The notes below the pieces were generated by a model. The model did no database searches. It saw nothing but the letters and a program-made list of their open reading frames with translations, and was not told the origin of the DNA. Positions 1-64,000 of a stretch of 64,000 nt of DNA are shown piece after piece. How positions within the stretch are numbered: the stretch's first letter is position 1; each line of letters begins with the position of its first letter. Origin of the DNA: Dehalococcoidia bacterium (GTDB lineage Bacteria > Chloroflexota > Dehalococcoidia > Lucifugimonadales > SHYT01); contig SHXZ01000002.1 of the NCBI GenBank assembly GCA_009693045.1, forward strand, positions 22,816 to 86,815. The letters are read 5' to 3'. A program made the translations under genes and the position numbers.

Positions 1-389
1 CACACCTCGTCCACGATGTCCATCCACTTGGCCTCAATGAGCACCGCGGCCTCAAGCACCGCGGCCTTGACACCCTGCGCGGCGAGTTGCTTGAAGCGGT
101 CCACGGCCATGGCCTTGATGCGCGGGTGCATGAGGGCGTTGAGCCTGGCGAGCTGAGCGGGGTCGCCGAAGACGATGGCGCCCAGATTGCGCCGGTCTAT
201 CTCGCCGCTGGGCGCGACGATGTCGCGTCCGAAGGCTTCAACGACGGCGCGCCAGCCCTCGGAGTCGGGGAGATATGCTTCGTGGCCGAGCTTATCGGCG
301 TCAACAATCGCCGCGCCGAGCTCCTGCAGCAGGCCCGCCACGGCGCTCTTGCCGGCGCCGATGCCACCGGTCAGGCCGATGGTGATCAT
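1..389 (-). CDS. coaE: dephospho-CoA kinase (3' end runs off window)
   Basis: Manual translation MITIGLTGGIGAGKSAVA...VDADKLGHEAY...IDRRNLGAIVFGDP...LMHP...VLEAAVLIE; P-loop and CoaE motifs; GGAGG upstream. Confidence 0.93.
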   Translation of the reverse strand, partial: MITIGLTGGIGAGKSAVAGLLQELGAAIVDADKLGHEAYLPDSEGWRAVVEAFGRDIVAPSGEIDRRNLGAIVFGDPAQLARLNALMHPRIKAMAVDRFKQLAAQGVKAAVLEAAVLIEAKWMDIVDEV

Positions 390-476
390 CCCCGCCTCCC
401 TGGTGCGCGACTCCTGGCCGGCTCTATCCCTGCCTGGGGTGAAACGCAAGACATGCCTTTGCCAAGAGATAGCGCG

Positions 477-505
477 ATTGTAGCAAGTGGGGCGAAACGA
501 CGCAA
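477..505 (-). promoter_or_regulatory. putative sigma70 promoter for coaE
   Basis: TTGCGT-17nt-TACAAT on minus strand. Confidence 0.5.
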
Positions 506-701
506 GGGAAAATTTTTACGTTCGGCGGCGGTCTGACCGCTAGCCGAACTCGTCGGCGAAGTGGGCGCCGTTGCAAAGGAAACGTTTTCCGGGCCAGGCT
601 CCACCTGATGCCACCTGCCACCACGCTGATTATCGCACAGAACGGGGGGGGGGCTGTCAGGGCCTTTTCGTTATCGCCAGCTTCTTGTCAGAAACAACTT
701 T

Positions 702-797
702 TGCCATTCTGAGGGAGCGGCAGCGACCGAGGAATCTCCGCTCCTTAGGTTGCCGCTCACATAGCTGCGGAGATTCCGAGCGGAGCGAGGAATGACA
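702..797. repeat. GTCATTCTGAG...GAATGAC-type palindromic REP-like element
   Basis: tgccattctgagggagcg...gaatctc / gagattcc...gaggaatgaca; related copies at ~24365-24489, 59513-59552, 62198-62225, 63021-63054. Confidence 0.65.
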
Positions 798-910
798 ACG
801 AAAAGACCCTGTGGCGAACGGGTGCACCTGAACCCGCCACGGAGCTCCGGCGTGGTAAGCTAGGGACAACTCCAACTCTTTAGGCCGTCGCAACGGCCTT
901 GCGACGGTTT

Positions 911-1372
911 ATGACCAACGCGCGTCAGACTCCAGATATCGCGTGGGAACGGCTGGACCGGCTCTACCGGGACACGATCCTGGACCACGCCCGCAGGCCG
1001 AGGAACCGAACGCCGCTTCCGGCGCCGGGCGCGCGCGCCCACGTGTTGAACCCCTTTTGCGGCGACGAGGTGTTTGTGGACCTGTCGTTCGGCGATGGCC
1101 GCGTGTCGGCGGTATCCGTGCGGAGCAACGGGTGCGCGGTCTGCCAGGCCAGCGCGTCCATGATGTCGGAGCTGCTGACGGGCCGCAACGCGGGGGAGAT
1201 GCAGGCGCTGGCGGACCGCTTCGCCCGCATGATGCGCGGCGCTGCCTTGACCGAGGCGGAGCGGGCGTCGCTGGGGGAAGCGGCAGCGCTGGCGGGTGTG
1301 GCGCTGTTCCCGACGCGCGTCAAGTGCGCTCTGCTGGCGTGGAGCACGCTGGATGAGGCGCTGGAGGGGTAG
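911..1372 (+). CDS. sufU: SufU/IscU-family Fe-S assembly sulfur-transfer protein
   Basis: LYRDTILDH...NPFCGD...GCAVCQASASMM...RVKCALLAW; three conserved Cys. Confidence 0.9.
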   Translation: MTNARQTPDIAWERLDRLYRDTILDHARRPRNRTPLPAPGARAHVLNPFCGDEVFVDLSFGDGRVSAVSVRSNGCAVCQASASMMSELLTGRNAGEMQALADRFARMMRGAALTEAERASLGEAAALAGVALFPTRVKCALLAWSTLDEALEG

Positions 1373-1542
1373 GGAGGCGGGGGGGGGGTAACGGGGTAGC
1401 AGGGGGGGGCGTGGGCTTCAGCTGGCAGGGCTGCTCACGCAGACGGATTCACGCCAGTAGGGACGATGAGCGGCTTCTTGCGAGAATGGCGCAGGTGGTC
1501 GAGGCAGGGGCACCTGTATACGAAGCCGGCGAGGTGGTAGGA

Positions 1543-3264
1543 ATGGAGGCTCACGAGACGACACTCCGGATCATCCTTGAGGGATAAAAGCAATTTGTTA
1601 TCCCGTTGTTTCAGCGGACGTATAGCTGGACTAAGGCACAGTGGGACGACCCCTGGAAAGACATCGTTGAAACATATGAACCAGGAAACGAGCCTCATCA
1701 CTTCTTAGGGCCGGTTGTAACCAAGTCGTTACCTGGTGCCCCCGACCAGGTTTCACCATTCCTGGTTATTGATGGCCAGCAACGGTTGACTATTTTGACG
1801 ATTTTGCTAGCAGCCCTCCGTGACGCGATCCACTCGACGGACGAAACTACGGCAGCTAAGATTCATGATCTGTATCTAACTAACAGGTACGTGTCGGGAC
1901 TCTCTACTTTCAAAATCCTTCCCAGACAGGCAGACAGGGAGGCGTACTTTAGTGTCATTACCCGGGCCCGGGAGCAAGCTTCTCACGGCTCGTCTCGAAT
2001 TTTGGACTGTTATAAGTACTTTTGCGACAAAATCGGGCACTCAGACGAAGATGATGTACAAGGTCTAAATCCAGGGCGTTTGGAGGGACCGATACTTAAC
2101 CTGGAGCTTGTCAGCATCACGATCGATGAGAGGGACAATGAGTACAGAAGTTTCGAAAGTCTCAATGCCAAGGGAGCCTCCCCCCCCCTGACCCAAGCCG
2201 ACCTGCTGCGGAACTACTTCTTCATGCGGATTTCTTGGTCTCGGCAAGACATTATATACAGGACCATCTGGCTTCCGCTGCAGCAGTTGCTTGGAGATCA
2301 TTTGGAAGACTTTTTCCGATATCTGTACATGAGCGACGGTGAGTTTGTGCGCGAAAGTGACGTCTACCAAAAGTGGAAAATTACGCTAGACAAGTTGACC
2401 TCCGATCAACTGCTGGAGCGTTTAAGGAACATAGCCCAGGCAGGCAGTTACTACAAGCGTCTAACTGACCCCGTAAGCGAGGCGGACCCAGAGGTGAGCG
2501 GGCGACTTGTTCGCCTAAACCGCTGGGGCAGCCAAACTATGTATCCCTTCCTGCTTTTGGCTTACGGTCAGGAAAAGGCCGGATATCCGGGTCCCTCGGG
2601 AATTGCCGAATTGCTGACGATGATCGAGTCATTCTTGGTTCGACGCCTGTTCTGCGGTGTCCCAACCAATGCTCTGAACAGGCTATTCCTCCGTGTTCCC
2701 TAACAGCTTCCCAAGCAAAAGTCGATAGTGGAGGGGACCTGCGAGGCGTTGGCAGACCCCGGGAAGCGGTGGCCACGGGACAACGAGTTCCTGAAGGCAA
2801 TTCGTACTTACTCACTGTACACGGACAGCCGTGCTGAACAGCGTCGTCTCGTCTTGGAAAGCCTTGAGCTAATCTACGGTGTGAAGGAGAGGGCTGTCCT
2901 TGACGGCTTAACAGTGGAGCACGTCATGCCCCAGTCCTTGACCCCTGAATGGCGAGAGGCGCTCGGAGAGCGGGCAGACGAAATTCATCGCCAGTTTCTT
3001 CATACGCTTGGCAACCTAACCCTTACGGGGTACAACAGTCCCTTGAGTAACGATCCGTTTGCATCGAAGCGTAAGACTTTCGCGAGAAGCCCATTGGCGA
3101 TGAATCGGGAGATCGCCACGGAATCTACTTGGAGCGCCACGCAAATCCTCGAACGAGCCGACCGTCTTGGGGAAAAAGCACTCAGCATTTGGCCTGGATC
3201 GCCGCCAAGAGTGTTAGGACAATTGCTCAGAGACGATGGTACCATAGAGGACATTGTGGAATAG
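1543..3264 (+). pseudogene. DUF262-DUF1524 (GmrSD/SspE-like) nuclease interrupted by two in-frame TAA codons (1585, 2701)
   Basis: One reading frame: MEAHETTLRIILEG*KQFVIPLFQRTYSW...IDGQQRLT...FESLNAKG...RVP*QLP...TVEHVMPQ...LGNLTL; DUF262 QR/DGQQR/FxxxN motifs and HNH-like DUF1524 motif; lower GC. Confidence 0.85.
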
Positions 3265-3540
3265 GCTTCCTTCTCTTCATGAGCCAGTGTAGAGTTCGCC
3301 CGAGTAGAGTTCCTGCCGTGGTTGGGCTCAACTGTTGGCGCAGTATGTCATTGAAGAAGGCTTTGCCACCAAGACGCCACCAGCCACAATATTCAGAATC
3401 CTATCTGGCGTTGTAACGCCCGTCAGATGTGCCTTCGCCTTGAAGCCCATCCGACCGTGTGCTACGATGCGGGCAGGCGTCTAGCACGCGATGAAGCGGC
3501 TCCGTAAGCGCGTACAGCGACCCCGTGTGGAAGTGCGGCG

Positions 3541-4164
3541 TTGGCAGTCGGTTCGGCCCTCAAGGCCCCTCGTCACGAGTCCATCGGTTCCGCCGTGGCG
3601 GTGCAGGTGTTCCCTGCGTTCCGCCGCCGTGCGCCGGTGCGCCTTCTGAAGGACGCCGCTCGCGCGGCGTTGGCCGTCGGCGGGGCGGCCCAGGGCGCGT
3701 CGGCGAAGGTGGGCGTCGTCGTGGCGGACGACGAGACGGTGCGGACGCTGAACGCGCGGTACCGGGGCCTGGACGAAACCACGGATGTCCTCTCGTTCTC
3801 CTGGGCCAGCCCTGGACACTGGGAAGGGGAAGGGCACAGCCCCCTCGGCAAGCTCGGGGCAGGCTCTTCACCCTTCACTTCGGACGTTTTTCCGGCCATC
3901 GCCGGCGCCCGCAGCGGGCTCGGGGAAGTGATCATCTCCTACCCGCAGGCGGAGCGCCAGGCCAGGGAGCACGGCCACGCCACGCGGGACGAGTTGGCGC
4001 TGCTGGTGGCCCACGGCGTCCTGCACCTCCAGGGGCACGACCACGAGACGCCTGCCGATGAGGCGAGGATGAGGGCGCTGGAGTCGCGGGCGCTGGCGGG
4101 CCTGAGCATCGGGATCACTCTGATTGGGCGCACGCTGTTGGAGCGGAGCGGCCATGGTGGGTGA
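3541..4164 (+). CDS. ybeY: rRNA maturation RNase YbeY (start uncertain)
   Basis: LNARYRG...TDVLSF...LGEVIIS...HGVLHLQGHDH metal-binding motif. Confidence 0.92.
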   Translation: MAVGSALKAPRHESIGSAVAVQVFPAFRRRAPVRLLKDAARAALAVGGAAQGASAKVGVVVADDETVRTLNARYRGLDETTDVLSFSWASPGHWEGEGHSPLGKLGAGSSPFTSDVFPAIAGARSGLGEVIISYPQAERQAREHGHATRDELALLVAHGVLHLQGHDHETPADEARMRALESRALAGLSIGITLIGRTLLERSGHGG

Positions 4165-5845
4165 GGTGCTGTACCGGCGCTGGCGGCCTCGAAGGTTCGG
4201 GGACGTCTCCGGCCAGGAGATCGTGGTGACCACGCTGCGGCAGGCCGTGGCACAGGGGCGCGTGGCCCACGCGTACCTGTTCTGCGGGCCGCGCGGCACG
4301 GGCAAGACCAGCACGGCGCGCATCCTGGCCAAGGCGGTGAACTGCCTGGCGCCCCAGGGTGGCGAGCCGGACGGCACGTGCGCGATGTGTGTGGCCATTG
4401 ACGAGGGCCGCGCGCTTGACCTGGTGGAGATAGACGCCGCGAGCAACCGCGGTGTGGAGGACGCCCGCTCGCTCCGGGAGCGCGTGTTCGGCTCAGGCCC
4501 CGCCGAGGCGCGGTCCAAGGTGTACATCGTGGACGAAGTCCACATGCTGACTGACCCCGCGTTCAACACGCTGCTGAAGACGCTTGAGGAGCCCGCCCCG
4601 TGGGCCATCTTCATCCTGTGCACCACGGAGGCGGACAAGGTCCTCGCGACCGTCGTCTCGCGGTGCCAGCGGTTTGACTTCCGGCGTATCACCACCGCCG
4701 ACACCGTCGCGCGCCTGGAGACGATCTGCAAGGCCGAGGGATACACGGCGGAGCCGGAGGCGCTCGTCGCCGTCGCGAGGGCGTCCAGCGGGAGCCTGCG
4801 CGACGCGCTCAACCTGGTGGAGCAGCTCGCCTCGGCGTACGGACGCGCCGTAACCACCGCAGGCGTCCAGGAGATGCTGGGCCTGCGCGGCAGCGAGCAC
4901 GCGCTGCCGCTGGTGCGGCACGTCCTCAAGCGCGACGTGGCGCAGGCTCTGGCCCTGCTCAACACGGCAGGCAACGCCGGCGTGGACATGCGGGTGTTGC
5001 ACCGCGAGGCGCTGGCGCACCTGCGCGCGGTGCTCCTCATCCGGTCGGGCGTCGGCGACTCGGTGGAGCTGCCGAAGGATGCGGTGGAGGAGTTGCGCGC
5101 CCTCGCGCCGCAGACGACGATGGAGTTGGTGCTGCGCGCCATCCGCGCGTTCGCGCAGGCCAACGTGAAGTCGGCGGAGGGTATCCCGTCGCTGCCGCTG
5201 GAGCTGGCGGTCGTTGAGGTGTGCGCGGACCAGGCCCCGGCGACGCCAACGGAGGCGCCGAGGCAAGCTGCGCCGTCCCGCCCGCCTGCGCCCGCTGCGT
5301 CGCGGCCTCCAGGCACGGCGACGGCGCCCTACCCTCCGCGCGGCGCTCCCACGGCGAGACCTCCGGTGGCGGGCGCTCAGGGATGGCCCGCCCCGGCGAG
5401 GCCGCCAGTCAGTTCACCCGCTGCTTCGGCCACAGGGATGCGGCCTGCGGCGTCAGCCCAGCCGGCAGCGCCCAGCCCGCGCTCCGCGCCACCGTCGCCG
5501 CAGTGGGAGGCGTTGCTGAAGGCCCTCAGGCTGACGAAGGGCAAGAGCATAAACGTCGGCAGCATGGTCAACAGCTGCAGCGAGCACCGGGTGGAGGGCA
5601 ACGAGTTGGTGCTGGTGTTCCAGAGCGCCTCCAACATGGAGCGCCTTCAAGCCGAGCTTGAGCAGCCGGAGATGTGCGCGGTGGTGCAAAAGGCGGTGTG
5701 CGAGGCCTTTGGAGGCGACTACGAGCTCAAGCTCGTCGCGAACGGCAACGGCGCGGCGCAGGGCAAGCCGAGCGGGTACCTGGTGCGAGCGGCCATCGGC
5801 ATGGGCTCGCGGATCATTGAAGAAGCGAAGGAGGGCTTACCGTGA
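4154..5845 (+). CDS. dnaX: DNA polymerase III subunit gamma/tau
   Basis: LYRRWRP, GPRGTGKTS Walker A, Zn Cys, EIDAASN, DEVHML, SRC motif; Pro/Ala-rich linker. Confidence 0.96.
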   Translation: MVGEVLYRRWRPRRFGDVSGQEIVVTTLRQAVAQGRVAHAYLFCGPRGTGKTSTARILAKAVNCLAPQGGEPDGTCAMCVAIDEGRALDLVEIDAASNRGVEDARSLRERVFGSGPAEARSKVYIVDEVHMLTDPAFNTLLKTLEEPAPWAIFILCTTEADKVLATVVSRCQRFDFRRITTADTVARLETICKAEGYTAEPEALVAVARASSGSLRDALNLVEQLASAYGRAVTTAGVQEMLGLRGSEHALPLVRHVLKRDVAQALALLNTAGNAGVDMRVLHREALAHLRAVLLIRSGVGDSVELPKDAVEELRALAPQTTMELVLRAIRAFAQANVKSAEGIPSLPLELAVVEVCADQAPATPTEAPRQAAPSRPPAPAASRPPGTATAPYPPRGAPTARPPVAGAQGWPAPARPPVSSPAASATGMRPAASAQPAAPSPRSAPPSPQWEALLKALRLTKGKSINVGSMVNSCSEHRVEGNELVLVFQSASNMERLQAELEQPEMCAVVQKAVCEAFGGDYELKLVANGNGAAQGKPSGYLVRAAIGMGSRIIEEAKEGLP

Positions 5846-6144
5846 ACCGTCAGTTGATGCGGCAGGCGCAGCAGCTTCAGGCGGCACTGGTGAAGGCGGA
5901 GCAGGAGCTGGAGTCGGCGACGGTGGACGCGAGCGCGGGCGGTGGCGCGGTGAAGGTGGTGGTGACGGGCAAGGGCGTGGTGAAGTCGGTGAAGATTGAC
6001 CCGCAGGTAGTGGACCCGAAGGACGTGGCGATGCTGGAGGAGCTGGTGCTGGCGGCGGTGAACGAAGGGCAGCAGAAGGCGCAGGACATGGCGCAGAAGC
6101 GCATGTCAGCGCTCACGGGTGGGATGAAGATACCGGGGCTGTAA
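5842..6144 (+). CDS. ybaB: YbaB/EbfC nucleoid-associated protein
   Basis: MRQAQQLQ...GGGAVKV...IDPQVVDP...LEELVLAAVN; follows dnaX. Confidence 0.93.
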   Translation: MNRQLMRQAQQLQAALVKAEQELESATVDASAGGGAVKVVVTGKGVVKSVKIDPQVVDPKDVAMLEELVLAAVNEGQQKAQDMAQKRMSALTGGMKIPGL

Positions 6145-6181
6145 GAACTCTTCGTCAGGTTAGTAGCGATAAGGGGCTTCA

Positions 6182-7324
6182 GTGGTTACGGCGGCGCGGC
6201 AAGAAACCTCGGTTATCCCTTTACTCCTTGTTCCTCAGTTCGGTCAAGGGAATCCCGAAGCGGAGGGACTGTTTAAACGTGGCCTAGCCGCGCATCGAGG
6301 CGGACAATATACAGAGGCGGAGGCGGCTTACCGAGAGGTGTTGACACGTCACCCGGATTCACCAGCAACCAACCATAATTTAGCGGTATTGTTAGCTCAA
6401 ACTGCGAGGGTAGTCGAAGCGGAAGGGCTGTATCGTACTGCACTAAAGCAATGGCCGAATCAGCCTGAAATTTACAGTAATCTGGGCGTTCTCTTGGCGG
6501 AAATAGAACGTTACACCGAAGCGCTGGTCGCCTATCAAAAGGCGGCAGCATTGGGATATGCGCCAGCCAGCTACAATCTTGGGAACTTGCTGGTCCGCTT
6601 TGGGAGAGAACGCGACGCAGAGAGTGCGTATCGAGCGGCGCTTGAGCTAGATCCGAAGTTGTTCCAGGCACACCTCAATCTAGGTGTCGTACTAGAACAA
6701 CGCACTGAGCACTTGGAAGCCGAAACGGAATATCGCAAAGCACTGGAGAACCGTCCAGACTACCCAGTAGCCCTTCACAACTTAAGCAGATTGCTCGTCA
6801 GCGTAGGCCGCTTTGAGGAAGCAAAAAAACCTCTCCGCCGGTTGGTAGCCCTATGCCCGGACGATCCTGAAGCACATAGCCTTCTTGGAGTAGTACTTGC
6901 AGCGACCGGAGCAGCGGTTGACGCTTTACGAGAATTTGAAGCAGCGTATGAGCACCGGCTCCAGCGTTCCGATAGAGGCGAATCGTTGTACCGAGCCTGG
7001 GCAGCCTTGTTATTGCAGGAGGGAATCGAGGCCATATCCTCACGCGGCGTCACCGAAACCGAGAAGTGGATAAATGCGTTCGTTGACTTGCAGCGCCGAG
7101 CTAAGAAAGATCGGATGCTAAAGGTAGTCAAGGAAGCTACCCAAGCGGTTAAAGCAAATGCAACCAAGGAATTCCAGTCAGCACTTAACGCCTTTTTGCT
7201 GGGTGTTAGGCTCGCGGCTATTCAAGACCTGTGGGAGGGGTGGGACGCACTCGCTAAGGAAGTCAGCAAACGCTGGCCAAAGGGCCGGTCCGCTGTTGAC
7301 GTGATCCGAGAGATGCGTGACTAA
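6182..7324 (+). CDS. TPR-repeat protein (~7 repeats) with C-terminal VapB-like antitoxin tail
   Basis: ~34-aa repeats with NLG/A..A..Y..AL..P pattern; C-terminus WDALAKEVSKRWPKGRSAVDVIREMRD; lower GC; stop overlaps next start (TAATG). Confidence 0.8.
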   Translation: MVTAARQETSVIPLLLVPQFGQGNPEAEGLFKRGLAAHRGGQYTEAEAAYREVLTRHPDSPATNHNLAVLLAQTARVVEAEGLYRTALKQWPNQPEIYSNLGVLLAEIERYTEALVAYQKAAALGYAPASYNLGNLLVRFGRERDAESAYRAALELDPKLFQAHLNLGVVLEQRTEHLEAETEYRKALENRPDYPVALHNLSRLLVSVGRFEEAKKPLRRLVALCPDDPEAHSLLGVVLAATGAAVDALREFEAAYEHRLQRSDRGESLYRAWAALLLQEGIEAISSRGVTETEKWINAFVDLQRRAKKDRMLKVVKEATQAVKANATKEFQSALNAFLLGVRLAAIQDLWEGWDALAKEVSKRWPKGRSAVDVIREMRD

Positions 7325-7773
7325 TGCCTGAGTTTGTACTGGACGTCAACGTATTGATCGCTGATCTTGTTGAACGCCAGGATAACAATCAATTTACGAG
7401 AGCGCAGTCTTATCTCGCCCAAGTCCGAAGTGGTTCAGCCAGGGCTCACATACCGTCAATGATGTTGGTAGAGCTGTGTTCAGGACTATTCCGGGAATTG
7501 CAAAACTCCGATGAGGCTACTGTTTTGGCAGCAGAAGGTCGAAAACGGCTGGGCATACTAATTAAGATCAGAAATGTTATTGAATATGACTTGGATGTCA
7601 GAAGAGCTAATCAAGCCGGGGATATGGCGATTCGCTACGGTCTTTCGGGCGCAGACGCTATTTATGCGCAGCTCTCAGAAGAGCTTGCCCTCGACCTAGT
7701 AACATTTGATGAGAGAACTCTAGCGGACCGCCTCCGCCGTGGCGGCTATACCAGCGTGGTGGTGCCGACATGA
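7324..7773 (+). CDS. PIN-domain (VapC-family) ribonuclease
   Basis: FVLDVNV...LVE...LSGADAIY...LVTFD acidic catalytic set; stop overlaps recR start (ATGA). Confidence 0.85.
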   Translation: MPEFVLDVNVLIADLVERQDNNQFTRAQSYLAQVRSGSARAHIPSMMLVELCSGLFRELQNSDEATVLAAEGRKRLGILIKIRNVIEYDLDVRRANQAGDMAIRYGLSGADAIYAQLSEELALDLVTFDERTLADRLRRGGYTSVVVPT

Positions 7774-8402
7774 CCACCCCACGCCCCTACCCCTCCGACG
7801 CCCTGCCCACCGTCGTGCCCGTGGCGCGGCTGGTGGAGGCGTTCCACCAGCTTCCGGGCATCGGCCCCAAGACCGCGCAGCGCCTGGCCTACTACGTCAT
7901 ACGCATGCCCGTTGAGCAGGCCCGCGCCCTCGCCGAGGCCATCCTGGGCGTCAAGGACGGCATCGGCCTCTGTTCGCAGTGCCAGAACATCACCGACCAG
8001 GATCCGTGCGCCGTCTGCTCGGGGGCGGACCGCGACCGCAGCGTCATTTGCGTCGTTGAGGAGGCGCTGGACGTGCTGGCGCTGGAACGCACGCGTAGCT
8101 ACAAGGGCCTGTACCACGTTCTCCACGGCGTCATCTCCCCTATGGACGCCGTAGGCCCGGAAGACCTGAAGATCAGAGAGCTCCTTCACCGCCTGGACGA
8201 CGGCGTGGTGAGCGAGGTTGTTCTGGCGCTCAACCCAAACCTGACCGGCGACGCTACGGCTATGTACCTGCAGCGGCTCCTCAAGCCGCTGGGCATGCGA
8301 GTGACGCGGCTGGCGCGCGGGCTGCCCGTGGGCGGCGAGCTGGAGTACGCCGATGAAATGACGCTCATCCGCGCGCTCGAGGGCCGCCAGGAGCTGCCGT
8401 GA
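7770..8402 (+). CDS. recR: recombination mediator RecR
   Basis: LPGIGPKTAQRLAY HhH, CSQC..CAVC Zn finger, YHVLHG, RLARGLPVGGELEYAD. Confidence 0.96.
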   Translation: MTTPRPYPSDALPTVVPVARLVEAFHQLPGIGPKTAQRLAYYVIRMPVEQARALAEAILGVKDGIGLCSQCQNITDQDPCAVCSGADRDRSVICVVEEALDVLALERTRSYKGLYHVLHGVISPMDAVGPEDLKIRELLHRLDDGVVSEVVLALNPNLTGDATAMYLQRLLKPLGMRVTRLARGLPVGGELEYADEMTLIRALEGRQELP

Positions 8403-8500
8403 GGCAGGATTCAACCTTGCATCCTTCGCGCCAAACCAACGTGGTGGCGCGGAACATAGCTGGCTTTGGCGGGTAAGCTGCGTGCCTTCGGAGTGCCATC

Positions 8501-9322
8501 TTGACGCAGGAAACGGGAGCGGAGCGGGCTGCGGGCACCGCCGACCGGCTGTACAAGACCGAGGCGATCATCCTCAAGCAGTTGCCAACTGGCGAGGCTG
8601 ACCGGCTGCTGACCTTCTACACACCGTACCTTGGCAAGCTCCGGGCCATCGCCAGAGGGGCGCGGCGTCCCAAGAGCAAGCTGGTGGGGCACGTGGAGCC
8701 GTTGGTGCACGTCCAGTTGCTCGTCGCCAGGGGCCGCAACCTTGACGTGGTGAGCCAGGCCGAGACACTGGAGCCGTTTGTGGCGATACGCAGCAGTCTG
8801 GAGGCCACCTCGCGCGGCCTGTACTGCGCGGAGCTGATGGACGCGTTCGCGCCGGACGGCTACGCAAACCCGCAGCTCTTCGGGCTACTGCTCGCGACGC
8901 TTGGACGGCTGAACACCGGGGAGACCGAGGTCGCGCTCCGCTGGTTTGAGCTTCGCCTTCTCCATCTCACCGGCTTTCGGCCCGAGCTGCACCAGTGCGC
9001 CCAGTGCGGGAACGCGCTGGCGATGGAGGCCTGCGGGTTCAGTCCAGAGGCGGGCGGGGCGCTGTGCTCCGGGTGCCGTGGCTCCGCCGCAGTTCAGGCA
9101 GGGGCCCTCGTGCCGACGCGCATGAGCCTCAACGCCCTGAAGTCCCTGCGGTACCTCCAGGCGAACGACTACCAGGAGGCGCGACGGCTGCGGCTTCCGA
9201 TGCCGCTGGCGCTGGAGCTTGAGGGACTGCTGCGGTTCTACATCCGGCACGTGCTAGAGCGTGATGTGCGCTCCACGGCGTTCCTGGACCACCTAAGGCG
9301 GGTGAGGGGGCGTGAGGGCTAG
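8501..9322 (+). CDS. recO: DNA repair protein RecO
   Basis: EAIILK...GEADRLLT...GKLRAIARGARRPKS; CAQC..CSGC Zn site. Confidence 0.93.
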   Translation: MTQETGAERAAGTADRLYKTEAIILKQLPTGEADRLLTFYTPYLGKLRAIARGARRPKSKLVGHVEPLVHVQLLVARGRNLDVVSQAETLEPFVAIRSSLEATSRGLYCAELMDAFAPDGYANPQLFGLLLATLGRLNTGETEVALRWFELRLLHLTGFRPELHQCAQCGNALAMEACGFSPEAGGALCSGCRGSAAVQAGALVPTRMSLNALKSLRYLQANDYQEARRLRLPMPLALELEGLLRFYIRHVLERDVRSTAFLDHLRRVRGREG

Positions 9323-9341
9323 CTGACAAGCTCTGGGGTAC

Positions 9342-9466
9342 TTTGGGCGCCCCTTTCTGGGAGAAAGGGGCGCCCAAACCCTCCCCCAAGAGCCTTCTTT
9401 GTAAGGTCAAGTCCCGAAGTTTTCTGGAAGGGGCTTAGGAAACCTCTTTGTAAAGAGGTTTCCTAA
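9342..9466. repeat. two perfect palindromes after recO (terminator or REP-like)
   Basis: 17-bp stem 9342-9378 and 15-bp stem 9435-9466. Confidence 0.7.
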
Positions 9467-9511
9467 AATGTTCCGAGGTGCGAGCAGGCTTTTGATGCCC
9501 TTCTCCCCGCA

Positions 9512-9541
9512 TTGACACCTGCCGGCCCAAGCGACTACCAT
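9512..9541 (+). promoter_or_regulatory. putative sigma70 promoter for rplU-rpmA-rpmE
   Basis: TTGACA-18nt-TACCAT. Confidence 0.55.
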
Positions 9542-9578
9542 AGACTCTTGCGTCCCAGGTGAAATGAGAGGCGGGTTC

Positions 9579-9899
9579 ATGCCCCTTCAAGCAGTTGTCC
9601 AAACAGGCGGAAAGCAATACCGGGTCAAGGCCGGTGACGTTCTTGACGTGGAGCTGCTCGACGCTGCGCCCGGTGCCGAAGTCACGCTGACTGACGTGCG
9701 GTTCCTCTTCGACGGGGAGAAGGCGACGTCGGACAAGCAGGCGCTGGCGGGCGCGAAGGTCGTCGCCGAGGTGGAGTCCGTGCAAAAGGCTCCCAAGATC
9801 GTGGTGGGCAAGTTCAAGGCCAAGACCCACTACCGCAGGAAGACGGGGCATCGTCAGCAGCACACCCGGATCCGTGTGAAGGAAGTCGTCGCGGGCTGA
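9579..9899 (+). CDS. rplU: 50S ribosomal protein L21
   Basis: [12 protein letters not shown]...GHRQ. Confidence 0.95.
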
Positions 9900-9927
9900 C
9901 GGGCTTGCGACTAACGAGGCAGAGAAC

Positions 9928-10200
9928 ATGGCGCACAAAAAGGCCGGCGGCTCCGTCCGCAACGGCCGCGACAGCCACGGCCAGCGACTTGGCGTGAAGC
10001 GGTATGACGGCGAGAACGTGCTGGCCGGAACGATCATCGTCCGGCAGCGCGGCAGTCACATTCTGGCCGGGAACAACGTGGGGATGGGGCGGGACTACAC
10101 CCTCTTCGCGCTCGCGGAGGGCAAGGTGAAGTTCAAGCACGTCACCAGGGACCGCAAGGCGGCGACAATCATTCCGATGGCGAGTGAGGCGACAGCGTGA
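9928..10200 (+). CDS. rpmA: 50S ribosomal protein L27
   Basis: [16 protein letters not shown]...RLGVK...IIVRQRG. Confidence 0.97.
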
Positions 10201-10403
10201 AGACGGGCGTTCATCCAGCATGGTACCCTGAGGCGACACTTACGTGCCTGTGTGGCAACACGTTTAGCGTTGGCGCCACCAAGCCTGAGCTGCACGTGGA
10301 GATTTGCGGACGATGCCACCCCTTCTACACCGGGGACCAGCGAACCCTGATTGACACCGAGGGCCGCGTGGAGCGCCTCAAGCGCAGGTACAAGCTCAAG
10401 TAG
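10197..10403 (+). CDS. rpmE: 50S ribosomal protein L31, Zn-binding type
   Basis: MKTGVHP...CLCG...[10 protein letters not shown]...GRVER. Confidence 0.96.
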
Positions 10404-10481
10404 GCAGCGTCCATAGTAGCTCTCGGGGTGAGGTTTCCTCACCCCGTTTTTGTTTCGGCGATGAGCGAAGAGGGTCGGGAG

Positions 10482-11429
10482 ATGGCAGAGCAGCGGGCGG
10501 TGTACGGTGGCCAGGCCGTACTGGAGGGCGTGTTCATCCGCGGGCGGCACTCGCTGGCGCTGGCCGTCCGCCTGGCCAACGGCGCCATCCACACCGAGCT
10601 GCTGGCGTTCAACCCCAACCGCGCTCAGGGGCTGCGTCGTGTGCCGCTGGCGCGGGGCACGCTGGTGCTGTGGGAGACGCTCAGCATGGGCATCCGCGCG
10701 CTCAACCGCTCCGGCGAGCTCGCCGTGCAGTCGGCGGAGCAGCTGGAGCATCCCGACAAACCGGTGGAGTCCGCGGCAGCCAAGGGCGTTCTGACCGCCA
10801 CCCTGTTCATCGCGCTGGTCGTGGGCGTCGGGTTCTTCTTCATCCTGCCCCACTACGTCATACGGCTTCTTGACCCGTTCATTGCCTCGTCCATCGTCAG
10901 TAACGTGCTTGAGGGCGTGTTCCGCCTCAGCCTGCTGCTTGGCTACCTACTGGCTATCGGGCGCCTGGCCGACGTGAGGCGTCTTTTCCAGTACCACGGC
11001 GCCGAGCACATGAGCATCCACGCCATGGAGCACGGCGACCCGCTGACGCCGGAGCGCGTGGCCATCTACCCCACGGCTCACCCGCGGTGTGGAACGGCGT
11101 TTCTCCTGCTGGTGGCGGTGGTGTCGGTGGTGGTGTTCACGTTTCTTGGGAGGCCGGCCATCTGGATCAGCATTCTTTCCAGGGTGGCCTTGGTCCCGGT
11201 CATCGCCGGCGCCAGCTACGAGCTGCTGCGCCTGGGTGGGCGCGAAGGGGAACGCTGGTGGCTCCGGCCCTTCGTGCTGCCGGGACTACTGTTGCAGCGG
11301 CTTACGACGCGCCAGCCGGACGAGAAGCAGATTGAGGTTGTGATTGCCGCGCTGACGCTGGCGGTGGAAACGGACCATCAGGCGAGGGCGCAGAGCAACA
11401 GCACAACGCAGGGGACGGTGAAGCCATGA
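10482..11429 (+). CDS. DUF1385 membrane protein (YqhQ-like)
   Basis: GGQAVLEGV, YHGAEH, HPRCGT, LTTRQP motifs; usual position after rpmE. Confidence 0.88.
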   Translation: MAEQRAVYGGQAVLEGVFIRGRHSLALAVRLANGAIHTELLAFNPNRAQGLRRVPLARGTLVLWETLSMGIRALNRSGELAVQSAEQLEHPDKPVESAAAKGVLTATLFIALVVGVGFFFILPHYVIRLLDPFIASSIVSNVLEGVFRLSLLLGYLLAIGRLADVRRLFQYHGAEHMSIHAMEHGDPLTPERVAIYPTAHPRCGTAFLLLVAVVSVVVFTFLGRPAIWISILSRVALVPVIAGASYELLRLGGREGERWWLRPFVLPGLLLQRLTTRQPDEKQIEVVIAALTLAVETDHQARAQSNSTTQGTVKP

Positions 11430-12649
11430 CGCAGAATGCAATCACGGTGCTCCAGGAAGGCTCGGTCACCAGTGCCAAGGGGTTTGAGGCGGGGGTGACG
11501 TATGCCGGGCTGAAAGTGCAGCGAGACGGCGTCGTTGACCTGGGCATCTTGCTGAGCCGGCGCCCCTCCGCCGTTGCTGGGATGTTCACGAGCAGCAACA
11601 TCCGGTCGCCGTCTGTGACGCTGAGCCAGCGCCGGCTCGCGGTCGGCAAGACGCTCGGGGTGGTGGCGAACAGCGGGTGCGCCAACACGTGCGTCGGCGA
11701 GCAGGGGTACAAAGACGCTGAGGAATCCACCGCGCTGGCCGCCAGGCATCTTGGCCTGACCCCGGACGAGATCGTGATGTGCAGCACGGGCCTCATTGGC
11801 GCAGAGCTGCCCATGGCTCTCATCCGCGCGGGCATCCCCAAGATCACCATGTCGCCAACCGGCGGGCACGACTTCGCCAACGCCATCCGCACCACGGACA
11901 AGTTCGGCAAGGAGATCGCCGTCGCGCTGGACATCGGCGGCGCGCGGGTGACGCTGGGGGGATGCGCGAAGGGCGCGGGCATGATCCATCCGCAGATGGC
12001 GACGATGCTCGCGTTCCTGACCACCGACGCGAACGTTGAGCCGTCGTTCCTGAAGGATGCGCTCAAGGAGGCGGTGGACGCGACGTTCAACATGGTGAGC
12101 GTGGACGGCGACATGAGCACCAACGACACGGTGTTGCTCTTCGCCAACGGCGCTGCGGGCGGGCCGGCCATTCGCGCGGGCACTTCCGACGCCGCGAAGT
12201 TTCAGCAAGCCTTGCACCACGTCTCGCGGCACTTGTCCCACGAGATCGTCCGCGACGGGGAAGGCGCGACGAAGGTGATGGAAGTGACGGTGGCCGGCGC
12301 GCGGACGCTGGCGGACGCGCGGGTCGCGGCGCGGAGCATCTCCAGCTCGCTGCTGGTTAAGGCGGCGGTTCACGGCAACGACCCCAACTGGGGCCGCATC
12401 ATGATGGCCGTGGGCAAGAGCCAGGCGTACCTGGAGGAAGACAAGATTGGCGTCTACCTCAACGACGTCTGCCTGATGGAGCACGGGCTGCCCATCCCTT
12501 TCTTCCGAGAGGCGGTGGTGGCGTCCATGCGAAGCAACCCAACGGTCCGGTTCCGAGTAGAGCTGAACATCGGCAGTGCTTCCGCGACCGCGTGGGGATG
12601 TGATATCAGCCAGGAGTACGTGCACTTCAACAGCGCGTACGTGACATAG
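11426..12649 (+). CDS. argJ: glutamate N-acetyltransferase / ornithine acetyltransferase
   Basis: NSGCAN, STGLIG, KGAGMIHPQMATML autocleavage site, DGDMSTND, DGEGATK. Confidence 0.95.
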   Translation: MTQNAITVLQEGSVTSAKGFEAGVTYAGLKVQRDGVVDLGILLSRRPSAVAGMFTSSNIRSPSVTLSQRRLAVGKTLGVVANSGCANTCVGEQGYKDAEESTALAARHLGLTPDEIVMCSTGLIGAELPMALIRAGIPKITMSPTGGHDFANAIRTTDKFGKEIAVALDIGGARVTLGGCAKGAGMIHPQMATMLAFLTTDANVEPSFLKDALKEAVDATFNMVSVDGDMSTNDTVLLFANGAAGGPAIRAGTSDAAKFQQALHHVSRHLSHEIVRDGEGATKVMEVTVAGARTLADARVAARSISSSLLVKAAVHGNDPNWGRIMMAVGKSQAYLEEDKIGVYLNDVCLMEHGLPIPFFREAVVASMRSNPTVRFRVELNIGSASATAWGCDISQEYVHFNSAYVT

Positions 12650-12662
12650 TCAGAGGAAGGCG

Positions 12663-13220
12663 ATGAGCAGTAGGCGCGCATCGGCGGCGCCATCAAAGCA
12701 GCAAGCCTCGGTTGGCAATCAAGGCGCGGTGACGTTCCGGGCCGCCAGGGAGGCCGACGTTCCGGCCATCACCGAGATCTTCAACCAGGGCGTGGAGGAC
12801 GGCATGGCGACGCTGGACCCGCCGCACACGGTGGGGCAGAGGGTGGCGTGGTTCCGGGAGCACGGCTCTAACGAGCCGGTCATCGTCGCCGAGAGCGGCG
12901 GCCAGGTGGTCGGATGGGCCTCGCTGAGCCAGTGGAGCGCGCGGATGTGCTACGATACCGTCAAGGAGTTGTCCATTTACGTGAGGCGAGAGTGGCGTGG
13001 CAAAGGGGTCGGCGAAGCGCTGCTGTCGCGGCTGCTCCAGCGAGGACAGGGCCTTGGCCTGCATAAGGTGACCCTGTTCTGCTTCCCGGAGAACGCCGCC
13101 GGGGTGAAGCTGTACCGAAGGCTAGGTTTCGTGGACGTGGGCGTGTTCCGGAGTCACGGCGTCCGGAACGGCATTTGGCACGACATTCTTGCCATGGAAC
13201 GGCAGCTGACCGACCACTAG
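12663..13220 (+). CDS. GNAT acetyltransferase, phosphinothricin/arsinothricin acetyltransferase-like
   Basis: IFNQGVEDGMATL...GWASL...ELSIYV..WRGKGVG...N..GVKLY..LGF. Confidence 0.8.
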   Translation: MSSRRASAAPSKQQASVGNQGAVTFRAAREADVPAITEIFNQGVEDGMATLDPPHTVGQRVAWFREHGSNEPVIVAESGGQVVGWASLSQWSARMCYDTVKELSIYVRREWRGKGVGEALLSRLLQRGQGLGLHKVTLFCFPENAAGVKLYRRLGFVDVGVFRSHGVRNGIWHDILAMERQLTDH

Positions 13221-13355
13221 GCCCGAAACGAGGCGGGCACAGGTTAGAGAATCAGGGTATAGGGGCGGCTTCAGGCCGCTCTTATACTATGGAGCAGCCG
13301 CCTGCCGTGGTGGCCTGCGCCACATCCCTTGGTCAACACGACGAGGAGCGCCCGT

Positions 13356-14153
13356 ATGAGCACGAGCAACCGCCAAAAGCCCGTGGTGGTCAAGATTGGC
13401 GGCAGTACCCTTGGCGCCAATGACACCACGTTTCAGGACGTGGCCGCGCTGCAACGCCGGGGCACCCCTGTGGTGGTGGTCCACGGCGGCGGTAAGGTCA
13501 TCACGGACTGGATGCAGAAGCTGGGCGTACAGGCGCGGTTCGTGCGGGGCCTGCGCGTGACCGACGCTCCTTCGCTTGAGGTGGTCGTCGCGGTGCTCTG
13601 CGGGCTGGTGAACAAGCAGCTCGTGGCGGATATGGCCGCCGCGGGCGCGCGGGCGCTCGGCATGAGCGGCGTGGACGGCGGGATGCTCAGTGGACGTGTG
13701 CTTGACGCAGAGCTGGGCTACGTGGGCGAGGTAACGCACGTGGAGCCGAAACCCGTGCTGGATGCCCTCGCCGCGGGCTACGTGCCGGTCATCGCGCCCG
13801 TGGCGCTGAACCACGCGGTCGCCAAGGGAACGCCCGCGTTCCTGAACGTGAATGCGGACACGGCGGCGGGTGAGCTGGCGGCCGCGCTCGGCGCGGAACG
13901 CCTCATCTTTCTCACGGACGTTGAGGGCGTGCTGGACGGCGACAAGAAGCTGGTGCGGTGGCTTGCGCCGACCGGCGCCAGGGCGCTCATCAGCTCCGGC
14001 GTTGCCGGCGGAGGCATGATCCCCAAGCTGGAGGCGTGCCTGAAGGCGCTCTCCTCCGCGCCGTGCGCGCAGATCATTGACGGGCGTATCCCGAACGCGC
14101 TCATGGACGCCCTGGCCGGCAAGCAGGCCGGTACGCTGATGGAACGAGGCTAG
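13356..14153 (+). CDS. argB: acetylglutamate kinase
   Basis: VVKIGG, VHGGG, GLRVTD, NVNAD, LTDVEG, GGMIPK. Confidence 0.95.
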   Translation: MSTSNRQKPVVVKIGGSTLGANDTTFQDVAALQRRGTPVVVVHGGGKVITDWMQKLGVQARFVRGLRVTDAPSLEVVVAVLCGLVNKQLVADMAAAGARALGMSGVDGGMLSGRVLDAELGYVGEVTHVEPKPVLDALAAGYVPVIAPVALNHAVAKGTPAFLNVNADTAAGELAAALGAERLIFLTDVEGVLDGDKKLVRWLAPTGARALISSGVAGGGMIPKLEACLKALSSAPCAQIIDGRIPNALMDALAGKQAGTLMERG

Positions 14154-14157
14154 AACG

Positions 14158-16941
14158 ATGTCGCAATTTCCCCAGGGCCCGCGCAACGGATCGCCGCCCA
14201 ACGTAGCGATGCCGCCACAGTGGAAGCCGGCGCTCCTCATCGCAGGCGTCATCGGCGGTATCGTCGTTTTGCTCATTGTGCTGGCATGGCTGCGGCAGGT
14301 CTGGACGGACCTGATGTGGTTTGACAGCCTTGGGTACCAAGACGTGTACACGAAGATATTGACGACGAAGATATGGCTCTTCTTTGCGAGCGCGGCGGCC
14401 TTTGCCGTACTCGCTGCGGGCAACATGTGGGCGGTATACCGCTACAGCACAGGGCCGGTCGTTCAGCTCATACCGCAGGTCGACTACAAGGCGCTGCAGC
14501 GTCTCACGCTGCTTGGCGTGGGGTTCGTTCTGCTGATAGCCGCGGTCATCTTCGGGTCCGCGGCCGCGAGCCGGTGGGAGACCGTGCTCTCGTTCTCCAG
14601 CGCGGCCAGCTTCGGCGTCGCCGATCCACAGTTCGGCAAAGATGTGGCTTTCTTCGTCTTCGGGCTCCCACTCTACAGCTTTATCCAGGGGTGGTTCCTG
14701 GGCGCGTTCATCGTCATCTTGATCCTGAGCCTGTTGCTGCACGTCGTGCTGGTCAGCCTCCGCGGAGGACAGCTCGTAGCCACGAGGCCGCTGCTCGTTC
14801 ACGCGTCGTCGTTGGGCGTTGGGATACTTCTGGCGTTTTTCTTCAACTACTGGATCGGGATCTTTGAGCTCTCGTTCTCCCAGCGCGGCGCCGTCTTCGG
14901 GGCGACCTACGCCGATGTCACCGCCCGCGTCTTTGCGCACCGCATGCTCATGGCGGTGATGGTAGGCGGCGCCGGGCTGCTCCTTTTCAACGCGTTCGTG
15001 CTCCGGCAGCTGAGGCTGATCGGCGCGGTGGTTGGGCTCTGGTTTGGCGCGGCACTGCTCGTGGGGCTGCTCTATCCGGGCCTGGTGCAGCGGTTCCGAG
15101 TGCAGCCAAGCGAGCTGGATAAAGAGCGTCCCTACATAGAGCGTAACATCGCGGCGACCCGCCAGGCATTCGGATTGGATAACATCGGGGAGAACACGTA
15201 CAACATCAGCGGCAAGAGCCTGTCACAAGACATTGTGGATGCGAACCCGGAGACCTTTCTGAACCTGCGGCTGTGGGATCACCGGCCCCTCAAAGATGTG
15301 CTGAACCAGATCCAGGTCTTCCGCACGTACTACAGCTTCAACGACGTGGACGTGGACCGTTACGTTGTGAACGGGCGGTACCGCCAGGTGATGCTGGCGG
15401 TGCGCGAATTGAGCCCCGAGAGCCTGCCCGCCGAGGCGCAGGCCAAGTGGGTCAACCGCCACCTCAAGTGGACGCACGGCCAGGGCGTGGCGATGGCGCC
15501 GGTGACGGAGTTCACGTCGGACGGGAGGCCGGTGTTCTTGCTGAAGGACGTGCCGCCCTCCGGCATCCTGAAGATTGAGCAGCCCGCCGTCTACTACGGA
15601 GAGACCAACCAGCAGTACGTCATCGTCAACTCGCGTGAGGAGGAGGTGGACTACCCCACCGAGGCCGACCTGCCGGTGTACGTGAAGTACCAGGGTACCG
15701 GCGGCGTGGCGCTCAGCAGCTTCTGGCGACGCCTCGCCTACGCCTGGCAGCTCCGCGACGTGAACATCCTCATCAGCAGCGAGTTGCCCAAAGAGAGCCG
15801 CCTTATGTACCGGCGGACGGTCCAGGAGGAGATACGCACCATCACGCCCTTCCTCCGGCTGGACCGCGACCCGTACATCGTTGTCGCGGATGGCGGTCTG
15901 TTCTGGATTCAGGACGCCTATACGGTCACGGCGCGCTATCCGAACTCGGATCCTTCTCCGGAAGGATTCAACTACATCCGGAACAGCGTGAAGGTGGTGG
16001 TGGACGCCTACAACGGGACGGCGACGTACTACGTTGCGGACCCGAACGACCCGCTCGTGCTCACCTACCGGAGCATCTTCCCTTCGTTGTTCCAACCGAT
16101 GGACAAAATGCCCCCGGCTCTGCGGGCGCACGTTCGCTATCCTGAGGGGCTGTTTCAGGTCCAAGCGAACAAATACCTCACATACCACATGAAAGACGCC
16201 ACGGTCTTCTTCAACAAGGAGGACCAGTGGAGCATCCCCAACGAGCTGTTCTTTGAGGCGCCGCAGCCGATGGAGCCGTACTACCTGATCATGAAGCTGC
16301 CCGGCCAGGTCAAGGAAGAGTTTGCGCTGTTGTTGCCATTCACACCGGCCAAGCGGCCAAACCTGGTAGCGTGGGTGGCAGCACGCATGGATGGCGAGCA
16401 CTACGGCAAGATGGAGGTGTTCACCTTCCCCAAGGACCGTCAGGTGGACGGCCCTGAGCAGGTGGAGGCGCGCATTGACAACGACCCGGTCGTCCGCACG
16501 GAGGTCGCGTTGTATAAGCAGGGCGGCGCCAAAGTACTGCGCGGCAACCTGTTGGTCATCCCAGTAGAGAACACGCTGGTGTACGTGGAGCCGTTGTACT
16601 TGCAGCCGGCCTCGCTGCCGTTCCCTGAATTGACCCGCGTCATCATGGTGGATGGCACGCGGGTATCCATGCACAAGTCAGTGAGGGAGACCCTGGCTGC
16701 GCTGCTCGGTTCACAGCAGACGGTGCTGGGCTCGGCGGGATCGTCACCCATCGTCCCGAGTACGCAGCCCGGTGCGCCCGCCGCGGCTCCGGCCGCCAAC
16801 ACGTCCGCGCCGGCCACGGTCCCGCAACGGTTGAGCGAGGCCAACAGCGCAATTAAGGGGATTCAGGAACAGTTGAACACCTTGCAGGCGGTCTTCGAGG
16901 ACATCAGACGCCAACTGCAGCCGCAAGGAGGTGGACGATGA
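14158..16941 (+). CDS. UPF0182 family membrane protein
   Basis: WFDSLGY, DPQFGKD, GATYAD, RLWD, DVDRY, THG, NYIRNSVK, GNLLVIP. Confidence 0.92.
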   Translation: MSQFPQGPRNGSPPNVAMPPQWKPALLIAGVIGGIVVLLIVLAWLRQVWTDLMWFDSLGYQDVYTKILTTKIWLFFASAAAFAVLAAGNMWAVYRYSTGPVVQLIPQVDYKALQRLTLLGVGFVLLIAAVIFGSAAASRWETVLSFSSAASFGVADPQFGKDVAFFVFGLPLYSFIQGWFLGAFIVILILSLLLHVVLVSLRGGQLVATRPLLVHASSLGVGILLAFFFNYWIGIFELSFSQRGAVFGATYADVTARVFAHRMLMAVMVGGAGLLLFNAFVLRQLRLIGAVVGLWFGAALLVGLLYPGLVQRFRVQPSELDKERPYIERNIAATRQAFGLDNIGENTYNISGKSLSQDIVDANPETFLNLRLWDHRPLKDVLNQIQVFRTYYSFNDVDVDRYVVNGRYRQVMLAVRELSPESLPAEAQAKWVNRHLKWTHGQGVAMAPVTEFTSDGRPVFLLKDVPPSGILKIEQPAVYYGETNQQYVIVNSREEEVDYPTEADLPVYVKYQGTGGVALSSFWRRLAYAWQLRDVNILISSELPKESRLMYRRTVQEEIRTITPFLRLDRDPYIVVADGGLFWIQDAYTVTARYPNSDPSPEGFNYIRNSVKVVVDAYNGTATYYVADPNDPLVLTYRSIFPSLFQPMDKMPPALRAHVRYPEGLFQVQANKYLTYHMKDATVFFNKEDQWSIPNELFFEAPQPMEPYYLIMKLPGQVKEEFALLLPFTPAKRPNLVAWVAARMDGEHYGKMEVFTFPKDRQVDGPEQVEARIDNDPVVRTEVALYKQGGAKVLRGNLLVIPVENTLVYVEPLYLQPASLPFPELTRVIMVDGTRVSMHKSVRETLAALLGSQQTVLGSAGSSPIVPSTQPGAPAAAPAANTSAPATVPQRLSEANSAIKGIQEQLNTLQAVFEDIRRQLQPQGGGR

Positions 16942-18131
16942 CCACGGATTGGATTGCCCTTGAACAACAGTACTACATGACCACGCGCCGCCAGCCCATC
17001 GTCATCGTGCGAGGGCAGGGTACCCGCGTGTGGGACGACAAGGGCAAGGAGTACCTGGACTTCACCGCAGGCTGGGCGGTCAACAACATCGGCCACTGCC
17101 ACCCCGCTGTAGTCAAGGCGATCCAGGAGCAGGCCGCCACGCTCACGCAGACCTCCAACCAGTTTTACACCGTCCCGCAGGTCCAGCTTGCCAAGGTGCT
17201 GGTGGAGCAGAGCGGCCTGGACAAAGTCTTTTTCTGCAACAGCGGCGCGGAGGCCAACGAAGGGGCCATCAAGCTGGCGCGCAAGTACGGGCGCGACCAC
17301 CGAAACGGCGCGTACGAGATCATATGCGCGGATCACTCGTTCCACGGCCGCACGCTCGCAGCAGTGGCGGCCACGGGGCACCCAGCGTACCAGGAGCCGT
17401 TCAAGCCGATGCCCGAAGGCTTCGTCCACGTACCCTTCAACGACATTGAGGCCGTCAAGCTCGCCACCACGCCCAAGACCTGCGCCGTCATGCTGGAGCC
17501 GGTCCAGGGCGAGGGCGGCGTCAACGTGCCCTCCCGCGATTACCTGCGGCAGGTGCGCCAGTGGTGCGACGAGCAGGGCCTGCTGCTCATCCTGGACGAG
17601 GTGCAGACGGGCATGGGCCGCCTGGGGACGCTATTCGGCTGGCAGCACTTTGACGCCAAGCCGGACGTGATGACGCTGGCCAAGGGCCTCGGCGGCGGCG
17701 TGCCCATCGGCGCGTTCATGGCGCGGGCGAGCTGCGCCGTCCTCGTCCCCGGCGAGCACGGCTCCACCTTCGGCGGCAACCCGCTGGTCTGCGCCGCCGC
17801 GTACGCCGCGACGTCGTGGATCATTGAGCACGACTGCTCGGCCAACGCCGTCAAGATGGGCGCGAGGCTGATGAGCGGCCTCAAGGCGCTCCAGCGCCAG
17901 CATCCAAGAGAGGTTAAAGAGGTGCGCGGCGTGGGGCTTCTCCAGGCCATCGAGACGCACCGGGATCTTGCCCCCAAAATCATCGCCGAATGCAATGCGG
18001 AGGGGCTTCTGCTCAACCCTGTGCGGCCTACCATTGTGCGCTTCATGCCGCCGCTGACCGTGACGGAGCAAGAGGTGGACGAGGCGCTGGCGAAGTTCGG
18101 GCGGGCGTTTACGCGGGCGATCGCAAACTAG
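16938..18131 (+). CDS. argD: acetylornithine aminotransferase
   Basis: NSGAEANE, FHGRT, EPVQGEGG, DEVQTG, TLAKGLGGG, HGSTFGGNP. Confidence 0.93.
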   Translation: MTTDWIALEQQYYMTTRRQPIVIVRGQGTRVWDDKGKEYLDFTAGWAVNNIGHCHPAVVKAIQEQAATLTQTSNQFYTVPQVQLAKVLVEQSGLDKVFFCNSGAEANEGAIKLARKYGRDHRNGAYEIICADHSFHGRTLAAVAATGHPAYQEPFKPMPEGFVHVPFNDIEAVKLATTPKTCAVMLEPVQGEGGVNVPSRDYLRQVRQWCDEQGLLLILDEVQTGMGRLGTLFGWQHFDAKPDVMTLAKGLGGGVPIGAFMARASCAVLVPGEHGSTFGGNPLVCAAAYAATSWIIEHDCSANAVKMGARLMSGLKALQRQHPREVKEVRGVGLLQAIETHRDLAPKIIAECNAEGLLLNPVRPTIVRFMPPLTVTEQEVDEALAKFGRAFTRAIAN

Positions 18132-18226
18132 GGACTGCCCGACAAGAACAGCGCCCTAAAGGGCGAGGTATAGAGTGCGCCCTTGAGGGTGCGGGCTGGA
18201 AGGCAAACCAGGACTCGGAGCTGTCT

Positions 18227-19468
18227 GTGACGACCAAAAAGAACACCATCGTCCTGGCCTACAGCGGCGGTCTGGACACCACCACGGCCATCCCGTGGCT
18301 CAAGGAGAAGTTCAGCGCGGACGTGGTCGCGTTGACGGTGGACGTGGGCCAGCCGGGTGACATGGAGGAGACGCGCCGCCGCGCCATCCAGGTGGGCGCG
18401 CTCAAGGCCCTTGTGGCGGACGGGCGGGAAGCCTTCGTGCGCGAGTTCGTGTGGCCAGCGCTCAAGGCGGGCGCGGTGTACGAGGGCGAATACCCCCTCG
18501 CGACGGCCCTCTCGCGGCCCCTCATCGCCCGCTTGCTGGCCGAGGCCGCCGTCGCCGAAGGCGCGTTCGCCGTCGCGCATGGCTGCACGGGCAAGGGCAA
18601 TGACCAAGTGCGTATTGAGCTGGGCATCATGGCGCTGGCGCCGCAGCTCAAGGTCATCGCCCCGGCGCGCGAGTGGGGCATGAGCCGCGACGAGGAGGTG
18701 GAGTACCTCCGTCGGCGCAAGCTTCCGACTCCCCCGGCAAAAACGACAAAATTCTCCATTGACGAGAACCTATGGGGTCGCTCCACCGAGGCCGGCCCGC
18801 TGGAAGACCCCTGGCACGAGCCGCCGGAGGAGGCCTACGGGTGGACGGCGTCCGCCGCCGACGCTCCCGCGGAGCCGACGTACCTGAAGTTGGAGTTCGC
18901 GCAGGGCGTCCCCGTCGCCGTCAACGGCGCGAGCATGACGCCGCTGGCGCTGGTCCAGCACCTCAACACCATCGCGGGCCGGAACGGCGTTGGGCGCATA
19001 GACCACCTGGAGAACCGGCTCGTGGGCATCAAGTCGCGGGAGGTGTACGAGGCCCCCGCAGCGGTGGTGCTGCACAAGGCGCGCCGCGCACTGGAGGCCA
19101 TCACGCTCGCCAAGGAGCAGCAGCGCTTTCGTGACATGGTGGCACAGCAGTACGCCGACCTGGTGTACAACGGCCAGTGGTTCTCGGTGCACCGCCAGGA
19201 CCTGGACGCCTACGTGGCTAGCCTGGAGCGGTACGTCTCTGGCACCGTGCGCGTGAAGCTGCACCGTGGCGCGAGTACGGTCGTCGGGCGTAAGTCGCCG
19301 CACGGCCTCTACGCGTACGAGCTTGCCACGTACGACAAGGCCGACCAGTTTGACCACAAGGCCGCCGAGGGGTTCATCCAGGTTTGGGGTCTGCCCATCA
19401 AGACGCAGGCGCGGCGCGGCCGGGCCGCAGGCCCGGACCCCTCACGACGAAGCGAGGAGACTCGTTAG
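18227..19468 (+). CDS. argG: argininosuccinate synthase
   Basis: VLAYSGGLDT, HGCTGKGNDQVR, DENLWGRS, ENRLVGIKSRE; GTG start after GGAG. Confidence 0.95.
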   Translation: MTTKKNTIVLAYSGGLDTTTAIPWLKEKFSADVVALTVDVGQPGDMEETRRRAIQVGALKALVADGREAFVREFVWPALKAGAVYEGEYPLATALSRPLIARLLAEAAVAEGAFAVAHGCTGKGNDQVRIELGIMALAPQLKVIAPAREWGMSRDEEVEYLRRRKLPTPPAKTTKFSIDENLWGRSTEAGPLEDPWHEPPEEAYGWTASAADAPAEPTYLKLEFAQGVPVAVNGASMTPLALVQHLNTIAGRNGVGRIDHLENRLVGIKSREVYEAPAAVVLHKARRALEAITLAKEQQRFRDMVAQQYADLVYNGQWFSVHRQDLDAYVASLERYVSGTVRVKLHRGASTVVGRKSPHGLYAYELATYDKADQFDHKAAEGFIQVWGLPIKTQARRGRAAGPDPSRRSEETR

Positions 19469-19511
19469 ACAAGGCACATACCGGCAGGAACAGCTAACGC
19501 GGCTGAAGAAT

Positions 19512-19550
19512 CGGGGGAGTCCAGAGGGGGCCGGTGGTCCCCTCTGGCGT
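19512..19550. repeat. GGGGAGTCCAGAGGGG...CCCCTCTGG palindromic repeat
   Basis: ccagagggg-N-cccctctgg inverted repeat downstream of argG. Confidence 0.5.
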
Positions 19551-19559
19551 TTCCCAGTG

Positions 19560-19774
19560 GTGGCCGAAGCCATAGGGGTGTGCCCTGTGCCCCAGGTGAC
19601 AATGGATGCCATGCGCGTTCGGGTGGCGTGGGCGCCATGAGGAACCTGCCGCTGGAGCGTTCCTATCGTGACGCGTCGTCCATGATCATCGGCGAGGGGG
19701 CCGACGAGGTGCAGCGGCTGCGCATCGCCCGGCAGTTGTTGCAGCGGTATAAGATAGAGGCAGCCGTGCGTTGA
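19560..19774 (+). pseudogene. acyl-CoA dehydrogenase C-terminal fragment (frameshifted)
   Basis: VTMDAMRV / GGVGAMRNLPLERSYRDASSMIIGEGADEVQRLRIAR in two frames. Confidence 0.75.
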
Positions 19775-19797
19775 GGGCTTGTACTCAGAGGTGATCA

Positions 19798-20007
19798 GTG
19801 ACAACTCACACGTTCGCAGCCGTTGTCCATAAAGAGGAAGATCTCTATGTGGCGGAATGTCCGGAAGTCGGAACAGTCAGTCAAGGCCATACACTAGAAG
19901 AAGCTGTGGCCAATCTGAAAGAGGCGACGGAGCTTTACCTTGAGGAGTTTCCAACGCCGCAGTCATTGCGTAGGTATTTGACTACGTTTGAAGTTGTTGC
20001 GGCGTGA
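19798..20007 (+). CDS. HicB-family antitoxin (short)
   Basis: YVAECPEVGTVSQGHTLEEAVANLKEATELYLE. Confidence 0.88.
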   Translation: MTTHTFAAVVHKEEDLYVAECPEVGTVSQGHTLEEAVANLKEATELYLEEFPTPQSLRRYLTTFEVVAA

Positions 20008-20225
20008 TGAGGCCGCTCTCAGGCCCTGAGTTTATCCGCATTTTTGAGCGGATGGGATTTGTGAGAGCGCGTCGGAGGAGAAATTATATTATCCCGAAAA
20101 GGCAAACGCGAGAAGGAGAGGTTGGTTGTGTTGTTCCACTCCATCGGGAACTTGCTACCGGCACGTTGAAAGGAATTTTGAAACAGGCGTGAATTTCTGA
20201 AGCGGAGTTTGAGGAGCATAGCTAA
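20004..20225 (+). pseudogene. HicA-family toxin, decayed (TGA at 20190; GSH motif lost)
   Basis: LSG.E.I...ERMGF...VVPLHRELATGTLKGILKQA*ISEAEF; RNY in place of GSH. Confidence 0.75.
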
Positions 20226-20314
20226 CTCATCTCTTTCATTCGTAACGACGAAACGCACGAGAATCAGGTCTCGGCATCGCCGGCCGACTTATTCGCCCTA
20301 AAGAGGAAGACCCT

Positions 20315-21673
20315 GTGACTGACAATTCTTCCCACCCCGCCAAGTCCTACACCGTCTCGCTCCACTACGACCGGCGGCTGTACAAGCACGATGTCGCCGG
20401 GTCCATCGCGCATACCAAGATGCTCGCCCGCCGTGGCGTCATCACGGACAAGGACGCGGAGCTTATCGCTACGGGCCTCGCCGCCATCCGCGAGGAGATT
20501 GAGCTCGGCGAGTTCCTCTGGCGGGACGACCTGGAAGACCTCCACATGAACATTGAGGCGCGTCTGCACCAGAAGATCGGCGAGGCGGCGGGCAAGGTCC
20601 ACACAGGTCGCTCCCGCAACGACCAGGTCGCCACCGCCATGCGTTTGTACACCAAGGAGGTCATCATCAAAACGGTCGCGAGCGTCCGCGCCCTCCAGCG
20701 CGCCCTGGTGACGCAGGCCGAGGCCAACCTGACCACCATCGTGCCTGGCTACACCCACCTGCAGCGGGCGCAGCCGGTGCTGCTGGCGCACCACTTCCTC
20801 GCCTACTTCCACATGCTGGAGCGCGACGCGGCGCGCTTCCAGGAGGCCCACCGCCGCGCCGACGTGATGCCCCTCGGCAGTGCCGCTCTGGCTGGAGCGG
20901 CATACTCGCTGGACCGCGAGTGGGTGGCCAGGGAGCTCGGCTTCTCCCGCATTTCTGAGAACAGCATGGACGCCGTTTCCGACCGCGACTTCGTGCTGGA
21001 CTACCAGTACGCCGCCGCCGCGTGCATGATGCACCTGTCGCGCTTCGCGGAGGAGCTAGTGCTCTGGTCCAGCGAGGAGTTCGGGTTCGTCCGGCTGGCG
21101 GACCAGTTCACTACGGGCAGCAGTATCATGCCGCAGAAACGCAACCCGGACTTCGCGGAACTGGCGCGCGGCAAGACGGGCCGCGTGTACGGCCACCTCG
21201 TCGGCCTGCTCACCGTACTCAAGGGCCTGCCGCTCACCTACAACCGTGACCTCCAGGAGGACAAAGAGGGCTTCTTTGACACCGTGGACACGCTCCTCGC
21301 CACGTTGGGAGTCTTCGCGCCCATGGTGGGCACGATGATCGTGCGCGCCGACCGCATGCTCCAGGCCACCGAGGCGGGGTACATGCTCGCCACCGACTTG
21401 GCCGACTACCTGGTGCGGCGCGGCGTGCCGTTCCGCAAGGCCCACGGCGTCGTTGCCGAGCTCACGAAGTACGCTGCCTCCAAAGGCAAGACCTACAAAC
21501 AGCTGGGCTTGGAAGAGTACAAGAAGTTCTCACCTGACTTTGCCGCCGGCGTGATGGACATCACGGAAGAGGCGTCACTGGCGGCGCGGGATGTGCCCGG
21601 GGGCACGGCCCCGGCGCGTGTGCTGGAGCAGCTTGAGGCGGCGAAGACGACGCTGGAGGCGGCGGGTGGCTAG
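20315..21673 (+). CDS. argH: argininosuccinate lyase
   Basis: HTGRSRNDQ, PGYTHLQRAQP, GSSIMPQKRNPD, YNRDLQEDKE. Confidence 0.96.
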   Translation: MTDNSSHPAKSYTVSLHYDRRLYKHDVAGSIAHTKMLARRGVITDKDAELIATGLAAIREEIELGEFLWRDDLEDLHMNIEARLHQKIGEAAGKVHTGRSRNDQVATAMRLYTKEVIIKTVASVRALQRALVTQAEANLTTIVPGYTHLQRAQPVLLAHHFLAYFHMLERDAARFQEAHRRADVMPLGSAALAGAAYSLDREWVARELGFSRISENSMDAVSDRDFVLDYQYAAAACMMHLSRFAEELVLWSSEEFGFVRLADQFTTGSSIMPQKRNPDFAELARGKTGRVYGHLVGLLTVLKGLPLTYNRDLQEDKEGFFDTVDTLLATLGVFAPMVGTMIVRADRMLQATEAGYMLATDLADYLVRRGVPFRKAHGVVAELTKYAASKGKTYKQLGLEEYKKFSPDFAAGVMDITEEASLAARDVPGGTAPARVLEQLEAAKTTLEAAGG

Positions 21674-21681
21674 GGTACGCT

Positions 21682-21716
21682 CCCTCACCCCAACCCTCTC
21701 CCAGAGGGAGAGGGAG
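21682..21716. repeat. CCCTCACCCCAACCCTCTCCC-N-GGGAGAGGG palindromic repeat
   Basis: Related intergenic copies at ~27747, 53591, 54093, 60008, 63616 and in-frame copies in mobA and aor. Confidence 0.7.
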
Positions 21717-21726
21717 TGATAACGCT

Positions 21727-22401
21727 ATGACCTCGGTGCGTCGAGTCAAGCTCGGCCCGTCAATCCTCACCGCCGACCTGCTGCGCCTCGGCGAGCAGAT
21801 CGCGCAGGCGGAGGCAGCGGGCGTGGACTATATCCACCTGGACGTCATGGACGGGCACTTCGTTCCCAACATCACCTTTGGCCCGCTCGTCGTGGAGGCC
21901 ATCCGCGCCTGCACCAAGCTGCCGCTGGAAGTCCACCTGATGATTGAGGAGCCTGACCGGTACATCCCCGCGTTCGCCAAGGCGGGCGGCGACATCCTGA
22001 CCGTCCACGCCGAGGCGTGCCGCCACCTCCACCACACGGTGCAGCTTATCAGGGAGCAGGGCGCCAAGGTGGGCGTGGCGCTCAACCCCGCCACGCCCGT
22101 GAGCGCGGTTGACGAGGTGCTGCCTGACCTTGACGAACTGCTGCTGATGACGGTGAACCCCGGCTTTGGCGGGCAGAAGTTCATTCCGAACAGCGTGGAC
22201 AAGATCGCCCGTGCGCGGGCCATGCTGGACGAACGCGGCGCGAAGGCGGAGTTGGCCGTGGACGGCGGCGTGAACTCCGAGACGATTGGCCGTGTGGCCC
22301 GCGCCGGCGCCACGATGCTGGTGGCGGGCTCCGCGGTGTACAACCCCCGGGAGGGCGCGGCGGAGGCGGTGCGGCGCCTGCGGGCGGCAATGCTGGCTTA
22401 G
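21727..22401 (+). CDS. rpe: ribulose-phosphate 3-epimerase
   Basis: HLDVMDGHFVPN, VHLM, MTVNPGFGGQ, VDGG. Confidence 0.96.
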   Translation: MTSVRRVKLGPSILTADLLRLGEQIAQAEAAGVDYIHLDVMDGHFVPNITFGPLVVEAIRACTKLPLEVHLMIEEPDRYIPAFAKAGGDILTVHAEACRHLHHTVQLIREQGAKVGVALNPATPVSAVDEVLPDLDELLLMTVNPGFGGQKFIPNSVDKIARARAMLDERGAKAELAVDGGVNSETIGRVARAGATMLVAGSAVYNPREGAAEAVRRLRAAMLA

Positions 22402-22547
22402 CGCGTCGGTTATTCTTCGTCGTCCCGATGGAGTTGGGACGACGAAGAATCCGTAGTCGTATCCATCACTCCTTGACAGTTTCGTGATACTTTGGAATAG
22501 TAGTATTACTTCATATTGGAGTCGTCAAGTTAGCACAAGGTATTACC

Positions 22548-22805
22548 ATGCGGCAATTGGAAACAAGGCTCACTTAAAAAGGCCAGGTCACCATCCCCGT
22601 GGAGATTCGGCCCAAGCCGGGCCTTAAGCCTAAGGACACAGTCTGCTTTGAAGTGGAAGGTGAGGTAGTCACCCTCCGGCCTGCCAGATCAAAGCTCCTT
22701 GAAGGCTACGGGCCGGTCTCCCCGAGGAAGCGACGGGAGAACTGGCGAAAGGTCCGCGCTGAGATTGAGCAGGCCGTGGCCGAGGAAGTGGGCGCAGAGG
22801 ATTAG
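22548..22805 (+). pseudogene. AbrB/MazE-type antitoxin with in-frame TAA at 22575; no toxin partner
   Basis: MRQLETRLT*KGQVTIPVEIR..GLKPKD.V.F; TTGACA-17-AATAGT upstream. Confidence 0.75.
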
Positions 22806-22969
22806 TCCTACTACGTTACGTCTGTGAAGAACCGACGTACAAGATCCTTTGCCTCTTAGGTGGGTGGGGGTGGGCTTGACTTCAGTGGCAGCATGGAAGG
22901 CGGCCAACGCCAGACTTGGTCACCGTGGAGCCCAGGGAACATGCCAGATTCGCCCTTCACCGAGCTCCA

Positions 22970-23142
22970 TGGGCTGCCCGCCAGCGGAGGCGGATATTCA
23001 AAGCTACTTCAAGGTCACGCCACCCACCGTCCATCAGGTGATCCTGACCCTTGAGAAGCGCGGGTTGATCAAGCGAGTCCCGGGCCAGGCTCGTTCGATT
23101 GGCGTGACGCTGTCTCTCGATCGATTGCCAAAGCTCAAATGA
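22970..23142 (+). pseudogene. 5'-truncated winged-helix (MarR/LexA-N-like) regulator
   Basis: PPAEADIQSYFKVTPPTVHQVILTLEKRGLIKRVPGQARSI; no credible N-terminus. Confidence 0.6.
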
Positions 23143-23282
23143 GCGCGGTCGTACTTTCGGTACGGGAACGCCCCTCCTGGGAAAGTCAGGACGAGTCGAC
23201 TCGGCCCCCTCGCCGTGCTCCAACAAAAAGTACAAGGGCGGGTTTCAAACCCGCCCCTACGTTCGCTCCGGTATCCGTATTT

Positions 23283-24257
23283 CTACGGCTGCACCAGCAT
23301 GTGCAGCGTGCCGTCGGCTTCCTTGCGCTGCGTCAAGATGTGATGGTTCCCCTTCTCCGCCCACAGGACCAGGTCGTAGGTGTTCAGCACGTCGGAGCAA
23401 AGGACCTCCACCAGCGCCTTGCCGTCGCGCTCAATCTGCTGGCTCAGCGCCGCGATAATCCCCGCGCAGCTCTTGCCCCGCCCGTCAACGACCACCCAGC
23501 CGCTGCCGTTCGTGGTCACCGTCACCGGCCCCTCGCGGACGGCCACCTCGCCGGTCTTGCGCAGGCCAAGCTCGTGCTTGAACTCCGAGACGGCCTCCCA
23601 CGCGACGGCGGTGGTGCGGTCGCCCTTGCGGCAGACGGCGCCGCGCACGCCCACAATGTCGGGGTTGCAGCGCGCCAGCACGTCCAGGTCGGTCAGGCGC
23701 AGGTGGCCGGAGAGCGCGGTGCTCATGCCCGCCTGCTTGCCCTCCAGCACCATCTCTCGCAGGTCGCGCTCCGGGATGAAGTCAAACAAGTTCCGCCCGT
23801 CCTTGGTCAGCGTGTCAATGAGGAACCCGTCGCAGTGCGTCTCGCGGCACATCTTGACCGTCAGGTGGGCGTCCAGGCCGTCGTACAGCGGGTTGTCGGC
23901 GAAGAGGGAGCCGATGAGCTTCGTTTCGGAGCCTTCCAGCGCGCGGCGGCACTCGTTCAGCGTCTCAATGGCGAGGGCGTAATCGGACTTCATAAAGCCG
24001 ACCTTGACGGACGTCGCCTTGAGCTGCGCGGCGGCGTAACAGGCCATCGCCACGGTGCCGACCTGGTTGGGCACCACGCCAAGCGTAATGCTCACGTGCC
24101 TCTCCGGGGGAGCGACGGCGCGTACCTCCCTCGCGACGAACGGGTGCGCAGAGCCGACCAGCGCCTCCTGGAGGTTCTTGATGTCCACGATGTCGGCGCC
24201 GCCCTTGAGGGCCTCAAGTGCTTCGGGTAGGTTCTGGACGCTCACCATCAGCATCAT
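23283..24257 (-). CDS. MfnB-like (4-HFC-P synthase, DUF556) fused to C-terminal TusA/SirA-like domain
   Basis: GGADIVDIKN, VKVG, DTLTKDG, DIVGVRGAVC match MfnB; tail VDGRGKSC...VLCSD...DLVLWAEKGNH. Confidence 0.8.
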   Translation of the reverse strand: MMLMVSVQNLPEALEALKGGADIVDIKNLQEALVGSAHPFVAREVRAVAPPERHVSITLGVVPNQVGTVAMACYAAAQLKATSVKVGFMKSDYALAIETLNECRRALEGSETKLIGSLFADNPLYDGLDAHLTVKMCRETHCDGFLIDTLTKDGRNLFDFIPERDLREMVLEGKQAGMSTALSGHLRLTDLDVLARCNPDIVGVRGAVCRKGDRTTAVAWEAVSEFKHELGLRKTGEVAVREGPVTVTTNGSGWVVVDGRGKSCAGIIAALSQQIERDGKALVEVLCSDVLNTYDLVLWAEKGNHHILTQRKEADGTLHMLVQP

Positions 24258-24495
24258 GGCGTGTGCTCCTTGCCTTTGTTTCCTCACCACACCCTGGAGG
24301 GTGCGGCATCACGTTTTGTCTATGCCGCACCCTCCAGGGTGTGGTCACTGAAGACATTCATAAGGTCATCCGAGCCTATGCGCTTCACTTAGAATGGATT
24401 CCTAGAAAGATCCGTTCCCAACGTGGGGTATGGATTCTTCGTCGCGGAGTTTACCCTGAGCGCGGCGAACGGGCTCCTCGGGAATGACACGAAAG

Positions 24496-25473
24496 CTACT
24501 TCACGACGATCGGGTGGTTGATCGCCTTGAGCTCATTCTTGATCGCCTCTTTTTCCTCGGGCGTGAATGGCGTCAGCGGCTGGCGCACATGGCCGCCCGC
24601 CATGCCCATAAGCTCGCCCCAGTACTTGCAGAGCGTTGCCGGCCACGTGCCGAACTTTTGTGCGGTGTAGGCCCACCACTTGTCGGAAATGGTTGCCACC
24701 GGGCGGATGTACAGGTCGTAGAACTCGGTGTCAACCTCACCGCGGGAAGCCTTCTCAATGAACTGCACGTAATGATTGCGGCCCGGCTGGTCAAATCGCC
24801 AGTCCGAGGTGTTGGCGAACATCACCTGTTGGTTGAAGCCGAGCTGCTTGCCAGTGAAGTATATCCAGTCAAACGGCGTGCTGATGATTTTCTTGCGGCC
24901 TAGCGTTACGTGCGTGGCGATGGAGAGCTCGCGGTTGACGCTCGCTTCCTTGACGCCCACCACGTTGGGGATCTCGCAGATGCGCTGCAGGCCCTGCGAG
25001 CTCATGGTGATGCCGAACTGGCCGGAGTTGTAGAACATGATGCCCAGGTTCGTCTGCTCGGCGATGGTCTTGGTGAACTCCACCACCGCGTTTTCTGTCC
25101 TGGCGACGATGTACGGCGGCGCGACGATGAGCAGGTCAAACCCTGCGTTCTCGGCGTGCTTGGCAAGCGCGATGGCCTCTTTGTATGACGTATGCGTCAC
25201 GTGCGCGGCGATGGGCCACTTGCCCGCCGCCTCTTCCGCCGCGATGTCCATCACCCGCAAACGCTCTTCGCGCGTCAGCGACCAGAACTCGCCCATGCCC
25301 CAAGTGACGCCCCCGCCGCGCGTACCGAGGGCGCGGATGTGGCGGATGTTCCTGCGCAGGCCATCTTCGTCAACCTGGTCGTCCGGCGTGAACGGGGTCA
25401 TGACGGTGGTCCACTGGCCCTTGAGGTTCTGCCAGGCCCACTCTTGCGCTTCTCGCTTGGTGTAGCTCGCCAT
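24496..25473 (-). CDS. DapA/NanA-family class I aldolase (not canonical DHDPS)
   Basis: TPF, GMGEF (not GTTGE), PPY, FYN, GVKEAS Schiff-base Lys. Confidence 0.82.
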   Translation of the reverse strand: MASYTKREAQEWAWQNLKGQWTTVMTPFTPDDQVDEDGLRRNIRHIRALGTRGGGVTWGMGEFWSLTREERLRVMDIAAEEAAGKWPIAAHVTHTSYKEAIALAKHAENAGFDLLIVAPPYIVARTENAVVEFTKTIAEQTNLGIMFYNSGQFGITMSSQGLQRICEIPNVVGVKEASVNRELSIATHVTLGRKKIISTPFDWIYFTGKQLGFNQQVMFANTSDWRFDQPGRNHYVQFIEKASRGEVDTEFYDLYIRPVATISDKWWAYTAQKFGTWPATLCKYWGELMGMAGGHVRQPLTPFTPEEKEAIKNELKAINHPIVVK

Positions 25474-25539
25474 ACCCTGCTCCTTCGGCGACTCTTTCAG
25501 CGGACAACAAGACCCGCGAACCTGGTGACGACCGGAAGG

Positions 25540-25569
25540 ATTGTAGCTTTCATGCCGCGAAGGTGTCAA
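25540..25569 (-). promoter_or_regulatory. putative sigma70 promoter
   Basis: TTGACA-18nt-TACAAT upstream of the DapA-like gene. Confidence 0.6.
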
Positions 25570-25704
25570 CGGTGCGGGCATCCGAAGCTGAGGCGCGAGG
25601 AGCCGACAAGGGCGTCGTTGTCGGATAACGACGCGATTGGATGTTTGATGTGGTGCTCGCGGAGACGAGCAGGAAGCTCAGCGTGGCGTGAGAGTGGGAG
25701 CCCC

Positions 25705-25896
25705 CTAGCGGACGGTGGCCGCCTTGAGCCGGTTGCGCAAGCAGCGCGTGCACGCAGCCACCTGGACGCGGGCGCCGTTCACCACGATGGTCTGCTTCTG
25801 GATGTTGGGCAGCGAGCGGGAGGGCGTGTGCCGCTTGGAGTGGCTGACATTGCGCCCCATGACGCCCACTTTGCCGCAGATGTGACAACTCGCCAT
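25705..25896 (-). CDS. rpmB: 50S ribosomal protein L28
   Basis: CHICGK...GRNVSHS...PNIQ...CTRCL. Confidence 0.95.
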   Translation of the reverse strand: MASCHICGKVGVMGRNVSHSKRHTPSRSLPNIQKQTIVVNGARVQVAACTRCLRNRLKAATVR

Positions 25897-25989
25897 GGCT
25901 CCACCTTTTGACGATGGGAGATGGTACCGTTAGAATCCCAAGGAGCAGCGTAGCATGGCGTTGCGAAAAGCGCAAGACGAGGGTACGAC

Positions 25990-27681
25990 GTGACGCGGGA
26001 GACAAGGCGAGACGCAGCAGCCTCCGGTGCGAGAAAGCGGACGCCCACCAGCGGCGGAAGCTCCGGGCCGTCGCTGTTTGGCGGCGATGAGCTGCGCCGC
26101 TTTTGTCAGGCAAGCGTCGCGGTGCTGGAGCGTAACGCCGACGCTATCAACGCGCTGAACGTCTATCCCGTCCCGGACGGCGACACCGGCACAAACATGA
26201 CGCTGACCATGCGCACCGTCTGCGACGAGATCGGCAAGTGCCAGGAGACGCACCTGGACGCCGTCGCCCAGGCGATGGCGCGCGGCGCGCTGTTGGGCGC
26301 GCGGGGCAACAGCGGCATCATCGCGTCCCAATTCCTTCGGGGCATGGCGCGCTGCTTCAGCGGGATGCGCGCCGCCTCCGTGGCCGAGCTCGCAGGGGCC
26401 TTCGCGGACGGCTCCGCGAGCGCGTACAAGGCGGTGGGCAACCCCGTGGAAGGGACCATGCTCACGGTGATGCGCCAAGCAGCCCAGTCGGCGGAACGGG
26501 CGGTAGCGCGCGGCGCGGATAACCCCCAACGGCTGTTCCAGTCGGCGTGGCGCGGTGCTGCGGTGTCCGTGCGCAAGACGCCACAGCTTCTCGCCGTGCT
26601 GCGGCAGGCGGGCGTGGTGGACGCGGGCGGGCAGGGCTTCGCGCTCATGCTCAAGGCGGCGGCGCTCTCGCTGCGCGGCGAGGACCCGGCGGCGTTCCGC
26701 ATCAAGGTCTCGGCGGGGGCGGCAGGGCGCGTGAACGAGGCCTTCCTGTCGGCGGTGGATGAGGAGTACTTCGGGAACTGCATCCAGTTCACGCTGGAGG
26801 GTCTCACCATGTCGGTGGACGAGCTGCGAGCCGGCTTGGCGAGGGTGGGCAAGTCCGTAGTGGTGATCGGCGACGAGCAGCTCGCGAAGGTCCACGTGCA
26901 CAGCGCGGCGCCCGAGCCGGTGCTCGCGTACGCCGGGGGCGTCGGCGTTCTGGACCGGCTCAAGGTGGAGAACATTGACGCACAGCACGTAGAGTTCGCG
27001 GCGGCGCGACGGGCCGAGCGGCCTCGGGCGATCGTCGGCGTCGTCGCGGTGGCGTGGGGCGCGGGGCTGGAGAAGCTCTTCAGCGAGATGGGCGCGGTGG
27101 TCGTGCGCGGCGGCCAGACGATGAACCCCAGCGTCCAGCAGCTCCTAGACGCCGTCGCCGAAGCCAACGCCGACGTCACCGTGCTGCTGCCGAACAACCC
27201 CAATGTTGTCCGGACCGCCCAGCAGGCCCTGGAGTTCGCCCAGCTCCCGCTCCGCGTCGTCCCCACGCGGTCGCTGCCCCAGGGTGTGGCCGCGATGCTC
27301 GCGCTGAACCCGGAGCAGGGCGTGGAGTCCATCGTCGCCGCAATGGAGCGGGCGAGGGCATTCGTGAACTCCGGCGAGGTCGTGGCTTCAGTGCGGGCCT
27401 CCACCGTGGACGGAGTGCAGGTGCCGGAAGGCGCTCTGATGGCCTTGCTGGACGACAAGCTGGTGGCCGTCGGCAGCGAGCGAGTTGATGTCCTCCATCG
27501 GTTGGCTGTGGCAGCCGGAGCAAGCGATAGGAGCTTGCTGACGCTCTACTGGGGCGGCGGCCTCACCGCCGACGCGGTGCGCGCCGACGTTGACGCGCTC
27601 AAACAGCGCATTCCTAGCCTTGCGGTGGAGACGGTGGAGGGCGGGCAGCCACACTACCTGTACCTGGTGGCGGTGGAGTGA
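25990..27681 (+). CDS. fakA: DAK2-domain fatty acid kinase subunit A
   Basis: NALNVYPVPDGDTGTNM, GARGNSG, VEGTMLTV, GVVDAGG, GGQTMNPS, GGQPHY. Confidence 0.9.
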   Translation: MTRETRRDAAASGARKRTPTSGGSSGPSLFGGDELRRFCQASVAVLERNADAINALNVYPVPDGDTGTNMTLTMRTVCDEIGKCQETHLDAVAQAMARGALLGARGNSGIIASQFLRGMARCFSGMRAASVAELAGAFADGSASAYKAVGNPVEGTMLTVMRQAAQSAERAVARGADNPQRLFQSAWRGAAVSVRKTPQLLAVLRQAGVVDAGGQGFALMLKAAALSLRGEDPAAFRIKVSAGAAGRVNEAFLSAVDEEYFGNCIQFTLEGLTMSVDELRAGLARVGKSVVVIGDEQLAKVHVHSAAPEPVLAYAGGVGVLDRLKVENIDAQHVEFAAARRAERPRAIVGVVAVAWGAGLEKLFSEMGAVVVRGGQTMNPSVQQLLDAVAEANADVTVLLPNNPNVVRTAQQALEFAQLPLRVVPTRSLPQGVAAMLALNPEQGVESIVAAMERARAFVNSGEVVASVRASTVDGVQVPEGALMALLDDKLVAVGSERVDVLHRLAVAAGASDRSLLTLYWGGGLTADAVRADVDALKQRIPSLAVETVEGGQPHYLYLVAVE

Positions 27682-27831
27682 AATGTGAGCGCTTGTTCGC
27701 GGCGGACCTGTTGTCGTTTGGTCCCACACCCGTGCTTTACACCAATCCCTTCCCCCTTGACGGCGGAAGGTGAGGATAGTGGTGAGACGTGTCTTTGACT
27801 ACCACGATAGCCTGTGAGAAGAGGTAGCAGT

Positions 27832-28668
27832 ATGCCCGTCCGAATCGTCACCGACAGCACCTCCGACCTGCCGTCGGACATCGCCGCCGCCGCGGGCATC
27901 ACCGTCGTGCCGCTAAACGTTCACTTCGGCACGGAGACCTTCCGCGACGGTGTTGACATAAAAGAGGACGAGTTCTATCGCCGCCTCGTCTCCACCGCAA
28001 AGCTGCCCACCACGTCGCAGCCGTCCGTGGGCGCGTTCCTGGAAACGTACGAGCGCCTCGCCCCAGGCGCAGACGGCATCGTCTCCGTGCACCTCACCGC
28101 CAAGCTGAGCGGGACGTACAATTCGGCCATCCAGGCCAAGGGGGAGTTTAAGGGCTGCCCGGTAGAGGTGATAGACACGCAGCAGGGCTCTCTGGGGCTG
28201 GGCATGGTGGCGCTGGCGGCGGCGCGCGCGGCCCAGGCGGGCGGCACTATGGCGCAGGTGTCGCAGGCTGTGCAGCAAGCCATGCGCGACACAAAATTCT
28301 TCGGTGCGGTGGACACGCTGGACTATCTGGTGAAGGGCGGGCGCGTCGGCAAGGCGCAGGCGTTCGTGGGCGGCGTGCTCAGGATCAAACCCATCATCAC
28401 GATACAGGACGGCGTCGTTCACCCGGTGGAGCGTGTGCGGACGCTCCAGAAGGCTGTAGAGCGGCTAGCTGAGCTGGCGCGCGCCGCCGGGCCTGTCGGT
28501 TCGGTGGGTGTCATCCACAGCACCACGCCTGACGTTGCGCAGTCGCTGGCCGATCGCGTTCGGGACCTTGCGCCTGGCGGACAGGTGCTCATGAGCCGCT
28601 TTGGCCCGGTGATCGGCGCCTACCTGGGGCCGGGCGCCGTTGGCGTGGCGGTGATGAAGAGAGGGTAG
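27832..28668 (+). CDS. DegV-family fatty acid binding protein (FakB)
   Basis: IVTDSTSDL, PTTSQPS, LSGTYNSA, LVKGGR, KPII. Confidence 0.92.
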   Translation: MPVRIVTDSTSDLPSDIAAAAGITVVPLNVHFGTETFRDGVDIKEDEFYRRLVSTAKLPTTSQPSVGAFLETYERLAPGADGIVSVHLTAKLSGTYNSAIQAKGEFKGCPVEVIDTQQGSLGLGMVALAAARAAQAGGTMAQVSQAVQQAMRDTKFFGAVDTLDYLVKGGRVGKAQAFVGGVLRIKPIITIQDGVVHPVERVRTLQKAVERLAELARAAGPVGSVGVIHSTTPDVAQSLADRVRDLAPGGQVLMSRFGPVIGAYLGPGAVGVAVMKRG

Positions 28669-28750
28669 CCTCAGCCAGGCCTATTCTGTCCTCTTTTCTT
28701 CTCGCCTCTCGCTCCTCGTGCTGGGATCTTTCCTGGCGAGACGCTCGGCG

Positions 28751-30076
28751 CTATCTGGAAGAGGGAGCCACCGGCTCACCAGCCGGTGCTTGACGCGGCC
28801 GTTTGGGCGCCGTCATGAAAACAAACGCAAGACTTGGGAGCAGGATGCCCCAGAAGCACAACTGCCACAGTATCGCAAAGCCTACACCTGCGTCCAAAAG
28901 ATAGCCGGCCAAGGGCCCTCCAAAAGCGCCGGCGGCGATCATGATGGGCGCGGTGAAACCGCGGATCGCTCCCTGATGCGCCCGCCCAAAATACTGCGGG
29001 AACATGAGGTTTTGAACGACGCTGTTGGCCCCGCTTCCAATGCCCCAGGTGACGTTGTGCAGAAATACGGGGCCGGCGCCTGACATGCCGAACCAAAGCG
29101 GAAGCAAGGACGCTCCTCGCCACACTCCGCCTATGACCCCCATCCAGCGCACCGCCACCCGCTCGGCCAAGAATCCGAACAGGAGCATGGCGAACGTCAC
29201 GGTAAACGGGTCGGCGGCCACGCCCAACGCGATCATAGAGGGGGAAATGCCCAGGTCGTTCCAGAACGAAACCCGGTACAAGAGAACAGGGCCCAAGAAG
29301 AACTGGGTCAGTGCAAAGGTCGCCACGATAGCCCAGAGGATGGGGGTTTTTACCGCTTCGCCCAATGTCCAATCATGCTCCACCTGTGGGGCTTTCTGAT
29401 GTCCACCCTTTGCGCTAGCGGCTTGGGCTGAGCTGGGCGCCTCCCCGTCAGGGAGAAGCCCCATGTCCTCAGGGCGCCTTCTCATGAAGAGTGCGTAGGC
29501 AGGCAGGATGCCAATCAGCGCCACGACGCCGAACGTGGCCCAGCTCCAGCGCCAACCGATGGTGTTGATCAGCAGCGTCGCGAGCAGCGACATCGTCGCG
29601 GTTCCAATCATGCCGCCCGTGGCTGCGATGGCCACCGCCCTTCCACGCTTGGCGACGAACCAGTTGGTAACCGGCACGGTGGTCAGAAGATTGCCTCCAA
29701 AGGTAGCGAAGCCGGTCACTCCCGAAACGGCAAACAGGCCGTACAGCAACCAGATGTTGGACGTCAGCGAGAAACCGATCAGTACGAGCCCCACTACCAG
29801 ACCGGCGAAGAACCCGGCCCATCGGGACCCGTAGCGGTCAACCACACGACCCAGGACCGGAGCCGAGAGACCGCCCAGTATCTGGCGGATGGTGAATCCC
29901 CACACCAACGTGCTTCGGCTGATGTCCAGGGCGTTGCTCATGGGGTCAATGAAGAATGCGAAAACCAGAGGGTTCATGGGCGTGGTCACGAAGTTGGCAA
30001 GCCAGGCGCAGCCAACGATCCTCCACCCGTAGAACAAGGGAGGTCTCTTGGCTATGGTAGGGCCCAGACTCGTCAT
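28751..30076 (-). CDS. MFS transporter (OFA/MCT-like)
   Basis: ~12 hydrophobic segments; FYGW, GRVVDRYGSR motif A, WFVAKRGRA. Confidence 0.85.
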   Translation of the reverse strand: MTSLGPTIAKRPPLFYGWRIVGCAWLANFVTTPMNPLVFAFFIDPMSNALDISRSTLVWGFTIRQILGGLSAPVLGRVVDRYGSRWAGFFAGLVVGLVLIGFSLTSNIWLLYGLFAVSGVTGFATFGGNLLTTVPVTNWFVAKRGRAVAIAATGGMIGTATMSLLATLLINTIGWRWSWATFGVVALIGILPAYALFMRRRPEDMGLLPDGEAPSSAQAASAKGGHQKAPQVEHDWTLGEAVKTPILWAIVATFALTQFFLGPVLLYRVSFWNDLGISPSMIALGVAADPFTVTFAMLLFGFLAERVAVRWMGVIGGVWRGASLLPLWFGMSGAGPVFLHNVTWGIGSGANSVVQNLMFPQYFGRAHQGAIRGFTAPIMIAAGAFGGPLAGYLLDAGVGFAILWQLCFWGILLPSLAFVFMTAPKRPRQAPAGEPVAPSSR

Positions 30077-30366
30077 ACAACCTCAGATGCGCTTTATTCT
30101 GAACAGCCCGCATTTTGACCGCCCTGGGATTCGTCCACCATGCTGGCGGGAAGTAGACGATACACATGGTCACGCGTCGAGATCACTCTTCTTAGGGCTA
30201 TGTTGGCTTCTGGGCTGTGAACTCAATGCTCAGCTGTCTACGTTTCGCGTACCAGCCCACACCGCGAGTAGGATGCGGGACTACGCCGAACCATCAAAGG
30301 GGCGGCCCCACAGGGCCGCCCCTTTGATGGTTCTCCCCCACGCGGGGTTGATCGTGCCTACCGCAC

Positions 30367-32004
30367 CTAATGCTCGTCCAGGTCGGCGCGGCGGATGCCC
30401 ATGTTCGTGGAGGACTTGGCGAACTCGTCTACGAACACGTTGACCAGCGCCGGTTTGCCCGAAGCGGCGGCCCGGTCCAGCGCCGGGCGGATCTGCTCCG
30501 GGCGCTCGACGAGCTCTCCGTGACCGCCCAGGGCTTCCATCATTTTGTCGTAGCGCTGGAAGCCCAGGCGCTTCTGCGGGTTGGCGGGCTTGTCGCCTGC
30601 GGTGAAGTTTGCGTTGTTGCTGACGACCCACAGCACGTTGAGCTTGTGGCGAATGGCCGTGTCAATCTCCATGCCGTGCCAGCCAAACGCGCCGTCGCCG
30701 GTGACGGCGATGACCTGTGCGTTCGGGTGCGCCGCCTGGGTCCCGATGGCGAAGGGCACACCCACGCCCATGTTGCCGTGCGTCCCCGAGTTCATGCGGT
30801 GGAATGGCATATAGGTGGGGATGGACTGGCGGGCGAAGTTGAGCGTCTCATGCCCGTCCACGATGAGGTAGGCGTCTCGCTGCATGAAGTCGCGGACCTC
30901 GCGCATGAGGCGGAGCGGGTGCATGGGTACCGTGTTGGAGTCCATCAGCACCGATTGCTGCTCGGAGTGCCTGGCGTCGCGGGCGGCGAGGGCGTCAATC
31001 CAGGGCGTTTTGGCAGAGGGGTTGAACCGGCCCTTCGCCGCCTCGGTGAGCTGGCCGAGCACCGCCTTGGCGTCGCCGATGATGCCGATCTCCACGGGGC
31101 CGTTATGGCCGATCTCCGATGGGTCCATGTTGACGACGATGAACTTGGCGTCCTTGTTCCAGCGCGGCGCCGTGAAGAAGCCGCTGATGACGTTGGACCG
31201 GGTGCCGACCACCAAGACCACGTCAGCCTCGTGGAAGGCCATGGAGCGCCCGCCGGGGAAGAAGCGCGCGTGGTCCTCAGGCACGACACCGCGGCCCTGC
31301 GGCGTCGTGTAGAACGGGATGCCCGTGGCGTTGACGAAGTCCTGCATCTCCTTGCTGCCCTGCGACCACATCACACCGCTGCCAGTAAACATCACGGGCT
31401 TCTGAGCCCTGGATAGCAGGTCAATGGCCTTCTTAACGAGGGCAGGGTCGCCGTAGGCTCGGGATTCGGTGCGATAGTTGGATGGCCAAGCCACTTGCCT
31501 CTCATCCACCTTGGTGCCGATCACGTCACTGGGCATGTCAATGTACACCGCTCCGTGAGGAGGCGTGAGCGCTTCCCGGAAGGCGATGCTCACCAATTCG
31601 GGCACCTTATCGACATAGTTAACCTGTGTTGCCCACTTGGTAGCCGGCTTCATCAGGGCCACCTGGTCCATCTCCTGAAAGGTCTCGCTGTGCCGCTCGT
31701 GGTGGTTGGACGAGGCGCCGAAGTTGATGACCGGGCACGCGTCCGCGGTCGCATTGGCGAGCGCCGAGACGACGTTGGCCGTGCCCGGCCCATGCGAGGA
31801 GAGGACGAGGCCCGGCTTGCCCGTGGCGCGGGCGTAGCCGTGGGCCATGATCCCCGCCGAGGTCTCGTTGCGAACCAGGATGCCTTTCATGCCCAGGGCC
31901 AGGCAGTCTGCGACGATGGGCGCCGAGAGCAGGTAGAAGAACGTATCCACGCCCTCCTTCTGCAAAGCCTTGGCCGCCAAGTAGGCTCCGGTAACTTCTG
32001 CCAT
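30367..32004 (-). CDS. ThDP-dependent enzyme, HACL/oxalyl-CoA decarboxylase-like (1)
   Basis: RNE, GPG, FQEMD, GNMGVG, GDGAFG...NN ThDP motif. Confidence 0.85.
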   Translation of the reverse strand: MAEVTGAYLAAKALQKEGVDTFFYLLSAPIVADCLALGMKGILVRNETSAGIMAHGYARATGKPGLVLSSHGPGTANVVSALANATADACPVINFGASSNHHERHSETFQEMDQVALMKPATKWATQVNYVDKVPELVSIAFREALTPPHGAVYIDMPSDVIGTKVDERQVAWPSNYRTESRAYGDPALVKKAIDLLSRAQKPVMFTGSGVMWSQGSKEMQDFVNATGIPFYTTPQGRGVVPEDHARFFPGGRSMAFHEADVVLVVGTRSNVISGFFTAPRWNKDAKFIVVNMDPSEIGHNGPVEIGIIGDAKAVLGQLTEAAKGRFNPSAKTPWIDALAARDARHSEQQSVLMDSNTVPMHPLRLMREVRDFMQRDAYLIVDGHETLNFARQSIPTYMPFHRMNSGTHGNMGVGVPFAIGTQAAHPNAQVIAVTGDGAFGWHGMEIDTAIRHKLNVLWVVSNNANFTAGDKPANPQKRLGFQRYDKMMEALGGHGELVERPEQIRPALDRAAASGKPALVNVFVDEFAKSSTNMGIRRADLDEH

Positions 32005-32096
32005 GGGTCTCTCCCTCCTTGAGTGAAAGCCTCGGGAACGAGATTCTCGCCCCCGGCCTGCCCCGACCTTGTCGGAGGTGGTCACTTTGCCGCCTG

Positions 32097-33311
32097 CTAA
32101 AACACTCCCTTCTTGTGCAGCGCCTCTATCTGATCATGCTTGTAGCCAAGTTCCGAGAGCACTTCCTGGGTATGTTCGCCCAGATGGGGCGCGGGCCTGA
32201 CGCCGATGTCGGCCGGCGTCTCGCTGTACTGGATGGGGTGGCCGGTCTCCTTCACGCGCCCCAGAGTGGGGTGCTCCATTTCAACGATGTACTGATTGGA
32301 GAGGATCTGCTCGTCGGTATCCAACTCGTTCAGCCTCATCACGGGAGCGTAAATTAGGTCCTCTTTGATCAAGATAGGGGCCCATTCGTCGGCGGTCTTG
32401 GTCGCAAAGACCTTGTCGAACATGAGCACGAGATCTCGGGAGTGCTCAGTTCGAGCCGCATTGGTGGCGAAGCGCGGGTCTTCAATCAAGGTCTCCAGGC
32501 CAAGGGCTCGGCAGAAGCCGGGCCAGTAACGATCGGGTTGGGTAAAGACGAACTGGAGCCACCGCCCGTCCTTGCACAGGTAGGAATTGCTCATAGGACT
32601 TCCGGGATTCGTTCGCTCGCCGGGCGACGTCCAGGACTTCCCAAGCAGCCCGTTGTTCAAGATTGTGCCCTGGAGCCAGACCATTCCGCCCAGGTGCGAC
32701 ACGTCAACTTTTTGGCCAATTCCGTGAATGGATCGGGCCACCAGGGCGCCAAGGATGCCCATAAACAGCTGCGTTCCGCCCATCTGGTCAGCAATGCCGC
32801 CGCCGACCTGGCGCGGAGCGTTGCCTTCCGTGACCGTCTGGAACATCATACCGCTGTAGGCTTGCCCCACGGTGTCGTATCCAGGCAGGTCGGCCATCGG
32901 GCCATTGGGCCCAAAGGCGCTCCCGGAAGCGTAGATGAGCGTGGGGTTGTGCTTCTTGAGGACTTCATAGCCCATGCCCAGCCGCTCGGCCACTCCTTTA
33001 CGGAAGTTCTGCATGAAGACGTCCGAGCGTTCCACGAGTTTGTACATCACCTCGCGGGACTCGGGTTTCGTCAGGTCCAGGACGATGCCGCGCTTGTTGC
33101 GGTTGCCGTTTTCAAAATAGGCGGTGTGTCCTATCGGCAGGGCTGACCTGCCACGTCCAACGCCCAGTGTACGTCCCGGATCACCTGCGGGCGCCTCAAT
33201 TTTGATGACGTCCGCCCCCATGTCGGCCAGCATGGCCCCACCGACCGGGCCGAACTGGTAGACCGTCCAGTCAATGACCTTGATCCCCTCAAGCAGCTTC
33301 TTGGTCATCAT
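32097..33311 (-). CDS. CaiB/BaiF family III CoA-transferase (1)
   Basis: LADMGADVIKIE, NRNKRG, NFR, IADQMGG catalytic Asp, APHLGEHT. Confidence 0.9.
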   Translation of the reverse strand: MMTKKLLEGIKVIDWTVYQFGPVGGAMLADMGADVIKIEAPAGDPGRTLGVGRGRSALPIGHTAYFENGNRNKRGIVLDLTKPESREVMYKLVERSDVFMQNFRKGVAERLGMGYEVLKKHNPTLIYASGSAFGPNGPMADLPGYDTVGQAYSGMMFQTVTEGNAPRQVGGGIADQMGGTQLFMGILGALVARSIHGIGQKVDVSHLGGMVWLQGTILNNGLLGKSWTSPGERTNPGSPMSNSYLCKDGRWLQFVFTQPDRYWPGFCRALGLETLIEDPRFATNAARTEHSRDLVLMFDKVFATKTADEWAPILIKEDLIYAPVMRLNELDTDEQILSNQYIVEMEHPTLGRVKETGHPIQYSETPADIGVRPAPHLGEHTQEVLSELGYKHDQIEALHKKGVF

Positions 33312-33355
33312 GCCTCCTAACGAACCAGCATTTCATACGCTGGCTCGCCGTCGTG

Positions 33356-34333
33356 CTACTTTCGAATCTTGTCCGGATCTTGCATGCTCAACCACGCAAC
33401 ACCCAGACTGTACCAGAAGTCCCAAATGTGTGCAGCAGCGTTCATCTCGGACGCTTGGACCAGGTCCCACGGCCAGACGTGGTTGAGGGGGAAGATGCCT
33501 ATGCCGCTCTGGGCGATGTTGCGAAGGAAATCAGGCAGGGGCGCGATTGTTATCACCTTGACCGTGTAGCGGTCAAGCGCCTCGGTGGACTTCATCTCCA
33601 CAAACGAGTCGCGGTAAACTGACTTCTCCTTCATGATGTCCAGGTACCACTTCACATCGTCGGCGGTGATTTCGCGGTTTTCGCGATTCATGGGCGGGAC
33701 CGCGGACCACAGGGCGCCCTTTCGAACATGCAGCAGGTAGGTCACCGGGTCCGGCTGCTCACAGCGCTGGATGATGCTTGGCATGATGGCCACAAAGGCA
33801 TTGAGCGCATACTCACCTTTGCAGACTGAGAAGTCGGCGTCCCGTCCCACCCAGCTGCACAGGCCCTGGTCGTAAGACAGGAGCCTTCCGTAGTGGTAGT
33901 TCCTGCGGGTGGCGATGGTGAGCGCGTTCAAGGTCGGGTCCGACGTGGCTGCTGCCGACGTGACCTCTCCTCTATACTTCGCCTTTGTCCAGAGCGGGAA
34001 CCGGTTTGGATGATACTTCAGCACGAGCTGAACGCTCTTCTCCTTTTGGATCGCAGCGGCGTCTATCTTCGGCCCGCCCGGCACTTGCCGCGTGGTGAAC
34101 ACGTCTGCGAATGCGAGCCCGCCTTGTAGCGTCGCCGCGGGCGTTGGAGAGGGCGCAGGCGCCGGTGCGGCGATGGGCGTTGGCGTGGACGGTGCGACAG
34201 GTGCCGGTGGAGTCGCGGGCGTGGCGGCAGGCGCCGTTGCCTCTTCGCTCTTCGCACACGCTAGAGTCAGCAGAAGTATCGCCAAAGCGCCAAAGACGAG
34301 GGACCAACGACGAGACACAAAACGCGCCACCAT
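33356..34333 (-). pseudogene. family-5 ABC solute-binding lipoprotein with ~300-codon in-frame internal deletion
   Basis: LTLAC lipobox; aligns with neighbours up to GIGIFP then jumps to NHVWPWD; substitutions at otherwise conserved W/P/G. Confidence 0.7.
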
Positions 34334-34474
34334 GCCTTCCGCCTCTTTCCGCACAGGAGCGTCAAAACGTCCTTCCGGCTTCTCCTCGTGTCACGCTGCT
34401 ATGGCCCACCGGGTTTCAGAACGCCCCGTGCCCTATACCCGAACCCGAGCCACGGTTTGTCGCAGTGTGGTTTG

Positions 34475-34502
34475 GTAGGGGCGCAGCATGCTGCGCCCCT
34501 AC
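34475..34502. repeat. GTAG-type REP palindrome
   Basis: gtaggggcgcagcatgctgcgcccctac; relatives at 23235, 36781, 43518, 43607, 56210. Confidence 0.75.
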
Positions 34503-34519
34503 CAACGTTTCCTTTGGCG

Positions 34520-36454
34520 CTACCTCTTTACCTTGTCCGGGTTCACCATGGTCAGCCACGCCACGCCAAGGCTGTAGTAGAAGTCCCATGCGTGCGCAGC
34601 GCCGTTCATCTCCCACGCGTGCATGTGGTCGTAGGGGAAGTGCTGATTAATGCGGAGCCAGTAGATCTGGTCCATCTCTCGCTGCTCGGCCGCCCAGATG
34701 AACGCCAAGCGCTTGGCCGGGTCCAGTTCACGCCGTGCTTTAAGGAACAGGTCTTCAAAGATCGGGTCATCAATGTTCTGGAAGTTGAACGGGCTGCCCT
34801 TCAACTGGGGTAAGAAGCCAGTGCCTCCGTCGGTCCATGAGCCGACAAACGTGCCAGAGTACAGGCCCTCCCACTTCTTTTCCTGGCGAAGTACCGTGTT
34901 AGTTAGGGCATCCACTACCTGGATGGTCATGTCCACGTTTATACTCTTCAACATGGACTGGACACCCAGAATTTGTTCGTAGATTATCCCGCTCGCGCTG
35001 GAGGTGGTCATCTTGGTGCTGAAGCCGTTAGGATAGCCCGCTTCGGCCAAGAGCTTCTTCGCCCGCTCCGGGTTGTACTTGTACCAGTCGGAGGCGTTGT
35101 CCAGGGTCAAGTAGAAGGACTTGCCGAAGCCAAACAGGTCACGCCCAAACTCCGTGGGCAGGACGCCGTTGCCAGTGCCTGTTAAGTCCCAGATTCCCTT
35201 GACGTCAATAGCCAGCATAAGCGCACGACGCACGCGGACATCGGCCAACGGCCCTTCCAGCTTCGGGCGATAGCCCATAGGGCCCGCCGCGTTGTACTGG
35301 AGATGGATCTGGTCACCAGGCACCCTCGCGGCTACCGACGCGGACTCGTTCTTATCGTACGTCCGATATTGAGTGACCTGTCCGGTGATAAAGGCTGCCT
35401 TCTGGGAGGTTGGGTCTACAATTTGCAAGATCGTCCACCGGTCCACGTACGGGAGTCCTCGCAGGAAGAACTCAGGGTTCTTTTCGTACACCAGCTTTTG
35501 GCGCGGCAAATAATCCTTGACGAGCCAAGGGCCGGGGGTGATCAGCTTTTTCCCCAGGCAGTCCTTTTCGTCGTAGCATTCTTTGGGGAAGATCCCGATG
35601 CCGCTTTGTGCGAGGTTGCGCAAGAAATCCGGCAGAGGCGCCTCCAGGTTCATCTTGAAGGTATACCGGTCCAGGGCCTCCGTGGACTTCACGTCTACGA
35701 AGGAGTCTTTGTAGACCCCCTCCGCCTTCTGGATGTCAATGTACCATTTGATGTCGTCAGCCGTTACCTCGCGGTCTGTTCGGGCCATGGGAGGAACGGC
35801 GGGCCAGAGCACGCCCTTCCTCACCTGGAAAACAAACGTAAGTGGGTCAGGCTGCTGCCAGCTCTGTAAGATGCCCGGCACAATCAACACGGCGTCGTTC
35901 ACCGCGTACTGCCCCTTGCAGGTGGAGAAGTCGGCGTCGCGCCCCACCCAAGTGCACAGGCCGTGGTCGTAGTACAGGAGCCTGCCATAGTGCGAGTTTC
36001 TGCGGGCCCCGATTTTGAGGGGGTTTGTGGTTGGATCTACCAGTCCCCCGGTGACGGTTCCCACAAAAGTCACATCGCCACCATATTTGGCTTTGGTCCA
36101 TAGGGGGAGCCGATTCTGGTGGTATTTCAGCAGTTCTTGCAGGCCCTTCTCCTTTTGTACCGCCGCAGGGTCAAGTCGAGGCCCGCCAGGCACCTGCGTA
36201 GTCGAGAACAGGTTAGCAAATGTGATCCCCGCCTCGGCATTCTCAGCAGAGGTGGGCGCAGGGGTCGTACCAGTGGGCGAGGATGGGGCAGTGGCGGGTG
36301 CCGGCGTGGCTAGAGCTTCTGAGGGGGTAGCCCCCGGCGCCGGAGACGCACCCTCTGGCGCCTTTGCACCCGAGGCGCACGACACCACGAGGATTGTAGC
36401 AAGCATCAAGCCCACAAGGAAAAGCACGCGGCCCCGTAGCAAAGAAACCACCAT
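34520..36454 (-). CDS. family-5 (peptide/nickel-type) ABC solute-binding lipoprotein
   Basis: VVSC lipobox, P/A/T linker, TADDIK, TPGPW, DVRVRRAL, YNPERAKKLLAEAGY. Confidence 0.88.
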   Translation of the reverse strand: MVVSLLRGRVLFLVGLMLATILVVSCASGAKAPEGASPAPGATPSEALATPAPATAPSSPTGTTPAPTSAENAEAGITFANLFSTTQVPGGPRLDPAAVQKEKGLQELLKYHQNRLPLWTKAKYGGDVTFVGTVTGGLVDPTTNPLKIGARRNSHYGRLLYYDHGLCTWVGRDADFSTCKGQYAVNDAVLIVPGILQSWQQPDPLTFVFQVRKGVLWPAVPPMARTDREVTADDIKWYIDIQKAEGVYKDSFVDVKSTEALDRYTFKMNLEAPLPDFLRNLAQSGIGIFPKECYDEKDCLGKKLITPGPWLVKDYLPRQKLVYEKNPEFFLRGLPYVDRWTILQIVDPTSQKAAFITGQVTQYRTYDKNESASVAARVPGDQIHLQYNAAGPMGYRPKLEGPLADVRVRRALMLAIDVKGIWDLTGTGNGVLPTEFGRDLFGFGKSFYLTLDNASDWYKYNPERAKKLLAEAGYPNGFSTKMTTSSASGIIYEQILGVQSMLKSINVDMTIQVVDALTNTVLRQEKKWEGLYSGTFVGSWTDGGTGFLPQLKGSPFNFQNIDDPIFEDLFLKARRELDPAKRLAFIWAAEQREMDQIYWLRINQHFPYDHMHAWEMNGAAHAWDFYYSLGVAWLTMVNPDKVKR

Positions 36455-36483
36455 CCCATACCTCCTAGATTACGTACGGCCTC

Positions 36484-36512
36484 ATTATTTTTGCGCAGTT
36501 TCGCGGCGTCAA
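36484..36512 (-). promoter_or_regulatory. putative sigma70 promoter for SBP gene
   Basis: TTGACG-17nt-AATAAT. Confidence 0.5.
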
Positions 36513-36826
36513 TACCATTAGGCTGCGAATTCAGCTAAGCCCTCTTGCTCGTCGCAGCCATCAGCAGACCGAACGTTGAAAGCGGCCAGACCGCCGTCGG
36601 ACTTGGAGCCCTTCCTGGCCACCGTCCGGCCCCTGACCGTACTACCTCTTGGCCTTGTCCGGTCAGGAGTTCAAAGCGCCCTTCTGGCTTCTGCCCTGGT
36701 CGCGCTGCTGTAGCCCACCAGGTCCGAGGAGGCCGAGTACCCCATTACGCGAGTGTATGTGGCTGGTTGCAGTATATGTTGATAGGGGCGCAGCACGCCG
36801 CGTCCCTATCAACATATACTTAGGTG

Positions 36827-38761
36827 CTACCTCTTGACCTTGGCCGGGTCCTGCATGGTCATCCACATCACGCCCAGGCTGTAGTAGAAGTCCCAGGCGT
36901 GCGTAGCGCCGTTCATCTCGGATGCTTGCCACTCATCCCAAGGCCACACGTGGTTGATCCGGATGATGTACACCTGGTCCATCTCGCGCTGCTCCGTCTG
37001 CCAGAGAAGAGCGGCGCGCTTCACCGGGTCCATCTCCACGCGGGCCTTTGCGAACAGGTCGTTGATGACCGCATCGTCAATGTTCTGGTAATTGAACGGA
37101 CTACCCTTCAGGTAGTTAAGAAACCCCGTGTTTCCATCGGACCAGGTACCCGCGCCAAAATTCGCGATGAACCCATCCCATTTCTTTGCGGTCAAAGCGG
37201 AGGCAAGCGAGACGGTGTCAACTACCTTGATGTCCAGGTCCACGCCAAGGTTCTTCTTCCACATGGACTGGATGGCGATCAGCATGTCATAGCCCTGACC
37301 ATTGGAGCTTGAGGTAGTCATGCTGACCTTGAAACCGTTGGGATATCCGGCGTCGGAGAGCATCTTCTTGCCCCGGGTCGGGTCGTACTGGTACCACTCG
37401 CTGGCGTTGTCCAGTGAGAGGAACACCGACTTCCCGGGGCCGTACAGGTCGCGGCCAAACTCGGTCGGAAGCATCCCCAACCCCGCGCTGGACAGCTCCC
37501 ACACCCCTCTGAGGTCCATGCCAAGCGTCAGAGCGCGCCGCACGTTAACCTCGGCCAGCGGCCCTTCCAGCTTGGCTTTTAGTGCGTAGCCTGAGGCGGC
37601 CGAGACCTGGAGCGTGAGCACGGCCCCGGGCAGTTGTTTCACCGAGCTCTCTGCATCCGCCGGGTCATAGGTTCGGTAGGCCATAACCTGGCCGGTGACG
37701 AACGCGGCCTTGAGCGCGGAAGGGTCGGTCATGTTCAGCCAGGTCCACCGGTCAACGTAGGGCAGGCCCTTGAGGAAGAACTCGGGGTTCTTCTCCAAGA
37801 CGGCCCGCTGGCGCACCGTGTACTCCTTCAGCAGCCAGGCGCCGGGGGTGATCAGTTTGGCGCCCATGCAGTCCTTGCCTGCATCGTAGCACTCCTTGGG
37901 GAAGAGCCCCACGCCGCTCTGGGCGATGCTGCGAAGGAAGTCGGGCAGGGGGACTGCGGTGACTATTCTGACGGTGTACCGGTCCAGCGCCTCGGTGGAC
38001 TTCATGTCAACGAAGGAATCCTTGAGCAGGCCCTCCTGCTTGACGATGTCCAAGTACCATTTCACGTCATCAGCGGTGACCTCGCGGTCTGGCCGGATGA
38101 CCGGTGGGATGGCGGGCCACAGCGCGCCCTTGCGGAGGTGGAAGACGTACGTCACTGGGTCGGGTTGCTCCCACTTCTCAAAAAGGCCGGGCACAATGAG
38201 CACACCGGTGTTGACCGCGTATTGACCGTTGCACTTGGAGAAGTCTTCGCGTCCGACCCAGCTGCACAGCCCCTGGTCGTAATAGAGCAGGCGGCCATAG
38301 TAGTGATTTCGGCGTGAGCTCGCTTTAAGCGGGTCCAGGATGGGGTTAGAAAGAGTACCTCCCAAAGTGGTGGCGGCGACCACCTCACCCCCATATTTGG
38401 CCCGGGTCCACAGGGTCTGGGTGTTGACGGAGTTCTTGATGAGCGCCTGGACGCTTTTATCTTTGAGCAGCTTGTCTACGGGAATCTTTGGCCCGCCCAC
38501 AAGCTCCTTCGTGGCGAACAGATCGCCGAATTGAACGCCGCCGACGGAGACCGCGGTGGCGGTGGGCGCCGGGGCCGCGGGCACCGCCGATGAAGGTGCT
38601 GTGGGCGCTGGTGCGGCGGGAGTGGTGGTCGCGGTCGGCGCTGCGGGCGCAGTTTGCGTGGGCGCCGCCGTCTCGCTCTTGGCGCAGGCCATTGCGAGGA
38701 TGAGGATGGTGAGGATTCCAAGCATGACGAACGGTGATCGGAGTGTGCGCAGGCCAGTCAT
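36827..38761 (-). CDS. family-5 ABC solute-binding lipoprotein
   Basis: AGGAGGT then ATG at 38761; LAMAC lipobox; close paralog of 34520-36454. Confidence 0.88.
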   Translation of the reverse strand: MTGLRTLRSPFVMLGILTILILAMACAKSETAAPTQTAPAAPTATTTPAAPAPTAPSSAVPAAPAPTATAVSVGGVQFGDLFATKELVGGPKIPVDKLLKDKSVQALIKNSVNTQTLWTRAKYGGEVVAATTLGGTLSNPILDPLKASSRRNHYYGRLLYYDQGLCSWVGREDFSKCNGQYAVNTGVLIVPGLFEKWEQPDPVTYVFHLRKGALWPAIPPVIRPDREVTADDVKWYLDIVKQEGLLKDSFVDMKSTEALDRYTVRIVTAVPLPDFLRSIAQSGVGLFPKECYDAGKDCMGAKLITPGAWLLKEYTVRQRAVLEKNPEFFLKGLPYVDRWTWLNMTDPSALKAAFVTGQVMAYRTYDPADAESSVKQLPGAVLTLQVSAASGYALKAKLEGPLAEVNVRRALTLGMDLRGVWELSSAGLGMLPTEFGRDLYGPGKSVFLSLDNASEWYQYDPTRGKKMLSDAGYPNGFKVSMTTSSSNGQGYDMLIAIQSMWKKNLGVDLDIKVVDTVSLASALTAKKWDGFIANFGAGTWSDGNTGFLNYLKGSPFNYQNIDDAVINDLFAKARVEMDPVKRAALLWQTEQREMDQVYIIRINHVWPWDEWQASEMNGATHAWDFYYSLGVMWMTMQDPAKVKR

Positions 38762-38868
38762 AACTACCTCCTGTTGTTCTACTGGTGGGGCAGCGCAACG
38801 CGCTGCCCCACCAGTTCTGTGCTCGCTACAAAGTACGCGAGTTGGATGACCTTTGGTTTGGGGTGGCT

Positions 38869-40533
38869 CTAGTACTGCCTCGCCTGCCGCGAGCGGCCTC
38901 CCATCTGGCCGTAGGAGACGTTGGGGTCGGTGACCACGTCCAAGAGTGCGGCGGTGCCAGACTTGAAGGCCCGCTCCAGCGCTGGGCGGATTTCCGAAGG
39001 CTTCTCCACGCGCTCGCCGTATCCGCGGAACCCCTGCATCACCATGTCGTAGCGGGTCTCCTGGGACAGCATGGTGCCGATGGCGCGGCCGTAGCGCCGC
39101 TTGACGCCCTGCGTCGTCTGGTTCCACGCCCCGTTGTTGCTCAGGACGCCGACGACGGGCAGCTTGAATCGCACCATCGTCTCCATCTCCATGCCGTTGA
39201 GGCCGAACGCGCCGTCGCCAAAGACAATGGCGACCTGCTTGCCTGGCCGCGCTAGCTGCGCCGCAACGGCGAAGCCCGGCCCAGGCCCAAGGCAGCCGAA
39301 CTGTCCCGGGTCCAGCCAGTGGCCCGGCCGGTTGATGCGCAGGACGCGCGCGGCGAACGTGACAATGTCGCCGCCGTCGCCCACCACCGTCGCGTCCTCC
39401 TCCAGCACGTCCCGCATCTCCTTCATCAGGCGCATCGGGTGGATGGGCGTTTGGTCGCTGTTGAGGAACGGCTCGTCGGCCTGCTTCAGCGCTTTGTCCT
39501 CGGTCATGCACTCCTCAAGCCAGGCCTTGCCCGGCGACCGGTAGTTGGACCGGTGCAGGTCGTCCAGCGTCTGGCGAATGATCGCCTTCACGTCGCCGGA
39601 GATGCCGATGTCAATGTGGCGGTTCTTCCCGATCTGCTCGCCGTCAATCATGATCTGCACGACCTTGGCGTCCTTCGGGAACAGCACGTCCCGCCCATAG
39701 CTCAGGCGGAAGTCAACGGGCACGCCGATGAGGATGATGACGTCCGACTTGACCATGGCGTAGCGTCGACCCAGCGACCCAAGGTTTGGATGCTCGTTAG
39801 GGATGGCGCCGCGGCCCATGGAGTTGAGGAACACCGGCGCGTCAATCGTCTCCACGAACTCGCGCAGGTCATCCCATGCCTTGTTCCACCAGATGTCGCT
39901 GCCCGCAATGACCGTCGGATGCTTGGCGGTCTTGAGCAGCTCAACGAGCTGGTGGATGTACTCGGGATCGCCGTAGGCGCGCGCCTTGGTGCGGTAGCCG
40001 GTGGGTAGAACGAGCTGGTCCGCCTCAAGCTGCCCGTTCACGATGTCAATGGGCATCTCAAGATACGTTGGGCCCGGCGTTTCCGACGTGGCGTAGCGGA
40101 ACGCGGTGGCCACGAAGTCCGGCACGCGGCGCAGCTCCGGGATCTGCTGCGCCCACTTGGTTATGGGCCGCAGGAGGCCCACGCTGTCAAACTCCTGCAG
40201 GCCGCCCATGAGCGCCTCGCGGATGGCGGAGTTGCCGCCGACGAGGAGCATGGGGCTGGGGGCTTGGTACGCGTTGGCGACGGCGGTGACCGCGTCCGTG
40301 ACGCCGGGGCCAGCCGTGACGATTGCCACGCCCGGCTCGCCCGTCACCTTCGCCCACCCCTCCGCCGCGTGCGCCGCTGACTGCTCGTGCCGGAAGTCTA
40401 TGACCTGGATGCCCTCGTCTACGCACCCTTCGTACAGGTCATAGATGTGGCCGCCGTTGAGGGAGAAGACGTACTTGACGCCCTCCTGCTTGAGCGCCTT
40501 GCCAAAGACGTGACCGCCTGAGATGGTTGCCAT
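38869..40533 (-). CDS. ThDP-dependent enzyme, ILVBL/HACL-like (2)
   Basis: DFRHEQSA, TAGPGVTD, LQE, LDPGQFGCLG, GDGAFG...NN. Confidence 0.87.
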   Translation of the reverse strand: MATISGGHVFGKALKQEGVKYVFSLNGGHIYDLYEGCVDEGIQVIDFRHEQSAAHAAEGWAKVTGEPGVAIVTAGPGVTDAVTAVANAYQAPSPMLLVGGNSAIREALMGGLQEFDSVGLLRPITKWAQQIPELRRVPDFVATAFRYATSETPGPTYLEMPIDIVNGQLEADQLVLPTGYRTKARAYGDPEYIHQLVELLKTAKHPTVIAGSDIWWNKAWDDLREFVETIDAPVFLNSMGRGAIPNEHPNLGSLGRRYAMVKSDVIILIGVPVDFRLSYGRDVLFPKDAKVVQIMIDGEQIGKNRHIDIGISGDVKAIIRQTLDDLHRSNYRSPGKAWLEECMTEDKALKQADEPFLNSDQTPIHPMRLMKEMRDVLEEDATVVGDGGDIVTFAARVLRINRPGHWLDPGQFGCLGPGPGFAVAAQLARPGKQVAIVFGDGAFGLNGMEMETMVRFKLPVVGVLSNNGAWNQTTQGVKRRYGRAIGTMLSQETRYDMVMQGFRGYGERVEKPSEIRPALERAFKSGTAALLDVVTDPNVSYGQMGGRSRQARQY

Positions 40534-40855
40534 GCGACCTCCCGTACTGTGCGCTTCCGGCCTGTGACCGTAGACACCTCACCGCGGCTTCCGCGATATT
40601 GGGGGCGGCAAGATGCGTTAGAACTGTGCAACTCGGCTGGACGGAGACCCCCCTCAGCAGTTCCCAGCTGGGCTTAGCTCCTGCGCACCTCCTCAGCATG
40701 CCTTGCTGTGGTTCTTGGCCGGATGGCCTGTGGCCTTTTCGTCTTGTTCTAAGGTAGGCGGTGCGCTCGCCCGCGAGAGTGGTAGCGCCGGTGATTGGCG
40801 GGCAACACCTAGCAAGAACAATGAACGGCTCAACCATGCCCAGCCTCTCGGCCCC

Positions 40856-42070
40856 CTAGATCGCGCCCTTCTCGTGAAGCTCAGCGATCTGTTCCCATGT
40901 GTAGCCCAGGCCCAGCAGAACGTCCTCGGTATGCTCGCCGAGCTCCGGCGCCGTGCTGCGGATGCGCGTCGGGGTTTCGCTGAAGCGCACGGGGTGGTTC
41001 GCCAGCTTGATATGGCCGAGCACGGGGTGCTCCACGTCCGCGATGTACTCATTGGCGATGACCTGGGGGTCGCTCGTCAGGTCGCTCAGGCGCTGGACGC
41101 GGGCGTACACCAGGTCGCCCGCCTTCTTGATCAGCTCCTCCCACTCGTCCGTGGTCTTCGTCGCGAAGGCCTTGTCACAAATGGTGATGAGCTCGCGAGC
41201 GTTGTCCCCTCGGGCTTTCAGCGTGGAGAACTTCGGGTCCTCAATCAGGCGCTCCAACCCAAGCAGCCGGCACCACGTCGGCCAGTACCGGTCCGACTGC
41301 AAGTTGACGAACTGAAGCCAGTTGTCGTCCTTGCACTTGTAGGAGTTGGAGAGGGGGTTGGCGGCGTTGGTGCGGTCGCCGGGGGGCAAGAACCGGCCAT
41401 TAAGCAGGCCCATGCTGATGGCGAGGCCCTGGAGCCATATGAGGCTGCCCAGGTGGGAGACGTCCACCTTTTGGCCCACGCCGTGAATGGAACGCGCCAC
41501 GAGCGCTGAGAGGATGCCCTGACAGAGCGTGATGCCGCCCATCTGGTCGGCCACACCGCCCCCGACGGCGCGAGGGTCACCGTCGGCCGGCACTGCCGAG
41601 AACATCATGCCTGCGCGGGCCTGGCCGGCGGTGTCAAAGGCGGGACGCGTGGCGTCCGGCCCCTCAGCGCCGAAGCCGTTGCCGGAAGCGTAGATGATCT
41701 TCGGGTTGATCTTTTTGAGAGTCTCGTAGCCCAGGCCCTGCCGTTCGGCGACGCCGGTGCGGAAGTTCTGGACGAAGACATCCGCGTCCTTCACTAGCTT
41801 GTACACGATCTCCTTGGCCTCCTGCTTCCGGAGGTCAAGCGTGATGCTCTTCTTGTTGCGGTTGTTGCCCTCAAAATACGCCGTGCGCCCACCAGCAAGG
41901 TTGGACGCCACCCGCCCCATGGAGCCCATTGCGCGGCCTGGGTCGCCATCAGGCGACTCTATCTTGATGATCTCTGCGCCCATGTCTCCGAGCATCATGG
42001 TGGCGACCGGGCCGAACTGCCAGATGGTCCAGTCAATCACCTTGATGCCTTCAAGCGGCCCCTTGTCCAA
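40856..42070 (-). CDS. CaiB/BaiF family III CoA-transferase (2)
   Basis: GGAGG then TTG; LGDMGAEIIKIE, NRNKKS, VADQMGG, APELGEHT. Confidence 0.9.
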   Translation of the reverse strand: MDKGPLEGIKVIDWTIWQFGPVATMMLGDMGAEIIKIESPDGDPGRAMGSMGRVASNLAGGRTAYFEGNNRNKKSITLDLRKQEAKEIVYKLVKDADVFVQNFRTGVAERQGLGYETLKKINPKIIYASGNGFGAEGPDATRPAFDTAGQARAGMMFSAVPADGDPRAVGGGVADQMGGITLCQGILSALVARSIHGVGQKVDVSHLGSLIWLQGLAISMGLLNGRFLPPGDRTNAANPLSNSYKCKDDNWLQFVNLQSDRYWPTWCRLLGLERLIEDPKFSTLKARGDNARELITICDKAFATKTTDEWEELIKKAGDLVYARVQRLSDLTSDPQVIANEYIADVEHPVLGHIKLANHPVRFSETPTRIRSTAPELGEHTEDVLLGLGYTWEQIAELHEKGAI

Positions 42071-42242
42071 CGGCGTCCTCCCTATGTAGTGTTCGTCTCG
42101 CCCGGTCTTTTGTACGGTATTCGGTCGGTTATCCAAAGACTCTGTTGGGACAAAACATGCCTTGCCCCTCCAGATTCGCATCTTGGCGGCCCCCGCTAGG
42201 ACACGCGCCTGAAGTGGAGCTCATTCGCGAACTCCACTTTGT

Positions 42243-43448
42243 TCATATCACTTTTTTCGCCTTGAGCTGTGCTATCTCCTCCGAAGTGTACCCCACCTCA
42301 CGCAGGTAGTGGTCGTTGTCCTGCCCCAGCTCCGGCCCCAGACCCTGGACGGCGCCGGGCGTCTTGGTCATCTGTACGACGACCCCAACCACCTTCTGCC
42401 TGCCCCACGTGGGGTTATCCACCTCGGTGATGTAGCCGTTGGCGATGGCCTGGGTGTCGGCGGCGATGTCCTCGTAGTCCTGGACGATGCCGCTCGGTAT
42501 GTCCCACTTGTCAAACCGCTCAACCCATTCCTTGGCCGTGCGCGTCAGCATCGTCTGGTTCAGACGCGTCTTGATCTCCGGCATGCGAGGGGCGCGGTTC
42601 TTTTGATTGCTAAAGGCGGGGTCCTCTTGCCAGTCCTGCCACTCAAGGGCGCTGCACAGCGGCAGCCATTTGTCGCCGCTATTGGAGGGCAAGAACCCCA
42701 TTGATAGGTACTTGCCGTCACCGCACTTAAAGATGCCGCTGACCCCGGATGGTTGGGGCCCTCCGGTAGGCGCAGGGGAATCCTTGTACAGCGCGCCATT
42801 GATGGTGGCGCACATCATGTTGAGTTGGCTGCCGTACTGGGATGTGTCCACCTTCTGGCCAACGCCGGTGCGCTCGCGGGACACGAGGGCGGTGGAAATG
42901 GCGAAGGCGAGAATCATGCCGCCGACCTGGTCGCTTACGCCAGCCACGCCCTGCACGCCCGGAGGTTCGTTTTCGCCGCGCCAGGTGGCATAATAGGCGC
43001 CGCCCATAGCCAGGCCGATGGGCGCGTACGACGGCGAGCCTGCGCGCGGCCCGTCCCGTCCGAAACCGGAGCCCGAAGCGCAGATGATCCGCGGGTTCAG
43101 CACGGATAGCTTGTCGTAGCCAAGCCCCAGGCGGTCCATGGTTCCGCCTTGGAAGTTGTCCACCACCACGTCCGCGGTCTTCACTAGGCGATACACAAGC
43201 TCCAAACCCTCAGGCTGCTTAAGGTCTACAGTAACGCTCTTCTTGCCGCGGCTGTGCGTGTGGAAATAGGGGGAATAGCCGTTGGGCCGGACGCTAAGGA
43301 GCCGCCCCAGATCGCCTGTCCCAGGGCGCTCTATCTTGATGACCTCGGCGCCCATGTCGGAAAGGAGGGCCGTGCCGGCTGGGCCCTGCTGGAAGTTGGT
43401 GAAGTCCAGCACCCTAATGCCTTGGAGCGGTCCGCTGCCCATCGTCAT
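42243..43448 (-). CDS. CaiB/BaiF family III CoA-transferase (3)
   Basis: LSDMGAEVIKIE, RGKKS, VSDQVGG, PELGQ. Confidence 0.9.
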   Translation of the reverse strand: MTMGSGPLQGIRVLDFTNFQQGPAGTALLSDMGAEVIKIERPGTGDLGRLLSVRPNGYSPYFHTHSRGKKSVTVDLKQPEGLELVYRLVKTADVVVDNFQGGTMDRLGLGYDKLSVLNPRIICASGSGFGRDGPRAGSPSYAPIGLAMGGAYYATWRGENEPPGVQGVAGVSDQVGGMILAFAISTALVSRERTGVGQKVDTSQYGSQLNMMCATINGALYKDSPAPTGGPQPSGVSGIFKCGDGKYLSMGFLPSNSGDKWLPLCSALEWQDWQEDPAFSNQKNRAPRMPEIKTRLNQTMLTRTAKEWVERFDKWDIPSGIVQDYEDIAADTQAIANGYITEVDNPTWGRQKVVGVVVQMTKTPGAVQGLGPELGQDNDHYLREVGYTSEEIAQLKAKKVI

Positions 43449-43664
43449 TCCTCCATGTTTGGCCGCAACACGCCGCGTCGTTAAGCGCAGTGTCGCTCAG
43501 TGTTTCGTCGGCGCACCGTAGGGCCGATTCGTGAACCGGCCCTACGGTATTTGGTTACCCCTTGGTAGCGAGACGGTTGAACGTCTCGGCTGTCGTGTGT
43601 CCGGTAGTAGGGGCGCAGCTATGCTGCGCCCCTACTCGTCCCCAGCAGGGTCCTTGTTCGGTTG

Positions 43665-45365
43665 CTAGTACCCCAGGAGCGCGCTGGCGCGGCCGCCGGC
43701 GCCCATAGCGCCTCGCATCGTGCCGGTATCCTTGGGGTCGGAGACGATGTGAACGAAGGCCACCCGGCCATGCCTGGACGCGTCGTACGCACGCAGAAGC
43801 GCTGGGCGGATGTCGTTCGGCTGCGTCACGTGCTCCGTGTGCGCGCCGAACGCCGCGCCAATCATGTCGTACCGGAAGCTCGGATCGTAGGTGGAGATGT
43901 AGTCGTTGAAGCCTGGGGCTACCTGCATGCGGCTCTGGAACGCGCTGCCCACGATGCCCGAGTTGTTGTTGACAATGAAGACCATGGGCAGTTTGTAGTT
44001 CGCCGCCGTCCCAACCTCCATCCCGTTGAAGCCGAACGCTGCGTCGCCGTTGAGGCTGACGACCGGCACGTTGGGCCGCGCCAGCTTGGCGCCAATCGCG
44101 AAGGGCACGCCCACGCCCATGCACCCGCTTTGGGCGGAGTTGAGCCGCGCAGCCGGCGTAAAGGTCTGAAGCACCTGGCGGCCCGCCGCCAGCGTGGTCT
44201 GTCCATCCACACTGTAGATGGTGTCCCGCGGGAAAACGTCGCGGATTTCCTTGAGGATACGATGGGTATGGATCGGGGTGGCGTCGGAATTCATGACCGT
44301 GTCCACGACAACGGCGTTCTTCTTGGTTTCCTCACGCAGAGCCGAGAGCCAGGGGCCTTCGGCGGCGCGCTCAGCCATGCCACGGGTCTTTCCTTCCATC
44401 TCGGCGAGCAGCTGCTGGAGGACCACCTTCGCGTCGCCGACGATGCCCACTTCAATCGCCCGGTTCGTGCCGATTTCCTCCGGCTCAATGTCAATGTGAA
44501 TGATCTTGGCGTCCGGCCGGAACGAGCGGCCAAAGTCAAACGTCCAGTTAAGCCTGGCGCCCACCACAATAGCCACGTCGCAGTTGCGCATGATGGCGCT
44601 GCGGGCGGCGCTCATGTTGAGCGGATGGTCATCCGGGATGAAGCCGCGGCCCATCGGCGACGGCAGGAACGGCATGCCAAGCGACTCTACCAGCTTCTTC
44701 AGCTCGGCGACCGGCTCGGACCAGCGCACGCCCTTGCCGACGATCATCATGGGGCGCTCTGCCTTCATAAGCAAAGCGGCAGCCTGCTTCACCAAAGCAG
44801 GATCGCCCCCTGCCCTGGGTGTCGGCATGATCGTCGGCCATTTGACCTCGTCTTCTTCTACCCCGGCGCTGAGCACGTCCGATGGCAGATCAACGTACAC
44901 CGGTCCCGGCCGTCCGCTGCGCGCCTTCCGGAAGGCCAGAGCCATGTATTCCGGGATGCGGGACGCCGTCTCCACCTTGATGGACAGCTTCGTGATGTTC
45001 GCGTACATCGGGAGGTTATCGGTCTCCTGGAAGGTGCCCGTCAAGTGGCCCTTCAGCGGGTATGACCCACCCAGGATGACGATAGGGATGCTATTGTCCC
45101 ACGCCACGTGCGCTCCCGTGACGCCGTTGGTCACGCCGGGGCCGCCCGCGAGGGTTGAGACGCCCACGGTGTTGCCCACGTAGGCCTCGCCGATGCTGGC
45201 GAAGACACACGCCTGCTCATGCCGCATGCCGATGGGGCGGACGCCGTAGTGCGTTCCTGATGCTAGGATCTCACCGATGGGCCCTCCGGGCACGGAGTAG
45301 ATGTGCTTGACGCCCTCGCGTTGCAAGGACCTGGATACCAGAGTGGCTCCTTCAACCTTTGCCAA
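43665..45365 (-). CDS. ThDP-dependent enzyme, HACL/oxalyl-CoA decarboxylase-like (3)
   Basis: MRHEQA, GPGVTN, FQETD, GRPGPVYVD, GCMGVG, GDAAFG...NNN. Confidence 0.87.
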   Translation of the reverse strand: MAKVEGATLVSRSLQREGVKHIYSVPGGPIGEILASGTHYGVRPIGMRHEQACVFASIGEAYVGNTVGVSTLAGGPGVTNGVTGAHVAWDNSIPIVILGGSYPLKGHLTGTFQETDNLPMYANITKLSIKVETASRIPEYMALAFRKARSGRPGPVYVDLPSDVLSAGVEEDEVKWPTIMPTPRAGGDPALVKQAAALLMKAERPMMIVGKGVRWSEPVAELKKLVESLGMPFLPSPMGRGFIPDDHPLNMSAARSAIMRNCDVAIVVGARLNWTFDFGRSFRPDAKIIHIDIEPEEIGTNRAIEVGIVGDAKVVLQQLLAEMEGKTRGMAERAAEGPWLSALREETKKNAVVVDTVMNSDATPIHTHRILKEIRDVFPRDTIYSVDGQTTLAAGRQVLQTFTPAARLNSAQSGCMGVGVPFAIGAKLARPNVPVVSLNGDAAFGFNGMEVGTAANYKLPMVFIVNNNSGIVGSAFQSRMQVAPGFNDYISTYDPSFRYDMIGAAFGAHTEHVTQPNDIRPALLRAYDASRHGRVAFVHIVSDPKDTGTMRGAMGAGGRASALLGY

Positions 45366-45568
45366 GTGCTTCCTCCTCTAGGATTTTCCTCGGGGAGTCA
45401 TTCCCTGCGTTGCAGAGCGCAAGATGCTCGCGTAGCTGGCCTCCCCCAAGTCGCCGCTACGCTACCTTCACAGGCAGCCTGGTGCTGCTCTGTGCCCTCT
45501 TTCGCCCTCCTCGATTGACACTCCTGTGACACTCCCGCCTGGAGCCGGCTTTCGCGCCCCGGCGATCA

Positions 45569-47563
45569 CTACCGCTTCGGCGCCTTGCTGGTATCCACCA
45601 TGCGGGTCCACGTGGAGCCATTCAGACCCGTGATGTACGCGTACGCGTGGCTGACCGCGTTCATCTCCCACGGCTGCATGAAGATGTAGGTCAGCGAATG
45701 GTTCACCGGAATGAACCAGAGCTGGTCGTACACACGGTTTTGGAACTGCCAAAGCAGTTCGCGGCGCTTGACGATGTCCAACTCGCCGCGCTGCCTCGCA
45801 AAGAGCTCGTCCAGAACCGGGTCGCTCTGCTTTTGGAAGTTCTGGGGGCTGCCGGTAATGAACTGGAGCAGGACGCTGTCTACTTCAAAGACCGCTCCAC
45901 CACTGACCGGCGTGCCTTGCTGGATAAGGCTCTGCCATTTCCCTGTCGTGAAGATGTTGTTCAGGGAGACGGCGTCCGCCGTGAGGATCTTGGTCTCCAC
46001 ATTCAGGTTCTTCTTCCAGTAGTACTGCAACGACAGGTTAATCTCATACGCCGCCCCCGAGGTTGAGGCGGTCTCAATGCTGAGCGTGAAGCCGTTCCCG
46101 TAGCCCGCCTCAGCAAGGAGCTTCTTGGCGGCGTTGGGGTTGTACACGTAGTTCGGCCCCATCTCAGCAAGGCTCAACGGCATGGTCAGGCCAAGGATGT
46201 CATACGGGATGAGCGTGCCGCCAAACGCGTTGCCCTCAAAGGCCACCTCCCATGCCTCGCGCCAGTCTACGGCCTGGGTTAGGGCGCGGCGGACCCGGAC
46301 GTCGGCCAGCGGCCCCTCCAGCCTGACTCGGAAGTGGTTCATGACGGACGTGGCCGACACCGTTTGCATCTGGTAGCCCGCCCGCTGCTTCATGAGGCTC
46401 TCGGCCTCGGTCAGCGTGGTCGCCGTGAACTCGTCAATCTGGCCGGTCAGGTACGCCGCCTTTTGCGCGGCGGCATCGGGGATGTTGAGCCACATCATGC
46501 GGTCAAGCCACGGCAACCCGTTCAGGTGGTACTCCGGGTTCTTGTCCACGACGAGCCGCACCCTTGGGGTAGCCTCCGTCACAATGAACATGCCGGGGCT
46601 GACAAGGATGTTCTTGTCTACGCAGACCTTCTTGTCAAAGCACTCCTGCGGGACAACGGACATCCCGCGGTTGGTGAGCGCCCTGAGGAAGTCGGCGTGG
46701 GGCGCCTTCATCTTCACGCGCACCGTGTACCGATCAACGGCCTCCATCTTGTCCATGAGCTCAAGGACGTTCCCGATGAGCCCCTTCTCCTTTTGGGTGT
46801 TGTAGTAGAGCGCCATGTCCGTGGCCGTGACTTCCCGGTCAGTGCGGGTCATCGGCCCAATCGCAGGCCACAGGACACCACGGCGCATGGGGAAGGTGTA
46901 GGTGAGCGGGTCGGACTGCTCCCACTTGAGGAAGATGTCCGGCACCATCACGGCGGAATAGACCTCGCCGCGCTTGCCGTCGCACTTGCTCATGTCCGGC
47001 TTGCCCTGGAGCGAGCAGCGGCCCATGTCCAGCCGGAAGCCGTACCCGCCCACGTTGTAGCGGCCCGCGCTGCTCGGCCCGAAGGCGTCAAACAGCGTGG
47101 AGGAGGTCTGGCCGTTGCTGCGCGCCTCGCCGCCGTAGGAGGCCTTGGTCCAGAGCGGCAGCTTGTCACCGGAGTACTGGACCATCAGCTGGCCGGCCTT
47201 CTCCTTGGCCTGGTACTCCGTGGGCCAGGGCTTCGAAAGGTCATATCCATCCAGTCCTGCCTGGATTGCCGTCGGCCCTGGGAGACCTGTGCGGGCGATG
47301 GCCGGCCGTATTGGCAGCGGAAGGGGCTTCACCACTGCGGGTACCGCCGGCGCCGGAGGCTGGGCCGCCGGCGCCGGCGCCGCAGTCTGCGGCGCGGCTG
47401 GTGTCGACGGGGTCGGCGATGCAGCGGGCGCCATGCTAGGCGTTGGTTTTGCGGGCGTGGGGGCTGCCGTGGGCTCCGCCTTGGAGCACGCGAGGAGCAG
47501 GGCGATCAGCAGAACAAGTCCCAAAAGTATCGGCGTTACTCGGTAAGGACGGAATAAAGACAC
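45569..47563 (-). CDS. family-5 ABC solute-binding lipoprotein (more divergent paralog)
   Basis: GGAGGT then GTG; LLAC lipobox; shared PLWTKA, LWPAI, DVRVRRAL, WEMNA motifs. Confidence 0.87.
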   Translation of the reverse strand: MSLFRPYRVTPILLGLVLLIALLLACSKAEPTAAPTPAKPTPSMAPAASPTPSTPAAPQTAAPAPAAQPPAPAVPAVVKPLPLPIRPAIARTGLPGPTAIQAGLDGYDLSKPWPTEYQAKEKAGQLMVQYSGDKLPLWTKASYGGEARSNGQTSSTLFDAFGPSSAGRYNVGGYGFRLDMGRCSLQGKPDMSKCDGKRGEVYSAVMVPDIFLKWEQSDPLTYTFPMRRGVLWPAIGPMTRTDREVTATDMALYYNTQKEKGLIGNVLELMDKMEAVDRYTVRVKMKAPHADFLRALTNRGMSVVPQECFDKKVCVDKNILVSPGMFIVTEATPRVRLVVDKNPEYHLNGLPWLDRMMWLNIPDAAAQKAAYLTGQIDEFTATTLTEAESLMKQRAGYQMQTVSATSVMNHFRVRLEGPLADVRVRRALTQAVDWREAWEVAFEGNAFGGTLIPYDILGLTMPLSLAEMGPNYVYNPNAAKKLLAEAGYGNGFTLSIETASTSGAAYEINLSLQYYWKKNLNVETKILTADAVSLNNIFTTGKWQSLIQQGTPVSGGAVFEVDSVLLQFITGSPQNFQKQSDPVLDELFARQRGELDIVKRRELLWQFQNRVYDQLWFIPVNHSLTYIFMQPWEMNAVSHAYAYITGLNGSTWTRMVDTSKAPKR

Positions 47564-47596
47564 GGGATACCTCCACTCAGGTTTCCAAGACGCTTC

Positions 47597-47625
47597 ACCA
47601 TAGACTAGCAAGGCTAACGTGTCAA
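47597..47625 (-). promoter_or_regulatory. putative sigma70 promoter at head of catabolic island
   Basis: TTGACA-17nt-TATGGT. Confidence 0.55.
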
Positions 47626-47850
47626 GAGCATTCCGTTATCGTGCTTGAGCACGGCTATGGGGCTCCAATCAATGTGCCGTACGAACATATGTGGAATGTT
47701 TGATGAGAGGGCAGGAGTTACGAAATACGTAGCCCCAGATCTCGAAGCGATATGGGCACACGGCTTAAGGTGACGAAAAGATACGCCGCCGCTGCCGAGG
47801 TCAGTCCCGGGGTGGGATGGTCACGGAGTCGTGGGGAGGGCTCGCGCGGC

Positions 47851-48549
47851 CTACGCGCCCGCCAGCACCACCCGCGCGTCCACGGCTACCAGCCCGTCCT
47901 CGTACGCGAAGATCGGGTTGAGGTCCACCTCTTTGACCTGCGGATGGGCCTGAATATATGCCGAGAGCTTCAGCAGGGCGTCTTCCAGCCCGGCGACGTT
48001 GACCGGCTTCTGGCCGCGCACGCCCTGGAGCACTGGGTAGCCCTTGATCTCGCGCACCATGTCGCGGGCGTCACGCGGGGCCAGCGGGATGATGCGGAAC
48101 GAAACGTCCTTCAGCACCTCAACCATGACGCCGCCCAGGCCGAACATCAAAACGGGGCCGAACTGGGCGTCCTGGGACGCGCCGATGATGATCTCCACGC
48201 CCGGCTTTGCCATCTTTTGGACGGAGACGCCCAGGACGTGTGCCGAGGGCTGGGCGCGCTTCGCGGAGGCCATGATGTCGTCGTAGGCGCGGCCCACGGC
48301 CTGCGCGTCCGCGAGGCCGAGCTTGACGCCCCCCACGTCGCTCTTGTGGGCGATGTCCGGCGACACAACCTTGAGAACGATGGGGAAGCCGAGCCGCTGT
48401 GCCGTTGCGACGGCATCGTCGCGGGAGCGCGCCAGGAGCGTCTCCGTGACGGAAATCCCGGCCTCCTTGATGACCTCCTTGGACTCCACCTCGGTCAGCA
48501 GGGTGCGCCCCTCACGCTTGGCGGTTGCGGTTAGCTCGGTCAGGGACAT
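47851..48549 (-). CDS. ADP-forming acyl-CoA synthetase beta (ATP-grasp) subunit
   Basis: GFPIVLKVVSPDIAHKSDVGGV, FGPVLMFGLGG, DLNP, VDAR; TTGACG-17-TATGCT upstream. Confidence 0.9.
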   Translation of the reverse strand: MSLTELTATAKREGRTLLTEVESKEVIKEAGISVTETLLARSRDDAVATAQRLGFPIVLKVVSPDIAHKSDVGGVKLGLADAQAVGRAYDDIMASAKRAQPSAHVLGVSVQKMAKPGVEIIIGASQDAQFGPVLMFGLGGVMVEVLKDVSFRIIPLAPRDARDMVREIKGYPVLQGVRGQKPVNVAGLEDALLKLSAYIQAHPQVKEVDLNPIFAYEDGLVAVDARVVLAGA

Positions 48550-48696
48550 ATCAGCCTCCTTCACATCTGCTGGTTGTGGTGAGCGCTTCTGCCGCTCGTG
48601 GTGAGCTTGTCGAAGCATGAGCGGCGATTCTGAGAGCACTCTGGTTGCAGGGAGCATAGCAAGGGAAGCGAGGGGCGTCAATGCAGGCAGTCGTCG

Positions 48697-49110
48697 CTAG
48701 CCGGATGCAATCTCTTGCAGGTGCTTCTGCGCCGCGAGCAGTTGTTCATCCACCGACCTTGCGTCCGACGCGTCAACCGTCACCGAGCGCATGGCCCCGC
48801 TCTGCGCCGCCTCCTCCAACTGCTGCACCAGCGCCTCCTCACGCTCCCGCAGCCGCGTCTGCATGATGATCACGTTCGTCAGCGTCTCCTTCAGCTCCTG
48901 AGCGGCTTTATCTTCGGCTTGCGACGTCGGGAGCGCGCGCTGGAGGGCGGTGAGCAGGCGCAGGCGGATGGCGTTCCACTCGGCGACGTAGCGCACCCGC
49001 CAGGAGAACTCGTCGGCCCTCAGCGCGAAAGGGTCACCACCCAGCCGGCCAACAACATCGAGATAGGTATTCAAGAATCGCTGATGTTCCGGTGATTGGG
49101 CCACGACCAC
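48697..49110 (-). CDS. hypothetical alpha-helical protein
   Basis: 137-aa ORF between co-oriented genes, coiled-coil-like, GAAGG upstream. Confidence 0.55.
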   Translation of the reverse strand: MVVAQSPEHQRFLNTYLDVVGRLGGDPFALRADEFSWRVRYVAEWNAIRLRLLTALQRALPTSQAEDKAAQELKETLTNVIIMQTRLREREEALVQQLEEAAQSGAMRSVTVDASDARSVDEQLLAAQKHLQEIASG

Positions 49111-49130
49111 CTTCGGCTTACGCTCGATCC

Positions 49131-51068
49131 TTACCCCACTTCCGCCGACACCTGCCCCATGCGCGTCACGTCGTAGCCGCCCAGGGCCGCCACGTCGCGG
49201 CGGAACGCCTCGCTTCGGATAGCGGCGAGAAGGGGTGCCAGCAGCGCGCTCTCGTAGTGCTCGCGAGGGATGACCAGATCGTACTGCTCCTGGAGCAGCG
49301 GCACGAAGTCCAGCTCCAATGCCCGCGCGGCGGCCAGGATGCCCAGTCCCGCGTCTGCCGTGCCGCTCGTCACCGCCGCGGCCACCGCCAGGTGCGTGTA
49401 CTCCTCGCGCTCGTAGCCGTGGATGCGCTCCGGCGCCAGGCCAATCTGCTTGAGTTTCTCGTCCAGCAGCACCCGCGTGCCGGAGCCGCGCTGCCGGTTG
49501 ATGAACGCCACATCCGCCCGCGCCAGGTCCTCCAGCGACGCGACGCGTTTGGGGTTACCCTTGGCGACGATGAGGCCCTGGACCCGTCCCACCAGGTGCA
49601 CCAGGACGACGCGCCGGCCCTCAAGGACGCGCCGGACGGCGGGGACGTTGTACTCGCCCGTGTCCTCGTCCAGCAGGTGGCACCCGGCCAGGTGCGCCTC
49701 GCCGCGCTTCAGGGCTAGCAGGCCGCCCATGCTGCCGACGTTGGACGACGAGAGCGTCAGCGTCGCATCCTGGCGCCGTAGGTGGCTCGCCAGCACGTCC
49801 AGCGCCAGGTCGTGGCTGCCAATCGCCACGATGGTGCGCTCCACCTCTTCGGGGCTGCGCAGCAGCTCCACGTCCACGGTCGCGCCCGCGTGAACGCCCT
49901 CGGAGAAGCGGGGGATGCGCACCAGGCCGTCGGCGCGCACCAGCGACATGATGACGCCCGCGCCGCGCTGCAGCGGCGTCGCCACGGTGCGCTCGTCCAC
50001 CTTGCCCAGCTTCACGCGCAGGTACTCGTCCTCGCCCATCGGCGAGAGCACCTTTCGGGTCATCGTCGCCCTGACAACGGGGCGTTTGGGCTGCGCTGCG
50101 CCCAGCATCCGCTCCAGCAGCGGCTTGACGAACAGCTCACAGGTGAGGATGGCGGAGACGGGGTAGCCGGGGATGCCTACCACCGGCTTGCCCGCCGCGA
50201 CGCCCAGCACGACGGGGTGGCCGGGCCGGATGGCGACGCCGTGCACCAGCACGCGGCCCAGCGACTCCACGACCGGCGCTGTGAAGTCTTCAGACCCTGC
50301 GGAGGAGCCGGCGTTGACGATGACCACGTCGTGCTCGGCCAGCGCCTGCTCAACCACGGCGCGCAGCCGGTCAAAGTCGTCAGGCGTGGGCGGGAAGCGC
50401 GTCGGCGTGCCGCCCCACTCCTGCACCATCGCGGCCAGGGTGAGCGAGTTGTACTCCACCACGTCGCCGGGCTTCAGCGGCGCGCCGGGCTGGACCAGCT
50501 CGTTGCCCGTCGGGATGATGGCGACGCGGGGCCTGCGCCGCACTTCCACCTGCGTGAGACCGCACGCCGCGATGGCGCCCAAGTCAACCGGGCGCAGGCG
50601 GTGGTTCTCCGGCAGCACCAGCTCCGTGGCGACGATGTCCTCGCCGAGGGGTCGGACATGCTGCCACGGCGCGACGGGCGCCTGGAGCTCAATCGTGGAG
50701 GCGTCCTCCTCGTGGACGACCTCCGCCATGACCACCGCGTTGAAGCCGGGCGGGACCGGGTCGCCGGTGTCCACCCAGTGGAACTGGGTCTCGTGGCGGA
50801 GGCGCACCGGCGACGTCTCCGTTGCGCCAACCGTGTCTTCGGCGCGGACGGCCACACCGTCCATGGCGGCGGCGTGGTAGTGAGGGGACGAGCGGAGCGC
50901 CCAGACCGGCGCGGCGGTGACGCGGCCCAAGGCCTGGTCCAGGGGGACGGCCTCACTGGGCGTGGGCCTAAGGGCCGAGGCCTGCTGCAACGCGCCGAAG
51001 AAGCGGGCGTAGGTCTCGTCCAGCGGCAGGTCTTCAAGGTAGTAGCGGCGTTTGCGGCGTTGGTTCAT
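49131..51068 (-). CDS. moeA: MoeA fused to C-terminal periplasmic-binding-protein-like domain
   Basis: AAMDGVAV, TGNEL, IRPGHP, PGYPVS; C-terminal GSHD, NVGS, NRQRGSGTR. Confidence 0.9.
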   Translation of the reverse strand: MNQRRKRRYYLEDLPLDETYARFFGALQQASALRPTPSEAVPLDQALGRVTAAPVWALRSSPHYHAAAMDGVAVRAEDTVGATETSPVRLRHETQFHWVDTGDPVPPGFNAVVMAEVVHEEDASTIELQAPVAPWQHVRPLGEDIVATELVLPENHRLRPVDLGAIAACGLTQVEVRRRPRVAIIPTGNELVQPGAPLKPGDVVEYNSLTLAAMVQEWGGTPTRFPPTPDDFDRLRAVVEQALAEHDVVIVNAGSSAGSEDFTAPVVESLGRVLVHGVAIRPGHPVVLGVAAGKPVVGIPGYPVSAILTCELFVKPLLERMLGAAQPKRPVVRATMTRKVLSPMGEDEYLRVKLGKVDERTVATPLQRGAGVIMSLVRADGLVRIPRFSEGVHAGATVDVELLRSPEEVERTIVAIGSHDLALDVLASHLRRQDATLTLSSSNVGSMGGLLALKRGEAHLAGCHLLDEDTGEYNVPAVRRVLEGRRVVLVHLVGRVQGLIVAKGNPKRVASLEDLARADVAFINRQRGSGTRVLLDEKLKQIGLAPERIHGYEREEYTHLAVAAAVTSGTADAGLGILAAARALELDFVPLLQEQYDLVIPREHYESALLAPLLAAIRSEAFRRDVAALGGYDVTRMGQVSAEVG

Positions 51069-51324
51069 CTTACATGCCACGCTCTAAGCTGAAAGCGGTC
51101 ACATCTTCCTTGCGGGAAGGGTTAAGGTTAGCAATTGTTGAGCTGGAGTCTTACCTGTGCCACCGAGACGAGGGTGGGTTTTGGGAGGTGTTCCGGGCTC
51201 CACTATAGAGGCCCAAGCCCTCAATGCCTCCACCCCTACCACGGGTTCGTCCGTATCCTTGGATATCGCCATGCTAGCAGGGCCACCGTGGCGCCGCAAC
51301 CAGGACAGAGCATCTCTGGCTTTC

Positions 51325-52050
51325 TCAGCCAGATCTCGGAGGCGCTTTCACGCAGCGCAGGGCAACGACCGCGTTCAGATGGACCGACGGGACAAAGAAA
51401 GGCAGGTAGCGCACGGTTTCAACGCGGAACCAGTGGCGAAGCTCCTCAAGCACGTCCTGGAACGTGTTGCAGTGCTCCGCTCGGACAAAGCGCAAGTAGT
51501 CCCCCCTGCCGTACTTGCGCTCGAAATGTCGTTTCGTTGTAAGGCGGCGCCCAAGTTCGTGCGCCAGGCCTCCTTCGGCCGGAAGTCCGACGAGCAGCTC
51601 GCCGTCCGGCTTGAGGACCCGGCGAATCTCAGCCAGACTCGCGGGGAGGTTATGCAGGTGCTCAAACGAATACACGCTCACCACGCGATCAAAACACTCT
51701 GGGTGAAAGGGAAGGGAGTAGGCATCGCCGTGGACCGGTCTCAAATGAGGAAAGCTTTGCGTTGCTATCTCAAGATGCTCTCGGTTGATCTCCAGCCCGA
51801 CGTATGTCCCACCGGAGACGAATCTGGCGTGGTATCCTTGGCCGCAGCCAACCTCCAGAGTTACCGAGCTTGCCTGCGGGCGACGCGAAAACTTTTCAAT
51901 TTCCACGTGCGGTTGACGTTGGATCCATCCTAAAAATCCGGAATATCCCCACTCCGTGTATCCAAGGAGCCACTCTCTTTTCAGCTGGAGCTCCTCTTCC
52001 GAGAGCTGCAACACCGGCTTGGGCCAGCGCGCTTGGCGACGAGTGGTCAT
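51325..52050 (-). CDS. class I SAM-dependent methyltransferase
   Basis: LEVGCGQG, GDAYSLPF, FEH, RVLKPDG; lower GC. Confidence 0.85.
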   Translation of the reverse strand: MTTRRQARWPKPVLQLSEEELQLKREWLLGYTEWGYSGFLGWIQRQPHVEIEKFSRRPQASSVTLEVGCGQGYHARFVSGGTYVGLEINREHLEIATQSFPHLRPVHGDAYSLPFHPECFDRVVSVYSFEHLHNLPASLAEIRRVLKPDGELLVGLPAEGGLAHELGRRLTTKRHFERKYGRGDYLRFVRAEHCNTFQDVLEELRHWFRVETVRYLPFFVPSVHLNAVVALRCVKAPPRSG

Positions 52051-52295
52051 AAAGCATCCTTTGGAACGATAAGACCACTCCAGAGGCTTGGGCCGCAGCG
52101 TTTGATCATCGTTTGTTCCTCTCTCAGGTCTCAGGGGATTTGGGAACACCGGCGAGGTGTCTCTTCGTGTGGCGTTGCGCGCAGCAGCTCCCTGCGTGCT
52201 GGCCGCCCGTGTCCTGCGGCGCCCTCAACTAACGGTCCCTGAGCGGAGGGACGAATCCGTCCCTCCGCATCACGAGCGTGCTTCCGTCCCCACCT

Positions 52296-53528
52296 CTACC
52301 ACACCCGCACCTCCACCGTCTCCCCCGCGTACAGGCCGCTTTTGTCCAGCGCCACCTTCACCAGCCCGTCGGCGCGGACCAGCGTGAAGATCAGGTTGGA
52401 TTTCCCGAACAGCGGCTCCGCACACACCTGCCCGTTCTCGCGGACCAGGCGCACCGGCACGTAGTCCTCGCGCCCTGGCGCCGAGGCGATGTTCCGGGTG
52501 AGCCGCGCCACGACCGTCCGCTCTGTCCGCGAGGCGTTTTCACCGCTCAGCCACCCGATCAGCGGAGTGACAAAGAGGTCAAACACCACCATCGCCGACA
52601 CCGGGTTGCCAGGCAGCCCGACGACTGGCTTGCCGTCGCACATCGCGAGCACGGTCGGCTTCCCCGGCCGGAGCGAGACGCCGTGGACGAGAACGCCCGG
52701 CGCGCCGAGCCGGCTGATGACGTTTGCGGTCATGTCGCGCGTGCTCACGGAGCTGCCGGCGGAGATCACCAGCGCGTCGGCCTCGGCGAGCGCCTTGCGG
52801 GCGGCGGCGAGCAGCGTCGCAAGATCGTCGGGGACGATGCCGAAGCGGAGTGGCGCGCCCCCGGCCTGCTCTACCAGCGCGGCCACGGTGTAGCTGTTGA
52901 TGTCGCGCACCTGGCCTGGGCCCGGCCTGGCCGTCGGCGGCACCACCTCGTCACCCGTGGAGACGATGGCGACGCGCGGGCGGCGGGCCACGGCGACCTG
53001 CGTAACGCCCATCGCCATGAGCCCGCCGATGTCCTGGGCGCGAAGCCGGCGGCCTTTGGGGAGCAGCAGGTCGCCAGGCCTGATGTCTTCGCCAGGTTGG
53101 ACGACGTTCTCGCCGGGCGCCACGGGGCGGAGCACCTCAATGGCGTCGGGCCTGACCTCCTGGGTCTGCTCCACCATCACCACCGCGTCCGCACCCTCTG
53201 GCACCATCCCTCCCGTGTAGCAGAGCGCGGCCTGGCCCTGCGCCACCTGCACCGTTGGCGCGCGGCCCATGGGCGCCTCGCCGACGACCGAGAGGTACGC
53301 CGGCAGGCTCTCGGCGGCCCCGAACGTGTCCTGGGCGCGCACGGCGTACCCGTCCATGTTGGAGCGCGGGAACGCGGGCAGCGCTTCGGTCGCCGTGAGG
53401 TCCGTGGCGAGGACGCGGCCCAGGGCCTGATCGGCGGGGACGACCTCCGACTCCGGCCTTGGCGTGACGTGCTTTCGCAGCACCTCCAGCGCTTGGCTGG
53501 GGGGCAGAACGTTGAACAGCTCGGGCAT
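52296..53528 (-). CDS. moeA: molybdopterin molybdo/tungsto-transferase MoeA
   Basis: SNMDGYAV, TGGMVPEGADAV, STGDEV, PGKPT, LPGNPVS. Confidence 0.92.
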   Translation of the reverse strand: MPELFNVLPPSQALEVLRKHVTPRPESEVVPADQALGRVLATDLTATEALPAFPRSNMDGYAVRAQDTFGAAESLPAYLSVVGEAPMGRAPTVQVAQGQAALCYTGGMVPEGADAVVMVEQTQEVRPDAIEVLRPVAPGENVVQPGEDIRPGDLLLPKGRRLRAQDIGGLMAMGVTQVAVARRPRVAIVSTGDEVVPPTARPGPGQVRDINSYTVAALVEQAGGAPLRFGIVPDDLATLLAAARKALAEADALVISAGSSVSTRDMTANVISRLGAPGVLVHGVSLRPGKPTVLAMCDGKPVVGLPGNPVSAMVVFDLFVTPLIGWLSGENASRTERTVVARLTRNIASAPGREDYVPVRLVRENGQVCAEPLFGKSNLIFTLVRADGLVKVALDKSGLYAGETVEVRVW

Positions 53529-53924
53529 CGTCTCTACCGCCACCACGTGGTCACAACCATGATACATCACGTCGCCACGAGCGGTGGTGACCTCTCCCCT
53601 AAAAGGGAGGGGAGAACAGGCTCTTCCCTCCGGGAAGGGGGAGCTGAACTGACCTTGTTTTGGTGCTCATGACAACCAAGGGACTTGGGGCCGCCTATCC
53701 AGGCGCCGAGCCCGATTGTTTTTTTGCAGTAGGGGATTTCCCATTTGCGCCGGTGTATCGCTGTAGCTGCCATGTTCGTTATTTTTTTGCTGCTGTTTTC
53801 GTTTGCAGAATGTGAAGCAACGAATCCGATTTTCGTAGGGGGACGGTCCGCGGATGACGCAAATTCCGCGGTTTGTGTGGAAGGGCACGGCGCACGTGGT
53901 TGGCTACGTGTGGGTCATTGGGGC

Positions 53925-53954
53925 AGAATAGAACAGAAGTTCTGTTTTTCGCAA
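53925..53954 (-). promoter_or_regulatory. putative promoter overlapping a LexA-box-like palindrome
   Basis: AGAACAGAAGTTCT at 53930-53943 within TTGCGA-18nt-TATTCT. Confidence 0.45.
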
Positions 53955-54157
53955 GGGGCGGATGGCAGGGTGGGGAGACGATCCGCAGCTGGTCAGTGTT
54001 GGGAGGAGCGCTGAGGCAGACTCAGCCCGGCCATCGTGGTTGACAGACGCTGTCAGGCGCGCTAGCGTTGGCTTGCCTGGCGCTGCGCCCCAGTTCTTCC
54101 CTCCCCATTCAGGGAGTGACCGAGGGAGAGGTCGCGCAGGCGGGAAGGGGCCTCGGC

Positions 54158-55276
54158 ATGACGAGCCGCATTCCATTCGCACGAGCGGGGTACCAGCGCG
54201 TCCGAGATGAAGACGCGGTCCTCGTCAACTGGGAGAAGCTCGCGGCGTTCTGCGCCGACGTGTTCGTGAAGCTCAACGTGCCCCTGGACGAGGCCCACAT
54301 CGCGGCGGACGTGCTCGTTCAGTCCGACCTGCGCGGCGTGGACTCCCACGGCGTCGCGCACATGAACCTCAAGAGCTTTTACGTTGGCAGCCTGCTCAGC
54401 GGGAGCGTCAACCCGCGGCCGCGCATGCGTGTGGAGCACGAGTCGCCCTCCACCGCGTTGCTCAACGGCGACAGCGGCCTGGGCCTCGTGATTGGCCACC
54501 ACGCCATGAACGAGGCCATCCAGCGCGCTCGCAACGCCGGCACCGGCTGGGTTGCCGTGCGCAACTCGCACCACTACGGCATGGCGGCCTACTTCGCCAT
54601 GATGGCCCTGGAGCACGACATGATCGGCATCTCCATGACCAATGCGGGGCCGCAGATGGTCCCGACGTTCGGCGCCAAGCCGATGCTCGGCACGAACCCG
54701 ATCGCCGTGGCGATACCGGCGGGGAACGAGCCGCACTTCGTGCTGGACATGGCGACCACGGTGACGGCGGGCGGCAAGTTTGAAATCGCTTCGCGCCTGG
54801 GCCTGCCCGTCCCGACGGACTGGGGTGCGGACGCCTACGGCTTCCCGACCACCGACCCCAAGATTGCGAACGCGGCGAAATTCTACTACCCGCTCGGCGG
54901 CACCCGCGAGGGTAGCAGCCACAAGGGGTACGGCCTGGGCGTGGTGGTGGACGTGCTGACGGGCGTCCTCTCCGGCGCGGGAGCGTCGTTCCTGCTGCCC
55001 AGGGGGTACAACGGACATTTCTTCGGCGCCATGCGCGTGGATGGCTTCTGCACCGTGGGCGACTTCAAGTCGCGTATGGACGAAATGCTCCGCACGCTCA
55101 AGCAGACGCCGCCCGCGCCGGGCCACGACCGCGTGTACGTTGCCGGCGAGATTGAGCACGAGATGAAGCAGGAGCGCATGACGGAGGGCATTCCGCTGCA
55201 CAAGGCGGTCATGCAGCAGCTTTTGGACATCAGCAAGGAGCTGAGCGTGTCCTGCGATATTGAGGTGGCGAAGTAG
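54158..55276 (+). CDS. Ldh_2 (type 2 malate/L-lactate dehydrogenase family) oxidoreductase
   Basis: DLRGVDSHG, NSHHYG, GTNPIA, LDMAT, HKGYGL. Confidence 0.9.
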   Translation: MTSRIPFARAGYQRVRDEDAVLVNWEKLAAFCADVFVKLNVPLDEAHIAADVLVQSDLRGVDSHGVAHMNLKSFYVGSLLSGSVNPRPRMRVEHESPSTALLNGDSGLGLVIGHHAMNEAIQRARNAGTGWVAVRNSHHYGMAAYFAMMALEHDMIGISMTNAGPQMVPTFGAKPMLGTNPIAVAIPAGNEPHFVLDMATTVTAGGKFEIASRLGLPVPTDWGADAYGFPTTDPKIANAAKFYYPLGGTREGSSHKGYGLGVVVDVLTGVLSGAGASFLLPRGYNGHFFGAMRVDGFCTVGDFKSRMDEMLRTLKQTPPAPGHDRVYVAGEIEHEMKQERMTEGIPLHKAVMQQLLDISKELSVSCDIEVAK

Positions 55277-55405
55277 CGACGGCGCGGCGGGGATCGGCTG
55301 GCCGCAAGGCCGGGCGAAAAGGTGCGTGGCATTTCGACCTACTCTTCCTCTCACCGCTTCGCTCAGGGCAGGCTTACGACAGAGGGGACTTGAAAGGAGC
55401 ACGCC

Positions 55406-56179
55406 GTGCGCCCGAACAACGTGAAGGCCATGTGGAAGCAGGGCAAGCCCGTCGCCGTCGGCTGGGTGTCCAGCGCCGACACGTACGTGGCGGAGGTGAT
55501 GGCCAACGCGGGCTTTGACGCGCTCGTGCTGGACATGCAGCACGGCATGGGCATCGGGCCGGACCGGGCGGCGACCTGGCTCCAGGCCGTGAGCACCACG
55601 CAGACAGTCCCGATGGTCCGCGTCCCGTGGAACGAGCCGGTATTTATCCAGTGGGTGCTGGACGCGGGCGCGTACGGCGTCATCGTGCCGCTCGTTAACA
55701 ATAGGGAGGAGGCCGCCAAGGCCGCTGGCGCCTGCCGCTACCCGCCGCTGGGCTACCGCAGCATGGGCCCCAACCGCGCCCGCCTCTACGCCGGCGCTGA
55801 CTACGCCCAACACGCCAACCAGGAGATCGCATGCCTCGTCATGGTGGAGGACCTCCGCACCGTGGACCAGATTGACGAGCTCGCCAAAGCCCCAGGCATA
55901 GACGGCTTTTACATCGGGCCTTCCGACCTGGCCCTCTCCATGGGCCTTCCGGCTGGGGCCTACCGGCAGGACGAGCGTCACGCCGCCGCGTGCCGGCGCG
56001 TCGTGGACGCCGCCAAGGCGCACGGGCTGGTGGCGGGCGTCCACTGCGGCGGGGCGGAGGAGGCCGTGCAGCGGTTCTCGCAGGGCTTCAAGTTCTGCCC
56101 CATCGGCAGCGACGTCGGGATGATCGCTGCGGGTGCCGCAGCGGCGTTGCAGACGGTGCGGAAGGCGTTTCCCCCATAA
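55406..56179 (+). CDS. HpcH/HpaI class II aldolase
   Basis: DMQHG, VRVPWN, LDAGA, YPPLGYRS, IGPSDL. Confidence 0.9.
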   Translation: MRPNNVKAMWKQGKPVAVGWVSSADTYVAEVMANAGFDALVLDMQHGMGIGPDRAATWLQAVSTTQTVPMVRVPWNEPVFIQWVLDAGAYGVIVPLVNNREEAAKAAGACRYPPLGYRSMGPNRARLYAGADYAQHANQEIACLVMVEDLRTVDQIDELAKAPGIDGFYIGPSDLALSMGLPAGAYRQDERHAAACRRVVDAAKAHGLVAGVHCGGAEEAVQRFSQGFKFCPIGSDVGMIAAGAAAALQTVRKAFPP

Positions 56180-56401
56180 CAGACCTGAGAGCCCTGTTGT
56201 TCGCCGTACGTAGGGGCGCAGCATGTTGCGTCCCTACGTCTTGTTTTCTCGGACACAGCGTGTCAGGCCAGAGCCCAACGCCCTCCGAAGCGGTCTGGCT
56301 CTCCCTACTTGCCCTCCGAGCCGCAAGCGGTTAGTATCCGTTGGGCCTCAGCCATACTACGGGGCCGGTCCGCATCGGAATCCGTCACAGGAGAATAAAG
56401 C

Positions 56402-57823
56402 ATGACCACAACAACGTCCCGCGCTACCACCAATCTTGAGCAGATGCGGCGTATCTTCAACCCGCGCGGCGTCGCCGTCGTCGGCGCGTCCACCCAGCCG
56501 GGGCGCATCGGGTACGCCGTCGTGGAAAACCTCAAGAACGGCGGCTACGCGGGTGGCGTTTACCCCATCAACAACCGCGCCGAGCCGGGCCAGGCGCTCC
56601 TCGGCTACCCCATCCTCAAGGGCGTCGCCGACATCACCGGCCCCGTGGACGTGGCCGTCATCGCCGTCCCCGCCGCGCTCGTGCCCGGCCTCGTGCCGGA
56701 GATCGCTGCCAAGGGCATCACGGGGATGATCGTCATCTCCTCCGGCTTCTCCGAGACGGGCAACGTCGACCTGCAGAAGCAGCTCCAGGCCGCCGCCAAG
56801 CAGCACGGCGTCCGCGTCATGGGGCCGAACATCTACGGCTACTACTACACGCCGCAAAAGTTGTGCGCGACCTTCTGCACGCCATACTCGGAGCAGGGCG
56901 GCGTCGCGCTCGTCTCCCAGAGCGGCGGCGTGGGCATGGCTATCCTGGGCTACAGCCGCAGCAAGAAGATGGGCGTCTCCGCCATCGTCGGCCTTGGCAA
57001 CAAGTCTGACATTGACGAAGACGACCTGCTGGAGTACTTCGGCCAGGACGACAACACCAAAGTCGTCGCCATCCACATGGAGGACCTCAAGGACGGGCGC
57101 GCCTTCCTGGAGGCCGCGAAGAAAGTGACGAAGCACAAGCCGGTCGTCGTGCTCAAGGCGGGGCGCACCAGCCAGGGCGCGCGGGCCGCCGCGTCGCACA
57201 CCGCCGCGCTCGCCGGCCAGGACCGCGTCTACGACGCCGCGTTCCAGCAGGCGGGCGTCATCCGCGCCAACACGCTGGAGGAGCTGCTGGACTGGGCGCG
57301 CGTGCTCCAGATGCTGCCGGATCCGGCGGGCGAGGACGTGGTCATCATCACCGGCGCGGGCGGCCTTGGCGTGCTCCTCTCGGATGCCTGCGAGGACTAC
57401 GGCCTGGAGCTGATGAAGATGCCCAAGGACCTGGACGAGGCATTCCGCAAGTTCATCCCGCCCTTTGGCGCGGCGGGCAACCCCGTTGACATAACCGGCG
57501 GCGAGCCGCCCGCTACCTACGAGAACTGCATCCGCATGGCCATCCGCGAGCCGCGCATCCACTCCCTCGTCATTGGCTACTGGCACACCATCATCACTCC
57601 GCCGATGGTCTTCGCCGAGCTGCTGGCGAAGGTCGTCCGCGAGGAGGCCGCCAACGGCTTCACCAAGCCCGTCCTCGCCACCCTGGCAGGCGACGTGGCC
57701 GTGGAAGACGCCTCCCGCTACCTGGAGGAGCGCGGCATCCCCGCGTACCCCTACGCGCCCGAGAAGGCCGTGGCCGCGCTGGGCGCCAAGTACAAGTTCT
57801 GGCGGGGGAGCAAGGCGGGGTAG
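56402..57823 (+). CDS. ADP-forming acyl-CoA synthetase alpha (CoA-binding) subunit
   Basis: VAVVGAS, GFSE, GPN, SQSGG, GNKSD, AASHTAAL phospho-His, GNPVD. Confidence 0.9.
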   Translation: MTTTTSRATTNLEQMRRIFNPRGVAVVGASTQPGRIGYAVVENLKNGGYAGGVYPINNRAEPGQALLGYPILKGVADITGPVDVAVIAVPAALVPGLVPEIAAKGITGMIVISSGFSETGNVDLQKQLQAAAKQHGVRVMGPNIYGYYYTPQKLCATFCTPYSEQGGVALVSQSGGVGMAILGYSRSKKMGVSAIVGLGNKSDIDEDDLLEYFGQDDNTKVVAIHMEDLKDGRAFLEAAKKVTKHKPVVVLKAGRTSQGARAAASHTAALAGQDRVYDAAFQQAGVIRANTLEELLDWARVLQMLPDPAGEDVVIITGAGGLGVLLSDACEDYGLELMKMPKDLDEAFRKFIPPFGAAGNPVDITGGEPPATYENCIRMAIREPRIHSLVIGYWHTIITPPMVFAELLAKVVREEAANGFTKPVLATLAGDVAVEDASRYLEERGIPAYPYAPEKAVAALGAKYKFWRGSKAG

Positions 57824-57837
57824 CGCCAGGCCCATGG

Positions 57838-57981
57838 GTCTGGCTCGTCTATTCCGCCACCCGCACTATCGTCGCCTTCCGCCCGGACGGCTCCGCCCAG
57901 AGCTACCGCGAGGGCGACGTGCTGACGGACGAAGCCCTTCTGCCCGGACTCTCCCTCGCCGTGCGAGAGGTGTCTGAGTAG
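57838..57981 (+). pseudogene. Uma2/DUF820 endonuclease C-terminal fragment
   Basis: VWLVYSATRTIVAFRPDGSAQSYREGDVLTDEALLPGLSLAVREV*. Confidence 0.65.
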
Positions 57982-58093
57982 ACGCGGCCTGGGGGGACGC
58001 CTACCACTACCTTGGGGGAGCGCGGCATCTCGGGGTACCCCTACGCCCCGGAGAAGGCCGTGGCCGCCTTGGGCGCGACAGCAGGCTCTGGCG
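57981..58093 (+). repeat. degenerate direct repeat of the 3' end of the acyl-CoA synthetase alpha gene (57692-57804)
   Basis: Shared gagcgcggcatc...gtacccctacgc.cc.gagaaggccgtggccgc. Confidence 0.85.
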
Positions 58094-58343
58094 AAGTAGG
58101 CTCCTTTCTAAAAATGGTACGCAATTGTTCGGTTTGGAGGTAAGACATGCCGACCCGAGAGGAGCTTCGCCAATCATCATTGGCAGTTGTCGAGCCGTTT
58201 ATAGAAGACTGGCGGTCTATCTCGCCTCAAAGTGGAGCAGCGTTCAGGAACTGGTCTGTAGCGCAAATCCTTCCCGTACCCCATCGCGACTCTCAAACCC
58301 ATTGAGTAATCTGAACCGATTGTTCACTGCCCTAGTAGCCCCC

Positions 58344-58751
58344 ATGCCCCCTTTCTCCACCAAACGCCTGCCCGCCGCGCCCTCCGCCACCGCCCCCGAC
58401 GGCTCCGAGGTGCGCATCCTGCTCCGGCTTTCGGGAGGCAGCGTCGCCCACTTCCAGCTCGCGCCGGGGCAAGCGTCCGTCGCCGTCGCGCACCACACCG
58501 TGGAAGAGATCTGGTACTTCCTGAGTGGCCTCGGCGAGATGTGGCGCAAGCAGGGCGACCGTGAAGAGGTTGTGACGGTGGACCACGGCGTCTGCATCAC
58601 CATCCCGGTCGGCACGCACTTCCAGTTTCGGTCGTTTGGGCCGGAACCGCTGGCCGCCGTCGGGGTCACGATTCCTCCGTGGCCGGGCGAGGGCGAGGCG
58701 TACGAGGTGGGGGGCAAGTGGCCGCCGACGGTGAAGCCAGGGACCCGCTAA
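58344..58751 (+). CDS. cupin-domain protein
   Basis: APDGSEVR...HHTVEEIWYFLSG.G...IPVGTHFQFR. Confidence 0.85.
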   Translation: MPPFSTKRLPAAPSATAPDGSEVRILLRLSGGSVAHFQLAPGQASVAVAHHTVEEIWYFLSGLGEMWRKQGDREEVVTVDHGVCITIPVGTHFQFRSFGPEPLAAVGVTIPPWPGEGEAYEVGGKWPPTVKPGTR

Positions 58752-58808
58752 TGGCCCCATCCGCGGGCTATGACGCGCACGTGGGCGGCGCGGGCATATA
58801 ATGGCCCT

Positions 58809-59522
58809 ATGAGCACCGTTGCTAACTCCAACACCTCCGGCGTCACCGCCGTCGTCCTCGCGGGCGGCATGAGCCGCCGGCTGGGGCGCAACAAGGCGCT
58901 GGAGCCTATTGGCGGCCAGCCCCTCATCTGCCGCGTCACGGAGCGTCTTGCCCAGGTTGCCGAGGAGCTGGTCGTGGTGGTCAACGAGGCCGAGCGCGCC
59001 ACCGTCCTCCCCCTGCCCCCCGGCGCCAAGGTCACCGTGGACAAGTACCCGGGCAAAGGCTCGCTGGGCGGCCTGTTCACCGGCCTCTCGGCGGCCACGC
59101 AGCCCTGGGCTGTCATGGTCGCCTGCGACATGCCGTTTCTTAGCGTGGCGTTGCTCGAGCACATGCTCTCGCTGCGCGAGGGCCACGACGTCGTCGTGCC
59201 CGTGCTGGCAGACCCTTCCACCTCCCCTAAAAGGAGAGGGGGAAGGGGGGAGGGGTCGCGGGGGCCGGGCGGTGAGGCGCGCCCCGAGCCGCTGCACGCG
59301 CTGTACTCCACTCGGTGCCTGCCCTTCATGGAGCGCCGCCTCCAGGCCGACGACCTGAAGATCGCGCGGTTCTTTGACGAGGTTCGCGTTCGCTACGTGC
59401 CGGAGGCGGAGCTGCGGCGGCTGGACCCGGAGCTGCTCAGCTTCTTCAACATCAACACGCAGGAGGACGTGGACCGGGCGCAGGCGTTGGCGGTGCGAGA
59501 GTGCGCCACGCCGTCATTCTGA
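58809..59522 (+). CDS. mobA: molybdenum cofactor guanylyltransferase, with in-frame repeat insertion
   Basis: LAGGMSRRLGRNK, ACDMPF, EPLHALY, NINT. Confidence 0.9.
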   Translation: MSTVANSNTSGVTAVVLAGGMSRRLGRNKALEPIGGQPLICRVTERLAQVAEELVVVVNEAERATVLPLPPGAKVTVDKYPGKGSLGGLFTGLSAATQPWAVMVACDMPFLSVALLEHMLSLREGHDVVVPVLADPSTSPKRRGGRGEGSRGPGGEARPEPLHALYSTRCLPFMERRLQADDLKIARFFDEVRVRYVPEAELRRLDPELLSFFNINTQEDVDRAQALAVRECATPSF

Positions 59523-59652
59523 GCCGGAGCGTAGCGCAGGCGAGAAATCTCTCATGGCCCCGGAGTGCAAACGCGGCAGCCGGAGGGATGAACATCGTGT
59601 CACAATGTAGCCTCGACCCTACACGCGAGGCAATCAGAGGCGTAGCGACATA

Positions 59653-59964
59653 ATGAGCACGCAGAACACGACCCAGGCCATCACCGTCACCGTGGAGCTG
59701 TACGGCGTCGCGCACATGGTTGGTCGCGAGCGCAAGGTCAAGATCGCCGTCGCGCCCGACGCCACCATCCGCGACGCCATCGCCGCGCTGGCCGATGCGT
59801 GCCCGAGGCTGGTCGGCAGGATCATCAGCGACGACTGCTCGCGGTTCCTGGTGGGCTACGTGTTCAACCACAACGGCGTCACGTTCCTGGACGCGCCGGA
59901 CGCCAAGCTCGGCGCCCAGTCTGGCGACGTGCTCATTCTGATGTCCAGCATGGCGGGGGGATAG
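59653..59964 (+). CDS. MoaD/ThiS-family sulfur carrier
   Basis: Ubiquitin-like size, C-terminal AGG; directly upstream of aor. Confidence 0.85.
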   Translation: MSTQNTTQAITVTVELYGVAHMVGRERKVKIAVAPDATIRDAIAALADACPRLVGRIISDDCSRFLVGYVFNHNGVTFLDAPDAKLGAQSGDVLILMSSMAGG

Positions 59965-60048
59965 CAGCCTTCGCGTTACGTGAACTACATCGAAGCATCA
60001 GACATTTCCCCTCCCCACATAATTGTGGAGAGGGGTCAGGGGTGAGGT

Positions 60049-62172
60049 TTGTACGGCTACCACGGCCGCATCCTGATCGTTGACCTCACGAGCCAGCAGG
60101 CCCGCTACGAGCCGCTGGGTGAGGATGTGCTGCGCGCTTTCATCGGCGGCATCGGGCTCGGCACGTACCTGCTGTACCGCTTCTGCCCGCCCGGCGCCGA
60201 CCCGCTTGGCCCGGAGAACCCACTCATCTTCGTCGGCAGCCCGCTCGTCGGCACGCGGCTCACCACTTCCAGCAAGTTCGCCGTCCTCGCCAAGTCGCCG
60301 CTCACCGGCTTCATCGGCGACTCGCTGTCGTCCAGCTTCATGGCCACCGAGCTGAAGGGCCTCGGCAGCGACGCCGTGGTGCTCACCGGTTTCTGCGAGA
60401 CGCCCACGCTCCTGTTCCTGGATTCAGCTCCTCCCCCTTCCCTCGCAGGGAAGAGGGAGGAGGGGGTAGGTCTGGAGGGGAGTGGGGACGCCGTCAACGT
60501 CCGCTTCCTGCCCGCCGGCCACCTGCTCGGCCTCTCCACCTTTGACACCGAGGCGCGCGTCAAGGAAGAGCTGGGTGACCGGCGCATCCGCGTGGCGTGC
60601 ATTGGCCCGGCGGGCGAGCGCCTGGTTCGCTACGCCAGCATCGCCAACGACGGCGGCCGCCAGGCGGGGCGCACCGGCCCGGGCGCCGTCATGGGCTCCA
60701 AGAACCTCAAGGCGATGGCCGTCCGTGGCCGCGCCCAGACCACCGTCCACGACCCAGGCCGCCTGGACGAGATCGGCGACGCGCTGACGAAGAAGAGCCT
60801 TGGCCCCGCCACCGAGAAGTACCGCGTGCTGGGGACAATGGCCAACGTGGCCGTCTTCAATCGCCTGGGTACGCTGCCCACGCGCAACTTCCAGCAAACC
60901 ACCTTTGAGGGCGCCGAGCACGTGAGCGGCGAAGTGCTCTTTACCGAGCACCGTGTCAAGGACGCCCACTGCGCCAACTGCACCATCGGCTGCGAGAAGA
61001 TCCTGATCACCAAGGACGCCGGCCCGGAGACGAAGGGGCGCATGGAGTACGAGACCCTCTTTGCGCTCGGCCCGCTCCTCGGCATCAGCGACCCGAACGC
61101 CATCATCCGCGCCGCGCGCCTCTGCGACGAGCTCGGCATGGACACCATCAGCGCGGGCGTCACCATCGCCTGGGCCATGGAGTGCGCCGAACGCGGCATT
61201 GACCTGGCGCAGTCCATCGCCGAACACTCACATTCCCCCTCTCCATCGTATGCAGAGGGGTTAGGGGTGAGGTCGGCGGGGCGGGGTGGAGGTGCTCTTC
61301 CTCCCCCTTCAGGGAAGGGAGCCGGAGGGAGAGGTCAGTTCCCCTCTCCATCGTATCGAGAGGGGTTAGGGGTGAGGTCGGCGGGGAATGGTGAGGGATC
61401 GTCCTTCCTCCCCCTTGAGGGGAAGCAGCGAGAAGGCGAGGTCGGCGAGGTGCTCCACTTTGGCAACACCGACGCCGTCCTCCGCGCGCTCAACCTCATC
61501 GCCCGCCGCGAAGGCGTCGGCGACCTGCTTGCAGAGGGCACGCGGCGCGCATCGGCTATCGTCGGCCACGGCTCCCATGCCTGGGCCATGCACGTCAAGG
61601 GTCTGGAGATGCCCGGCTACGAGCCGCGCAGCCTCAAGACCATGGCGCTTGGCCTCGCCGTTAGCACCCGAGGCGCTTGCCACAACCGCTCGTCCGCCTA
61701 CGAGGCCGACTTCTCGTCGCGCGTGGACCGGCTCAAAGCCGACGAAGCGCGCGGCGCCATCGCCATGCAGAGCGAGGATTTTGAGTCCGTCCTGGATTCG
61801 CTCATCTGGTGCAAGTTCCTCCGCAAGGCGTTTGACGACTTCTATGCTGAGTCCGCCGAGGTGTACGAGCGCGTCACCGGCTGGCCCATCACGCCGGACG
61901 AGCTGCGCCGCGCGGGCGAGCGCATCAGCACCCTCAAGAAGCTGTTCAACATCCGCGAGGGCTGGGCCCGCGCCGACGACACGCTGCCGCCGCGTGCGCT
62001 CCAGGAGAAGCTCTCCGACGGCGTGGCGGCGGGCCTCGGCCTCACGCCCGAGGAGCTGGACCTGATGATCGCCAGCTACTACCGCGCCCGCGGCTGGGCG
62101 GAAGACGGCACGGTGCCAGAGGCAAAGCTGAGGGAGTTGGGGCTGGTGGACGTATTCGCGTCCTTCAGATAA
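60049..62172 (+). CDS. aor: aldehyde:ferredoxin oxidoreductase (tungsten AOR family), two in-frame repeat insertions
   Basis: KSPLTG, IGPAGE, AGRTG.GAVMGSKNLK, CANCTIGC, EYET, DELGMDTIS, HVKGLE, RGACH. Confidence 0.9.
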   Translation: MYGYHGRILIVDLTSQQARYEPLGEDVLRAFIGGIGLGTYLLYRFCPPGADPLGPENPLIFVGSPLVGTRLTTSSKFAVLAKSPLTGFIGDSLSSSFMATELKGLGSDAVVLTGFCETPTLLFLDSAPPPSLAGKREEGVGLEGSGDAVNVRFLPAGHLLGLSTFDTEARVKEELGDRRIRVACIGPAGERLVRYASIANDGGRQAGRTGPGAVMGSKNLKAMAVRGRAQTTVHDPGRLDEIGDALTKKSLGPATEKYRVLGTMANVAVFNRLGTLPTRNFQQTTFEGAEHVSGEVLFTEHRVKDAHCANCTIGCEKILITKDAGPETKGRMEYETLFALGPLLGISDPNAIIRAARLCDELGMDTISAGVTIAWAMECAERGIDLAQSIAEHSHSPSPSYAEGLGVRSAGRGGGALPPPSGKGAGGRGQFPSPSYREGLGVRSAGNGEGSSFLPLEGKQREGEVGEVLHFGNTDAVLRALNLIARREGVGDLLAEGTRRASAIVGHGSHAWAMHVKGLEMPGYEPRSLKTMALGLAVSTRGACHNRSSAYEADFSSRVDRLKADEARGAIAMQSEDFESVLDSLIWCKFLRKAFDDFYAESAEVYERVTGWPITPDELRRAGERISTLKKLFNIREGWARADDTLPPRALQEKLSDGVAAGLGLTPEELDLMIASYYRARGWAEDGTVPEAKLRELGLVDVFASFR

Positions 62173-62365
62173 CCCCCTGCAAGCAGGAACTCTCCCCGTC
62201 ATTCTGAGCAACGCGAAGAGTCTCTCTTGGCGTTGCAATAAATTGGCGTGGCCGCCACAATGTCACGCGATCCTTGACGCGGGTAATAAGGTTGCATGTT
62301 GTCACTGACGCGCTCTTTGCGTATCATCAGTATGTATTACGCATACGTATTCTAGAGGTGTATCA

Positions 62366-62569
62366 ATGAGACGCACGGTTGTGGTTGACGACGACCTGTT
62401 AGAAGAAGCCCGCAAGGTGCTCGGGACCAAGGGCATCCGCGAAACCATAGAGACGGGCTTGAGGGAGGCTGTCCGCAAGCGCCGCTTGGAGGAGCTACGC
62501 CGCTCACTGGGGAAGGTGGAGCTTGGCCTGACCACCAAAGAGCTGGCGCGGCTGCGTGATGAACGGTAA
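62366..62569 (+). CDS. VapB-family antitoxin (RHH)
   Basis: MRRTVVVDDDLLEEA...ETIETGLRE; overlaps vapC. Confidence 0.85.
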   Translation: MRRTVVVDDDLLEEARKVLGTKGIRETIETGLREAVRKRRLEELRRSLGKVELGLTTKELARLRDER

Positions 62570-62975
62570 ACTTTTCCTGGTGGACACGTCCGTCTGGCTG
62601 GAGGTGCTGCCGGCCAGACGGGGCATGGCCGCCCTGCGTGAACGGATAGACTCACTTCTGGCTGCCGACGCTGTTGCCACGACTGGTATGATAAGGTTGG
62701 AGTTGCTGGGGGCTGCTCGCACTGAGCAGGAGTGGCAGCGGCTTAGCGAGCTATTGTCGGCCCTTCATCCGCTGCCCACGACAGAAGACCACTGGAATGA
62801 GGCTGCCAGGATGGGCTTTCAGCTCCGGAGGCAAGGGGTCTCAGTCCCCTTCACCGACCTCCTCATCGCGGCTGTGGCTGTGAAGGGCGCCCTCGTGCTA
62901 CTCCACCGCGACAGACATTTTGACCGTATCGCGGCGCAGTTGCCCGTCCAAGTTGAAAGCCACCTTGCGATATGA
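62559..62975 (+). CDS. VapC PIN toxin
   Basis: LVDTSVW...LELL.G...DLLIAA...HRDRHF. Confidence 0.9.
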   Translation: MNGKLFLVDTSVWLEVLPARRGMAALRERIDSLLAADAVATTGMIRLELLGAARTEQEWQRLSELLSALHPLPTTEDHWNEAARMGFQLRRQGVSVPFTDLLIAAVAVKGALVLLHRDRHFDRIAAQLPVQVESHLAI

Positions 62976-63083
62976 GAAAGTGAGTCGCCATGATCACCGT
63001 CTCCCGCCAGGTGATGCCCCTGTCATTCTGAGGAGCGGAGCAACGAAGAATCCGTATCCTTGATCAAAGAAGGACATGCATCC

Positions 63084-63569
63084 ATGACCACCGTTACCCG
63101 CCAGCAGCGCGAAGACCTTCGCCGAGACCTGCGTGAGCAGTTCCCTACGCGTGAGCGCACGTACCTGCTCCCCGCGCTCCACGAGCTGCACCGCCGCTAC
63201 GGCCACCTGCCCGCGTGGGCCATGGAGGTCGTCGGCTGGCACCTGCGCATCCCCGCCAGCGAGCTGTACGGCGCCGCCACCAGCTACTCTGAGCTGCGCG
63301 TCAAGCAACCCGGCAAGCGCCTCATCCGCGTCTGCACCGGCGTGAGCTGTGTGCTGGGCGGAGGGCGGCAGGTGCTGGACGGCCTCGCCTCGGCGCTCAA
63401 GATCAAGCCAGGCGAGACCACCCCCGATGGTGAATACACGCTGGAGGAGACCCCCTGCGCCTTCCTCTGCGCCGTCGCCCCTGTCGTCCAGCGCGGCCAC
63501 GACTGGGTGGGCCGCGTATCGCCGGACGCGGTCACCGAGCTGCTGCAACCAAGCGACGGCCACCGTTAG
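63084..63569 (+). CDS. NuoE/HoxE-like 2Fe-2S subunit
   Basis: LLPALH...YGHLP; CTGVSC...CAFLC. Confidence 0.85.
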   Translation: MTTVTRQQREDLRRDLREQFPTRERTYLLPALHELHRRYGHLPAWAMEVVGWHLRIPASELYGAATSYSELRVKQPGKRLIRVCTGVSCVLGGGRQVLDGLASALKIKPGETTPDGEYTLEETPCAFLCAVAPVVQRGHDWVGRVSPDAVTELLQPSDGHR

Positions 63570-63650
63570 CCGGACTTGCCAATCTGGTTAATTTGCGTAA
63601 TCTGTGGATAGCTACCCCTCTCCCGCTGGGAGAGGGAGAGGGTGACGGAA

Positions 63651-64000
63651 ATGGACTACACGACCCTTCGCGCTGCCGCCCGGCGACGCTGGAACCGTCG
63701 TCACAGTGGCAAGCTGCGCATCGCTGTGCAGGTGGCCCACTGCTCGCAGGCCGTCGGCGCGGCCCAGGTCGCCGCCACGCTGCGCGACGCTGTTGAGCGT
63801 CACAGCCTCAATGCCGAGGTAGTGGAGACCGGCTGCGATGGCGCCTGCTTCCTCGCGCCGCGCCTCAGCATTGCTGCCGCCGCCACCGCCGCGCGGCCCG
63901 CCCTCTCCGCCGACGCCGTCTGGCTCTCGCGCGTCACGCTCCTGCGCGCCGAGGCCATCGTGGAGACGCTCGCCACTACCAGGATGCCGCCCTCCGACCC
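63651..64000 (+). CDS. NuoF/HoxF/HydB-like flavoprotein, N-terminal thioredoxin-like Fe-S domain (partial)
   Basis: Manual translation MDYTTLRAAA...AHCSQAVGA...ETGCDGACFLAP; follows the NuoE-like gene. Confidence 0.65.
   Translation, partial: MDYTTLRAAARRRWNRRHSGKLRIAVQVAHCSQAVGAAQVAATLRDAVERHSLNAEVVETGCDGACFLAPRLSIAAAATAARPALSADAVWLSRVTLLRAEAIVETLATTRMPPSD

What the first reader, a model, noticed from the sequence alone, without database searches (positions are those of the whole stretch)
6182..7773. TPR sensor fused to a VapB-type antitoxin tail, coupled to a PIN nuclease: candidate new sensor-gated toxin/defence system
Seen: a lower-GC two-gene cassette sits inside the normally contiguous dnaX-ybaB-recR operon. 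It is translationally coupled internally (TAATG) and to recR (ATGA). Gene 1 has ~7 TPRs, a helical linker and the terminal peptide WDALAKEVSKRWPKGRSAVDVIREMRD. Gene 2 is an intact PIN with LD..E..GADAIY..TFD. Recalled knowledge: W-P-x-G-x-S-A-V-[DE]-x-[IV]-R-E resembles the toxin-neutralising C-termini of small antitoxins that precede GADAxY-type VapC toxins, where the N-terminus is normally a short DNA-binding domain. Inference: the DNA-binding domain has been replaced by a TPR array that could bind a phage or stress protein and release the RNase (abortive infection). Unlike most other cassettes here, both genes are intact.
Basis: partly seen in the sequence, partly recalled or inferred. Interest (0 to 1): 0.85.

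Follow-up and report, generated by a model that had tools for sequence, protein, structure and literature searches.

The report
TPR antitoxin–PIN pair inside housekeeping operons
A toxin–antitoxin-like gene pair, whose antitoxin carries a protein-binding TPR array where a DNA-binding domain would normally be, sits wired into the dnaX–ybaB–recR–recO operon of a group of uncultured Chloroflexota, an unusual way for such a pair to be built and kept.

Summary
ORF 6182-7324 encodes 7 TPRs, a helical connector and a 35-residue tail. ORF 7324-7773 is an intact VapC-like PIN. The overlaps are TAATG and ATGA, and GC is 0.50-0.55 against 0.65-0.72 in the flanks.

The tail is homologous to the C-terminus of small Phd/YefM-type antitoxins that precede PIN genes, two of them in this same genome. 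A complex prediction places the tail over the PIN acidic pocket (score 0.78, best control 0.00).

The fusion is not a one-off. 23 loci in one Dehalococcoidia order carry it between ybaB and recR, and 3 genomes of other orders carry it between argF and der. In nearly all, the PIN stop overlaps the next gene's start.

Cassette and host trees share their deep split, so inheritance is mostly vertical. Against a near-identical relative, tail plus PIN have been swapped as a unit (dS about 2 versus 0.25 in recR), under purifying selection (dN/dS 0.24-0.30).

Low GC is a constant property of the cassette and does not show recent arrival.

The molecular reading (TPR antitoxin plus PIN toxin, no autoregulation, host-operon expression) is well supported. 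A phage-sensing or abortive-infection role has no direct support: no PADLOC match, and no defence-island context.

It is a new variant of VapBC.

The parts
4124..5845 (+). dnaX (clamp-loader tau/gamma), first gene of the host operon
   Evidence: Pfam DNA_pol3_delta2 at 9e-41 and further DnaX domains. It overlaps ybaB by 4 bases.
5842..6144 (+). ybaB/ebfC, upstream neighbour of the cassette
   Evidence: Pfam YbaB_DNA_bd at 1.2e-31.
6145..6181 (+). 37-base spacer with the Shine-Dalgarno-like AAGGGG at 6171-6176
   Evidence: Read from the sequence. No promoter-like or terminator-like site on the + strand between 3390 and 9512 (a consensus scan, so weak evidence).
6182..7324 (+). Gene 1: 380-aa TPR-connector-tail protein, the proposed antitoxin
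   Evidence: ORF, TPR families, model with pLDDT 90.8. Orthologues in 25 other loci.
6254..6952 (+). TPR array, residues 25-257, 7 repeats
   Evidence: 14 helices in the model. Foldseek best hits are consensus TPR superhelices and the O-GlcNAc transferase TPR domain, E 2e-13 to 1e-11. Repeat number varies among orthologues.
6953..7216 (+). Helical connector, residues 258-345, shared by the fused proteins only
   Evidence: No Pfam or NCBIfam family. Four helices in the model. Alignable across 20 fused proteins.
7217..7321 (+). Antitoxin-type tail, residues 346-380 (motif W..W..L..E[IV]S..WP.G.SAV..[IV]RE.R)
   Evidence: Homologous to the C-termini of small PhdYeFM_antitox proteins that precede PINs. 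W365 and R379 are invariant in 29 of 29 sequences. Predicted to contact the PIN acidic pocket.
7324..7773 (+). Gene 2: 149-aa VapC-like PIN nuclease, the proposed toxin
   Evidence: Pfam PIN at 4.3e-11. Acidic residues conserved. Nearest solved relatives are PAE0151 (1e-9), VapC 7by2, PAE2754 and VapC15. Belongs to a clade of TPR-linked PINs separated from Phd-linked PINs.
7061..7774 (+). Tract exchanged as a unit relative to the close relative L065 (end of connector, tail, whole PIN)
   Evidence: Nucleotide identity in 90-base windows falls from about 0.9 to 0.43-0.78 and returns to 0.96 at the recR start. dS is saturated in the tail and 1.95 in the PIN, against 0.25 in recR.
7770..8402 (+). 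recR; its start overlaps the PIN stop (ATGA)
   Evidence: Pfam RecR domains. The same 4-base overlap occurs in 10 of 10 loci and 14 of 15.
8501..9322 (+). recO, last gene of the conserved block
   Evidence: Pfam RecO_N and RecO_C. It follows recR in all loci long enough to show it.

Best explanation
The cassette is a VapBC-type (type II) toxin-antitoxin-like pair with an unusual antitoxin. Gene 2 encodes a VapC-like PIN nuclease. Gene 1 encodes a protein whose last ~35 residues are the toxin-binding tail of a Phd/YefM-class VapB antitoxin. That tail is grafted, through a four-helix connector, onto a TPR array that takes the place of the DNA-binding domain. The tail lies across the PIN's acidic active-site pocket and keeps the nuclease off (inferred). 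Without a DNA-binding domain the pair cannot repress a promoter of its own. Instead it is expressed as part of a host housekeeping operon (dnaX-ybaB-[TPR-tail]-[PIN]-recR-recO) and is translationally chained to the next gene by an ATGA overlap (inferred from gene layout). The tail and the PIN form a co-adapted unit that is exchanged between relatives by recombination, while the TPR part and the flanks follow the genome. What the TPR array binds is unknown. It could be a trigger that frees the PIN, or an anchor or stabiliser. Shown here: gene structure, domain content, tail homology, recurrence, purifying selection, co-inheritance of tail and PIN. Inferred: inhibition, RNase activity, lack of autoregulation, any trigger.
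For: (1) Tail homology. A whole-protein search of 41 relatives' genomes hit an 89-aa frame in the window's own genome over residues 348-379 (47 % identity, E 2.8e-4) and a 100-aa frame in G023. Both are PhdYeFM_antitox proteins (E 7e-12 and 7e-8, domain at residues 1-50), and each is followed by a PIN gene, broken in the first case and intact in the second.
(2) A 45-column tail profile finds matches in 45 of 401 genomes of the order. Of the 30 loci fetched, 13 are long tail proteins in the recR block and 17 are not. 11 of those 17 have a PIN next door.
(3) In the phylum sample, 21 of the 27 loci examined have a PIN beside the tail gene.
(4) Complex prediction of PIN plus 50-aa tail: scores 0.83, 0.78, 0.76, best of 3 controls 0.00, partner pLDDT at least 86, at least 89 % of contacts shared between runs. 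The interface includes PIN residues 7-10, 50, 108-111 and 128-129, which is the acidic pocket. The mark was reached by 58 of 80 solved complexes and 2 of 110 mismatched pairs, and these counts hold only roughly because my own alignments were used.
(5) The tail profile has no solved homologue (best E 0.064), so the pass is not recall of this same tail.
[quoted passage not shown] R379 is invariant here.
(7) No DNA-binding family was found in the 380-aa protein, and the model is all-helical TPR plus connector.
(8) dN/dS is 0.24-0.30 for the TPR part, the connector and the PIN (for the 35-codon tail dS is saturated and no ratio could be computed). dS rises from 0.12-0.27 in the flanks to saturation in the tail and 1.95 in the PIN, with sharp boundaries.
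(9) The tail tracks the PIN. P0002's tail is 33/35 identical to the window's, and P0004, the PIN from a contig of the same length and taken to be its partner, is 95 % identical. P0003's tail is 27/35 identical, and in L065, whose tail protein is P0003-like, the PIN is 49 % identical.
(10) The PIN stop overlaps the downstream gene's start by 4 bases in 10 of 10 loci, 14 of 15 and 3 of 3 der-site loci.
Against: No experiment shows toxicity, neutralisation or RNase activity. The complex score is a model's own confidence, and VapBC-type complexes in general are in the training data. Only one PIN and one tail were modelled, not the dimer. The tail helices have lower confidence in the monomer model (pLDDT 75 and 68), which fits folding on binding but does not prove it. 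The absence of an internal promoter rests on a sigma-70 consensus scan that may not suit this phylum. No RNA data could be obtained. Some copies are decaying: G020 has a stop in gene 1 and a split PIN, and L049 has a 57-aa PIN. So the pair is dispensable in some lineages. Both same-family relatives lack it.
Confidence: 0.7

Rival explanations
1. Sensor-gated defence. The TPR array binds a phage or stress protein, which pulls the tail off the PIN, and the freed RNase stops the infected cell (abortive infection).
For: The TPR fold is a generic peptide-binding superhelix. TPR repeat number and sequence vary widely among orthologues, from 7 repeats here to weak or no TPR matches in G025, G161 and G135. 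Deep allelic divergence and unit-wise exchange of tail plus PIN between near-identical backgrounds are what one sees in conflict genes. A fused toxin-antitoxin whose antitoxin part senses a phage capsid protein is known (CapRel SJ46, as described in a passage of bioRxiv 10.1101/2023.12.08.570793). A broken GmrSD restriction gene lies about 1 kb upstream of dnaX in this window.
Against: Neither protein matches a PADLOC model (0 families for the PIN, one weak repeat match for the TPR protein). All 26 loci with context lie inside housekeeping operons at two fixed sites, not in variable islands. Cassette divergence tracks host divergence (Mantel r 0.58 and 0.78, 0 of 2000 permutations) and the trees share their deep split. 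TPR dN/dS is 0.30 in the one close pair compared. No phage partner is known.
Confidence: 0.25
2. Selfish operon hitchhiker. The pair is an addiction module that survives by sitting just upstream of, and translationally chained to, a gene the cell needs (recR or der). It uses the host promoter in place of autoregulation, and the TPR array mainly stabilises the antitoxin.
For: Two different housekeeping operons host the same kind of cassette, always with the 4-base overlap to the next gene. Distribution is patchy: 13 of 401 genomes sampled in the order, and 1 of 3 in the window's family. Some copies are decayed. GC is lower than in recR in 10 of 10 loci, and also in the close relative L065. TPR-linked PINs form one clade (branch support 100), consistent with a single origin followed by a move between operons.
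Against: Purifying selection on the whole TPR protein and retention across a deep split of the order suggest more than a passive passenger, though addiction alone could give both. That recR translation depends on the overlap is not shown, and a GGTGG lies just upstream of the recR start.
Confidence: 0.3
3. Domesticated regulator. The PIN is a controlled RNase that acts on host RNAs, for example the operon transcript, tRNA or rRNA. The TPR protein couples its activity to the state of replication, repair or ribosome assembly.
For: Stable residence in the dnaX-ybaB-recR-recO and argF-der-plsY-gpsA blocks. Mostly vertical inheritance. Purifying selection.
Against: The two host operons have unrelated functions, so no specific pathway link is implied. 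Most genomes of the order sampled lack the tail altogether (356 of 401). Alleles of tail plus PIN are swapped between close relatives, which is unusual for a housekeeping regulator.
Confidence: 0.12
4. Not a toxin-antitoxin pair at all. The PIN is a structure-specific DNA-repair nuclease working with RecR and RecO, and the TPR protein is its scaffold.
For: Position between ybaB and recR in 23 loci.
Against: The same cassette type sits next to der, with no recR nearby, in 3 genomes. The PIN's relatives are VapC-type proteins. Its sister clade pairs with Phd antitoxins. The partner's tail is an antitoxin tail.
Confidence: 0.04

Closest known systems
Small Phd/YefM-class VapB antitoxin plus VapC (PIN) pairs, including two in this same genome (G000 contig C8; loci L004 and L124)
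   Same: Same C-terminal tail motif (W..M/W..L..E[IV]..WP.G.SAV.AVRE.RR). The antitoxin gene lies directly before a GADAxY/TxD-type PIN with overlapping or abutting stop and start.
   Different: Those antitoxins are 86-90 aa with a PhdYeFM_antitox domain at residues 1-50. Here that domain is absent, and 345 residues of TPR array plus connector precede the tail. Their PINs form a separate clade (branch support 100). They are not found in the recR or der blocks: 0 of the 17 non-cassette loci and 0 of 27 loci.
Solved VapBC/FitAB complexes (e.g. Rickettsia felis VapBC2, PMC3326315, passages read)
   Same: A PIN toxin inhibited by an antitoxin C-terminus that fills the groove and reaches the acidic residues with an Arg. 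The predicted interface here covers the equivalent residues, and R379 is invariant.
   Different: Those antitoxins bind DNA (AbrB or RHH folds) and repress their own operon. Sequence similarity is low: the best PIN hit in the PDB is PAE0151 at 1e-9, and the tail has no PDB homologue.
CapRel SJ46-type fused toxin-antitoxin sensors (as described in a passage of bioRxiv 10.1101/2023.12.08.570793)
   Same: The concept of an antitoxin element attached to a protein-sensing module, so that binding of a ligand frees the toxin.
   Different: Unrelated toxin (a tRNA pyrophosphokinase), a single polypeptide, and a proven phage trigger. Here there are two genes, a PIN, a TPR array and no known trigger. 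The likeness is one of idea only.
Stand-alone archaeal PIN proteins PAE0151 and PAE2754 (PDB 2fe1, 1v8o)
   Same: Closest solved sequences to the PIN profile (E 1e-9 and 6e-4).
   Different: No TPR partner and no information on an inhibitor.

Membership tests
VapBC-type type II toxin-antitoxin | Toxin is a PIN domain with the conserved acidic residues | tested here: met
   PF01850 at 4.3e-11. D7, E50 and D111 are invariant in 31 of 31 sequences, and D129 is kept in at least 90 %.
VapBC-type type II toxin-antitoxin | Antitoxin gene directly upstream, in one operon, with overlapping or abutting reading frames | tested here: met
   TAATG overlap at 7322-7326. Comparable junctions in 10 other loci.
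VapBC-type type II toxin-antitoxin | Antitoxin C-terminus binds the toxin and occludes the active site | tested here: inconclusive
   Prediction only: score 0.78 against a best control of 0.00, with an interface over residues 7-10, 50, 108-111 and 128-129. Supported by tail homology and tail-PIN co-exchange. There is no binding experiment.
VapBC-type type II toxin-antitoxin | Antitoxin N-terminus is a DNA-binding domain (AbrB, RHH, Phd/YefM or HTH) that autoregulates the operon | tested here: not met
   Only TPR families in Pfam and NCBIfam, and an all-helical TPR model. This is the feature that makes it a variant and not an ordinary member.
VapBC-type type II toxin-antitoxin | Toxin arrests growth and the antitoxin rescues | not testable with these tools
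   Needs expression experiments.
Phd/YefM antitoxin family (PF02604) | Phd/YefM N-terminal fold | tested here: not met
   No PF02604 match in the 380-aa protein, while small tail-bearing relatives match at 7e-12 to 4e-8.
Phd/YefM antitoxin family (PF02604) | C-terminal toxin-binding segment of the PIN-associated subfamily | tested here: met
   Alignment of 29 tails, 19 from fused proteins and 10 from small Phd-type proteins. Profile hits.
Known anti-phage defence systems (PADLOC-DB 2.0) | Match to a defence-system protein model | tested here: not met
   PIN: 0 families. TPR protein: one weak repeat-region match to PrimPol at 5e-4.
Known anti-phage defence systems (PADLOC-DB 2.0) | Residence in variable defence islands | tested here: not met
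   26 of 26 loci lie inside the dnaX-ybaB-recR-recO or argF-der-plsY-gpsA blocks. Only this window has a broken GmrSD gene nearby.
TPR repeat proteins | Tandem 34-residue helix-turn-helix repeats forming a superhelix | tested here: met
   TPR_2 at 4e-31 and others, 7 repeats in the model, Foldseek hits to consensus TPRs at 2e-13.

The most novel reading that the evidence does not exclude
A new class of operon-embedded toxin-antitoxin module. The antitoxin has given up DNA binding for a TPR sensor. Expression and retention are secured by splicing the pair into essential housekeeping operons with translational coupling to the next gene. The PIN is released when the TPR array binds a cellular or viral protein. 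This would be a checkpoint RNase wired directly to the replication/repair and ribosome-assembly operons of uncultured Dehalococcoidia (one relative's record is titled SAR202 cluster).
Probability: 0.25. Interest if true: 0.8.

Novelty: new variant of a known kind. Interest (0 to 1): 0.62.

Why it matters
What chromosomal toxin-antitoxin pairs do, and how their toxins are released, is still debated. This family offers a natural dissection of the problem. The toxin-binding tail is kept and the DNA-binding autoregulatory domain is gone. A ligand-binding TPR array takes its place, and the host operon supplies transcription.

The modular structure is visible in evolution: tail plus PIN are swapped as one unit, while the TPR array follows the genome. 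The design lends itself to simple tests with tail-only, tail-deleted and TPR pull-down constructs.

The repeated embedding upstream of recR and der with a 4-base overlap also suggests a way for such modules to persist outside mobile islands. Four full-text searches did not turn up a description of this.

The hosts are uncultured Chloroflexota, mostly labelled Dehalococcoidia, with one record titled SAR202 cluster. A paper reporting cultivation of SAR202 bacteria appeared in a search listing only (PMC10444878), so experiments in a native host may become possible.

Tried and rejected
- Word-indexed search of the tail (residues 335-380) against shorter proteins: 1 candidate, none scored. The tool needs shared 5-residue words, so this blank was overturned by the genome searches.
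- Word-indexed searches of the C-terminal 126 residues and of the PIN gave only 2 and 1 close relatives. The exhaustive PIN search gave 110 hits at E <= 0.001 but carries no context.
- Pfam and NCBIfam on the C-terminal 121 and 58 residues: nothing above noise.
- The search for related loci with the mixed tail alignment A4 failed for lack of a conserved stretch. It was repeated with fused tails only (A5).
- No RNA holder was listed for 5842-8402.
- Alignment of the ybaB-proximal spacer with that of cassette-free relatives was uninformative about the exact insertion point.
- The Foldseek PDB search gave only generic TPR superhelices and no hint of a ligand.
- The promoter/terminator scan gave no + strand site between 3390 and 9512, but it is a sigma-70 consensus scan.
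- I considered and rejected the idea that low GC marks recent horizontal arrival in this genome. The same deficit is seen in 10 of 10 loci and in the near-identical relative L065.
- I considered a DNA-repair role with RecR and rejected it because of the der-site cassettes.
- Supplementary files of papers were not consulted. Lists of toxin-antitoxin families in such supplements might already include this fusion.
Full report
**What is in the sequence**

On the + strand the window carries these ORFs:
- dnaX, 4124-5845
- ybaB, 5842-6144
- a 380-aa ORF, 6182-7324
- a 149-aa ORF, 7324-7773
- recR, 7770-8402
- recO, 8501-9322

Pfam identifies the four housekeeping genes. It finds many TPR families in the 380-aa protein (E down to 4e-31) and a PIN domain (PF01850, 4.3e-11) in the 149-aa protein.

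The junctions are TAATG (7322-7326) and ATGA (7770-7773). AAGGGG lies five bases before the GTG start. GC is 0.50-0.55 inside the two genes and 0.65-0.72 outside.

An AlphaFold2 model built on 20 orthologues (mean pLDDT 90.8, pTM 0.81) shows:
- a disordered N-terminus;
- seven TPRs (14 helices, residues 25-257);
- four connector helices (267-345);
- two short tail helices (350-364 and 371-379) of lower confidence.

**What the tail is**

The last 121 residues match no Pfam or NCBIfam family. A word-indexed search of the tail against shorter proteins found nothing.

A six-frame search of 41 related genomes with the whole protein was more telling. Besides TPR noise it hit an 89-aa frame on another contig of the window's own genome (residues 348-379, 47 % identity) and a 100-aa frame in G023.

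Both are 87-aa proteins with a PhdYeFM_antitox domain at residues 1-50 (E 7e-12 and 7e-8). Both have a C-terminus that aligns with the window's tail. Each is followed directly by a PIN gene: a frameshifted remnant in the first case and an intact 140-aa gene in the second. A second, intact small pair lies on the same contig of the window's genome.

Profiles of the tail find it in these samples:

| Sample | Genomes with a match |
|---|---|
| order | 45 of 401 |
| phylum | 29 of 401 |
| class | 15 of 401 |

Outside the fused family the carriers are small Phd-type proteins. Longer frames there proved to be over-extended ORFs with an internal Phd start. In the phylum sample, 21 of the 27 loci examined have a PIN next door.

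In 29 aligned tails, W365 and R379 are invariant and S370 and A371 nearly so. It can also be made more precise: this is the toxin-binding end of a Phd/YefM-class VapB.

**Does the tail bind the PIN?**

A complex prediction with my alignments of 31 PINs and 28 tails gave scores of 0.83, 0.78 and 0.76, against 0.00 for the best of three controls. Partner pLDDT was at least 86, and at least 89 % of contacts were shared between runs.

The interface includes PIN residues 7-10, 50, 108-111 and 128-129, which is the acidic pocket. The tool's mark was reached by 58 of 80 solved complexes and 2 of 110 mismatched pairs. These counts hold only roughly, because my own alignments were used.

The tail profile has no homologue among solved structures (best E 0.064). 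VapBC-type complexes in general are solved, however, so the pass shows likeness and not proof.

Passages of the Rickettsia felis VapBC2 paper (PMC3326315) state three things. [quoted passage not shown] The antitoxin C-terminus fills the toxin groove. An Arg contacts the acidic residues. The invariant R379 fits that picture.

**The fusion is a family with a fixed address**

Of the 30 loci fetched in the order survey, 13 (the window's own included) show a long tail-bearing protein followed by a PIN, recR and recO. Where the contig reaches far enough, dnaX and ybaB precede it. These 13 come from 9 families.

A pattern scan of named genomes found 16 loci, of which 15 have the same arrangement. Six of those 15 duplicate loci already counted, leaving 9 new ones. 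The record titles read Chloroflexota, Dehalococcoidia or SAR202 cluster. The sixteenth, from a Thermomicrobiales record, is an array of small Phd-PIN pairs.

A metagenome contig adds one more locus (L065). That makes 23 recR-site loci.

In three genomes of other orders of the same class (G643, G847, G925), a TPR-connector-tail protein of 347-351 aa and a PIN sit between argF and der, followed by plsY and gpsA.

The PIN stop overlaps the start of the next gene by four bases in 10 of 10 loci, 14 of 15 and 3 of 3 der-site loci. The one exception (L056) has an extra connector-plus-tail ORF after the PIN.

A few copies are decaying. G020 has a stop in gene 1 and a split PIN. L049 has a 57-aa PIN.

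In a PIN tree, all 26 TPR-linked or close-representative PINs lie on one side of a branch with support 100, and the 10 Phd-linked PINs lie on the other. The der-site PINs group together with support 84 (quick method). This fits one origin of the fusion and a later move between operons.

**Inherited or mobile?**

Both same-family relatives (recR 76-77 % identical) have ybaB and recR 38 and 23 bp apart with no cassette. So do G003 and G007. The cassette is therefore patchy.

Yet across 16 complete loci, cassette divergence follows host divergence. Mean pairwise identities are recR 0.68, ybaB 0.67, PIN 0.43 and connector-plus-tail 0.42. Mantel r is 0.58 for recR against PIN and 0.78 for recR against connector-plus-tail, with 0 of 2000 permutations as high.

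Host and cassette trees share the same 7-versus-9 split (support 100 and 99) and most sub-clades, with one supported local conflict.

The cassette has lower GC than recR in 10 of 10 loci. It is also low in L065, whose flanks are 94-99 % identical in protein to the window's. Low GC is therefore a standing property of the cassette and does not mark recent arrival here.

**Modular exchange**

Against L065 the TPR-tail protein is 79 % identical, but the PIN only 49 %. Nei-Gojobori estimates are:

| Region | dS | dN/dS |
|---|---|---|
| ybaB, dnaX, recR, recO | 0.12-0.27 | 0.04-0.25 |
| TPR part | 0.36 | 0.30 |
| connector | 0.57 | 0.29 |
| tail | saturated | not computable |
| PIN | 1.95 | 0.24 |

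Nucleotide identity in 90-base windows drops from about 0.9 at roughly 7061, falls to 0.43 in the PIN, and returns to 0.96 exactly at the recR start.

So the tail and the PIN are old alleles placed into a young background by recombination, and both are under purifying selection.

The protein data agree. P0002's tail is 33/35 identical to the window's, and the PIN P0004 is 95 % identical. I take P0004 to be P0002's partner because both come from a contig of 3495 bases, although I could not read that contig. P0003's tail is 27/35 identical, and in L065, which carries a P0003-like protein, the PIN is 49 % identical.

Tail and PIN travel together, as expected of an interacting pair.

**Interpretation**

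The best-supported reading is a VapBC-type pair whose antitoxin has lost the DNA-binding domain and gained a TPR array. Such a protein cannot repress its own promoter. This fits the fact that every copy is embedded in a host operon and chained to the next gene.

No + strand promoter-like or terminator-like site interrupts dnaX to recO (weak evidence).

What the TPR array binds is open. Foldseek finds only generic peptide-binding TPR superhelices.

The defence reading has no direct support: no PADLOC match, no island context, mostly vertical descent, and no excess of amino-acid change in the TPR part of the one close pair. It is not excluded either, because variable repeat number and deep allele divergence are typical of conflict genes.

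I rank the biological roles as follows:
1. persistence as an operon-embedded addiction module;
2. a ligand-gated or defence role;
3. a domesticated regulatory role.

A repair-nuclease role with RecR is unlikely because of the der-site copies.

**Novelty**

Four full-text searches found no description of a TPR-fused VapB or of this operon-embedded arrangement:
- antitoxin, tetratricopeptide, PIN domain, VapB;
- SAR202, toxin-antitoxin;
- antitoxin, TPR, VapC, fusion;
- antitoxin, DNA-binding domain, replaced, sensor domain, phage.

In the DefensePredictor paper (PMC13092281, passages read) the PIN systems DS-3 and DS-5 are different in build. Supplements were not available.

I class the finding as a new variant of a known kind.

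Noticed in passing
window 1606-3264 (+): A GmrSD-type (PADLOC Orf5/HEC-06) type IV restriction gene in a low-GC island (GC 0.49-0.57). It is split by one in-frame stop at 2701-2703 into an N-terminal ORF (GmrSD_N, 6e-26) and a C-terminal ORF (GmrSD_C, 1e-26). It is probably a pseudogene.
   Followed up: partly
G000 contig C8: L004 1016-1785 and L124 1390-2076: Two ordinary small Phd/YefM-tail antitoxin plus PIN pairs about 4 kb apart in the window's own genome. One has a frameshifted PIN remnant and the other is intact. Their tails resemble the TPR protein's tail, so cross-talk between the three pairs is conceivable.
   Followed up: partly
L056 / L024 (534-896): In one genome the PIN is followed by a second, 120-aa ORF made of connector plus tail only, before recR. 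It looks like a partial duplication of the antitoxin gene. This is the only locus where the PIN does not overlap recR.
   Followed up: no
L059 1573-3540: A Thermomicrobiales record carries a tandem array of PIN, Phd-tail, PIN, Phd-tail, PIN, showing local amplification of the small form.
   Followed up: no
window 8405-8533: The recR-recO spacer is almost unalignable with the close relative L065 (identity 0.31-0.32 in 90-base windows), although both flanking genes are about 90 % identical. This is an unexplained hypervariable or replaced spacer.
   Followed up: no
L026 (G020) and L049: Decaying copies of the cassette. One has a stop in the tail-protein gene with the PIN split into 69 + 73 aa. 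The other has a PIN truncated to 57 aa.
   Followed up: partly
L025 (G142) 1180-1635: One orthologue is only 151 aa, made of connector plus tail with no TPR array, yet it has an intact PIN and the usual overlap with recR. It is a natural TPR-less version that could inform what the TPR array is needed for.
   Followed up: no
L047 3548-4164: In this cassette-bearing locus recR itself is split into 169-aa and 45-aa ORFs. This may be a sequencing error or a disrupted recR.
   Followed up: no
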